Shown one piece after another: positions 1-64,000 of a DNA stretch of 64,000 nt. A program made the translations under genes and the position numbers. Position 1 is the stretch's first letter. Each line of letters starts with the position of its first letter. The DNA is taken from contig NC_067399.1 of the NCBI RefSeq assembly GCF_016432865.1, positions 549,878,001 to 549,942,000 of the forward strand, given 5' to 3'. This DNA is from Antechinus flavipes. Lineage: Eukaryota. The notes under the pieces were generated by a model. It had not been told where the DNA came from and did not search any database. It saw only the letters and a list, made by a program, of their open reading frames with translations.

Positions 1-1375
1 ATTGCTGAAAAGAGTCAAGTCCATCATAGTGAATCTTCTCATAATTTTGTTGTTGCTATGTACAATGTTTTCTTGGTTCTATTCATCTCATGTAGGTCTC
101 TCTAGGCCTTCCTGAAATCATCCTAGTGATCATTTCTTATAGAACAATAATATTTCACAACATTCATATACTGTAACTTATTCAACCATTCCCCAACTGA
201 TGGACATTCACTCAGTTTCCAATTTCTTGTCATTACAAAAAGGACTGCTACAAATCTCTTTGTACATGGGCGTCCTTTTTCCCTTTTTTCTGATTTCTTT
301 GGAATACCGCTAGATGAAAGGATATGTACAGTCTGATAGCCCTTTGGGCATAGTTCCAAACTACTCTCCAGAATGGTTGGTTAGATCAGTTCACAACTCC
401 ACCAATAATGTATAAATATTCCAATTTTTCCACGTCACCTTAGGTTAACTTAGTCAACCTAAGAGGTATGTAGTAGAACTTCAGAGTTGCCTTAACTTCC
501 ATTTCTCTGATGAAGAGTGATATGAATAGAGATAGTTTTAATGTCTTCATCTAAAAATTCTGTTTTAGAAATGAGGCCTTTATTAGAACCTTTAGATATA
601 AAATGATTTTTGCAGTTTCCCCCTTCTCTTCTAATCTTGACTGCATTGATTCCACATTTACAAAACCTTTTTAATTTAATATAATCAAAATTATCTATTT
701 TGTATTTAAGAATATTCTCCAGTTCTTCTTTGGCCATAAATTCCTTCCTTTTCCACAGATCTGAGAGAGAGATTTTCCCTTGTTCTCCTAATCCAAGGGT
801 CCTCAAACTTTTTAAATAGGGGGCCAGTTCACTGTTCCTCCAACTGTCAGAGGGCCAGACTATAGTAAAAACAAAAACTTTGTTTTGTGGGCCTTTAAAT
901 AAAGAAACTTCATAACTCTGGGTGAGGGGGATAAACATCCTCAGCTGCTGCATCTGGCTTGGGCTGTAGTTTGAGGACCCCTGCACCTAATCCATTTATA
1001 GGATCATTTTTTATGTTTAAATCATGAACCCATTTTGACCTAATCTTGAAGGTATAGTATGTTCGGTGTTGGTCAATGTCTAGTTTCTGTCATACTATTT
1101 TCCAATTTTTTCAGCAATTTTTGTTAAATAATGACTCATCCCAGAAGCTGGAATATTCAGGTTTATCAAACACTAGATTATTATAGTCATTGACAATTGT
1201 GTTTCATGAACTTAACCTATTCCACTGATCAACTATTCTGTTTCTTAGCCAATACCAAATGGTTTTGATGACCACAGCTTCATAATTTGATTTTAGATAT
1301 ACAGCTAAACTACCTTTTTAAAAATTCCCTTGAAATTCTTGATTTTTTGTTCTTCCAGTGAACTTCATTATTAAG
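1..1375 (-). mobile_element. L1 LINE 3' portion (ORF2 C-terminal region and 3' end), degraded, interrupted by a hAT MITE
   Basis: Minus-strand ORF 492..986 contains KEELENILKYKIDNFDYIKLKRFC, typical of marsupial L1 ORF2; flanking DNA resembles antisense L1 3' consensus. Confidence 0.9.
794..983 (-). mobile_element. OC1/OposCharlie-type non-autonomous hAT transposon (MITE), copy 1
   Basis: TIRs caagggtcctcaaact...agtttgaggacccctg; about 190 bp; 8-bp direct repeat cctaatcc at 787-794 and 986-993; homologous to 12908-13096. Confidence 0.85.
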
Positions 1376-1439
1376 ACTCTTTTTTAAATATTTACTTTTG
1401 AGTCTTTTGCCTTTCTGATCCTTTACTGTGGATATCTTT

Positions 1440-1760
1440 CAAATTTCTGTCCCCATTTCTTCATCTGAAATTGATCTCCTGAGCTCTAACTGTGCATATC
1501 CAATAGCCTGTAAAACTTGTCTACTTGACCACTATCTCAAAATCAACTTATCCAAAAGAAATCTTATCACCTTTTAAAAAAAATAAAATTTCTCCTTCCC
1601 CCACATTTCAACATTTCTGACGTTACTTTTACTCAATCTTCCATGTTAAAAAAAATTTCTATTGGCTCTTTCTTCTTTCTTACCTCTAATATCAAAACTA
1701 CCAGCTCAGTGTTGAGCATAATGCATGGAACATAATGGGTTCTTAATAAATTCTGGTTGA
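1440..1760 (+). mobile_element. L2 LINE fragments including 3' tail
   Basis: ctcctgagctc...ctcaaaatcaacttatccaaaa and agcataatgcatggaacataatgggttcttaataaat resemble L2 consensus. Confidence 0.65.
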
Positions 1761-1989
1761 CTTAACTACCTATTATTCCACAGAGCTTTATCTTTCTTCA
1801 GCAACTGGTTCAATTCATTTTTTCTTGCGTTATTGAATTGCAGAAAATTATAATATCTTGGATGTACCTTTTTACATTTTATCTTTTCTGTTGACAAACA
1901 AAAAATAGCTTCACTGATAGCTTTTGTAGAAGGCTACTAGCCTCCATGGTCAAGGATCTATCTAGGAGTCCAACATACTGGCCTAAAAC

Positions 1990-2595
1990 AGGGTTAACCA
2001 TGTCTTTTATTGTAGTATGTTTATTTTTTAATACATATTGCTTTATGAATCATGTTGTGAGAGAAAAATCAGAGCAAAAGAGAAAAACCATGGGAGAAAG
2101 GGAAAAAAAAACAGAAAAAAAGATGTGAACATAGCATGTGTTGATTTACGTTCAATCTCTTTAGTTCTTTTTCTGGATACAAATGGTCTTTTTTGTCCAA
2201 AGTCTACTGGGACTTCTTTGGATCACTGAGAAGAACCAAGTCTTTCATAAATGATCATTCCACATTCTTATCATTATGGTGTACAATGTATTCCTGGTTC
2301 TGCTTGTTTTGCTTAGCATCAGTTCATGTAAATCTTTCCAGGCCTTTCTATAGTCAGCTTGTTCATCATTTTTTATAGAACAATATTATTTCATTACCTT
2401 CATGTACAATAACTTTTTCAGCTATTTCTCAATTGATGGCTGTCTGCTCATTTTCCAATTCTTTGCTACCACAAAAAGAGAGGCTACAAACATTTTTTTG
2501 TACATGTGGGTCCTTTTCCCCTCCTTTATAATTTCCTTGGGACACAGACCCAGTAATAACACTGATGGGTGAAAGGTTAACCATATTTTCAGCAC
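1990..2595 (-). mobile_element. L1 3' end (ORF2 tail and 3' UTR), 5' truncated
   Basis: Antisense marsupial L1 3' motifs; minus ORF ...KRTHMYKKMFVASLFVVAKNWK resembles L1 ORF2 end. Confidence 0.85.
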
Positions 2596-4020
2596 TTCCA
2601 TAGGGGTAGATGATGATTTGGTTTCAGTGAGGGAACCTACATCACAAAGTTCCATATAAATTCCAACTGGAGGGCTGGACTTGCCGCAGGTACATTATGG
2701 TCATGATAGGTGTCTTATCACAGGAAACTAGAAGAAAAGGAATAGTATCCACTGGGGAGGAACATGGAAGAATCCCTAGTCTCTTATCCAGTTGGACCTC
2801 TTATAATGTATTTCATGTTTCTGTAGATGGTACAGGATATACTGGCAGCTGGAATCACATTCATGAGAATAGAAGCATTTGGAGCAGCATTCTTCCACTC
2901 CTGGGAGTGGATATAGAAGAACTTCAGCAAAGTGACCTAGAAAGCACCCTTGATAAAAATCTGAACTTAGATGCTAGTTGAAATCAAGGCCAAAAGGCAG
3001 TTGGAAATTTGGCCACAAGTGGTAGAGATGGTAGGAAAGGCCAACAAAGGTATCTCTAGATCTTCTAAATTATACCTGTAATACTGTTCTCCAGGACCTC
3101 ATAGAAAGGTCAATGTTAGCATATGAGATATTGGGTGGATCACTCTTGTAGGTCAGGAGCCTCTCATGGTCTAACATCTGCTACAAAGAGATCAGAAGTC
3201 CCTTGTATTGCCCTCTTCAATGAAGAGTTAATAATGTCTTCAGCATTTCCTAGGGTAGATGGTTTGAAGCAGAGCTCTAGTGAAAGATCCTGCAACAAAG
3301 AATTCATGCATTTGCAGTGTTTCCTGATTCCCAGGATTACCTACTTGATTTACTTAAATGCATGAAACTGATAGCTAATTAAGACATTATATCAAGCACA
3401 CTTATTCCATTCCCCAAATACTGAGGGGATGCCATCCTCTTTGACAGATGTTCTACAGTTTCTTGGGAAATTTGGCTGACTGGTCATCTAGTCAAATGGA
3501 ACTCTGATCTATGACACAGTTCCTGTCCCCATCTGTTTCTACCACATGCCTAATGCATCCTCCTCTTTATTAACTCAACTAGCACCACCAGACACTTGCC
3601 AATGTCCAGGACCAAATGCTCTATGTTTTCCAGGCACTGAATTAGGAAATGTTCTTACTGTTCTTGTCAGTCACAGGTCATTGTCTCACTATAATACATG
3701 ATACACAGAATTCTTTGTCCTGTTATTAGAATTTGGAACTCAGGGCTCCTATTTTTCTCCTAGATTTTGGAAGCTTCTATGTGGTCAATCCAGACTGTGG
3801 AACCTAAATAGCAGTGACATCTCATGCTCTTGAAGATAATGCAAGTTTATTTGAAGAGTAAGTGTCTCATTTTGGTCTGTGTTTGCCTCCTGCAGGATGT
3901 CCTGGTGGATCTGTTCCACCTTTTCCCACCAAGCAAACCAATCCTCAGTATTTGGTGAATGTTTGCTGGACTACACTTAAGTTTTGCCTCTAGAGGCACC
4001 AATATTGTTTCTGTCGGTAC
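2596..4020. other. Unidentified decayed coding-like segment (possible retrocopy or endogenous viral element)
   Basis: Higher GC and codon-like composition than flanks, no recognisable TE motif, stops in all six frames; abuts the truncated L1 at about 2595. Confidence 0.3.
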
Positions 4021-4069
4021 TAATCAGTCATTGTCGAAAGGAATTTAATTAGTTCCTCTCTGTGCAAGG

Positions 4070-4305
4070 AGGACAACTAGATAATAGATACTGGGCCCAG
4101 AATCAGGAAGACTCATCTTCCTGAGTTCAAATCTAGCTTCAGATACTTACTAGCTGTGTGACCCTGCACAAGTCACTTCATGTTGTTTGCCTCAATTTCC
4201 TCACGTGTAAAATGAGCTGGACAAGGAAATGGCAAACCTCTCCAATATCTTTGTCAAAAAAACTCCAAAAGGATTCATGAAGAATCAGACAAAACCTTAA
4301 AAATG
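4070..4305 (+). mobile_element. MAR1-type CORE-SINE
   Basis: caggaagactcatcttcctgagttcaaatctagcttcagatacttactagctgtgtgaccctg core and ggaaatggcaaacc tail. Confidence 0.85.
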
Positions 4306-4339
4306 ACTGACTAGGGATCTCTGATGGCAAGGAAGGGGA

Positions 4340-4498
4340 TCTCAAGTTAGTATCATAGAGAATAGCAATGTGCAAAATTCTTCCACTTGCCCTCAAGAAG
4401 CAGTACTGGGATTAAAGGAGTACTACTTTTGCAGGGCAAGGTGGAAGTTTCTTATATTTCATAATAGAATGAAGAACCCATTGACTGTATCCATACCT
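4340..4498 (+). repeat. Left arm of a 159-bp inverted repeat
   Basis: Reverse complement of 5184-5343 with about 9 differences. Confidence 0.95.
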
Positions 4499-4819
4499 TA
4501 CTTTACTTTACTTGCCCACTTCATGACTTTGAAAGGTGGCTTGGTTCAATTTATGGTGTTTAATGAAGGGGAGGGAGTATGAAGAATGAGGGGAAAAATC
4601 AGAGGTCACATCTCAGGCTCAGCAGATCATACCTCATAGTCATAATGGACTGGGCTGGCAAAGATTGCTCCCCAGCAACAACTTCATCTATTTTCAAAAG
4701 CCTAATCAACTGTCCCCAGGATGGGAAAGGGAAAGGGAAAATCCAAAGAGAGAGACCCCCCCTGACCTGATTCTTAATACACCAAAGTATGTCAACATGG
4801 TATAATGAGCAAAAATTCA

Positions 4820-4985
4820 AAAAGATATGGGTTCAAATCTTGCCTCTGATACTTATGTAATCCTGGAGAGATTACCTAATCTAATGTTAGGAAACTAACA
4901 TTTTGAATTGCAGAGACTGTGAAACCTGCATTGAAAGAAGGAGTTTTCTGATCTGGGAGTATCTTACACAAATAAAAACACAAGT
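4820..4985 (+). mobile_element. MIR/MAR-type SINE fragment
   Basis: gggttcaaatcttgcctctgatactta core. Confidence 0.6.
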
Positions 4986-5183
4986 TTAGTTCCTATCTCT
5001 ATTTTAAATATAGCTCTGTTTCATAGCTCATAAACATAGCTCTGATAAAGAATTAGACTTTGTGAACGATCCCAGAAGGGTATAGAAATAAGCTTTGAAA
5101 GAAATTACTAAAATATCTTTTTGTAAATTCTAGGACTATCTCTTGACCATGAAAGAGAATTTTTGTTCTCTAAAAATGTGAAG

Positions 5184-5343
5184 AGGTATGGATACAGTCA
5201 ATGGGTTCTTCATTCTATTATGAAATATAAGAAACTTCTACTTTGCCCTGCAAAAATAGTACTCCTTTAATCCTAGCACTGCTTCTTGAGGGCAAGTGGA
5301 AGAATTTTGCACACCGCTATTTCTCTATGATTCTAACTTGAGA
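5184..5343 (-). repeat. Right arm of the 159-bp inverted repeat
   Basis: Reverse complement of 4340-4498. Confidence 0.95.
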
Positions 5344-5561
5344 AATTCAGCACAAAGCATATCAGGTCCAACAGGGATGATGGTTTTGTGGGAAATTTGT
5401 CAGCTGCCTGTTCTGATTCTCAGCATTAATTTCCCTGTATTGAAAGGAAAAAGAGTAGAATAAAAATTCACTGCTAGCAGCTGTATTAGGTTGCCAATAA
5501 CTGGTGACTCAATTTATCTTAACTAGAGATTGAATGGCTTTTAAGAAGCTATAGAAGGTAG

Positions 5562-5845
5562 ATGTATATGTGTGTATGTGTACATGTGTATGTATATGTA
5601 TATCTTCCTAAATGCATACACACAGGGATCTCTCTCCTTCTCCCTCTTCTTCTCTTTCTCCTTCTTGCCTTCCCTTTCTTTCCCCCTCTTTCTTTATCTT
5701 ACTCTCCCTTTGTCTCGATTCCTGTCTGTCCCTTCCTCTCTTTCCTCCTCTTTCTCTTCCAGCATCCCTTCCCCTTCCCCTCCCTCCCTCTCTCTTTCCT
5801 TCTCCCTCTCTTTCTCCCTTTCCTTCTCTCTCCTCCTCTCAAATA
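5562..5845. repeat. (TATG/TG)n plus CT-rich low-complexity tract
   Basis: Direct reading; explains the low-complexity ORFs at 5562-5897. Confidence 0.9.
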
Positions 5846-7934
5846 CATAGGAATGTACTATGTTAATACTATGCTGCACTCAAAGAAAATAATCTAGAAT
5901 GAAGAATGTACTGAGGTTCCACTTCTTACACAATCAGTTAAGGAGCTTAATGCATGAGAGAGTTGTTTATTCTGGCCTATCTTTAAATACATAGCACACA
6001 AAGACATTCCTGAAAATAGTCATTATTTTTTCTTCATCTCTTTAATAGCATTAGCACAGTGGTGGCAGATAACAAGCAAGTACTGGGTGTGTGTCACATA
6101 GAGTTTTCCTCTTTTGCAGAGGTGGATTTCACTTTTCTGTTCCTCAAAAACAGATAAATGATACATTTTCACATTTCTTCATGATAACCCCTGGAGACTA
6201 CTCCAAGGCCAAAAGTACAGAGTACTATGTAACTAAGCTGTAAACTCCAACAGGGCCTTCCCAACTATTCTTGGTACTGAGCCCTGCGAATGGTCTGAGG
6301 TGTAAGGAAGGATGTGAGGTCATCAGCAGATGAGGATTTCTGGGTTAAATATATGTCCAAGAGGGTGCCATTGTACATATTTACATCATTAATTTATATT
6401 GGTTTTCATATCCCAGAATAGCAATATACATTATCATCATAATAATGTGTAACTCTCTATATTTCTATAAAAGGTACAATGTAAAAGAAAATACAAAATA
6501 CCAGCAAAGCCATAGTCAATATCCCTGTGATGTTGACACTCTAATAAACGAAATTGTAGACTCCAAAGAAAAAAATAAAGGTCTCAAAATTATGAAGAAG
6601 TTCATTTTAATTCAGCTAAAGTCCCAAAGGATGTATCACTTTCCTTTTTCATCATTAAAACTATCAAAAAAGTTGTTAGTCCTCTGACCAGCTCTAAGAC
6701 CTGCAGTCCTTCAAAGAGGGAAAGTAACCTCTGCATTTCAGACATTCTGTCTACTTGTGTGATCAAAAATAATCAAGCACACACAATACTTATTAGAACT
6801 ACCTAATTCCTGTTTCACCTCTTCACATCACAGCATGTAAATTGTCCTGTCAAATTAAACTACATGCATGAATAGCAAATCAGAGAATTTAAAATTCAAA
6901 ACACAAACATGTCACCATAAATGAATCACTTACATTATAAAATACTTATTCTTTCTGTCAAACATAATATGGAAAGCTGCCCAACTGCACTGCAGACACA
7001 GATAAATTATATCTCAATCCACCCAAGAGGGTTTTATTCTTTAAAAGCTATGAAAATATTGTGCTTTTTCATGTTTTATTTTTGGTAAATTTTTTGAATT
7101 TTAAATTTGGACAAAATGAAAATATTTTATTTGCACTGCAAATTTACTTTCATTTTGATGTCTAAATGATTCTGAATTGCCTAAAGTTATTTCCAAAAGT
7201 CTTTATTTCTTACTTAACATCCTTTCTCCCGGAATTTTCTAAAGCAAACACTAAAACTTTTACATTCTTTGAAACATTATAAAATACTTAGTTTTCAAAA
7301 ATTAACATGGGAAAGAAGTCTGTAAATCATGAATGACAAAATCGAAATAAAAAATATTGATCAAATAATAAAAATGCTATTTTTTTTAGTGCTATGAAAA
7401 CTACTTTTTTTTTTTTACCCTTGATTGACTTCAATTACTATGCTTCACTTCTCCAAAAAGAAATAATGAAAAACCAAGCATTCACACTCAAGAAATGGTT
7501 TTCTTTTTATATACATTTTTGGCTTGAATATAAAAATCTCATATTGTAAACTTATTTGCATTAAAATAATATTTATGCAATTAAAAGACTTTTAGTTAAT
7601 GTTTTCCTAAATCTGAAATTATGATAAGTCTAAGTAATGATACTGTGAGGTCCTACAATTTCTCCTTCTTCTTTCTCAACTCCTTCAAGGATCCTTCCTT
7701 AACAAAATAAATAAATAAATAAAGCCAAAAAAATAAAAACACTCCAAGGCAAACTCAGTTGTGTCCATGATTTGCATAAGATTTAAAAAACAAAATATGA
7801 TCTTAGAATTAATTTTCATTGCTTCTTGCTCAGAACCTAGATATGGCTGTGTAGAAACGTTCGATGTGTGAAGCTATAGCTCTAATACATCATGCAAGTG
7901 TTTCTAAAGATATTGGTTAATGTGGAGGAGGTGA

Positions 7935-7979
7935 AGAGTGAGTGAGAGAGTGAGAGAGAGTGAGAGAGAGAGAGAGAGA
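7935..7979. repeat. (GA)n microsatellite
   Basis: Direct reading. Confidence 0.95.
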
Positions 7980-9270
7980 TCCTAGTATTCCAAAGGTTCC
8001 CAGACCTTTCATCTACCTGCTCTCATGCTATTCCCAAGAGCCTATTTGGGGTTCTCATCCTCCACACTTCTCTACAAACACTGATTTCGTATATGAAAAC
8101 TATATTATAAATGTATATTCACTACAACAGATGACTCCATTTCTATTCTCCTACACGCATTAATTTGCATTAATCCATTAGAGTAAACTAATCGAATGTT
8201 AAATCCATTTAAATCTAAAGTTAATCCATTAGAGAAAGTCCTCTTCCATATTCTTGATACACTAAGCAATCCTAAAGAATTGTAATATTTCACTATCCAA
8301 CCCAATCATATTTATTAAGCAAGAAAGTCTAATATAGGTAGCAATCCTAGTGGTTTTGTTACTGCTGCTTTTCCGGTATAGAAAATTCATCCTTAGCACC
8401 TAAAGCTGATGATTAATAATAGCTGTTTGATTTTAAATAAGTCACTTAAACTGTTTCCTATTCTAATAAACAAAATAAGGGTATTAAACTTCTACTTCTA
8501 CTTTTCAGAATTACTGTGAAGACTATAATCCTTAAAGTGTTATGTAAATGCAAGTTGTAGTTATTGCTGCTGTGATTGTTATTATCAAAACCAAACTTGA
8601 TAAATTAGAATACAGTTTATAATTCCATTGTGAAGATTGTTATTGATAATTACATGGTTACAAAAAGATTCCATGCCTTGACAATAAATGTTAAGTGGAG
8701 AAAAATATTGACTGAGTCAGGAGACATGCTAACGAAGCAAAAAATGAAATTCATACATATTATCACTTATAGGAACAAATTACTCAAATATAAACAAAAT
8801 ATCTTAGTTCAGAAAATACTGATTAAAGTAGACTAGTATAAACAAGGCCATAACATAATTTACAATTTTTCAGGTTAATGACAATAAACATGTTCCATTT
8901 TTAGCAGAAGCACACTTGCACACCCCCCTACACACAAGCACACTTTTATAGTTGTTACTTCTTTCCCTCTGGGCCCCCCCTCCAATTACTGTTAAAATGA
9001 ACCTTTTTATAGTTTTCAGGAGCTAGGTGCAGCTTCACTGAGAAAAGTAATTGCATTGGGGCACCTTTTTTCCCAAAGGTGCAGAGGAACAGCTGTGCTT
9101 CTGTTCAAATATCACCCAAATGGGCCATGTTTTCCCAATTTGTCTGAGATTTGAGTTCTATAAACCAGTTAATCTCAGAGCTTTGAGATAAGCTTTTTTA
9201 TTTTATGAACAGAAGATATACTATTTTTGCACCTGCTAAAAAAGAAGTGAACCCTAGAGGTTTCTTACAA

Positions 9271-9274
<4 letters not shown>

Positions 9275-9316
<42 letters not shown>
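9275..9316. repeat. (TG)n microsatellite
   Basis: Direct reading. Confidence 0.95.
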
Positions 9317-9320
<4 letters not shown>

Positions 9321-9567
9321 CTTGATAATTCATGGCATAATTATCAAGTGTGCCAATTAATCAAAACCTGTGGGTCTTTTTTCTTTGTATTTGGAACTAT
9401 AATTCAGGTGAGACTCCAAACCAAAGTGCTATATTTGTTCTTCTAGATAACTTTCCACTCATCCCACTAAAGCTGAAGAGATTTTTTTTCTGTCAAAGAT
9501 TTCACTTTTTCCTTTTTCATTTATGTTCAATCTTAACCACATGCACACATCCATTTAAAAAAGGTAT

Positions 9568-9709
9568 TTAAATCAGAATGCAAAGGAATCCTGGAATACA
9601 ACACACATTCAGAATAAATAAATAAAAAACAGTTTGACAGTGTCATATTAATCAATTAATCTGACTTGGCTTAAAACAACAAGATCCAATCAGTTGACTA
9701 TAGATCCCA
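9568..9709 (+). repeat. 142-bp direct repeat, copy 1
   Basis: Matches 10598-10739 with 3 substitutions. Confidence 0.95.
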
Positions 9710-10179
9710 ATGTAATTAATGATAGAACTTTTGTTGATATGAAGGACATAAGTGATTACAATGAGGTGTCTTTTGATATGCAGATGGTTTTTGATTTTAT
9801 CGATGTAGGTACTTCTTTCAATGTTACAGATTATTTCCCCTCTATGCTTCCTCGTTCTTTGTGATTCTCACTGATGTTTTCCACAAATATTATATATTAT
9901 GTTGGGGTCTATCCAATGTATTGAGAGCTTCATTTAAATCTCTGCACTGTATCAATATGATACACAGATTTTTACATGACAATCCAACCTCCTTTTCCAG
10001 TCATAATTATTTAGAAATAAATTTCACACTGCTTCTGAGCGACAATTTGTTGTTGGTAAAATGCTGAAGCTTAAGTAAGTCTGCCTTGAATCTCCCCCAA
10101 ACTCCTATTTTGATTCTATATCATGATTTATAAATAACAAAAGTTACATATGTGTATCAAAAACTCTGAAAAGTTCTAC

Positions 10180-10575
10180 AGGTTATGCCTGTTCTCCAAG
10201 AACTAACCCTGCTAATTGTGGAAGAGGTTATCTCTAGTAGAATGGCCATTTGGGGATGAATTCTTTGGTCATGGGAATGCATAAAACAAAGAAGGTTATA
10301 AGAAGTCCCTCAGTCCTCTGTGATTCCTTTCTCCTCCTACATGATAATGGCATAAAATGAGTTGAGAGTGCCAAGAACCATAGTTTTGAGGCCATTTATA
10401 AATATTAACTTGACTTTTGATAATGTACATGTGATAACTTTGTCCAATGACCAAGAAGATGATGTACTACTGGAGGAATTCAATCATATAAATATTAATA
10501 TTCTTGCTATAAAAGAATCCAGACCGTTAAAAGGAAGTTGCAGATAAATGATGGTGATCACATGATCAGAAAATG
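10180..10575 (+). mobile_element. RTE-clade LINE fragment (start of endonuclease domain)
   Basis: ORF 10362..10547 RPFININLTF..TLSNDQ..LLEEFNHININILAIKE resembles the marsupial RTE APE N-terminus. Confidence 0.7.
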
Positions 10576-10597
10576 GTGGGTTTTCTTTCTTTCTTTC

Positions 10598-10739
10598 TTA
10601 AATCAGAATGCAAAGGAATCCTGGAATACAACACACATTCAGAATAAATAAATAAAAAACAGTTTGACAGTCTCATATTATTCAATTAATCTGACTTGGC
10701 TTAAAACAACAAGATCCAATCAGTTGATTATAGATCCCA
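10598..10739 (+). repeat. 142-bp direct repeat, copy 2
   Basis: Matches 9568-9709; follows a (CTTT)n run; TTAA at 10598-10601 and 10740-10743. Confidence 0.95.
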
Positions 10740-11039
10740 TTAAGAAGAGCAAAAGCCATGAAAAATTTCAACAGAAATTTTGAAATAACAGCAATGCCAG
10801 AATCACCTGTAGCTCCCACTGTAATGAAAAGAAATAGGAATCCAGATATGGCTCTTTTCCTGTGGAATTTTCACATATTAGAAATTCAGCCAAATACAGT
10901 GGGTGACTTTACTCGGCCCAAGGGCTTTAGGCAAGAGAAAATAAATGTTATGGTAATGAAAAGGGAAAAGGAATAAGCAGTGTTGAGGTAATGTATGCAA
11001 AAGGGAAAGAATGAGCTATAAATTTTCAGACAAAGTCAA

Positions 11040-11400
11040 AGTATTCAGTGGTTATGATTAATGATATTTATTTATTAAAAGGGAGAGTTTCTAATGAATA
11101 AGAATGAAGTTGGGAGTTAGTAAGTGATGCAAATGACAGAAAGAAAAAAGATTTCAATGAAACATTAAAAATACATAGAAAAGATAAGAAGAAAGGCACT
11201 TGGAGATGAGAGACAAAGTCAGCAGAGAATTTAGGGCAGGATAGATTTGAAATCAACAGCATAGAAATGGAAATTATATCAATGGGAACTGATGAGATCA
11301 TTAAGTGAAGATAAAAGGAGAAGAGAAAGTGACCCAGAACAGAACTTTGTGATACACCTACTATTTTAAAGAGTGTCTCATTCAGGAGAAAGCTAGATTT
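11040..11400 (-). mobile_element. L2 fragment
   Basis: Purine-rich antisense L2 motifs (tgagatcattaagtgaag...agaagagaaagtgacccagaacagaactttg). Confidence 0.6.
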
Positions 11401-11539
11401 CAGTAATGGCTAGAAGATGGAAAGAGTGGGAGAGGAAAATCTTTAGGATGAAAAGAAATTTGTTGTCTATGGACCAGCCATTCCAGAGGGCATCCTGGAA
11501 TGGGCGGCTGGTATTTGGTTTGAACGTTGGGGTGGGGAT

Positions 11540-12003
11540 TGTCAGGATCCCTGTGTATCCCTTGTTTTCTAGGGGTTAAAGTCTGGCAAGTAAGCTGTGC
11601 CCTGAGCTTAGCATAATAATAAACCTTTGTGCTCTCCTTCTGAATGAACTCTGCTGCAACTAAGTCACAAAAAATGGCTCTAGCCAGCCCAGGTAGTCCT
11701 CTACCTCAGACAAACACCTGCAGGAACCACCTTCTGGCATGAAGTCCTGCTATGAATAGACTTTTTGTCACTGGGCAAAATTTGCCTCATTCCTACTAAT
11801 ACCTCCTATCGCTGCAGCTACACCTTACTGCTCAGTTCTTGTCAAGCCACAACTATATGTGTCAATGCTTAACCATGCTACCTTGGGTCTTTTCAGTCCT
11901 AGAGCATGTATGTCTAGTTTCCCTTCTCCAGGGGAATAAAGAAGCCTTTTTGTCTATAACTTTTGTGAATTCTTTAAATTAATTTTCTTTTTCAGACTTG
12001 ACA
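11540..12003 (+). mobile_element. Probable solo LTR (about 464 bp)
   Basis: TGTCA...TGACA termini, AATAAA at 11935-11940, GC-richer interior; no clean TSD. Confidence 0.6.
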
Positions 12004-12089
12004 GATGGCATAAAATTTTTGCTCTACGATTCTTTGGTCAGAGCTGACAGTTATAATAACCTGTATGGCTGTTTGATTTTATTTTATTT

Positions 12090-12330
12090 TTTGGAGTTAA
12101 TCATTGTTGAATCATTTCTGTGGTTCTTTAGTAACTTACTTTCAGAGTGTGACAACAGACTAAAGAGAATGGGAATAAGGAACTGAAAAGTGAGGGAAAG
12201 GGAATAGTATTTGAATGACGACATATAGGTGTTTAGAATCACAGGAATATGTAAAGCACAATTAAGTATATTTATCATTAAGTGGAAGATACCATCATTC
12301 TCAAAGTCAACTGGAGGTGAGTGGAACATG
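12090..12330 (-). mobile_element. L2 fragment
   Basis: Antisense L2 RT-region motifs (gagtgtgacaac...ggaagataccatcattctcaaagtcaactggagg). Confidence 0.55.
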
Positions 12331-12472
12331 AGAAGGAAGACAGCTAGTCAGATACTTATACTTCATTTCACTATTCCTCTGAATAATTATTAAGCAGGAA
12401 ACTGTATAAAAAAAAATTGAAATCAAGCCTGCACAATAAGAGATGGATGTACCATTTCTCATTGACTTTATT

Positions 12473-12625
12473 TATTTATCTGTTTATTTTGCTGAAGCAA
12501 CTGGGGCTAAGTGACTTGCCCAGGGTCACACAGGTAGGAAGTGTTAAGTGTCTAAGGCTAGATTTGAATTCAAAACCTCCTGACTTCAGTGCTGGTGCTC
12601 TATCCACTGCCCCACCTAGCTGACC
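12473..12625 (-). mobile_element. WSINE1-type tRNA-derived SINE with 15-bp TSD
   Basis: Minus strand reads gggtcagctaggtggggcagtggatagagcaccagcactgaagtcaggagg...acttaacacttcc...; TSD ctcattgactttatt at 12458-12472 and 12626-12640. Confidence 0.9.
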
Positions 12626-12907
12626 CTCATTGACTTTATTCGTATTTTTTTCCTCAAGTGATAAAAGCAGGATATCGAAGGCCTGAGGTCAAAGAGATGC
12701 TTGTAACTCTTTGCACCAGAGGTTCTTCACATATTAGTTGGAAGATCAGGCATATGCAACAGGAAATGGAATGCCTGTGGTCTAGGGAAGGTGTTCTTTC
12801 TTGATGTTGTAGAGCAAATCATCAAGCATAAAGTGGGAGTCTCTCATGGAAGGAAGAATCCTGTTGGAGCAGATAAAAGTTGGCTGACCTCTTAACACCT
12901 TCCCTTG

Positions 12908-13096
12908 CAAGGGTCCTCAAACTATGGCCCGCGGGCCAAGTGCGGCAGCTGAGGACGATTATCCCCCTCACCCAGGGCTATGAAGTTTCTTTATTTAAAG
13001 GCCCACAAAACAAAGATTTTGTTTTTACTATAGTCGGGCCCTCCTGTCTGAGGGACAGTGAACTGGGCTCCTATTTAAAAAGTTTGAGGACCCCTG
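12908..13096 (+). mobile_element. OC1/OposCharlie-type non-autonomous hAT transposon (MITE), copy 2
   Basis: TIRs caagggtcctcaaactatggcccgcgggcc...agtttgaggacccctg; homologous to 794-983; no TSD visible. Confidence 0.85.
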
Positions 13097-13099
13097 CTT

Positions 13100-15640
13100 A
13101 TAGCAGGAGATGAAAGATTATGATCAGAGGAAAGATAATCTGAAGCAGAAATTGTTTAAATTAATTAGTTCTGTTTAAAAATATAAACAGTTCAAAAGAG
13201 CAAGCTAGGCAGGGAAAGAGAAAAAAATTGAATGCAATAACCCAGAATATGATAAAGCTGAGAAATGAACTTGCTCATGACAAGAATTGCTATGAAAAAA
13301 TGGAAATCAGTTTGGCAGAAATCAGACTTAGAGCAAAATCTCCTACCATATGTGATTATAAGCTCAAAATGGCTGTCTTGAATATTAAAAATAATTACAT
13401 AAAAAGGAAGATAATGAGATAATATATCTTTGAAAGCTACAGCTACAATGTTCTTAATGAAATGAGATAGAGGTGATCTAAAAGATAAAAATGAATTTTT
13501 TGACTATATGGAATTGAAAAGATTCTGCAGTGACAAAATAAATGCAACTAATATAAAAAGAAAGACTTAGAAGAAAAATCTTGGGACCAAATGAGGTTTT
13601 TATATATTAAAAAATGGCAACTAACGCAAATACAAAACAAAAACTATTCTCCAAAGGATAAGTAATAAAACAAAACAAAAAACCTAGAACAAACATTTCT
13701 CCAAAGAAGAACCACAGAAATATAAATAGTGAAGTAAATAAAAATAGCTCATATCACATTTAGAATATGGATTAACTGATAGCACATAAATGTTTTATAG
13801 TGAACTTGAAAAATATAGAGAACTCTAATATGAACTAATGCTAAGCAAAGGAAATAGAGGTTGGAATGAGAGTAGGGTGTAGAAGGAGAATTCAGGACAC
13901 TCTTATCTGGGTAAAAAATGAAAAGAATTATAAGATGAAAAAAACTAAATGAATAAATGAAAAACTTTGAAAAGAATGAAAAATAGATTAGCAATTTAAT
14001 AAACATCAAAGACCAAGATTTAGGGAAAGAACAGATATAGAGGCATGTTAAATAAAGCTGGGATTAACTATGTTTAGGAAAGCTAATTACAGGAACCAAA
14101 TACTAACTTAAAAGAGCAAAGGAGTGAAATACAAAAAAAAAATATATTAAATTATTAAAAATTATTAAATGGGCAGAAATTTCACTCTAACAATTATATG
14201 TTTAACTGTGAAATTCCAAAACTACATAACAGAGCAAAAGAGAAAACCAGAATGCTTAAGAAAATAAAATTCCATATACGCAATATATTTTTAAAAAATA
14301 TATAATGAAGATGACATGATAAAGTAAAATTTATTTTATTGGGTGACAGCAGAAATTTCAGAAGTACAATCATACTATTAGGGATACTAATAAAAATATT
14401 CACCATCAAAAAGACTAATATAGAAACCATATTAAATGTACCATGGTCAATGAAGTAATTTCATTACTAAACTTATATACATCAAATGGCATAGCATCTT
14501 GAAAAGAAAATCGAATTGAATTGTAAAAGACTCATATTGTAATACATTAATTTCATGAAATTTTAATATCTCAGGGCAGGAAATCTAATAGGAAGATATA
14601 CATATACATATATGTATATATCTTATCCTATTTGTATGACACACATACACACACACAAAAAAAGAAAGTTAGAAAGGGATGGATGGAGATAACATCATGG
14701 CTAGTGCATGGTATGAAAATTTCAGAAAGTGTCACAAAAAAGACAAAATCCCCACTATCTAATCTGGGAATTTAGATGTATAATGTTGTAGTGGAATATG
14801 GAAGATGAGGATGACTGTTAGACTGGATAGTATGTGTGGAAGATGGTTGAGAAGTGGTGTGGGGAACATGTTTCTATGTAAGATAGAGCTGTCAGAACTG
14901 TGGAACCCAGATGTGCATTCTAACCTTACTATGGCAGGTGAGAGAGATGAGGATGGTGGATAGAGTATAACCAAGAAAGAAAATATAGAACAGAGATGAC
15001 TATTGACAAATTATATCTGAAATATGAGAATATACATGTTCAACATATAACATGACAAGCTCTCTTTTTTTAAGGATTGAGGAAATTATCAATAAATATA
15101 AAAATTGTGATATACCAAGTTATCTTTTAATAGATTATAAAATGTTATATAAAACAATTACAGAATACTATCCAAATGAGAGAAGACAAATAATTGCAGA
15201 GATATTCATTGTTTTTGGTTGGATTATGCCAATATAATAAAATTAATTAGAGTCTCCTAAATTAATTTAAGAACCTAGTGCTATGACTCAAACCATTAAG
15301 GGGTTACTTGAAAAACTAGGTAGAATAATCATAAGATTCATTTGAACAAAACAAATGTAACTCCAGGAAAACAATGGGAAAAAAATAGAAATAAATGAGG
15401 TAAAACATTTCTGGATTTCAAATTATGTTATAAAGCAATAAAGACAATTTTTTGATACTGGCTAAAAATAGAAAATTTGGATAGAATAGACAAACAGGGT
15501 TCAGAAATAATTGAGTACAGTATTGTTGCGGTCTCTAAACTCAAGAACTCAAAGGATTTGGGAGAAAGATATCTGACATGAAAATAACATCTAGGAAAAA
15601 TGAAAAGCAGTTAACAGAAATTAGGCTTAGACTGGCATAT
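13100..15640 (+). mobile_element. Old degraded L1 (ORF1 and ORF2 fragments)
   Basis: A-rich; translations such as FLRIEEIINKYKNCDIPSYLLIDYKMLYKTI resemble L1 ORF2. Confidence 0.65.
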
Positions 15641-16209
15641 TTAATCATATACATCACAGGGAGCTGATGAAGTTCTTTTAGGTCAAAATAGTACAGTCTG
15701 TTTTGTACATTATAATTTTGGGGATGGTATAAATTGAGTATATTTATGTGTGTGTGTGTGGGGGGGGGGTATGCTTATATTTTGGACAGACACTGCAAAT
15801 GGACAAATGATTGTGCCAAGAAAGAATTGAAGAAATTTATTGTCAGAAGCTTCTAGTTTTATCCTTGGCTCTGCCACTGGGTCATAGATTTCCCTGTGAG
15901 TAATCTTTTTCAGACTCCTGAATTAAGTATTTTCTTCCTACTCTGCTTTGGGATCTATATACAGCTTTATCCTCTATGGCTGTCCTAAACTTAATCTGGT
16001 CATTCTCCTTTAACTCATTCTTACTTTGCAATAGGATTTAAAATTGAATTATTTCTTTGACTTCCTTGATCACTGCAGAATCCTGGTCCTTTTTTTTCCC
16101 TATGCCTAGATCTTAATAATAATTTTATTAATTTTAGTTCTTTAAAGATAAAATCTGTGCTCTCTACAATCTAACTTCATGAAATCTCTTGGACTTTTTT
16201 GCATGGATT

Positions 16210-16385
16210 ATGGCCTCAAGGACAGTTAAAGCTGGAAAGAATTTTGGAGATCCTTTATTCAAGCATCTTCATTTTAAAGAAAAGAAAACTGAGACTCAGA
16301 GAAATTTAATGATTTCTCAAGGTCATTCAGATGACTTTATGGAAAGGTCATGATTAGAACTGAAGTCTCATGGAGTCCCATTCTC
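16210..16385 (-). mobile_element. MIR SINE
   Basis: gaaactgagactcagagaaatttaatgatttctcaaggtca. Confidence 0.7.
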
Positions 16386-17412
16386 CAAACTGGGCAAATC
16401 GGTCTTTTATACAGCCTATCCCAAGCATGCCCTGTATTTGAGCTCAGCTTATCTGAGTTGGTTCCACCAATGCTCATCATTTGACAAGCTATCAATTAAT
16501 TTATAAGTTCATCTTCCTGAATCACTCTTATATAGGGTTTAGCTTGCTACCTTGGTTTACCCTTCTCCTGTTACCAAGATTAATGTATTTTTAAAGATGA
16601 TATCAGCATAGAACAATTAGAATCTTACCCTCTGTTGTGTTCCAGTTAACTCTGGCTTTAGCCAGACTTAGAAAGATAAATCCCAATTCAAATAAGAATT
16701 TAGATTGTCTTATTTTTTAAAATTATATGTCTAAAACTAATGAGGGCAATAATGCATTTATAAATTAACAAGTTTTCATTAAGTATCTGTTATCTACCAA
16801 GCACCATGGAAAGTGCTGGGAATACATAAAAATATGTACAAAGAATGAAATAAACTACTCTCAGAGTAGTTTACATGTAAAATTTAAATTTTTCAATTTT
16901 ACTCATGAGGAGTTATGATCACAGGTTTTAGAAGAAGAATGGGAAATTATTGGCATTAGTGAAACTTAGAGTTTTTATCTAACTCCTCTAATCCTATCCC
17001 TTATGACAGATAATCAAGAGTTGGTTATATTAAGGTCCTATTAGAAATATAAGTATAAGATCTAACCAAGAAGTATTCTTTTTTGAGTTGTAACATTAAC
17101 TAGGAGACTTTTTTCATACAAAAATGAGGGCTATTTATTCATCCACAAATATTGTTATGCTTGCTTAATATATATATATAATATTTAAAATATTAATTTA
17201 ATTTATTCTTTCAAAATATGAACATTAAAAATTAAGGCTACAATATTTGCTATTTCTAATTGTACATTAGGGAATGTAATTTCTTAGCAATTACTTATTA
17301 ATATATGAAATGCAACTCATTATTTTAAATTAATGATAAGTATGTTAGGAAGGATATGTTTTGGGAAGTCCTAGAAAAGAAAATCCTGTTCTTTCCTTAG
17401 TGAGAACACCTC

Positions 17413-17463
17413 AAATAAGGGAGACTTTTAAGTTGAACTTAAACTTAAAAGTCTCCCTTATTT
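17413..17463. repeat. Perfect 22-bp inverted repeat with 7-nt loop
   Basis: aaataagggagacttttaagtt-gaactta-aacttaaaagtctcccttattt. Confidence 0.95.
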
Positions 17464-19029
17464 TAAATTAGAAAAGAAAATCATATCTGATTTCCAAATT
17501 AATATATTTTCTAAATTAGTATTTAAGTTGCCAATTACTGAAGAAAATTTTATACTAGTTAAAACTATTCTATGTGATTTTCTTCCCATCATAAAAACTG
17601 GACTTGTTAAATCTTCCAAGCCCCAGTGGACATGGTTCTAAGAGACTCCTATTAGTCACCCTATCTCTTGTGCATCAATGAAGATTTCATGGAAGAACAG
17701 TGCATAACTTTCCCCCATGTAACCAAAATGACAATCCAGCTCTTGCATGACCACAGGATCAAAGCACAATGGAGCTTCACTGGTATTTTATTCAATTAAC
17801 ATAGAGGGAACAAACTGTATTTTCACAGGAGGACATTGAGACTAGAAATGGTTTTAGACTGGGAACCATGAAGGTTTACAATTGTTTGTGCAGTAGTAAA
17901 ATTCTCTCGGTATTTTAAGGACATTATGATAGCTCTTTGCAAGTATATACTGGGAATATGCTCTGCTAAACCATATACTCTAGCAAAAAATTACTATGTT
18001 ATCATATCACACATGGATTATCTTTGTAATAGAAGTCTATCCAATAATTGCCAAATATTTTTAGTGCCTATAATCTTATCAGTGGAAAGCAAGAGAAAAG
18101 CAAGTTTATTTACTATAAAGAGATCATCAAGGCTTTGTTTACCTAAGAACACTAGCAATAATGCATGAAATTAACATAGTGTTTTTCATTTTTAGCCCAG
18201 AAATTTAAAAAAAATACTAAATAATTATGAGTTACCATTACAGTGACTTTTGCTTTACTTCCCTGTTCTCCACAACTCAGTTTTGTTTAATATGTATAAA
18301 GCTCTTTGGAAAGGAAGTCTGATATTTCTCTGCTCTGTTTTTTTCTTTTTCTCCCCTTCCCCCCACTGAAAGTACCATCACTTAGTTGATCTAGTGTCTA
18401 GCTGAGTTAAATATGAGAGAAAGTAAATTGATTGAAACACAATCCAATTAAGATAGAAGTGATGCTGATGGGTGGGCATGAAACAGTGAATAATATGGCA
18501 GAGGTAATTTCAGTTCTCTCAAAAGAAAGCACTTATTAGCCTTTTGCTTCTTGCTTTATTAGATAATGTATAAGGCCAGAAGCAACATTTTCTATCTTTA
18601 TTTAACTGAGATTCTAATCCTTTCTTAGAGTTATGGACCTTATCATCATTTTCCATGCCTCCTAGACTAGACAATTATCCTTAAATACCACTTTGGATGT
18701 AGAGCCTATGACAAAAGCAAGTCTGTTCATTTAACTTGGCCCATTTAGAAGGAAGAACACCTGTCTACATAGGGGTATCTACTCACTTTTCAATTCACTT
18801 AGGGTCTCTTTGAGTGGCTGATTGTATTAAAGCTTTTAGATAGATAGATATAGATATTTATTTATAGCTATATCTATCTATTTATACATCTCCCCATTTT
18901 ATCCTAGACTTCATTCCAACAATTCAAAAATCTGAATTTTAACAATCATGATAAAGGTTTTCTATAAGGAGAAAATTCTTATTCTTGCGACTCTCCTATA
19001 ATGTACAAAATAGAAACTTAATGAAGCCT

Positions 19030-21110
19030 CCATTGATGCAGGGAAAAACCTTTATTATTCTTGATTTATTCTGTATTCCACGTCTTCCTTTTCAAGCCCT
19101 TTCTTTCCTCAACCTTTCAAAGCTTCTCCCAATTCTCCTCTCTCAGAAAAGGTCTTAACATTCTACTTAAGAAATTCTATCCACTATGTATACTCTCCTT
19201 TTCCTTGTGCTGTACATCAATACTGCTTTACGTATTTACCCATATTCTCCTTTAATTCTATCTCTAAAGATCCGGTGGCCTATCTTTTTTTCCCAGGGAG
19301 AATCTATGCTTCTACCTGTCTATGTTGCATCTCTTTACCTTCCTTTTCCTTTAGCCATTTTCTTCTCTTTCCCTTCTTTGATCTTCTCAAACACAATGCC
19401 TTAATGTTTGCAAAGCACTTTATAAATAGTATTTTATTTAATTCTCTTAACAATTTCAAAATGTAGGTGCTATTATCATTCCCATTTTGCAGCTAAGGAA
19501 AATGAAGCAGACAAGTTGAGTGACTTGTTCAGGATCATACAGCTAATGCCTAAGGTTGGATTCAACTCAGATCTTTCTGACTCCAGGTCCAATTTTCTAC
19601 AACTGTAGCACCTATTGAAGCCTTCATATTTCAAAAAATTTCACCTAACTCTGAGAATATTACAGCTTATAGTCTTACATCTTTCCTCATTTTTACTACT
19701 AATTTTCTAGAACCAATTCTTCAAACTCACCACCCATTTCAATGTGGCTTGTTTTTTATTCAACTAAAATTCACCTATTTATTGTTTATTTGTTATAGCT
19801 GATAGCCTTTTTTCAATTCCTATTCTTCTTTATATCTGTATAATTTTTTATGCTGTTGTCTACCTTTTTTTCCTGGATATTTTTTCTTCCCTTGGCTTCT
19901 ATTTTCTCTCTCCATTTTTCTTCTTCCTGGTGGCACTTATGGAGTCTTCTTTATTGGATTATTATCCATAAACTACCATCTTAAAATGGGGTGCTCTTCA
20001 AGATTTGTTCTATCTCTGACTGCATATCCTTTTTAGAGATCCCATCAGCTGTTATAGTTTCAAATATTTAGATATTCTAAATCTATCTAAATAGATCTGG
20101 AGAAAATCATAAGCTCATGCTTATTATATCCACTACATAGTTCTATTACATAATCTTAACTGGGCCTTTTTTGCAGCAAAGCAATATGTTTACACCTCCT
20201 TAAACTATTAAGTATCCCAGTTATCAGAGAGCTTATTTCAAATTCCATCCCACCTTAACCCTCTCCCCTACCAGCCTTCCTACTTACTCTCTCAGCTGAA
20301 GATCTAGTTCCATCATTAATCAAAAACAAAGCAAAATAAACAACAAACAACAACCAGCCTAATCCATACTTCCCTTTTCTATCCCTTCACTCAGATACTA
20401 ATTCCCTCCTTTACTGTCTCACATGAAAAGGAAGCACATGTTGACAAAACAAACTCATGCACATGTGCTTTTAATTGAAGGTTCTCCCATTCTGACCAGC
20501 AGACTACCCTTCCTTTAATCTTGAAATTGCAAAAACTCTTGAAATTTCAAACACTCCCTGAATGCTAATGTTTCCATTATTCTAAAAAAAAAAAAAAAAA
20601 AAAACAAATAAACAAAACAAAACAAAACTATCACTTATTCCAATTACCACTGCTAGCTACTTGGGAGCTGTACTGACCCTTCTTAAACTTGTTAAGAAAA
20701 CCATTTAGTCTAGGTGTCTCTACTTCCTTTGCTTTCACTTAATTTAAAACAAACAAAAACAAACCTACTCCCTCTCTCTCCCCCCCAAACCCAAGCAAAC
20801 AAAATCCCCTCTACAATCTGGCTCTAAATCTCTCTGTTCCACTGAAACTGTTAACAATGATCTCCTTAATTACAAGCTCCAACGGCTTTTTCTCAATTAT
20901 CCTTCTTGACTTTTCTGGGGCTTTTAGTAAATCAATGACCATTTCCTCTGGTATACTCTCTCCTTTCTTGGTTTTAATGACATTGTTCTATCTTTATTAT
21001 CTTTTTACCTGTATGCTCCTTTTCAGTTTCCTTTACTAGATCTTCACTTGGCTTATGTTCACTAACTTTTGGCGTGTTTCAAAGATCTGTCATTTGTCCT
21101 CTTCTCTATG
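19030..21110 (+). mobile_element. L2 fragments (RT region) with an inserted MIR at about 19425-19615 (minus)
   Basis: CT-rich L2 motifs (tcttcttgacttttctggggctttt, tctcagctgaagatctag); MIR attatcattcccattttgcagctaaggaaaatgaagcag. Confidence 0.65.
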
Positions 21111-22435
21111 CTAAAGCCTGGATTCCCTTATTATTATTTTATTTTTCGGTCTACCATTTTCATAATGGTGTTTCAATATAATTTATTTCCTTCAACTTCC
21201 TATTTAAATTTACGCATTTAACAATATTATTCTAAGGAGGATTCCAAAGGCTTCACCAGACTTCCCAAAGGAATGGTTGAGTGAGATACTGTATAGAGTG
21301 CAAGAGCAACAGAAACAATATGTTTCTATGGACCCCATGGCACAAATCTGTGGACTGGCAGTGGAACTATCAAAATGGGAGGAATGATGTAGGAAGGTAG
21401 TACTAAGTGAATACATTAGAAATTTAGCACTCTTTTCTATTAATTCATAACACTATTATATTTTTGGTCTGTGGACACAGATTGTAATTCTTCTACCACT
21501 GATGCAAAAGTCTTCTTTGGAGGAGTTTTTATAGTGGAGAAAATGTGTAGTCCTCCATCTCAGGGATTACATAGTACAGAAGTTTTATTCATATTTCCAT
21601 TGGGAGTAGAACAATGCAATTTTCAAAACTTTTATAAGGTGCAAAAGTGCTGTGGCACATATGGAATACAGTTTTAAATTTTTTGTTTCTCCCACAGTAT
21701 CTCTAAATTATTAAAAATCTATGCCCATTCTCTGCTCATCTTCTGTCTTGACTTAATCCTTTATTCAATAGTTTAAGTATCTTACTCATTTTTGAGATGA
21801 GAATTATCATCTCAAGAATTAAGTTTTTCTCATTACTTCCTTTCCATAAGTGATCCCCTATGGATCTTTTTAATCTAACTCAAATGTTCTGTATATTAAT
21901 CTCCCCAAACCAATAGCAATTTCCTGAGCATATATTACTGATAAATTCTTTATAATAATAAAAATTTTTAAAGTTTTTCTATTATTCTATTATTGTCAAA
22001 AATTCCTGTGCCACATTTAACCTCCTTATCATTCACATACCCTTCTCAAACAAAAGACATTTTTCTGTGTTTTCATATTCCCTTTTAAAGTGGTCATCTC
22101 TTAATAGAGACAGTCTAGGACTCTGAAACTAAAAGTCTTGAAAGTAATGATGTTTCCAGTCCACTGACCTCAGCTATCATACTGGGAAGCAACTCTTTGT
22201 AAAGATGGAGACTGGCAACTGTTCCTGCAAATGCTATATGCAGATCTAGAAAGGAAAGTTCTTGCACCAAAGATCCTGGCCCTACAAAATAATACATTAT
22301 TAAAAAAAAACTACATTAGAAAGCTATATGATTTTATCAATGGAAATGACATTAAAGAAACAGCATTAACAATGGATCTGCTGCTATGTCCTATAAGCAA
22401 TGGAACTTTTTCATCTGACTTTACAATTGAAATCT

Positions 22436-22560
22436 TTCATGTACATTGTGTCTCCCTTTAGAATGTAAGATTCTTAAGGGCAGGAACTGTCTTGCTTTTC
22501 TGTTTGTATTCCTGGAGCTTAGCATAGTGCTTTGCAAAGAGTAAAATATTAACAAATCCT
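22436..22560 (+). mobile_element. L2 3' tail
   Basis: ttagaatgtaagattcttaagggcaggaactg...cttagcatagtgc. Confidence 0.75.
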
Positions 22561-22908
22561 TTTGTATATATATATTTCCATGTAATCTTCCAAACTGTTT
22601 CATATAAGCAGAGTATTCATAAACTTAAAATTACTGTCTTCTATTCCCTTAAATTTCTCTTTGACATTTATTTTTTTTCCTTCTTAAAAGAAGACCTTGG
22701 ATTATTTTGGATGCCAAAAAATATCTGGAATAATATTTAAAAGTTTTGTATCCCTAGATGTATCCCACAGCTGGACTTGGAGTAATGAAGACTTGAGTTT
22801 AAATTTTGCCTTAGATTCATATTAAGTATATGAATTCAAGTATGACATTTAACTTTTCTTATCCAGTTTTCTCACCAACAAAATGGGCTTGTAGTAATAT
22901 CTATATTT

Positions 22909-23274
22909 TGTAGAGGGCTGAAACTCCAAAAAGGTATGATTGAATCTGACAACTGAGCACTTAAGGCTAATTACCTATTCGATGTGAGACAATGATTCTA
23001 TTAGCCTAAGTTTGGATAAATGGCTCTTCTCACCATTGGTGCTTGCTGAATATTTGGTGTTAAGATAATCAGAGGCAAGACTTGGGAGAGGGAGGGAGAT
23101 AGGCAGAGCCACTTTGTGGCAGGAGGAGGAGGAGAAAGGCTAGTATAGAGAGTCCAGGAGCCTGGTAGCAGTTTATCTGTCTCCTTCACTTCTCCCCCTA
23201 AAGACCAAGGACTTTAATTCATCCTGACTCTGGCTGACCTTGAAGCCCTCCAAGGAACTATCCTGTACTTTACA
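22909..23274 (+). mobile_element. Solo LTR (366 bp) inserted in a MIR
   Basis: TG...CA termini (tgtagagggc...tttaca); near-TSD atattt 22903-22908 / atatct 23275-23280. Confidence 0.75.
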
Positions 23275-23549
23275 ATATCTCTGTAGCTCAGGGTTGTTGT
23301 AAAATAATATGCAAAAAACTTTGTAAGCCTAAAATTTACAAGAAATAAATGCTAGGTATTTTCTTTACTATTGATATTGTTATTAATTGATTCCCTAGCC
23401 CAACTCTTCTCTATTACTCTTTACATATTTTGTCTGTTAAAATTATATTGGATTCATAAAAAATGAAGAATTACTTACTCCAATATTAGCTATAACACCT
23501 TATGACTAGTTTGTTTTTTATCACTAGATAAAAAAAGTGGTCCCATATT

Positions 23550-23805
23550 TGGGGCAGCTAGGTAGTACAATGGAGGGAGAACTGGGCTCATTTTCATGAG
23601 TTCAAATCTTGCTTCAGACACTTGTCTGTGTGTCCCTCCCCTCCCTTCTCCCTCCCCCCCTCCCCGTGCATGTCCCTTAACTCTGTCTCAGTTCCTTATC
23701 TATAAAAATGAACAAGAGAAGAAAATGACAAACACTTTAATATCTTTGCCAAGAAAACCAGTCACAAAGAGTCAGACTCAACTGAAAACATGATTCAACA
23801 ACACC
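23550..23805 (+). mobile_element. MAR1-type CORE-SINE with internal CT-rich expansion
   Basis: ggggcagctaggtagtacaatgg head, gagttcaaatcttgcttcagacactt core. Confidence 0.75.
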
Positions 23806-23809
23806 TATG

Positions 23810-23990
23810 AATATTAAATCACAGGATTATAGATCTAGAACTTTAATGAATTATAGTGGTCGTTAGTCTAAGAGGCAGAAAATGAAGAGCAAAACTATTA
23901 AGTGATTTTCCAAGGTCATACAAATAGATAAATACCAAAGTCCAAATCTGAAATCAGGTTTTGTGACTCTGAATTCAGCCTTCTTTCCAC
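23810..23990 (-). mobile_element. MIR SINE
   Basis: ggattatagatctagaac...aagtgattttccaaggtcatac. Confidence 0.6.
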
Positions 23991-24879
23991 TGAACTAAAA
24001 ATGAGTATGGCTCAGTCATAATGCTATTCTAAATTAGTGGAAAGGGATTCAGGGATTGACAAACTATTTATTTCAAAAGCTATCCATGTGGTAGTTTTGT
24101 TTGGCACCTAGTAGGTACTGAAGAAATGCTAGGTGATTGACTGAGAAAACTACTAAAGGGTCAAGAAGGAAAAACCATTGGTCACTTTGTGTCTCTCTTC
24201 CCTCTTCCCCCATACCCCATCAACTAAATAAAATTATAGTTTCTTTTCTTTGGGTACATTGAAGGCCTTGGATTAGTTCCCAATGATTCAGACTCAGGAG
24301 GATATCCTCTCCCTGGAAAACCCACCTCTCTGACTACTATAAAAGCAAGTTGTAAAAATCTTCAAGCCCTTCCCATGATTTGAGAGAGCAATAAGAGTGC
24401 AAAAGAGAATAAGCCTAAATCAGAAAAGCTAATAGATACTTGGAAAGCACAATTAAAAGGATTTTTTTCCTCACTGTGGCTTCACAAAATCCCTTTGTAT
24501 ACCTACCAGAGGGGTTTTACTGAGTTTGGAAAGGGAATGGCAGAACTCCTCTGTGAGGAGAGGATGAAGGATAATTTCTTTCTTTGGAGAGGTTCTAAAT
24601 AAGAAAGAGGGGAACTGAAGATAATTTTTGCTTCAAGCATATTGCTTTCAGAGCAAAGAAAAGAACCTAGGAGAATACATGAGTAACCACACTATTTTGA
24701 AGCAGATCTTTTTAGTCATAAACTATATGACACCCTTCTTAGTAAGAGATTGCATATGAACTGCATTAGTTTGTGTACTGGTTGATAAAGGGCAGATATG
24801 TCATACTCTTAACTCAAGAGCTGTTGTTGTCTATAGAGGAAGCTTGGGATAATCTCCCCTTTGCCCTAAGAGCAGATCT

Positions 24880-25190
24880 CAGTCTTTAAAAACCAGCAAA
24901 AAATCTCTGACCACCAATAGCTATTATGGAGACAAGGAACAACAGACCCCAAACCCTGAGGGCTCTAAAGGCAGAATGTCTCCAGATGAAGCCTCAAAGG
25001 AAGATATACTTGCATTCCAATTCAAAAGACTCTCTTGGAAGAATTCAAAAAGGATTTTAAAAGAGAATTGGAATAAAAATTGGAAAAGGAATCGAAAGCT
25101 TTGAAAAAGGAAACAGAAATTATCTGAAGAAAATTACTTAAAAAATAGATTTGGTGAAATGGAAAAAGAAAACAACTCCTCAAAACTCTC
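24880..25190 (+). mobile_element. L1 ORF1 5' fragment
   Basis: atagctattatggagacaagg...gaagcctcaaagg...aaatagatttggtgaaatggaaaaag. Confidence 0.75.
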
Positions 25191-25289
25191 TTTTCTTAAT
25201 TTTCCTCTTTTTTAAATAAAAAAAATATTTCCCCCCAATTGCATGCCAAAATAATTTTAAAACATTTCATTAAAAAAATTTTTTTTCTT

Positions 25290-26080
25290 TCATCAGCCAT
25301 GGTCACAATCCTGATGCCATCCTTGACTTGTTCTCTCATCTTTTACAGCCAATCATTTGTCAAATTCTTTCAATTCTCCTTTTGTAATTTCTTTTGTACA
25401 CAACCCCCTCTTATCTTACCACTACCCTGGTACCCAATTATCTCATGCCTAGACTATTGAAAAAGCATTTTAATTAGCCTCCCTGCCTCAAGTCTCTCAT
25501 AAACTTCAGTCTACCCTGTATTCAGATGCTTAAGTTATTTTTTTTAAAAGCACAAGTCTGACTAATGATACCCTTTTCTATCCCATTATTCAATAAATTC
25601 CACTGGTATCTCATTACTTCCATGATCAAATATAAAATTGTTATAAATTTTAAAAAATTTAAAATAAAATTAAACTTTATCATTTTCCAGTCTTCTCACA
25701 CTTTATTCCCTTCCATATACTGTAAGATCTAGTGGCAAAAGTTTCCTTGTTATTCTTCACAAATGATAGTCCATCTCCTAGTTCTTTCACAGGCTATCAT
25801 TCTTTCTGGCATTCTCTCTTTCCACATGTCTATCTCTTGACTTTCTTGTCTTCCTTCAAGTTTCAACTAAACTCTCATCTTCTTTGAGAATTCTTTTCTG
25901 ATCCCCCTTAATGCCTTTGCTCTGAAATTGTCTTCAATTTTTCCCATACAGAACTTGTTAGTACATGTGTCTCCCATTAGAAGGTGGGATCCTTGAAAAT
26001 CTGTTTTTGCATCCCCAGGGCTTAGCACAATGTCTCGTACATAGTAGTTCTTTAATAAACGTTTGTTGATTGACTTGACT
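25290..26080 (+). mobile_element. L2 3' region
   Basis: ctcatgcctagactattg...aaagcacaagtctgac...cttagcacaatgtctcgtacatagtag...gttgattgacttgact tail. Confidence 0.8.
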
Positions 26081-27644
26081 TCTCTAGAGAAGAACAGAAG
26101 TTGGAATCTGAAGAGTTGGGTTAAGGTTCAATCTCTGATTAGTAAAATGACCAACAGTGGGTGACAACCATTTTGAGACATATTGTTCTTGTCTGTCTGT
26201 AAAAAAGATAATGACCCATGAGGTATTTTCTCCAGTTTTCTTTTTGTTTCACAATACATGCAAAATAAGGATCTACATTGGAGGAATTTTTGTTTACATT
26301 TATTATTAAAAACAACTGTTGGTATATAATCTTTAATTATCTTCATACTTCTTCACTAATATTGTGAGTATTACATAGCACAATGATCCAAACTTCTAAT
26401 CTATGGTATTTCTTACTGTTTGGGTATTAAATAAAAGCTGAAATGTCTTTTTTCTTTTATTCATCAAAGAGAACCTGTAAGGTATCTGGAAATTTGTGGC
26501 TTGTATTTTCATTTATAGAAAAAAATGTTCATTTAGTTGCTTCAGTTTTTCTAGCAAATGGTAATGTTTGTACATTGGTTTAAGTACTTTTTGATCTATA
26601 GTATCCTTTAATTTCCTGTCACCTGATTATTATTTAATGGAAGCAGAAGAGGGCTGCACAAAATCAACAATCATTTTATTTTTATGTTTCCTCACTATTA
26701 TTATTGTTATTATTGTTGTTGTTGCTTATATGTTTCATCATTCATCATGGATAAAACAATTCATCACTAATTCACAAACTTGGTATCGTTTAATCTTTCT
26801 GATTCCAATGTGGCTAGTGTTTGAACAGAAGATGGCCTTTGCTGAACAAGCTATTATTTGTAGACATATATGTTTACCTTTATAAAGTCACATACACATA
26901 TATGTATATGTGATATATACAGCATTATTTCTACATATACACATACATATAATATTCCTTAACCTTTTCCATTCTAACCAATATCATGTTTCCTAACTTC
27001 TGATCTTTTTTCCCTTAAAAAAATACAATAGATTTGAAATCCTGTTTCATTTAGGTCCCTTAATAATGGCTATTTTATATAGGATTGGGTTGCTTTTAAA
27101 GTGCACAATGAAATGTACAAAATGGGGTCTCAATTTAAACAATTTTTCTTCCTTATTTGAAATAAAGAGAAAAAGATAAAAACACTAGGCCCTGTAGCTC
27201 TTTGTGAATAAAGAAACTGCCAAGTACATTACGAAATCACTATAGAATCAATAGTACTCACAGAAAACTAGACAAACATTATCTGGAAATCATCCCAACA
27301 ATATTAGTTTTGAATATGCAATGTAAGATATTTACATAAATATATAAAACTATCAATAGCTTAGTTTTTGGTAGAGAAAAATAAAGGAGAGACAGAAGAA
27401 ATGGAAATGAAAGGAAAAGAAAATAAACATGTTACAGTTAGACAGTTATAGCAGTAAAGATTAGAAATGTGGATGTTGCAACTAGCCTCCAACTCTAAGA
27501 CCTCTTCCTCTGAAGGAATAGCTTCTTCTAGAACCTCCATTTAGGGAAGGTGTCAAGCTAGCATTCCCCATCCTCACCTCTCATTTTAGTATTTCTTTCC
27601 TCTCCCCCTCCATTTAAGCTTTTTTTTTTTTTTTTTAATTTGTT

Positions 27645-27760
27645 AGCTTCCTTCCTTGAAACATAAGCTCCTTGAAGGCAGGGACATATAGTCTTTCTTT
27701 CTACTTTTTCTTGTATTCCCAATGCATAGTAAGCACTTAATAACTGCTTGGCTCAAGAGA
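27645..27760 (-). mobile_element. L2 3' tail
   Basis: taagctccttgaaggcagggac...catagtaagcacttaataa. Confidence 0.65.
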
Positions 27761-28089
27761 CTGAAGGTGAAAGAAAGCAAGGGAATCTTAAAGATGACAT
27801 TTGTAGCCATCTGTCCAAACCTGGGAATCCAGTAAAGACATCTCTCTAATCTTTTCCCTATATACACTTACTTTTAATTTCTTCATAAAATAGCATATTT
27901 GAAGTCATAAAGTATAATGGAGAAACTAATAGAGCTTTGACTCTCAACCAAATCTAAAACTATATCCGTAACTTTGATTGGATTGATATAGCTTAAAGTT
28001 TGTATTCATAATTATTCTGAAATGGAAAGAGACTATTAGTAATACACCAATTGATGTGCCATCCACTTTGAATTAAGTGAATATTTCCA

Positions 28090-28550
28090 CACTGAGGTGT
28101 TAGTGATTTCACTAATGTCAGGACTTTGTCCAGTGATTTCAGGTCACATCTCATCAATACCTTACGATCCAAGGCAATTCTTGATCATGTCCTCCATCAT
28201 CTTCAACAAGGGAATCATTTAACCTGCAGAATTCCTCTAAATCTTAAGATATTCCACAAGTGTTAGGGAATTTGGAAAACATCATCCTTTAGATAATGTA
28301 TGGGATATTCTCAGAGAAACATCATTCTAATTTATTCTTTGCTTGATAATAATGACCAGAATCATCAAAATTACCAGTGCTTATACCTTCCACTAAATCT
28401 CAAATGATTTAAATATATGCATGAGAAATATCTTATAGGAGGACAACCTTCAAGGCAATTTTTGTTTACTAAGACAAATATTTTTTATAATCAACAAAGA
28501 ATAAACAGAGTGGGATATTGGTGTTTCTGTACCTCACAGTGTAACTATAG
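28090..28550 (-). mobile_element. RTE LINE fragments (RT and 3' end)
   Basis: Minus ORF contains YRNTNIPLCLFFVDYKK, the RTE RT motif. Confidence 0.75.
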
Positions 28551-28609
28551 GGATGTATAATGTATCTATATCTATATAATCTATAAAAGACTATCAGATG
28601 CTTATTCAG

Positions 28610-28890
28610 AAGAAAAAATGGTTCAGTTGAGACATGACAGCTCATATGGGCAAGTATTTGAAAGCCTGTAATGTGGGGAAGAGATATGATATTTTTTTCT
28701 GTTTGGACCAAAAAGAAAGAACCAGAAAAATTATTTGCAAGTTTCAGATGTTTGATATCAGGAAAGACTTTCTAACAATTAAAGCTGTTCAAAAGTGGAA
28801 CAGATTGTTTCATGAGATATTGAGTTCCTTTCCTTTGAAGTCTTCAAAGAAAGACTAGACAATCACTAGTCAGATATAGCATAGTGTCCT
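28610..28890 (+). mobile_element. CR1/L3 LINE 3' fragment
   Basis: KYLKAC...DIRKDFLTIKAVQKWNRL matches the CR1 ORF2 C-terminus. Confidence 0.85.
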
Positions 28891-28899
28891 GTCACATAT

Positions 28900-29090
28900 G
28901 AATTGTACAAAACATTTGCAGAGATCCCTTCCAAACCTCCAATTTTGTGACTGAGTGGCTGGTTCCTAAAACTTGCATATACCCTCCTCATAGTTTCATT
29001 ACAGTTGCTCTTAATGTGTCTGAAGATCATTCTTACAGATATGAAGGAGGCATATGGATTTGTAATTATTGATAACTTTTTCAATCTAGT
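28900..29090 (-). mobile_element. RTE LINE fragment
   Basis: Minus strand translates VINNYKSICLLH (cf. NYRPICLL RT motif). Confidence 0.65.
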
Positions 29091-29379
29091 TTTCTGCTTA
29101 TTTCATCTTATCATTCAGTATCGTGATATCATCAAGAGATCTTGAGAAATCATCTCACAGTTGGGTTATATTAAATATGGACTTCCTCTGCATAGACTTT
29201 AGCAGACTCCACCCGTCCTTTTTAGCTCTTTTCTTTACTGATATTTCTGCTTATTCATGACAAACAATAAGCACTGAGATGTTAGAGTATAACTATAGTG
29301 ACACCACTAACATTTATAGTGTGAATAGTTTGCTACAAAAAATCTTGAAAAATATTTTCTAATTTTGTTTGTTGACTAC

Positions 29380-30100
29380 CTTCCAGGAATGAAGATGGAG
29401 GAAGTCCTAACAAATAATTTCTGTTACCCGTCTTCATCTGGGACCTCACTACACCAAGACAGTCTTTTCCTTTTAATCTCTCAAAATTGATTTCCTCGCT
29501 CAAGCCCCAGAGAAACATTCCAAGTCTTCTATTAATTCCCCAAGCCTCCTTATGTCTCTTTACCCCCTTCATTTCTCACTTAGCTGAAGTCCTTGCTTCT
29601 TATTTTAGTGAAAAGTTCATGAGTCTCCCTCTTTTCCATTATCTTTGTATCATCCCCCACTCTTTCCTTTCCAAACAAATTGCCCTTTTTTTCTACCAAG
29701 GCCACCTCTGAAAATGGGGTAGTCCTTTTTCCTACTGAGGTCAATAACTCTATGCTGCACTTTATCGCATCTCCTTGTGCCCAGGAGATTGCAATCTTAA
29801 CCATCCCCCTGCTCTCTCTTGAATCTTTAATCTTTCCAAATTGATTTCTTCTCCACTACTTTCAAACATACCAGATCTCCCTCACTATTTAAAAACAATA
29901 AACAACAAAATAAACTTTCACTTCATTATACAATCTCCTCAAAGTATCATCCTACAGCTTTCCATTTTAGCTCAAACTTCTAGAACAAGCACTTTATACT
30001 GTCTTCCCCATTCTCATCTCTCATCCTTCTACCCTTTGCAATCTGGCTTTTGGCTTCATGATCCAATTGAAACTGATTTCCCCCAGTTACCAATGATTTC
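29380..30100 (+). mobile_element. L2 fragment
   Basis: tttctcacttagctgaag...ccctttgcaatctggc...aattgaaactg. Confidence 0.7.
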
Positions 30101-32039
30101 TTGATCTTTAAAAAGTAAAATTTTATTGGTATCTTTGGTTTTTTACATTCCCCAAATATATCTGCCCTCCATTTCTTTTTACTATTTGTTTAGAGAATCA
30201 CTTTATAACCCATAATTTTCCTCCAAAATTTTTTTAGAAATCAGTTTATATTCTAAACTAGTATTGCCTCTGGCTATCAAATCTGACTGGATGGTAAGAA
30301 GACCAAATATTTCCAGTCTAACACATTTTCTATACTCTTTGAAGTGTTGATTGATTTACATACATTAAACTATCATATGTACTGGTAATAGTCTGTTGAT
30401 TTTTTTTTCTTTTATCTATTTCTAGGGATTTGAGGGTTAGAGGGAAGAAGGAAGTGGGTGGTCAATAATTTTTTAAATTGGTTTTTAAATTTTTAAATTT
30501 TGACTTTTTGCTCTAAAGTGTTTCCAGGCAGCTGACTTGCAAATTTTTTCCACACTGGTAACTAGTTATTTTCTATCTTTCTTTTTATTCTTTTGTTATA
30601 TTAATTGCTATCCATGGTATATATCTCCATATTCTCTACTGTTTAAAAAATGTGTTTATGATATACAGATGTGATTCTTCCATGCAGCCTACAGAGCCTT
30701 AAGTCTCTTTAGTAACTTCATCTTGAATCATATTCTAACATTTTTCTAACAGTTTCCAGTTTGGGGATACTTCAGACAAACGTGCCAAAGAATTGAAATT
30801 ATTTAGATAATTGCCTCAATTTAATATATTACATATCTGCTCAGAAGCATGTTCTTTTAAATAAGTCACTTCTAAAGATAAGACAACTATTATCTATATG
30901 TTGACAGCTTACTTTTAAAATTAGAAACAAAGCTTTTTTATTTCTTTAACAAAAGTAAGGAAATATTAAAGAAAGACATGATTTTATTTTAAAAGTCCTT
31001 TTGCATTTTTTGTCAATAAATCATCTTACTTTTTTTGAATCTATTCAAAATAAGTTGTAATAGCATTGTCCTCAAGAAAGAAAAGCATTTAAAACAAATA
31101 ATTTACTGCTTTCCACTCTCCCCTTTATCTAAAGATTCTCTTGCTGTTATATTATATGACTACTGACAAATTAATTTCTACACCAGGAAATAAAGAAGAA
31201 AAAAAATCCTGTTCACTCTTCTAAATGAGTAGTTCATTGTAATCTAATCATACTGACATTCTGAAATGTAGGAGAGAATTAAAATTCTACAAAATATTAC
31301 AACCATATGACAGTTTGTCTAAACTTCCTAGGTTAATGAATCTGCTCTTTTTGTATTCTGTATATAATTTCTTTCATACCACCTGGAATAATATGTCACA
31401 GCCCTTAGCCAACTTGAACTTGGCATGTGATCAGAATAATTTTTTAAAAAATCTTCATTTTGCCTCAATAAAAGCTGAGTTGTTTTTGTTTTTGTTTTTG
31501 TTTTGCTTTATCTCACTTGAAAGGAATATATCAAGATTTGTTCTTAATTACATTTACTATGTTTCTCCTAGGTCTAAAGAATTTAGACATTACAATACTA
31601 ATTGTTGCTTTTATTTAATATTTACTGAATGCCCTCAATGTGATTCATTTAATAATGGCCCTACTACCCAGAAAGTGATTTTATTGAGTAGCAAAATGAA
31701 CATTTAACATATTCAATTAAATCAATCAAGCCAATATCAATTTATTTAAATAACAAAGCCCTGCTATTCCACAAGTTTGCCTGTTGTCACTCATATTTTG
31801 GTTCACTTAATCAAAATATGGGTTATATATATGCATATATACATATATATATCTTGAAAAGGAAATTTAGTTTGAGTGTCAGATTAATCTCAAAATAGTT
31901 ATGATTACTTAAAAAGTAGGAAAAGATGAAATTATAATTAAATATTTTCCTTTTCTTATCACAATGCTAAGAATGAAAACGATTTGCAGATATCTCTATA
32001 ATTATCTGGGAACTCTGAGAAACTTTGTTTCTTGAGAAC

Positions 32040-33020
32040 ACATATAAAAGTAAAAGAATGAAATATTTTCCTCATTGAATGTTCTGAATTCCTAGGAATC
32101 TATATTGCCCTAATGGCAAAATGTTTAACAACATGCAAAAAGGACCACAAAAAAAGGAACAATAGACTACGGTTAGAGATTTCCCCACTAGAGAGGAATG
32201 TATCCAATAGAATAATCATTTCAATTCAATATGATATGGTTAAGAAGGGCATTTATTGCATTAATAATTATAATATTGTAAATAATAAACAAATGACAGA
32301 CAATTCAATCATGAATATATGAATTTAAAAGGGAAAAACTATTAAGAAGCAAGTACAGAATCTTTATCAACTTGATGTGGGCAATAATATATTTATGCAA
32401 ATAGGACATTTTGATAGACATCAAGATAGTATGTAGAGAACAAAAGTTTTTTTTTCCTAACACTGTGAGACATGTATTGGTTAAAATTGATATATTAAAA
32501 GGAAAATTCTGAGGAGTAAAAGGAATATTCTAAAAATCCTATTATAATTTGTTAAGAAGGATTTATTTTATAAAAACCAAAAGACTTAGAAAAAGACCAG
32601 AATGCCCTTCCATACCATAAAACCAGTGATCATTAAAATCATTTAACATTGAAAAAATGATGACATATCAGAACCAACTGAATGTAATAATGTAGTTAAA
32701 CCAGAAGATAGATTATTTAGGAAAGAATTAGTCATGTGAAAAGAATTGTTGGTAAATCTGGAAAGTTAAGACAAATTTTTGATGTCATTTATTACAATAA
32801 ACTCAAAATGGTATTATTTAACTATGTTTACTTGGATATTATATGTTATACAAATCAAAAAATAGAAGATAAGGTACCTTTCACAAATAAAGCTAGGAGA
32901 TAAATTATTTTAAAGTAAAAAAAATATTTTTAGCAATAGCCTTTTTTTTTTTAATATCACCTACATGTGCTATATTCCACTTTTTTTGCCTCAGAAAGCC
33001 ATCTTTAGAACAAATAATTT
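32040..33020 (+). mobile_element. Old L1 ORF2/3' fragments
   Basis: A-rich, cccttccataccataaaaccagtgatcattaaaatc and related motifs. Confidence 0.55.
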
Positions 33021-33089
33021 CTAAAAGAAAAGAGAAAATAAGGAAGAATAGAAAACCAATTATCAAAACTGATTAACTTGACAGGATTC

Positions 33090-36000
33090 TGAGGAGATGG
33101 CAGAATAAGGCAGGAAATAACCTGGCTCTATTAAATTCCCCCCAAACAATATTTTAAAAAATGGCTCAATGTGAACTTTGAGTCACAGAAATAATTAAGT
33201 AAAACAGCTATATGCTTAAGACTATTTTGACAGACTTTAGCAAAGACCCAAATAGGATGATAGTTTGATTTGATTGAAAGGCAAATATCTCCTAGCAGAT
33301 ACTGCTGAATCAACAAACAAGCCTTGGGGACAGCTGTGTAAGTGGCTTCCTCAGTGTCAGGAACTTTCATCTCACAGACACTATTGGGATTAATTACTGG
33401 AGAAGACTGCAGGGTCCTCCACTGATGCTGAACTCCAGGTCCAAAAACACTGACTAGACATTGTCCAGGACTATGATGAGGATGACAAGCACGTGGCAGT
33501 GAATATGGTAACAGAAGATTGAGACCCTGCTTGCTGTGGTCCTTAGGAGAAGAGCAGAGTCCCTGGTTTTGGACAGAAGGGTTCTATGGCAGAAGGGTCA
33601 GTTGTTGAAAGGATGACAGGGAGCAAGATTGCAATGACAGTGTTGCTGGAGGTCCTGGTATGGGGCTGAGCAACAAAGAGGAATACTTTAAGTTAGACCC
33701 AAAGATAAAGCTTAAAGAACAACAGCACAAAAACCTGTAAGACTGAGATATCATTCCCCACAATTCAGGACTAGCAAATTACTTTAACACTAAATTAATA
33801 GATGAGAAATAATCTACTAAAAAGAAATAAAAGAGCAAGAGAAAAAAATCCAACTATAGATAGCTACTATCATGATAAAGATCTGAGTTCAAATTCATAG
33901 AGATATTTAAGTTAAAATAGATACTTCTATCTCAAAAAATATTCACAAAGCCCTAAAAGAATTTTTGGAAGATTTTAAAAACGCTTTTAAAAATCAAAGA
34001 TATTGAGGAAAAATTAGCAAAAAATAATACTAAAGTAAGAAAATTGAGAAAATTATGAAAAGAAAGTCAAAGAAATTGAAAACAGATCTAAAACTTAAGG
34101 AAGAAGAAAACGTCTTTAAAATTAGAATTGGTCAAAACTGCAAGAAATAATAAAACAAAATCAAAAGAATGAAAAAGTAGAAGAGAATATGAAACATCTC
34201 ATTAGAAAAACAGCTAACCTGGAGAAGAGATTAAGAAGAAACAATAAAAGAATTATAAGACTATCTGAAAGTTATCATTTTTAAAAAGAGCCTATTTAGT
34301 AATATGAGATTATTAAGGAAAATTGTCCTAAAGTTTTAGAAAAAGATAATGAAATAGAAACAAAGACAAATCCACGAAGTACTACTTGAAAGAGATCCCA
34401 TGATGAAAACTCACAGAAACATCATAGCTAAATTTCAAAGCTTCCAAGTCAAGGACAAAACATACCATAAACAACTTGGAAAAAAACTACACAATTTATA
34501 TACTTTGGAACTATAGTCAGGATAACAAGATTTAACAGCTTCTGTCTTGAAGACAATGGAACAATCTATTCTGAAGAGTAAAAGAGTTGGGCTTGCAACC
34601 AAAAGTAACTTAACCAAAAAGTTGTCTGTTACCCTGAATGGAAAAAAAAATTGACATTATTAAGGAACTAAAAGATTATCAAGTATTTGTGAAGAAAACA
34701 CCAGAACTGAATGGAAAATTTGACCTACTAGACTCAAGAGAAAAATAAGAAGTAAACATTAAATACCAATTATAAAGGACTTAATGTCAAAATCTTTACT
34801 TTTTATGTGGGAAAATATTATCTGTAACTCTTAAGAATGTTATAATTACTTGTATAGTTTTAAAACATACATAAATAGAAGACTTGGTGTTAAGTATGAT
34901 GGGAAAATCCTAAAAAATATAACTGGGTAGGGATAGGTAAAATGACATAATTATTTCATAGAAATGAGGCAATTACAGTGAACGCAGGAAGGGGTGAAGG
35001 ATAAATTGTACTAGAATCTTATTGTCAGAAATGTTAAAGTGAAAATTTACACGTAAGAGGTTATAAAATTCTTAAATTACAGAGAAGTAGGAGGGCAAGG
35101 GGACAGGATAAAGGAAGGACTTTTAGAAAGATAGAGGATAAAGATAAAGAAATAAGGATATAAAAAGAAAGGATAAGAAAGTATTTTTAAAGGGGGAGAG
35201 GATAAGGGAGGGAAACATAGGAGAGTTAATATATTAAGTAATAGGAGAATAAGAGAAGAGGATAAGGGATGGATTCTTAGAAAGGGTGTAGTGTAGGGAG
35301 GTAGTGGTTAAAAAATAATTAGACATTTGAGAAAAGATGCTAGAGAGAGAGACAGAGACAGAAACAAAAAGTATAAGCACTGACAAAAAGTATGATGGAG
35401 GGAAAACAAGTAGTAATTGTAAGTTGGAATGTGAAAAGGATGTGCTCACCCAAAAATGGAAATGAATAGAAAAATGGATTAAAAACCAGAATATGACAAT
35501 GTGTTATTTATAGCAAACATATTTAAAAATGAAAAAGTAAAGATAAAGGTCTGGAGTTGAATTTGTAAAAAGTGGAATCAGAAATGATCTCAGAGAAAGT
35601 TAAAGCAAAACCAGCCAATTTAAAAAGATAAATGGGGAAAATATATGTTACCATAGATAATGAAGTAATGTCAATATTACACCTATATGCATCAAATGCT
35701 ATAGCATCCAGTTTTTCACAGGAAAAGGTAAACTAATTACAGATGAAAACCGATAGCAAACTGTAACAATGTGGGACTTTAATCTTGCCCTCTCAGAACT
35801 TGGTAAATCTAATTAAAAATAAACAAGAAAGAAGTCAAGGAAGTGATCAAAATCTTAAAAAATCTAGAAAATATAAATACCTGGAAAACTGAATGAGAAT
35901 AGCAAGGAATAAATGCTTTCTATAAGTGAAGTAATTTTCAATGATACATTTACTTTGCAAATCTTTACAAACTGATACATCTTAGATCAATAGTTAAATG

Positions 36001-36365
36001 CAGAAAAGCAGAAATAGTAAATGTATCATTTTCAAAATATAATACATTGCAAATTATTTTAATAAGGATCTATAAAAATGCAGACTAAAAGTAAACTGAA
36101 AAAAATAACCTAATTTAAAGAATGAGTAACAAAAAAATCCATAGAAACAATATTTTAAAATGATTTAAAATTTAAATATTTTAAATTTCAAAATGATAAG
36201 GAAATAAAATGCCAAAACCTTTGAGATGTAGCAAAAGCAATAATTAGAGAAAAAATTTTATCTTTAAACACTCTCATCAATAAAATAGAGAAAGAGTAGA
36301 CCAAAGAATTAAATATGTATTTTAAAAAAACTAAAAGAACAACAAATAAAACCCTCCCCCAAGGT
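33090..36365 (+). mobile_element. L1 5' half: 5' UTR, ORF1, inter-ORF region, ORF2 endonuclease; degraded
   Basis: aagactatctgaaagttatc, aacatcatagctaaatttcaaagcttccaagtcaagg (ORF1); gtgggactttaatcttgccctctcagaacttgg (endonuclease). Confidence 0.85.
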
Positions 36366-36464
36366 AGCCAGACCCTAAATGAAGCATTAGTCAATGATAT
36401 CTTGGAAGGAGGTCTCTAGTAGAGTGACTCAGAGCCATACATTTGACCCTTTGTGGTTTACTAT

Positions 36465-37955
36465 TTTTTTGGTATTTTATTTTCCCCCAATTGCCTGTAA
36501 TCAACATTCATTTTAAAAATTGAGTTTCAAATTCTTTCCTTCCATTTCCACATTCCTGATTGAAAAGGAAATGGATTTGATATGAGTTACACATGTGTAG
36601 TTTTATAAACAAATTTCTGTGTTTGTTGTAAAAAAAAAAAACACACACACACACATACAAAACAACATAGACCAAAATAAAAACCCAAGAAAATAAAGGT
36701 AATTAAAAAGTATGCTTTGACCTGTATTATTTTTCATAATAAACTCTTCATAGTTTGTAGTGTTCTTTGTTAGTTTTCTGGAAGTCTCTGGAATAGCCTT
36801 CATTTCAGTAGAGTAATCATCACAAGAATAGCTAGGTGTTAAAGCCCAAATCCTTTATTATCTCCTTCACAATCTAGTTTCCTTGCCTGGGGCCCAGACC
36901 AGCTTTCTGGAGAGCCTTTCAGACCCACCTTGGTCTCAGCCGGGGAAGTGCAGGAGGTCAGCCACCACATGGTATGAGATGAAGTGAATCTCTCCAAGTT
37001 GCAGGGCTTGTGCTTCAGCCTCCAGCCATCACAAAGGTGGACAATAAAATGAATCTGTCTCTGCCTTCCACCCTGGCTGAGTTTTTCCCAGCTTATATGC
37101 TCTATTCTAATTACATTGTCATAGGTGTGAATCTTATGGAACTATATAAAGTTCTAAGTAAATGTACTGAACTAGAAAACTATTAATCATCATGGTAAAC
37201 TAGATAACCATTGTCTCATTAATTCTACTGACTTAATATCTTGTAAAAATCCTTGTTTTAAGTACAAAGTTCTGCCCCATAACAATAGTTGTCTTGAATC
37301 ACTATATTGCTGAGAATGGCTAAATTAACAACAACTGAACATCTTACAATACTGCTGTTACTATGTATGACATTCTCCTGGTTCTATTTATTTTACTTTG
37401 CATCAGTTCATGTAAGTCTTTTCAGGCTTTTCTGAGAGCATCTAAATCATCATTTCTTATAGTATTTCCATTTTTTTTGCCACCAGAAAAGAGTTGCTGT
37501 GACCATTTTTGGTATTTATAGGTTCTTTTTCTTTTTGCTTACTTATCTCTTTTGGGATACAGACCTAGTAGTGATATTGATGGGTCAAAGACTTACAGAC
37601 TTTTGGGCAGTTTCAAATTTTTTTACATAATAGTTGAATCACTTCATCACTCCACTAATTAGTGTCTCCATTTTCCTACATCCTGTCTAGCCTCTGTCAT
37701 TTCCCTTTTTTATATTACTCAATATAATTGAAATAAGGGAGTACCTCAGAATTGTTTTAATTTACATTTATCCAATCAGTGATTTAGAGTTTTTCATATG
37801 GGCATAAATAGCTTTAATTACTTAGCTGAAAACTTTATCATTTAAAGAATGGGGGATATTTTTATAAAATTGATTTCTCCATTTATTTGCAAGAAAGACA
37901 CCTTTATCAGAGAAACTTGCTTAAGATTTTCTCCACAGTTTTGATTACTATTTCC
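36465..37955 (-). mobile_element. L1 3' end, host of a solo LTR and of the mini-provirus
   Basis: Antisense L1 3' UTR and ORF2-end motifs (cagttcatgtaagtcttttcaggc, gagtacctcagaattg, acctttatcagagaaac). Confidence 0.8.
36756..37284 (-). mobile_element. Solo LTR (529 bp), ERV2/betaretrovirus-like
   Basis: TG...CA termini; perfect 6-bp TSD atagtt at 36750-36755 and 37285-37290; minus-strand AATAAA at 36854-36859. Confidence 0.9.
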
Positions 37956-38357
37956 TGTTGTGAGCTTTTTCTTCTCAAAAAGCAGCCAGGTGATAAAAGT
38001 TCAGATCTTTTATTATCCCAATATAGCCCGGTTAGCTTAGAGGCCTATCTCTCTGCTTGGTTCCAAGAGCTCTCTCCGAATGTCACCAAATCCAAAGGTC
38101 TGGTCCTTCAGCCTCTGCCTCTGCTTTCTTCAGCCTCCAGCCAGCTCCAGTCTTCATGTCATTCCGGTGAAATCTCGACTTGTAGCGTCTTCCTCTCAAG
38201 AACTCTCCAACTGGCCCATTGGCCTATTTATGCTTCTTCCAGAGAGAGGGGATTATGGGTAGTTCTACTTAGTACCTTGTTTCAGGTTCTGCCCAAAACA
38301 TCTTCTTGTAAGATTAGATCAACTCTAATTAGTTAGCAGTTAGTAAGGATTCCAACA
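37956..38357 (-). mobile_element. 3' LTR
   Basis: TG...CA; identical to 39859-40260 except one base (38187 G vs 40090 A); minus-strand AATAAA at 38009-38014 and CATAAATA at 38225-38232. Confidence 0.97.
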
Positions 38358-38373
38358 TCTCCCCCTTTCTTTT
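38358..38373 (-). promoter_or_regulatory. Polypurine tract
   Basis: Minus strand aaaagaaagggggaga directly abutting the 3' LTR. Confidence 0.95.
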
Positions 38374-38536
38374 GTTTTAAAACATAGGGGGTTTCTGAGG
38401 GGGTACACATAAATCCATCAATATGGGCCAGAACTTTGTAACAGATATACATGGTATACATAAATCCATCAACATGGGAGGCATTATACATAATTTACAT
38501 AAGTACATAGCAATATAACACAGGCTAGTAGTAATG

Positions 38537-38599
38537 TCCCCAAGCAGTTAATCTAATTCCCTTCTATTTACCAAATTTGGGATTTCTCCTCATCATCTG
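38537..38599 (-). pseudogene. pol: Integrase C-terminal remnant
   Basis: QMMRRNPKFGK*KGIRLTAWG resembles the betaretroviral IN C-terminal W-x-D-P...W-x-G-P-D...W-G-R-G motif; contains a stop. Confidence 0.6.
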
Positions 38600-38603
38600 G
38601 TAA

Positions 38604-39010
38604 TTACATTGGAGTCGTTTGCATTGGATATTGTCTTGTTGTCTTAAAAGGCCTGTATTCTTCCCAACTGTAATCCTGATTGCTTTTCTGTTGGTTGATG
38701 ACATCAGAGTTCTGAATTTCTAAAGTCTCTCTGGGTGTAACCTCAGCTGCTATCATGCCCCACCTGTCCTTTGATTGATACTTTGGAGCTGGGCCTTGCC
38801 TCTCCTTCCTCTGGGTCAATATACATTTAGAGGCCCAGTGAAAGCCTCGGTTACATTTTGGACATGGGGTTTTGGGTTTTCTCTCATCCTGTCTTCTCAT
38901 TGTATCTCTATATCTACATTGGGCTCTCAAATGTCCAATTTTTCCGCACTGAAAACATCGACGAGTTTCTCTAGAATTCCTCTGCCAAGAAGGACCTTGT
39001 CTTTCATCAT
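38604..39010 (-). pseudogene. gag: Gag nucleocapsid region, out of frame with upstream gag
   Basis: Two CCHC knuckles CFQCGKIGHLRAQC (38916-38957) and CPKCNRGFHWASKC (38823-38864). Confidence 0.9.
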
Positions 39011-39730
39011 AGTCTGGGCATAATAAGCATTTGTGCCCACTGTGGCACAGCGTCTTATGATTTCCTCTAAAGGAGCATCTTTGTCTAGCCCCCATATAAT
39101 TCTTTTGCAAACCTCATTGGCATTTTCCTTAGCCAAATGTTTAGTCATTATTTCTGTTGCTGCATTGTCTCCAATGGTTCTTATTACAGCTGTTTGTAAA
39201 CGTCCCACAAAATCTGCAAAAGGTTCATTGGGACCTTGCTCTATTTTTGTGAAAGCATTATTTCCATCTTTCTGTCCAGGGAGAGAATTCCAAGCTTTTA
39301 TTGCAGCCTTAGAAATTTGCTCATACACTGTTATGGGATACTCAGAATTGTAATTAACTCCATTCTCATCTGATTCGTCCTCCTTTTCACCTAGTAAAGT
39401 TGGTACTTCTTCCTCCTGTACTTTCCTTTTCATCATTCTATCACTTAAATAACTTCTTATAGCCAATTGTATTACATTATATGTATTAATTATTGAGTTA
39501 GGCCCATTTTTATTATAGAATTGACAAAGATCCTCTCCAACCAATTTCCATTCATTTAGATCTAATTCCTTATCAAGAGAGAAACAAGGACATATATCCT
39601 TTACAGTTTGTAAAAGTTCAGTGATTTGCTGTAAACTTATAATTAAACCTTGGCTTTCCATAACTTTGACAATGCTCTCTAAACATTTTCCTTGAACAGA
39701 AACAGGCTGTTTTCTAAATATCTGTCCCAT
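38927..39730 (-). CDS. gag: Internally deleted Gag: matrix fused in frame to capsid C-terminal domain (267 aa)
   Basis: MGQ start in strong Kozak context (aagATGg); betaretroviral MA-like W-x-x-VG motif (EWKLVGEDL); major homology region FTKIEQGPNEPFADFVGRL (39197-39253); ENAN..C CA-CTD motif; no internal stop. Confidence 0.9.
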   Translation of the reverse strand: MGQIFRKQPVSVQGKCLESIVKVMESQGLIISLQQITELLQTVKDICPCFSLDKELDLNEWKLVGEDLCQFYNKNGPNSIINTYNVIQLAIRSYLSDRMMKRKVQEEEVPTLLGEKEDESDENGVNYNSEYPITVYEQISKAAIKAWNSLPGQKDGNNAFTKIEQGPNEPFADFVGRLQTAVIRTIGDNAATEIMTKHLAKENANEVCKRIIWGLDKDAPLEEIIRRCATVGTNAYYAQTMMKDKVLLGRGILEKLVDVFSAEKLDI

Positions 39731-39778
39731 CTTAGCTGAAATTCTACTTTAACTCTTCTAACAAAATTTCTTTGTTGC

Positions 39779-39787
39779 ACTCACCCT
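39779..39787 (-). promoter_or_regulatory. Candidate major splice donor in the ERV leader
   Basis: Minus strand AGG|GTGAGT between PBS and gag ATG. Confidence 0.7.
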
Positions 39788-39837
39788 AATTTCTGGGTTG
39801 AAGTCTTTTCCACTGCATCAGGATCAGAGGCTTTTCA

Positions 39838-39855
39838 GCCCCACGTTGGGCGCCA
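39838..39855 (-). promoter_or_regulatory. Primer binding site, tRNA-Lys(CUU; Lys1,2)
   Basis: Minus strand TGGCGCCCAACGTGGGGC, 18 nt complementary to the tRNA-Lys1,2 3' end, 3 nt from the 5' LTR. Confidence 0.95.
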
Positions 39856-39858
39856 AAA

Positions 39859-40260
39859 TGTTGTGAGCTTTTTCTTCTCAAAAAGCAGCCAGGTGATAAA
39901 AGTTCAGATCTTTTATTATCCCAATATAGCCCGGTTAGCTTAGAGGCCTATCTCTCTGCTTGGTTCCAAGAGCTCTCTCCGAATGTCACCAAATCCAAAG
40001 GTCTGGTCCTTCAGCCTCTGCCTCTGCTTTCTTCAGCCTCCAGCCAGCTCCAGTCTTCATGTCATTCCGGTGAAATCTCGACTTGTAGCATCTTCCTCTC
40101 AAGAACTCTCCAACTGGCCCATTGGCCTATTTATGCTTCTTCCAGAGAGAGGGGATTATGGGTAGTTCTACTTAGTACCTTGTTTCAGGTTCTGCCCAAA
40201 ACATCTTCTTGTAAGATTAGATCAACTCTAATTAGTTAGCAGTTAGTAAGGATTCCAACA
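39859..40260 (-). mobile_element. 5' LTR
   Basis: 402 bp, 401/402 identical to the 3' LTR. Confidence 0.97.
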
Positions 40261-40266
40261 ATTTCC

Positions 40267-41420
40267 CTCCATTCTAATTTCCCCAGTTTATTCTATTCTC
40301 TTTCCTATCTTCCTGTCCTTAAAAATGTTTTACTTCTGACCTCCATATATTTGAAAAATGACACCTTTATCAGAGAAAGTTGCTTAAGATTTTCTCCACA
40401 GTTTTGATTAAGAACTTCCCTGCATTCTAATTCCCCCAGGTTATTTTATTCTCTTTTCTTTCATCCTGTTCCCTCCTTAAAGTGTTTTATTTCTGACAAC
40501 TGCTTGCTCAATTTGCCCTCCCTTCTATGAGAAACCCTGTTTTCTTATCTTCTTTATCTCCTACTTTCCTGTTGTGTAAGATAGATTTCCATACCCAATT
40601 AAATATATGAGCATATACTCATTTGCATTTCTTGCAAATAAATGGAGAAATCAATTTTATAAAAATAACTCCCATTCTTTAAATGATAAACTTTAACTTT
40701 AAGTGCTATATGATGCCCTTTCCTGTCTCCTTTTTTTATGCTTCTCTTGAGTTAAATTTAAACATCAAATTTTCTATTCAGCATTAGTCCTTTCATCAAA
40801 AGTACTTGAAAATCTTCTTTCATTGACTATCCATCCCTCACCTTTCAATCCCCAGAAAGAATTATACTGAGTTCTGAGCTCATTCTACTCTTTTGCCATC
40901 CAGAAATTCCAAGCCCTGATCCTTTCTTTCATGTAGAATTCATGTTATCCTGAATGTGGCTCCACAATACTTATATTGTTTTCCTCTGGTTCTTACAATA
41001 TTTCCCCTGGATCTCAGAGCTCTGGAATTTGGCTATAATACTCTTGGGAGTTTTCATCTCTTTCAGGAAATGATTGGTAGACTACTTCAATTTCTATTTT
41101 ATTTTCTGGTCTAGAGTATTAGGGCAATTTTCCTTGATGATTTTTTGAAATATGATATCTAAGTTCTTTTTTATTATCACAGTTTTCAGAATTTCAATGA
41201 TTTTTAAAATGGTCTCTTTTGGATCTATTTTCCATGTCAGTTTTTTTTTGCAATAAGATATTTCACATTGCCTTCTTTAAAAAAAAATCCTTTTGTCTTT
41301 GTTTTATTGTTTCTTAGTGTCTCAAAGAGTCATTAGCTTTCACTTGTTCAATTACAGTTTTTAAGGGACTGTTTACTTCAGTGAGCTTTTGCACCTCCTT
41401 TTTCATTTTCATTTCATTTT
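40267..41420 (-). mobile_element. L1 inter-ORF region and ORF1 C-terminal fragment
   Basis: Antisense ORF1 motifs (gttatcctgaatgtggctccacaatac, gaatttggctataatactcttgggag). Confidence 0.8.
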
Positions 41421-41679
41421 CAATTGTATAAGGGGTTCTATTCTACTAATACCAATATATCCTTTATAAAGCAATTAATTGTCAGGATAGGATGATTGAA
41501 AGTAGTTTATTACAATTATATATGTCTATATGGATTTTCTGTAGTCACAAACATTCTAAGAACAACTTAGTTGGATTTAATTTCATCAAATGAACAAAGG
41601 AACGTATTTGGCTAGATTTTAATTTAGACATCAACTGGATAATTCTAATATTGAAATTTAATACAGAGAGAGTCTAAAG

Positions 41680-41900
41680 TCACCATGATGTAACAGAAAA
41701 AAAAGTGACTGATGTAGCCAGGAAGATGTTTCATACCTTTCTTCCTTAGTAATCATGTTAGCCTGAGCAAATCACAACCTCTGTTTGCCTTGGTTTTCTC
41801 TTCTTGTAAAATGGGGATATGTGAGAATCAAATGAGATCATATATGTTAAGTCCTTTGTAAACTTTAAAGTGCTACATAAATGTTAAGTATTTATATAAT
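41680..41900 (+). mobile_element. MIR SINE
   Basis: gcaaatcacaacctctg...tgtaaaatggggat...gtcctttgtaaactttaaagtgc. Confidence 0.65.
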
Positions 41901-42344
41901 TTAACAAACGTTTATTTAATACCAGAAGATATATTCTATAAATATTAATGTACATAATTAAACCTATTTGCAAAATCTTCAATTGTGAAAGAATATAAAT
42001 AATCTTCACTGACCAATTAATATAAACAAATCTTAACAGAAATCATAGACAATACAACTATTCCTTCTAAAGATTACAGAACCACACATTAAAGGGTTAA
42101 AGGAAAATTAGTGAGAAAAATATTAAATGAAAAAGTACCAATTTATTAGAGGAAAAAATGCATATAGTATATCCTTGACCTTCAGTTAAAAGTTGGAAGA
42201 TTATTCAGTCATTCAGTGAAAGTCATGAAATGTAGCAGACTTTTATATAATTAGTTTAATGCATGAACACATTTAAGAGTATGTATACTAGTCAGAAAAT
42301 AAGCAACTTTAAAAGTTCTTTAACTATCAATTATTGACAACACA

Positions 42345-42620
42345 ATGATTCATGACTGTCATAAGTGAGGCAGCTAAGGTGAGGATAGAGAGCTGCTCTC
42401 AGAGGGAAGAAGATCTGGATTCAAGTATTGCATCTGACTTATGCTGGGTGTGTGTGTGTGTGTGTGTTACCCTACTTATTATATTAACTCCTAGATTAGA
42501 TAAATTCCTCAGTGTCTTAGGCAACTATACTATCAATTATAGAGAAGATGTAGGTGTGTTTTGGTAAAAGATGTTCTTTCTGTGGCAAGTTCCTTCTAAT
42601 AATGAAATAGGTTTAGTTGC
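42345..42620 (+). mobile_element. MIR3/MAR-type SINE with (TG)n
   Basis: gaggcagctaagg...gaagatctggattcaag...tcttaggcaact. Confidence 0.65.
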
Positions 42621-44253
42621 TATTCTTTTCAAAGTCTCCTGTGAACTTCATCAAGTTATTTCATTAAGATTTATTAAAGGTTCATGAATGTACAAATGTT
42701 GTTTTATTTAGGAAGCTAAATTACTTAGCTTATCTGAAGATAGATTACTTATCTTATTATATTTTCTAGATTCTTTATCAATAAGTAGTTAACTGTGCAA
42801 CTATAACCAGCCTAAATATAAGATAAATACTATTGAAACAACAAAGAAATTCTTTGCTGGACTTTAGAGTACCAAAATTCTCCTCAGATACAAGATTTAG
42901 GATTTGGTTGAACTCCAGAAATAGGCTACCACACTCAAATTTCCCTCAAAATTTAGTTTTCAGTCACATATATGTTATGAGTTATGATGGAATAGAATAA
43001 GGGGAAACTACTTTCTAGTTCTTTATAAAAATTTTCATTTTATTTTACTCTGTGAGATTGTGAAATGTATTCGATAACTTTCCCCCCCTCTGTTTCTTCT
43101 TGTATCTACATTAGCAGTTGGAAAGAATGAGAACAGGGTAAATGGATTGAAGATGGACTAGAGGGGAAATAGATGCTTTTTATTCCTGTTTAAGTCCTGT
43201 TTCTTCTAAAATATTCAGTAAATTGAAAAGAATAAAGCTTTGTGTTCTTACCACAGCTGTTCTCTCTTTACAAAAAACAGAAAGCAATTACTAATCATAA
43301 TTACAGAAAGTGAACACCCTCACTGACAGTTGCTGCCCTGATTAGTTATAATTTGATCATTTGCCTCATCAGACATCTTTCTCTTCACGAGCAAAGTCAA
43401 AAGGCAAAGATTTTGTAACTTTGTCCAGGGAAACAGGAGCTAATCTTTTAAGTATCAACATTGGAATCATTTTTCCCTTCATATTTTGGTCATTTAAAAT
43501 TAATGCATAATGTTATTTGAGAGCACACAAAATATAAGCTCACTTCTTCCTATTTGAAAAATACTTTCAATATTGTAAACATTCCTATAAAAATAAAACT
43601 TTTTAAACTTCTAAAAAATATCCTGAAAACCAACAAATAAGGATCATCATATTGTAAACTGTTTTCTTTCAGTCATAAACACCAATTATTAAAAAAAAAA
43701 GTGCATCCATGAAAAATAGGAGAGAAATTGCATTTAATTATTCTTTTTAATTCTTACATATTTTTTACCAACTCTAAATTTATATTTAAAAAAATACCTC
43801 CACTGCCTTTTTATGCAGTTGGAAGAAAAAGAAAAGGAGTAATTTAAACAATTGTTCTAGCCAATTTTGTTTAATCAGTTGCTATACACTGGAACAAATT
43901 TACTGAGAGATGAAATAACTATTTTTTGAATATTTTAAAAAATAATAAACCATCTGTCCAGGATTGTATAGTATCAGATATGTCTGGAAGAAGTGAACTT
44001 TAAGACTAGCTGGTATTTAGAGGATAATTCTAATTTTTATTCTATATTTTGTATATTACAGAAGCAGCAAAATAAAGTAGTAGAATCTCTTTTCATTTTA
44101 ATAGAAAGTAAAATGAAACATGGCAAGCAGCAACTATGAAAATGGTTGCAAAATAGACATTTTAGAATGTCAGAATTATTTTTCCCTCTTGGTTTTGATA
44201 AACTAAAAAGAGGATGTAGTTTAATAATTCCTTTAAATGATAGTGTCAGACTA

Positions 44254-44430
<177 letters not shown>

Positions 44431-45369
44431 CTAAAGAAAAGAGCATAAAAATATGTTACAATCAAAGCAAGATTTTAATTTTGCCCCTTGAAAGTTAACA
44501 AGAATCAGTAATGGAAGGTTTAAAATGTCTCAAAGTTGCTAACACTAATTTTGAATACGTATAATTAGCAGAGCAAAACTGTTTGTATTGACAGAATAAT
44601 GGAAAATAAATTAAAAAATTAAAAGATATACTGTTTTAAAAATTCTCTTCATAAATGAGAAGACTAATCTGAAAGATATTAAACTACTTATGAGGAGATG
44701 AATTATTAAAAAGAATAAAGCATCTAAAAATTAAAACATGGAAATTAAACAATCCAAAGTGTAGGCAAGAAAGCAAAGACAAGGAAAAAAATGAAAGCAC
44801 ATTAAATGAAGAAAATGAGGAAAAAATAAATAGTTTGTCTATAGTCACAATTTAACAATTTTAAGCAGCTAATAATAACTAGAGAGGAGTCATAGGTTAT
44901 GAAAAATGGAAATTGACAGCCTTAGAAATAATAATTTAATAAATACACTGAGATGCCAAGAAAAGATGATTTTATTAAAGTACCAAGCATCATATTTAAA
45001 GAAGGAAAATATAGTAAAAACACATATATGAATACATTTTTATTGATTAAAATATATGCATTGAAAAATGGTTTCCAACCTAAGGAAATATTCTTTATAC
45101 TTGGATAATATTCTTTATACTTCAATAATATGCTTCATAGACCATTTTTCCTTTTCACTTTAAGTTTAAAGTGTATTAGCTATCAACTAACTAAATGAAT
45201 TTTAAATGTTTATTTCATAATTAATTATACAGGCTATCTCTTTCAAGGAAAACAAATGAAACTGCCTCAAATTCAGTAACATTAAAACTAATTAATTATA
45301 AATGTTCATTATAAATATTAATATCATTATATATAAATATAAATGACTCCAAGATCAATTCCCTATCCA

Positions 45370-46000
45370 TTACATTACACTAGTTAGTCAGTAAACAAGT
45401 ATTTATTAAGCATTTTACTATGTGAAAAGCATCATGCTATATACTACAGTTAAAAAGAATAGGGGGGAAATTGTTCTTTTCCTCAAGGAGCTCACATGCT
45501 AATGGGAGAAATGGGTAAGACATCATACAAGTAACCAATACACACACATACCAAAAATACATAGTTTAAATGGAAGGTAATCACAGAAAAAAAGGCAAGA
45601 ATTACTTTGTTTGGGGCTGTTTGAGCCTCATATTAAGAGCAATCATCACTTGGAGCCCCTTTAGAAACTCAATAAAAAAGAGAAGTCAACTTCAGAAAGG
45701 GAAAGGACACAGATTTTATACACACACAAACACACATACATACATGTATATATACATATGTATACATACAAATACACAGGTTGGCAGTCCAGCAGATAGA
45801 GAGTACTAAACTTGTAATTATAAAAGATTTAAATTCATTTTGTCATTCTGGATAAGACATTGAATCTTTGCTTGCCTCCATATCCTCATCTGGTAAAAGT
45901 GGAGATAATAACAACACCAGGGTTACTGTGAGAATAAAATGAGATAATACTTTAAAAATGTGTAGCAAACCTTAAAGCACTACATAAATGCTACTAAATA
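45370..46000. mobile_element. L2 3' tail (minus) followed by MIR (plus)
   Basis: agtcagtaaacaagtatttattaagcatt...ctcaaggagctcacat; cctcatctggtaaaagtggagataataac. Confidence 0.6.
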
Positions 46001-46239
46001 TAAATAAGCATACATATCAGCATCCAAAATAGTCAACTAGCTTTGCTATGTCATTAATGAAATTTACATTATTTCTTATCCAGGATAAATTAAGAGGCTA
46101 TCTTCAAGATTTCTGGGAAGGGAGGGGATGTCATAATTCATGGTAAAAAACCACCAAATTAAGTTATGGAAAGGGAAAAAGAGAAAGCAAGAAAACAAAT
46201 TCAATTCAATATACATTTAAATGCCTATTATGTACATAG

Positions 46240-46680
46240 CAAAGAGTTCTTGATATCATGGAATTTGAAAAGTTGTATAATCATATCCAGAGTAACTTAT
46301 ATTTGACCTTTACCCATAATCTAAGGCATATAACAAATACTCCCTAAGAGAATGTGATTCAATATTTGATTAAAAAAATAGTTGAACTTTGAGAATTTTT
46401 TTAATCTAAAAAAGTTTAGGTAAATCTTTGTACTGAATATCTCTGATAAGAGTTTGATTTCTAAGATGCATAAATAACAAAACTTTGTGCCTCAAAGTTA
46501 GCTCCCTATAGACAAAGTCATTAGAGGACATGAAGAAGCATTTCTCAAAAATACTGCAAACTATTAATAAGCACATGAAAGAATGCTCCAAATCACTAAG
46601 AGAAAAAACACCAATCAAAATAAATGAGATTTTACCTCAAATCAAGCAAACTGGAAAAGTTGTCAAAATTTGGGAAACTC
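46240..46680 (+). mobile_element. L1 ORF2 fragment
   Basis: aataagcacatgaaagaatgctccaaatcactaagag. Confidence 0.65.
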
Positions 46681-46689
46681 AAATTTTCA

Positions 46690-47040
46690 GGAGGTAAAGT
46701 AAAATGGCCACAACTGGGACCTGAATTCTTCTTGGTTCAAGTCCAACACAAAGGTTGAAAAGGGCAGAGTAGTCCTGCGTGGTAAAAGTGATATGGAGGT
46801 GGAGTAAGTGCCTAGTTAGGAGGGGGGATACTAAAAAGAGCTTTGGCAGGATGTGTGGAGGTGAGGGGAAAGCTTCCAAAAGACTGTTCTTGTTAGGCCC
46901 ATAGGATTGGGTACCCATCAGTACTTGTCTCCTTCTGCGACCATCTGATGAATGGGCTCTAGGCCATCTAGGAGGATTGGGGAGAAGAAGGATGAAATTT
47001 TATGTATTACTCTACATCCAGAGCCTTCTGCCACTAGAAA
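46690..47040 (-). mobile_element. Probable L2 endonuclease-region fragment
   Basis: Purine-rich antisense L2-like sequence; minus ORF 46679..46918. Confidence 0.45.
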
Positions 47041-47059
47041 GAATAGAGTAGGGAAGTGC

Positions 47060-48190
47060 ATATTCCTCTTTGTTCTTCAGGGTCAAACTTGATGATTATA
47101 ATTATGCAATGTTGTATGTATATACATGTGTGTGTATTATTATTGCTTTTTACTTTTATATTGTAGTGATTTTTAATAGTGTTTTCCAAGTTCTGTTATT
47201 TTACTTTGCGTCATTAATGTCTTCCCATATTCCCCCTGTATTCATCATATTCCTCATTTCTTACAATACAGTAATTTCTATCATATTAATAAATCACAAT
47301 TTATTTAGCTATTATTTCCCATCCCTATCCAAATATATCTAGTTTCTTTCTAGTTTGATGCCACCACAAAAAGTCCAGTATATTTTGGTGTTGACTATAT
47401 TTTTCTTTCTGTCTTCATCCTTTTTAGAATCCATATCAAGAGAACATCACTAGGTCAAAGGATAAGGGTATTTTAATCAATTTTTAAAGCATAATTCTAA
47501 ATTGCTTTTCAGAAAGGCATATACAAATCAAGACATAGCACATTAGTATGTCTCTTTACACAAACTCTCCCACATTGTTATCTTTGACAATGTGCTACAT
47601 GTATCATGAATTTCAAAGTTGTTTTCATTTTCATTTCTCATTAAGAGTAATCTGGAGTAACTTTATTTTAAGTAATCTATAGTATTTTCTGTTATAAGCA
47701 ATTTGTGGTAACTTTTCATATAATCTCTAATAGTTCACAATCCTGAAAATCATTTATATTCTTTGAGAAATTACTCTGGGATATGTATGTATGTATGTAT
47801 ATATGTGCGTATATTATATATGTATATATAATGTGTGTGTATATTTATAGTTGATAACAAATCTTTGAGGTATTTGAGAAGTTTTTTAAAAAATTTTCTA
47901 TTTGACTACTTTTTTTCTTAGTTCAGCTATGTAGATAATAATACAAATCCTTTCCATTTCATTAGCCTTTCTTTAAGTTAAATATTCTACCTTTAGACAA
48001 AGCTATAAAAGTTATGTGATCAGATCCTCTTCTAATCTCTTTCAATAGTATGATTCTTATTTTTCAAGTCAAGTATATATTCTTATCTGATTATATTCTT
48101 TTGCATGAGATATTGGTCTAAGTCTAATTTCTGACAAATTGCTCTCCATTTTTCCAAGCAGTTCTTTTCAAATAGGAGTTCTCTCCTAGT
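47060..48190 (-). mobile_element. Old L1 3' region
   Basis: Antisense L1 motifs (atcactaggtcaaaggataaggg, tctaagtctaatttctgac). Confidence 0.65.
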
Positions 48191-49199
48191 AATTGAGGAT
48201 CAAATGAAATAGTTGTAATTACTTATCACAATACTTGAAAAACTGATATAAATGTTAGTTATTATTATTATTATTAAGCATTGAGTTCAAAGAAGATATT
48301 TATGAATGGTGTGACCCTGGGATGGCATTTAACAGTTTTATCAGTTATAAAATGGAGATACTGATATAACCTACTTGGCAATTCTTCTATAGTGAAAATA
48401 TAAAAGGAATTATTTAGTAGGCTAATGTCTGTTTGTATCAACCTTTGTAACTAGCTTAAGTAGTAAGGAATAATTCTTAACCAAAAGATTACATGGCTCA
48501 ATGCACATCTTGTCATATTGAAATTTCTTATTGTTTTATACTTTTGATGCCGTTTAAAATACAAATGACATTTCTCCATTTCCTACAATTATTGAGTGAC
48601 ATGAGTTTTGATAGATTGTTTAATACTGAGTAGGAATAACAAGTAGTTTGCTTAGGAGGGATTTGGGGAGAATTGGGAAGTCATTAGCTATTGTGTCTTA
48701 TGTCAAAGCCCAGCTTACATACATCATTGTAGAGTAAGAATTGAACATAGTCACAGATGTTTATTCATGCAGTGAAATTTTTTAATAAGTAAAAGTCACT
48801 TGTATGACTCTCAGTAAAAATCATTATTGTTTCATTTTTGTCTCCGAATTCTAAGCACCAACACCTACCATAGTATCTGGCTCAGAGTAGACAGTTAATA
48901 AATGGCTATTTGTTGACTGATTAATGCTGTTAGCATTTTGTGTCCTGTAAATGTTAGTATTTATCACCTAAATGTACATTGTGTATATCCTTAATATATC
49001 TACTAGTATATCCACAAGTTTGCTAATTGTGTAAATAGTTTCTGTTTTATATATATGGTGAGCTAACTTTTAGATCTCTAAGGAAATATTTTGGTTCTCT
49101 ATGAAATTATTGACTGTCACATGAGCAACAAGATGTGAAACAAGGAATTTTCTTAAAGCCCCACAACCTCTCCAATAAACAGAATATGTATCAAAGATA

Positions 49200-49425
49200 A
49201 ACCCCCAACTCCAGTCTACAGAAGTCTGCTTGCTCCTTGACAAGCCATCTTGGCCATAACTTTTCAGGAGCAAAAGCCTACATAGGGTTATAGTCCAGAA
49301 GCATCATCTCTGCAAACTTCTGAAATTCTGATGCTGGGGAAAACAGATCTTGAACTGCTGGTGCTAAGCTAAAACTAGGGAAAATATGCATTAAGACAGA
49401 TCATCAGGACAGGATACTCTATGTA

Positions 49426-49471
<46 letters not shown>

Positions 49472-51480
49472 GCTAGTTCTTAACTACCCAAAAGTCACTT
49501 GGAGCAAGATCTAAGGTTGTAGATCCAGAATTGTCCCATGTGGGAAGAGATCTAGCCCTTAATCCATTATCCATGGGTCATAGGAAAGGAAGTCTAGAAG
49601 TGACAAGGAAAATAAGGAATGGGACGTGGAGCTGAAAAATCCCAAAGATTTTAGGAAAAAGAAAACTAAAAGACCTTGAACATAAATAGACAAATTAACA
49701 AGAAAAATAGCTAAAAATAGCTTTAAAATAGCTATTTTTTTCAACAGCAACAGAAGAAAAATGTGGCCATCCTAATAAACAAGTTCAGGAATCTACAAAT
49801 CCTCTCAAATAAACACTTGATGAGATAGAGGATCTTGTGGAATTGGAAGAGAACATGGAATCAAAACACAGTATTCTTGAGTAGTATAAAAGACAAATGA
49901 GAATTATGAGAACAAAATTTGTGTCCTGCCCAGGAAAAATAACAGAGAAAAATCTTGAATATAAAATTTTAAGCCAGGCCAAAAAAATTTGGTTGCCAAA
50001 AAATTACATTGTAAATATACAAAACATTCAAAAGTGAAGAAAAACCTAAAACAGAAGCAAAAAGGGGCAGTGTTAAAAGAAAATATGCTCACTATGAAAA
50101 CAAAACATACTGAATTTGAAGACATGATGTGAAAAGACAAATGAAGTATTCTATATCACACAGACGAACATGACAGGAGAACAAAACTTTAATCCCACAG
50201 TGAAGGAAAAAACAGAATAGAATGGGCTAAAACATCTGAGCATCAAAAATAAAATTCCAATTGAAAGAAGTCACGGTTCCAGAAAAACAAAACCCAAGGG
50301 TGTAAAAATCCAAGACACACAGTGGTTAAGTTTAACAATTTAATTCAGAAACTAGTTCTACAAGGGATAAAGAGAAACACTTTCAAATGCAAAGGAAAAG
50401 ACAGTCAAATAATAGAAAACTATCATACCTGTTAGAAAAAGAGGAAGAAATGAAAGAATGTATTCTGAAGAGCAATGGATTACTGATACTTTTGGATAAT
50501 AAAAAGTAACATTCCCTAGGTGTAATACAATAAGTCAATAGTGGCCATATTTCAGGTCACTTAAACAAGAATTATTTGGTTTAGTAAAAGTGTTTTTTAA
50601 AAATATGAATTAAAATCTGTGAAGATGAAAAGGGAAAGACCACATATAAAGCAACCTTGAAATCATTATAAAATACTATAAAGTTCAGCTATTTTTATAA
50701 GAATGAAAAAAAAATCTTATTTAGGAAAAAAAGAAGAGATATTCAAAAGTAGATTTGTTATATAAACTATAGGATATCATATGAAAGAATTATTTTTTTC
50801 TCTAGTGTAAAAACAACTTAATAATATTTTCCATTTTTAATTTCTATGAATATATGATTAGTTCTGGGAAAAAATTTGAAAACATTATTGATTAGTTCTA
50901 TTACATTGATTTACAAAAAGTCTGGGAGAATTATTTTAGAATTAAGTTAGGGATCATAATAAGCAGTTCTACAAATAAAAGCTTAGTAAAATTTCACTTA
51001 TATTTTTAAAGCATTTATATAGGATCCTAATATTCTGTATGAAAGTAATAAAGAAATGCATATGCAAATAGAAATTTCATCAGAGCTGGATTGTGCTTAT
51101 CTGGCTCCCTTCCACAGATTAACCAGGGAACATGGCAGCTGTCACCACTAACAAGGCAATAAGATGGGAAAAGTTGTGCCAAAATGCTATATGGAATTAG
51201 ACAAAAACCCAAGGTGTAATGAGAACCAAAAAGAAGAAAAAAAGAATGGCAAGCTGGACAGGTCAGATGTGTAATCAGAGGAACAATGATGGAGTTAGTC
51301 GGTAGTTATATAACTGAAATTCTCATAAAAAAATCTCAAATACAGCAAACCATTCTAGATTCCTAAACTTCTATGAAATTATACCAAATCATAAATTTAC
51401 AAAAGAGGAAAGAAAATCTAATTTCTGGAGTTTATTTTAATATACTGAGCCTGAACAAAGAGGTTAAAATCTTCAATTTT
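49200..51480 (+). mobile_element. Old L1 5' UTR/ORF1/endonuclease fragments, with (TG)n at about 49422-49468
   Basis: A-rich ORF1-like and endonuclease-like stretches. Confidence 0.5.
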
Positions 51481-52349
51481 TTGTATTTCTTAAACAATAG
51501 TATTATTCTCATCACATAGAGTAGTTATCTAACTATTGATTAATGGAGTCAGCTGCTGACTAATTAGCAAATTCTCCCAGGGGGCTGAGCTCCAGACTAC
51601 ATGACTGGCATATGAGAGAAATTTGGGGGATGGGAAAGAGAAAATTCTCATCTATTCTGATACCTGGGTGAGGATATTAGTTCTAGTCCAGTGGTCTGAA
51701 ATCTGTACCACACAGGATTGGTAGGTAGGTCAGTGCTTCTCTCATTTGGCATCAGGACTAATGCAAATGTTTCGCAATTGCACATAGCAGTTGTGAGGGA
51801 ATATTAGCTTTAGAAATTAATTTAAAATTAGAAATATGCTAAACAACCAGGTTGGAATTATTACAAGAACAATAGAGGTTAGAGAAAATGTCTTTTGCTC
51901 GAATGAACATTAGGGTTATAATACCATGATGTGCTGGGCACAGAAATATGTTGCCTTTTAATAAGGACAAGGTACCTTATACCTGCCCAATTGAGTTGCC
52001 TATGCTACTTGAAACAACCACTTAATCCAAGTACCTCTCAACCTGTGCCCAACTGGAAAGATGATACTCCGCCATCTCAGAGCAACATTTGCCTCTCCTG
52101 ATTAATAGCTGTATAATGATGTACCTGGAAACTTAGGTCACACATCTAAGTTTCCAGAAGCCATGTGTATGATCCATCAATACTATCCTAGGAAGGGGAA
52201 AAGCTCTCCTTTCCAATAGTTTCTGGGATCTAAGTCCCAAGAATACTTAGAGCTACTTTGGGGTATCATTCTAGCTGATTTTTTTTTCTCTTCTTCCACT
52301 TGGATTAGCAACTCAAATTCCTCATGCTCAACACAACTCATTATCTAGC

Positions 52350-53210
52350 TAGGTAATATAGTGAATAGAGTGTTGGGCCTAAAGGTAGGAAATCTTGAAT
52401 TTGCATCCTGCATTAGATATACTGCTATGCAATTCTGAACATGATGACACAACCTCTCAGTCTCAGTTTCCTCAGTTATAAAATGGGGTCAATGACCTTA
52501 AAAATGAAGGCAACTGTGCACCCTGAAGGAAAAAGGAATGTTGCTGAAGATATTTACTGCTGTCCTAATAACACTGGTAGATCCAAGAAGGGAAAGAAAC
52601 ACTAGATTTTTCCAGGGAATTTGAGAAAGAATATGCTTTCACACAATCTCTGTTATTCAAAATATAGACAAATTTCTAGATATATAAATATAGCAACCTA
52701 GGAAAGTTATTTTAGTAACTCTCAACTAGAATATTTGGGAATCATATTGTTCCTAGATACTTGAATTGACTTAATTAAGTTACTTGAGATGTAATGTTTA
52801 ATATTTTTATTAATTACTTACATAAAAGATATAATTGATATGCTCATATGTGTAGATGCTATAAATCTGGAAGGGACAGACTCAAGAATCAAGAGCCAAA
52901 AAAATAAGAGTTATTGAATGGAATCTAATAATTTGAAGTGTAATAAGGATAAATACAAGTTAGAATTACACTTAAGTACCACTCTTTTTCCAGTCACCCA
53001 CATGTGCAACTTTTTTTCTTCTTATTTAGCACTCCCTACCATACAAACAATTTCTAGGTCCTATTGATTGATTCTACTTAAACATCTTCCTCTCAACTCA
53101 TAATCTTATTTATGACTTCATCACTTCTTACCTTAGCCACTGTTTCCTAATTATCCTCCCTATATCTAGTTTCCCTCTCACCATCCTATCCTCCTCAACA
53201 TAGCTAAATG
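52350..53210 (+). mobile_element. MIR (about 52350-52500) and L2 fragment (about 52980-53210)
   Basis: ctctcagtctcagtttcctcagttataaaatgggg; tgacttcatcacttcttaccttagcc. Confidence 0.55.
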
Positions 53211-53216
53211 TATATA

Positions 53217-54283
53217 TTTTTTTATTTTTAAAATTAAAAATGAATTTATTAAAACTACCAAGCAGACACATGTTGGTGAGTTAGTCATAAAGATCAACAC
53301 AGGATTCAAAATAGAGATTACAGTTAAAGACCTTATTTTTTGTAATAGGTGAGACTCATTTCTAAAAAAGGATGGGCCACTGTGTCTCAGTCCCTTCCCC
53401 TTTCTCCCACTTCTACATAATTAAAAAAAACAGGAAAATAAGAATAGAGGTAAGAGGGGCAGGATAAAATTACGTGTGTCTACATGCTGACTGGCACATA
53501 TTACATTAGACAAAGGGATGGGAGGAAAGCTATATGCCACAGATTGACTTTCCTAATAGATTGATTAACATGTACAAGGAATTCAAATAAGACTGAAAAG
53601 AATGGGGTCAATTACTTAGCACATATTTCAATAACTTTTCCCTGTGATGCAAACCATACACATAATATAGCACAATTCAATCTATTATCTGTCCTCTTAT
53701 CCTCAATGGCAACATCCTGATCATTATCTTTTGTGTGTAAAGGTGGGAGCTGGCTTAGAGATCATTTCTTTGCCCCTAGGCAGACACTGTAAACATAAAT
53801 AATACGCAATATTTTGTTACAGAAAGCCCACAGCTACATTAGACAAGAAAATCCTGCATCTCAAAACTTATCTGTGGTCCACAGACTTTGGGAGTTCAAT
53901 ATAGTCACTTTGGGGATGTTCAAATGATAGTATTATCAATTTATCCACACTTTTACACAGTTTCCTTCCATGAGGTTCTTGACAGGAAAACAGCCTCAGT
54001 TCCTACAATTGCTTCAATAAAAACAGAAATGATAAGCAACTTACAAATAGATAACAGATTCACAGCACAACTAACATTATAAGCAAAGCTACAATAGGCA
54101 AGTAAAGAAACCCAATATAGCAGTACTTTTAAGGGTATCAAATGCGTTTACAGCATCTACCATCTTCAGAGATCTTGTAAGCACACAAACAGCTGGCTAT
54201 AGAGTAGGGCAAGTGTGTGGAGGCATTTCCTTCATCATCTCTAAAAAAACTTTACATCTTTGTTTTATCCTATCTTCTTGAAA

Positions 54284-54316
<33 letters not shown>

Positions 54317-55170
54317 TTTTCTCTCTCTCGTCATCTATCTATCTATCATATCATTTTGAAGGAATAGGGTTCTTTAAAAACCCAATCTTATACATGAACA
54401 TATAACTTATTAACAAGGAGATGCCAAGCCTAAGAACTCATTTATAAAGTTATATAGAATATGGAGTTAACCACAAACATAGATTGACAATAGTAGCATC
54501 TTTCTTACTATTAGTAGTATAGATGTTTTATTATTGAACTATTTATTAATAGGTTTAATATTGCAACAATAAATTTCCATTGTTTACCTGCCCTGATTAA
54601 AGAACTTTAGTATAAAAGGAAAAAAAGGAGAGACAAGGTTATGACAATATCAAAACTGCTGTTTCAAGGTCAGAGACTGATCAGACACAGGCCATAATAG
54701 GGGAAAACTCCCTTCATTCTACTGAATTCCAGGCAAGGATCAGAATGAACAGTTAACCTCACAACAAAGTTCCACATTATTCATAGGACACCCAAAACCA
54801 CCAAAATGAATCAGGGGGAAACTTTTCTGTTCAGAAAGAAAATAGTACACTGGGTAAAGCAATTTAAGAGAATTCTACTTTTGTCCACCAACTTTCTCAG
54901 GGACAGAGTGCAGTTCTTAGACTGCACTCCATTTAGGCAGCATATAATTTCCCTTTAAATGGTAGAATTTTGGTTTCAGGTCAATTCAGACAATTATATA
55001 TGAAATCAAAACTTAGAATTATATCAAATTATAGTGCCCTGAAATTTTACCCAAAATTTCATTAACTGCAGCTTAAAATTAAGATTGCCATTATTTTTAT
55101 CATGTAACAATAACAGTTAACAATTAGCAAATATGAGACATTCTATTTCTCCTTTGTTTATAAATTAAGA
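53217..55170 (-). other. Probable retroposed 3' UTR or genuine terminal exon
   Basis: Unique sequence ending, on minus, in AATAAA (53245-53250) then an A-run (53217-53229); no ORF or TSD identified; right boundary uncertain. Confidence 0.4.
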
Positions 55171-55179
55171 ATAATTATA

Positions 55180-56055
55180 TGAGGGTGGATCAAAAGAGAG
55201 AAGCCAGGAAGTTGTCTAAATTCTACCAGTTCCCCTAGCAAACAACACTATATCAAGCTCCTACAGGAATTTTGAAGTGACAGAACCCACAAAAAGATAG
55301 AGTGAAACAATTTTCTACTATAAAATAATCTAAGAAGGACTTCAAGAAAGATCTATCTCACTTGGAAGAGGAGCACAGCACAATGCAGGCAATCTAGGAA
55401 GAGGCTCTAGTCACACCACAGAGCAGCAGTTGAAGTCCCTATGTCGTGGCTCAGCAGGTCATCTGTGAGGCTTCCAACCTCAGTGCAAAAAGCAAATTGA
55501 AAGCCCCACAATCTGCACAAAAGATGCAACTAGAATAAATTAACCTAGTGCAATAGGCAAACCATCGGCACCCTTAGCCCCAGCCCAGAAAACCACTGAC
55601 AAGGCCCCTTCACCCCAGAAAAAGAAGCTTGAGTGTCCCCTATGCCCTAAGTGAAGAACTCAACTTGAAAAAATAAGCAAAAGGTTAAAAAAAAAAAAGC
55701 CCTGAGCATAGAAAGCTACTATAGTAACAGGAAAGATTGTCAGATAAATTCAGAGGACAGAAATGGCAAAATGCCTACATGTGAAGCCTCAAAGAAGAAT
55801 ATGAAGTGAAATCAAGCTCAAAAGGTTGTCTCAGAAGAGCTCAAAAAGAATTTTAAAAATCAAGTAAGGAAGGTAAAAAGAAAAATCGATAAAAGAAATA
55901 AAAGTTATATGGGAGAATTATAAAAAGAGTCAACAGCTTGGAATAGGAAGTACAAAAACTGAAGAAAACAACTACTTAAAAAATAGAACTGGCAAAATTG
56001 GGGAAAAAATACACTAAAGAATATAACTCCTTAAAAATAGAATTTGTGAAATGAA
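55180..56055 (+). mobile_element. L1 5' UTR and ORF1 start
   Basis: aagccaggaagttgtctaaattc 5' end; gaaagctactatagtaacagg, gaagcctcaaagaagaatatg. Confidence 0.8.
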
Positions 56056-56785
56056 AGAATTATTACATTCTGGAGTTTCACCCATACAGTGAATACATGA
56101 TAGCTGACTTCAAAAACACCCCAAAATTCTGGGCACTTTTAAGTCTCCAGATTAATGTATCAATATTTCCTATTTATCCCCAAGGTAAAAATGAAATGTT
56201 TGAATTTAAGGTCTATTGTTACAAGTTGGTTCAAAGATATAACTTCAATATGGGCTGTTTATTGAGATACAATTTATAAGTGATAGCCAAATAATCTCGG
56301 ATGAAACCTTTTCTTTACTATAATCCAACTTGTAAACTTCCCCATTTTGACATTCTTAGAAAATGAAGGTTTTTTTTTTCTTCAGAATTTTATAGCACTG
56401 TGTTAAGGCTAAGTTTTTAAGACTGCCTAAGTCGAACGTCTCAGGGAACCTCACAGAAAAAGTTAACTGAAGGAGTTTGTTATTCACTTCAAAAAGTAAC
56501 TTATTAGTATTCAAGTTAAAAACAAATGTACCCTATTAATTATTTAAGTTTTTGAACATTTTACCACATTCCTTTTGCAATTTAGTTCATAAACAGCATT
56601 TAGATTAAAGAAAAGTTATGTTTCTAACAACATTTGAGATACAATTGTTTCTCAAATTTCAAAATATAAGAAAAAAATCTTAGAAATACACAAATAACAT
56701 ATAATATCATGTTTTTACAACATAAAGCAAACATTTGGCTTTTTATACAATTGCATTCAAGACTAATATTGAGTATTTAAATGTA

Positions 56786-57115
56786 CAATTATCCCTCCCA
56801 CATCTTGAAAATCAGGGGTCCAGCACACCTGCAATTTGGAAAAGCTGCATAAAATTTTTTTGGCACTTCCTTTATACTTCAGAAGTCTGCATTATTATGA
56901 TACTAAAAGACAAAAATGTGTTGACATTATATAATAATGTACATATATTTAATGCAATTCTGAGTTTCTAAATGTTTTCTGTGTTATCTATTGGCCTTCA
57001 TGTATCATTTGCAGCTCCCACAAAATTTCCCCAAAATTCACATTTAATTTCTTACACTGATGTGTAATATTTCAAAACCATGATAGGAAAAGTTATAATA
57101 TGGAAGGGATAACTA
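56786..57115 (-). mobile_element. Tigger-type (Tc1/mariner superfamily) MITE
   Basis: Termini caattatccctcccacat...atatggaagggataacta flanked by TA (56784-85, 57116-17). Confidence 0.75.
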
Positions 57116-57151
57116 TAATTAAGATTTATATAGTTTTTGTCTTGTATATTG

Positions 57152-57600
57152 TGGCAGCTAGGTGACACCATGGTGCATAGAGTACTAGACCTGGAGTCAG
57201 GAAATTCATCTTTTTGAGTTCAAATCTGGTTTCAGACATTTACTGGTTGGGTGATCCTGGACAAGTCCTTTAACACTATTTGTCTAGTTTCTTCATCTGA
57301 AAAATAAGCTGCAAAAGGAAATGACAAACTACTCTAGTATATCTGCCAAAAAAAAAAAAAAAAACTCCAAAGGAGATCATGAAGAATCAAACATACTAAA
57401 ACCATTAAACATGGACTAGACACTGTACAAATCATTTTCAATCAAATTATCCTCACCACCTTGAGCAGTGGATGATATTATAATCCCCTTTAAAAATCAG
57501 CAAATAGGTGAAGTAGAAGTAACTTGCTGAGGATCACAAAGCAAACAAATTTCTGACTGAATATTAATTCAAGTTTTCCTGACCCATGTGTTTACCAGCA
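57152..57600. mobile_element. MAR1 SINE (plus, about 57152-57410) and MIR (minus, about 57420-57600)
   Basis: ggcagctaggtgacacc...ctggagtcaggaaattcatc...gagttcaaatctgg. Confidence 0.75.
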
Positions 57601-58599
57601 TATTACTTTAATGCCAAATAGCAAATCTATTTTACATTAAGTTTTGATTTACCATAATTATCCAAATACAAGAACTAGTCTGACCATAAATGATTGAGGT
57701 TGATCAATTTCAGAACATATGTTGACCAAATCAAATCTGGATTTACGATCATTAATGGTAACATTCAACTATCAATTTTTCCAAGAATCATTAGTTGCTA
57801 GCACCTCAAAATTTGGAGATCACGTTTTTTAGTTACCTTATGTTGGGAAAAAATTTTTATGGTAGCATTCTCACCTCCCCATAACTTTTTTTTCTCTTTA
57901 AAATCTCCCAATGAGCCCAATAAATTTCTTTTGTTTTCTTAAACTAACCCTATAAAGATATTTTAAGAGGGTAGATAAAGAGCACATCTCCTTTCCCCAA
58001 AGTTTCTATTTCACCAAGTTTCAATTTAGCTTCAGTTTTAACCATGGAAGTGAAAGGTGAAGAAGTTCTAGGTAAAGAAGAGGAAGGGAACTCACAAGAC
58101 AGATTCATATCGCCCCCCTTCAGTTCCTTTGGAATTCATGTGGGTACTAAAGACTGTTTTGAATATTTTTTCAAGGAAAGATTACTGTCTGTTTAAAATT
58201 GCTAGCAGGCATTTCTCTAAAAAGTTTATTAAATCCTTCTCAATGAAATCAAACCCTTTTCAAAACTGTCCAAACTCAAACTCTAAACATCATGTAAACT
58301 CTCCACTTACAGGATCAATGCAAAGGGATTCCAACTTTCTTTGGCTTTTTTTCACCATTCTTCTCATTATTTCTACTTAAACATTTTGTCTTCTAAATTG
58401 TACCACTTTTAAAATTAATCTTTCATTTTATGGCCTAGATTCCTCACTTCTCTTTTATTTTCACTGTCTTACTAAGTCTATCTCAGCTTATTTCTTATTT
58501 ATATTTTAGTCTAACATTCCATTAATAACAATAGTCTTTGTTGCTGTTTGGTTATTTTAGCTATGGCTAAGTTTTTGTAACTCCATTAACACAGCTAAT

Positions 58600-58684
58600 A
58601 TGTGTCTGAAGTCAGATTTGAACTCAAGATGAGTCTTCCTGATTTCAGGTCTGGTAATCAATCTACTATGCAACTTAGCTGCCC
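58600..58684 (-). mobile_element. CORE-SINE 5' fragment
   Basis: gatttgaactcaagatgagtcttcctga...ttagctgcccc. Confidence 0.7.
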
Positions 58685-59789
58685 CTTGTAGCAGAAAGAA
58701 TGAATTGAACTGGATGAGCATTCATGAATGAATGGCAAACTGTGCCACTGAGGGATCGTCTGAATTGAAATTTTATTTGAATCTGAGTATATGTATACAC
58801 ATATACAAATACACACACTTCGGCAATATTGAAATTTAATTATAAAAACTTGTAAAACTCTTAGCATCCCCAAAATCCTAGATTTCCACATGAAACGGAT
58901 TACAGAGATGAAATATTTCAATAATGCCATCTTTTTACTAATGAAAAAAACTGAATCTTAGAGAGAAATTAAATGTCTAAAGTAGGGAGGTAGGAAGTAA
59001 TAAATAAAGTAGAGATTTGAGTCCATTTCTTTTGAATTCAAATCTAACACAATGAACTACACCACAACTTGTCAAAAATTACTTTTTATTAGTATTTTAC
59101 TTTTTCAAATACACAAAAAGATAGTCTTCAATATTCACCATCCCAAAACCTTGTGTTCCATTTTTTCCCCCTTGTTTCTCTAGCTTTCTCCTTCCCAAAA
59201 TAGCAAGCAATAAAATATATGTTAAACATGTGCAGTTCTTCTAAACATATTTCCAAAATAACTTATTTAATATTAATATTAAAGGTGGCACTATTTTACT
59301 CAAATGAGTCAACAACAGACTCCAGGATCTAATATTATTTATGTTTCTCAGTCAACTATGTGAATGTAAAAAACATGGTTTGCATTAGAAAGTCTTTTGC
59401 TAAAGTTTATTTTTTCTTCTTAGAAAAAAGTTTAGAGTGAGCATATTTTTTGATAATTATTATCATCTCAATTCCTTTTTTGGCTTTAATAAATAATGTC
59501 ATCTATAGGCTTCTTTATTTTTTTAGAATCTTTACATTTCTGCAGAATTGTTAATACTCATCTCTTTAAAGTCACATTACTCTATCACTTATTTCTTCTT
59601 ACTATATTTCATCAGTTAGGCAATCATCCTGACTTTGTCAAATATCACTTCCCTCTTTTACACAGTACATCAGATATTGAAATGTGGAATTCAAATAGGG
59701 TAATTCTATTATTGCTGCCATTAAAAAAAGAGGCCACTACAAAAATGCTAGCAAATCTGCATTTTTAATAAATTTTTGTACTAATTATG

Positions 59790-60790
59790 GTTTCAGGTAC
59801 AGGCTTTCCCAGGATATTATGAAGCGGAAATGTTCAACACCCTCTCCATAGGATAGATTGTTTTTTCCTTCAACTATTTTGTGTTGTTTTGGGATGACAC
59901 TGCTTGTAATTATCTGTCAATCTCTTTCTAGAAATTACTTTGCATAATGAATCTATGGCTTTTATGTCACTGAGCTTCATAAGTTCATCAAGTATATGCT
60001 GACATAGGAAGTTTCTGGACTTCTTTGCCTTCCTTACTGTGGTGATTGTTTTCATCTGTTAAACCTTTCTAAGAAACTGTGAGTCTCAAACCTTTTTTTT
60101 TTTTTGTCCTTCTTAATTTAAAAGTCAACAATTTTAAAAGGTTGGTTTGGGGGTATCATAATTACAGTTGGTGTCTTATCCTCATCTGTATTCCTTTTTT
60201 CTAATGTTAAAAGTTCATTCTGAATAGCTCGTGAATTATTCATTCAGAGGAACTCATGAATAACTAATAGTTACTTCTACATTTTTAATTGCATATTTCC
60301 TTTCCATTAAAAAACAGTCAACTCCCTTCCTTCCCTCTGTTCCTTCCTTCCTTACTCTCTCCCTTCTTCTTTCCTTCCTTTTTTCCTTATTTTCTTCCTT
60401 CCTTTCCATCCTTTCTTCTTGTTATGTATTGCCACCTCTAGCATTTTTTGATCCTCTTCTGGACAAAAGTATTTACTGTGTAAAAGTGTGAGACTTTTAA
60501 ACTATATCCTTCATTCAGTCTCTTTTATTGATAATAAACTGATAATAATGAAAGATAATAGTTTGTATTTCCAACATAGTAGACTTTTTCTTTCTCTCTT
60601 GATCTTAACATCATAAGAGTATCAAAATAGAAGTTAATTTAGTAATCTTGTCAAGTTCTTCAAAGAATTCTTCTATTTCATTCTCTGTAACAAATGGAAG
60701 TACTATTTATGATAGCCTCTTTGTTCATGATCATGAAAACACTGCAAGATGCAATGACCAATCAGATTTCTTCTTGTCTTTGGGATCTTT
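59790..60790 (-). mobile_element. RTE LINE fragments (about 59790-60060 and 60640-60790) around a (CCTT)n tract at about 60320-60420
   Basis: Minus ORF ...LCKVISRKRLTDNYKQ resembles RTE ORF; endonuclease-region fragment upstream. Confidence 0.55.
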
Positions 60791-61149
60791 GTTTCCTTTA
60801 TCAACTATTTTGGTCTCTTATTTAAGAATTTGTGAGTTGTCCTATTTAGTGATAACTTCTTTATAGATTCATCTTCATTGTCATTGAAAAAATATCAAAA
60901 TGGACATAGTTCAGTTCTTTCTGGAACAGAACAACTTGTGAATCAGTGGGTAAAGAGTAAAATTAAACATTCTAAGAACCAAAACATTCTGAAATCTTTT
61001 TTGTAAACCATTAAAACCTGTCACTGAGGAATACAAATTGATGGCTTTGGTTTTTATGCATTTCATATACAACTTTTTTTTAAAAAGGAGAAAAGAAAAA
61101 AAAAACAAAATCTTTATTTAATGGCCAAGTTTCTAGTAACAAATATTCT

Positions 61150-61273
61150 GGAGCTTGATTCTGGTATCCAAGAAGTAGACCTGAAAGCATCTGTGCCAAA
61201 AAAGCTCCATGGAAAGTTATGATCCATAGGGTCAAGAAGAGTCAGACATGACTCAATAACAACAACAACAACA
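61150..61273 (+). mobile_element. RTE/BovB-type 3' tail with (CAA)n
   Basis: gatccatagggtcaagaagagtcagacatgactc-aacaacaacaac. Confidence 0.65.
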
Positions 61274-62331
61274 AAATTATCAATACATTTATCAAGTGTG
61301 CCATCACTTTGCTTTCAGCATTTCCTTTTTTTTGTTGTTCTTTCAGGTTGCCTTTTCCTCTTCTATTTTTCTCTATTTTTTGCCAATTTGAATATTTATT
61401 GTTTTAATGTTGAACTCTTTGGAAGAAAACTGTTATATAAATCTAATAGACACCTAAATGTAAGAATAATTGGCACTACTTCATCTTAGAACTTTGAACC
61501 AAGACTTTCACATTAGTGCTTTAGGAAGGACTTCATTTTGTGAAATCTCTATAAAAAGTAAAAAAAAAAAAAAAAAGTATAACTCTTCTTGGAAAAGCTT
61601 TCCAAGAAACTCCATCAAATTGTTCAATGTTTTCCATTAAATTTTATGTAGTAACCTCTAATTTCCAAAATAGGAAATATACATATATATCAAAAAATTC
61701 TTTTTGTCAGTCACAGGGTCTTGAAATGAAAATTAAAGCAAAATAGGTGAAAATAAAACCTGAGTTTTATTATAAATGAACATTTTGTTCATTCCTTACC
61801 TTGCTAACTCTTGAAAATGGAGGCACAAAAATATTTTATCTAATTTATTACATATATTAGCATATTATCCCTGAACACTAATTGCCCTCAATTTTGTCTC
61901 CTCCTACCCAGACATTTTCTATGTATTTCTATACCTTGTCTGTTTAATGTTTCTTTACTGATCTAACTCATTTATTCATTCAATAAACATTTATTAAGAG
62001 GACTGCTTATGTAAAAAGCACTTCAGGTATTTAAGAAAATTAAGTTAAATAATATATGACTCATGCCCATCAGGAGCTTACACTCTTTACATTGGAGTTT
62101 TACTCTTTACATACTCTTATCTATGCTAATTTCTGAAATACCACCACTAAAAAGAGGAAGGTTCATAAGCCTATGATTAAAAAATAAACTCATTTTAAGC
62201 AACTACCACAATGTCTTATAACAGGTGCTTAATAAACATTTCTTAAATTAAATTCACATAAGTACTGATTTCTTATGAATGTGGTTTTTTTTTTTTAAGC
62301 ACATTTCTTTCTGGATTAAAGATTTATAGAC

Positions 62332-62565
62332 ATTGTTGTTGTTGAGTCATTTTTCAGTTATGTATGACTTTTTGTGACTCATTGGGGATTTACTTGGCAA
62401 AAACTATAGCCATTTCCTGCTCTAGCTCATATAACAAATGAGGAAACTGAGGCAAACAGATTAAGTGACTTGCCTAGGATCACCCAGCTAGTATCTGAAA
62501 TGAGATTTGAATTCAGAAAAGTGAGTATTTCTGACTCCAAGCGTAGTACTCTATCTACTCTGCCA
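62332..62565 (-). mobile_element. MAR1-type CORE-SINE
   Basis: ttgttgttgttgagtc...aaatgaggaaactgaggcaaacag...gatttgaattcagaaaag. Confidence 0.8.
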
Positions 62566-62899
62566 TTCCTTTCTTATTTTACTCTGTGCCTAAAAATAGC
62601 ATTTAAGGCACAGAGGGGGAAAAAAGCTTCATTTTTTTTATCCTTTACACTAAAACCTAAAAGCCAATTCAATAAAAATAGAAAGGAATGTTTTTAAAAT
62701 TTACACTTGACATTAAAACCTACTATTCACTTTAAAGCTTCAGCTATGATCATTGGTGGTATTATACAGCATGCACACATTAAAATATGAGAGAATTAAG
62801 AAATGTTAATGCTCAGAGATAAATTCTATATGAAAGTGTTTTTGAATTAAACTTTTCAAAAAGTTGCAATCAAGTAATAGAGGATAATGCACAGTAAAG

Positions 62900-64000
62900 G
62901 GAAAATTCTAGCTGAATACTCCCTACATTCCCCTCAAAAGAAGTTTGAAATAGCATGTCAAATGAAATTCTAAAACAGCATAATGAACAAAGTCAGGTTG
63001 GGACATTTTCTTTCAGACCAGGACAACTTAGAAGAACAGAAGGAGAGATAATGGTCCTGAGCTGAGGATTAATCTAGAGCACAATGCAGAAACTACACCA
63101 GCTTTGGAGGCAGCAACGGTAATATCTCTAATAATAAGAATAGCTTTATAGGAAGAATTCTTCAACAGGAGACCAGAGACAGTAAGGGAATTGAATAACT
63201 ACTCAGAAAGAAATTACAGAAGATTCTTCTGCTAGCATCAGGAGTAATATAAAGCACCATTTGACAACTCCATCTATTATGCAATTCTAGTTATCAGTTA
63301 CAGAGCAGAGAGGAGCACTTGCAGTCACAAGGGATCAGGATCCCAAATGCCAGGCCACAATTTCATGGAAGAGAAGAATTATAATCACAAGACATAGAAG
63401 CACTACCTAGATAAAGAAGAGAGTTGAGACTGAGAGAACTATACTGCTCTTGAAATCACATCTTCTTGGAAGCATTAAAAATTTACAGGCCTCCAGAACT
63501 AGTTATGAAAACAGCAGGATGAAAAAGTCTTAATCTTGGGACACTGACTCCCACCCCAACCTCACAATTAAGCAGAGCCCAATTCTATCATAAGGTTCGA
63601 ATTTAAAAACCAAACTGAAAAAATGAGCAAATGACAACAAAAAATAACCTGAACATAAAAAGCCACTTTGGCAACAAGGAAGCTCAAGACATAAAACTTA
63701 GAAAAAGACAATGTGAAAACATATACTATCAAAGCCACAAAGAAAAATGTAGGTTAGAAACAATTTGAATTTTAATAAAAGCAAAATAGATAATAAAAAC
63801 AGCAAAAGAAAAAATTTTTTTAAAAAATTAAGTAGAATTAGTAAAGACAAAATTATTAACAGAAATGAAAGCAATGCAAGAAAGCTATGAAAAGAAAATT
63901 AACAGCTGGATAAAAAAAAGAGGCATAACAATACTGAAGAAAACAATACTCTAAAAATAGAAATGACCAAATGGAAAAAGAGCTATAGAACTTCACTGAT
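62900..64000 (+). mobile_element. L1 5' UTR and ORF1 start (runs off the window)
   Basis: gcagagcccaattctatcataaggttc, aaaaaatgagcaaa, gctcaagacataaac, coiled-coil-like A-rich ORF1. Confidence 0.75.

Follow-up and report, generated by a model that had tools for sequence, protein, structure and literature searches.

Most of the non-autonomous partners known among mammalian endogenous retroviruses (ERVs) have no coding capacity and are regarded as successors that outlast their helpers only briefly. The dominant endogenous betaretrovirus of the Dasyuridae is MEBrv 3, an env-less element of some 7.3 kb that carries frames for gag, pro and pol, as stated in the accessible portion of its description (PMC11334065), which also gives mean ERV match lengths of 1,675–1,844 nt in three dasyurids. 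That portion describes no gag-only or non-autonomous form and contains neither the word "autonomous" nor the word "helper"; likewise, the word "gag" is absent from the accessible part of a paper on devil repeats (PMC4408412). In the open literature that was searched, no gag-only ERV family is described for dasyurids or for any other mammal; an earlier annotation of such a family in subscription papers or repeat databases is possible. The ERV copy described here is probably best understood as a young member, likely a dead end, of an abundant gag-only family, the Gag of which is selected and the enzymes of which likely come in trans from an MEBrv 3-type family.

The window, i.e. the whole 64,000-nt stretch of Antechinus flavipes DNA that was analysed, contains the following features:

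37950–37955, left copy of the target-site duplication (TSD), ATTTCC
37956–40260, minus strand, ERV copy of the gag-only family (the window element), 2,305 nt, delimited by LTR/TSD analysis
37956–38357, minus strand, 3' LTR, 402 nt, containing the U3 start
38260–38357, minus strand, U3 start, 98 nt, 96–99% identical to the pol-bearing family
38358–38373, minus strand, polypurine tract (PPT)
38358–38537, minus strand, 3' UTR, 97–98% identical to the pol-bearing family
38402–38478, minus strand, repeat with 51-nt spacing inside the 3' UTR
38537–38538, minus strand, junction of a private 314/315-nt deletion, a single place in the genome
38538–38655, minus strand, degenerate remnant of the C-terminal part of integrase, 74–77% identical to the pol-bearing family
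38604–39005, minus strand, zinc knuckles of the nucleocapsid together with the Gag tail, not in frame here
38655–38656, minus strand, family-defining junction from the gag end to the 3' part of integrase, 2,787 genome matches
38927–39730, minus strand, truncated gag frame of 267 aa in which matrix continues in frame into the C-terminal domain of capsid and a frameshifted tail follows
39005–39006, minus strand, private frameshifting 7-nt deletion, a single place in the genome
39340–39341, minus strand, 561-nt in-frame gag deletion with 3-nt microhomology, two places in the genome
39730, minus strand, gag ATG
39779–39786 (near 39784), minus strand, leader splice-donor motif, a putative donor by motif only
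39838–39855, minus strand, primer-binding site (PBS), 18 nt
39859–40260, minus strand, 5' LTR, 402 nt
40261–40266, right copy of the TSD, ATTTCC

Much of this anatomy agrees with an earlier note on the same DNA, which had described 402-bp LTRs with one CpG-type difference (a single mismatch, CG versus CA, at 38187/40090), an exact 6-bp TSD, a PBS (presumably of the tRNA-Lys1,2 type), a leader splice-donor motif and a PPT, all of which were located, as well as about 1.5 kb of internal sequence (1,501 nt) lacking protease, reverse transcriptase (RT) and env. In the two long frames of the element, Pfam recognizes matrix (PF02337), the C-terminal domain of capsid (PF19317) and remnants of zinc knuckles, but no family of protease, RT or env; the matches in PDB were, as expected, to retroviral capsid and matrix only. 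The proposed betaretroviral origin is supported. The surviving CpGs that the note had pointed out (19, observed/expected 0.21) do exceed the level of the flanks (0.05–0.06), but are ordinary next to sister copies (median 0.19, n=45). Three of its four internal junctions proved correct within a few bases, whereas the position of the large pro-pol deletion is about 38655 and not 38600. Lost at this junction are pro, RT and RNase H as well as the greater part of integrase, and the first codons of the integrase remnant prolong the gag frame in sister copies. The 561-nt deletion takes out the spacer and the capsid N-terminal domain, and the 314/315-nt deletion removes the rest of the integrase remnant together with part of the 3' UTR.

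When the internal sequence of the element was searched against its own genome, 4,522 candidates were obtained, the best 40 of which were scored and nearly all fell into three collinear blocks. The main deletion was placed by alignment to pol-bearing copies, at about window position 38655, where it leads from the gag end to the 3' part of integrase. A 30-nt pattern spanning this junction, allowing up to two mismatches, occurs at 2,787 places in the genome (reversed control: 0), and a pattern for the matching gag start at 3,070. A pattern meant to find the family gag end with another continuation than the junction gave 112 matches, and all 15 that were examined continue into the integrase stub. 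Separately, a pattern inside the integrase stub has 276 exact genome matches. Among 77 copies from a non-random sample (37 closest relatives and the 40 first listed on one chromosome), an LTR pair was seen in 60 and a 6-bp TSD in 43; the TSDs are distinct in 23/23 and 19/20 cases in the two samples, with median LTR divergences of 0.5% and 0.7%, respectively. Mostly 3.1–3.7 kb long, the copies follow the layout LTR-PBS-leader-gag-integrase stub-3' UTR-PPT-LTR, with a gag that runs into 17 integrase-derived codons and a family frame in which Pfam recognizes Gag families only (retroviral p10/p24). The non-autonomous family proper is this 3.1–3.7-kb gag-only parent, with about 2,800 copies and one common gag-to-integrase deletion.

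Measured against one sister copy of this family, the window copy lacks 561 nt after 39341, 7 nt after 39006 and 314 nt after 38538. The earlier note had read the resulting 2.3-kb form as a satellite subfamily and had proposed counting loci with the same internal junctions, and this count finds the three deletions together at the window locus alone: the 315-nt and 7-nt junctions each occur at one place in the genome. That the 2.3-kb form is a spreading mini-subfamily might be suspected from its cis signals, every one of which is intact, and from the 561-nt junction, which recurs at one further locus bearing its own TSD. That locus, however, belongs among more distant copies, with 8/385 differences from the window copy in matrix and 9/325 in capsid, where the best copies have 2 and 0, and it is no near relative in any segment compared. 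In addition, a third copy carries a distinct 546-nt deletion overlapping the same site, which, together with the 3-nt microhomology, makes a recurrent deletion at this spot likely. A mini-subfamily is hence very improbable, and in this assembly the junction counts largely refute it. Given three deletions against one LTR substitution, the private deletions probably date to copying and not to a later time, i.e. they would have arisen during or before the element's own reverse transcription. As its Gag misses the capsid N-terminal domain and the nucleocapsid, the window copy presumably has no descendants. The copy itself is ordinary, a further-damaged single member of a large family.

If rates of 4.5 to 1.0e-9 per year are assumed, the one LTR difference in 402 nt translates into point estimates of 0.28–1.2 Myr with upper 95% bounds of 1.5–6.9 Myr, in line with the recent integration claimed before; as 12 of 43 TSD-bearing sister copies also have at most one LTR mismatch, the copy is of ordinary age for its family and not unusually young. 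For the right junction, the listed pieces of four related sequencing runs (X17, X18, X19, X22) were compared. Contigs of X19, X18 and X22 over 40261–40353 carry 24, 32 and 90 letters before 40261, none of which fit the LTR, and the X17 contig begins exactly at 40261, the first 15 letters of its loose end agreeing with the host DNA left of the element. Among the sites listed, runs X17 and X19 show 0–1 differences per piece against the window flank and thus likely represent the same or the closest species. Since the related runs have an empty site, the insertion is, to judge from these contigs, unfixed or lineage-specific, probably the former, which accords with the presence/absence polymorphism that had been suggested; unfixed insertions are possible population markers. 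The empty site also disposes of the alternative, named in the earlier note as a potential refuter, that gene conversion of an old insertion accounts for the LTR identity. Nothing was found in favour of it; contigs from all four runs cover the right flank from 40261 with no LTR letters before it, and the internal sequence is 97–98% identical to young dispersed copies, so that this explanation is exceedingly unlikely.

A candidate source of the missing enzymes emerged from a search with the integrase zinc finger (5,929 candidates, best 150 scored). All 30 loci taken from it match the 3' end of the window element, 28 of them over about 210–280 nt at 97–98%. Twelve pol-bearing loci were extended and are env-less, about 6.6 kb long and mostly furnished with LTR pairs that are 98–99.6% alike; four of them have open frames for gag, pro and pol alike. 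Compared by eye, their integrase is almost identical to the one in the published record of MEBrv 3. A 26-nt pro motif taken from this record occurs at 3,272 genome places, a rare third pro type included. The end of the 3' UTR, the PPT and the first 98 nt of U3 are common to both families at about 97.6%. Beyond the U3 start the LTR match is confined to one patch of 65–70 nt, and PBS, leader and most of the LTR differ. The earlier idea of a helper thus gains a likely candidate, but not one with the same LTR. In the shared 3' block (78 of 95 blocks kept; per family, 23 and 55 kept of 28 and 80), the distance is 2.4% between the families and 0.6% and 2.2% within them, and polymorphisms are common to both, while capsid DNA differs by 21% and the Gag proteins are only 54% identical. 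This disparity between 3' block and capsid points to recombination long after the gag lineages parted, and mosaic copies of the two families are present in the genome. Co-packaging is an established recombination route for retroelements, and it would be the simplest source of the exchange here. By sequence, the env-less pol-bearing MEBrv 3-type family is the likely helper, and the gag-only family would be mobilised in trans.

Unlike the gag of the window copy, which is broken, that of the family is well preserved, with at least 490 open codons in 37 of the 60 copies that have a gag start. For indel and N/S counts, 3 rearranged copies of 63 were dropped first. Indels common to at least two copies are in frame in 9/10 cases, against 8/27 for private ones (Fisher p=0.002), and the sole out-of-frame shared indel sits in a C run. 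Similarly, N/S falls from 2.74 in single-copy variants to 1.18 in variants found in three or more copies (p=1.6e-4; same without CpG sites), with 7 stops in the former class and 0 in the latter. This drop is confined to the gag frame (p=0.45 and 0.09 in the other two frames). The single-versus-shared split with its frame controls was preferred to the raw pairwise pN/pS of 0.42, which is lowered by transition bias and therefore not relied on; the lowest pN/pS, 0.32, is found in capsid. The Gag of the gag-only family is under purifying selection.

This selection could in principle act in a pol-bearing parent with the same gag that keeps spawning gag-only copies, most of them dead on arrival. Pro-bearing copies with this gag do exist. 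Out of 40 gag starts sampled, 39 were oriented, of which 20 have the family junction and one runs into pro, most others being truncated or further deleted; the motif of that pro type has 24 genome matches, and 7 of the 20 copies examined have the gag-only-type gag directly before pro. Their existence, at a distance of 5–10% from gag-only copies, indicates that gag was exchanged with pol-bearing elements within the host lineage, and a further helper beyond the MEBrv 3-type family may exist. As a present source, however, these copies do not look suitable, being rare (24 motif matches against 2,787) and degraded, with no pol-region frame above 588 codons in any of the 20, and having gags outside the main cluster (tree distances of 2.7% within the gag-only cluster versus 7.3% to pro-bearing copies). 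The slippery heptamer of the gag-pro frameshift, which follows the second zinc knuckle, is missing from all 78 gag-only copies and present in 10/10 pol-bearing and 8/8 pro-bearing ones, and 7 of 63 gag-only copies have a 195-nt in-frame deletion in common. The selection signal, moreover, stays when variants also present in pro-bearing copies are removed (N/S 3.14 versus 1.08, p=0.0017; one more distant copy dropped for this comparison). Repeated spawning is therefore improbable.

Somewhat less improbable, though still unlikely, is that gag is kept open for a reason other than packaging, for instance escape from nonsense-mediated decay, RNA export, or a dominant-negative Gag that helps the host by holding the pol-bearing family in check. 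In-frame deletions of 195, 546 and 561 nt cutting into capsid occur in copies that have TSDs and almost identical LTRs. The 195-nt deletion has spread to the seven copies just mentioned, so that keeping the frame may count for more than keeping capsid whole; a parallel exists in the mouse IAP 1-delta-1 fusion, which acts in cis according to the accessible part of its description (PMC6466679). Yet it is not only stops that are depleted but also amino-acid changes, most of all in capsid, and selection for host benefit at fixed loci would not touch variants common to dispersed copies. The favoured explanation thus remains a family with a selected Gag that is served in trans. Protease, reverse transcriptase and integrase would come from the env-less MEBrv 3-type family, while the satellite RNA would encode its own Gag, which may favour packaging of the same RNA as a cis effect and could co-assemble intracellularly with the helper Gag-Pro-Pol. 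Template switching in such mixed particles might then keep the PPT and the U3 end suited to the helper enzymes.

The lineage appears to be old. A protein search gave 10 matches, all named from dunnart or devil; for dunnart the evidence comes from proteins, and copy numbers are those of the Antechinus flavipes genome. The dunnart Gags P0001 and P0004 carry the integrase-derived tail of the family, whose alignment to integrase was equalled in score by 1 of 1,000 shuffles, and one of the two also shows the same frameshifted, degenerate continuation. In a quick protein tree (SH-aLRT support only, midpoint root), Gags of the gag-only type and of the pol-bearing type fall into two sister clades with strong support, in each of which dunnart lies outside devil and the Antechinus genome. 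One dunnart Gag has a helper-like matrix and is another mosaic. As the accessible text of one study dates the radiation of the dasyurid tribes to 11.5–13.1 Mya (PMC5715987), the dunnart Gags with the same tail make it likely that the gag-to-integrase deletion predates these tribes, and the partnership of gag-only family and helper is likely more than 10 million years old.

Taken together, a wider reading appears reasonably plausible: the family would be a vertebrate counterpart of the plant TR-GAG elements in dasyurids that lost pro-pol once, before the split between the dunnart and devil sides (more than about 12 Mya), co-diverged with its env-less helper under selection on capsid, had its 3' ends refreshed from the helper through recombination, accounts for almost half of the internal copies in the leading ERV group of dasyurids and continues to insert. 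A selected, diverged Gag kept apparently for more than 10 million years beside a helper would make the cis role of Gag in ERV copying testable, through comparative genomics, on thousands of natural copies. If the reading is true, the MEBrv 3 expansion in the Dasyuridae consists of two interacting lineages and not of one family with its fragments.

Compared with MEBrv 3 itself, the gag-only family has homologous capsid, nucleocapsid and 3' UTR sequences as well as a homologous integrase stub, but lacks pro and pol and is mostly 3.1–3.7 kb long, whereas its pol-bearing partner of about 6.6 kb roughly fits the published 7.3 kb. The Gags are homologous, but at 54% identity to the pol-bearing form the gag-only Gag constitutes a separate sister clade. 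MEBrv 3 is defined by a class II RT in its own clade; the window element has no RT, and the partner was compared by integrase (by eye) and by the pro motif, both of which match. As to amplification across the Dasyuridae, gag-only-type Gags are present among dunnart and devil proteins, and copies were counted in the Antechinus flavipes genome. Since the published mean match length of 1,675–1,844 nt corresponds to about one gag frame, many of the MEBrv 3 counts may in fact be gag-only elements.

Closest in organization are the TR-GAG elements, which, as far as the accessible text goes (PMC4350172), are likewise shorter than 4 kb, with LTRs, PBS and PPT, differing TSDs and many recent copies, and have a single Gag frame and no enzymes; in the present family this frame is open in 37/60 copies and broken in the window copy. 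TR-GAGs are plant Copia/Gypsy derivatives, in contrast to a vertebrate class II ERV with a p10/p24 Gag, and the gag-only family additionally has a candidate helper and measured selection on gag. It works like TR-GAG, yet is no member of that group. Mouse IAP 1-delta-1, as described in the accessible part of its report (PMC6466679), is also an env-less, intracellular betaretrovirus-like element with one large deletion and an in-frame gag-pol fusion; it needs proteins in trans while its own product acts in cis, and by analogy the same is proposed here. It differs in losing part of gag, keeping much of pol and being a close derivative of its helper, whereas the gag-only family has a whole Gag with a 17-codon pol tail that is deeply diverged from that of the helper.

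To the extent that the accessible texts describe them, ETn/MusD, deer-mouse mysTR (PMC10089650), the cattle ERVK[2-1-LTR] C/D types (PMC10924933) and recKoRV resemble the present case in that the partner is as abundant as the helper and recombines with it, and in mysTR, too, the best-kept shared region lies just upstream of the 3' LTR. Terminal cis sequences held in common with the coding family (here 3' UTR, PPT and 98 nt of U3 at about 97.6%) are also typical of ETn/MusD. However, in these systems foreign sequence was swapped in, whereas the gag-only family arose by plain deletion and has a selected Gag; the accessible accounts of mysTR and the cattle D type report no intact frames, and the non-coding internal region of ETn/MusD-type partners is replaced here by an open, selected Gag.

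Within the window, the insertion (37956-40260, minus strand) lies in host DNA that carries a 57-nt direct duplication on its two sides (37891-37947 and 40354-40410) as well as a flanking 67-nt inverted pair (37830-37896 and 40628-40694). Both are embedded in old repeat sequence, which looks like marsupial LINE-1. The host DNA at the insertion site (37830-37947, 40354-40694) was thus already rearranged before the element inserted. Elsewhere in the window, a direct repeat of 142 nt with 98% identity and 1,030 nt spacing (9568-9709 and 10598-10739) and an inverted repeat of 138 nt with 95% identity (4361-4498 and 5184-5321) were found.

Among the gag-only copies, an in-frame deletion of 195 nt in the N-terminal region of the capsid is common to seven of 63 copies (element loci L090, L116, L134, L138, L148, L150 and L163), and these represent a true spreading sub-lineage. 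Copies of this family and of the pol-bearing family, its likely helper, also occur in tandem, nested and inverted arrangements (L072, L009, L026, L194). In addition, a rare third pro/RT type, 75-90% identical to the main pol-bearing family, is present at L193 and L207-L226, frequently fused to gag-only-type gag and at times to helper-type integrase; its carriers are degraded mosaics.

The LTRs of gag-only copies range from about 380 to 570 nt (L002-L030), chiefly as a result of indels immediately after U3 position 98 (window 38260/40163), which is also where identity between gag-only and helper LTRs ends. The U3 start common to both families may be a lineage-specific replacement, because the related sequencing run X22, from the most distant organism compared, yielded many matches to the R/U5 end of the LTR (window 37962-38120) and very few to the U3 start (40226-40260), and because the LTR start differs in the published quoll record.
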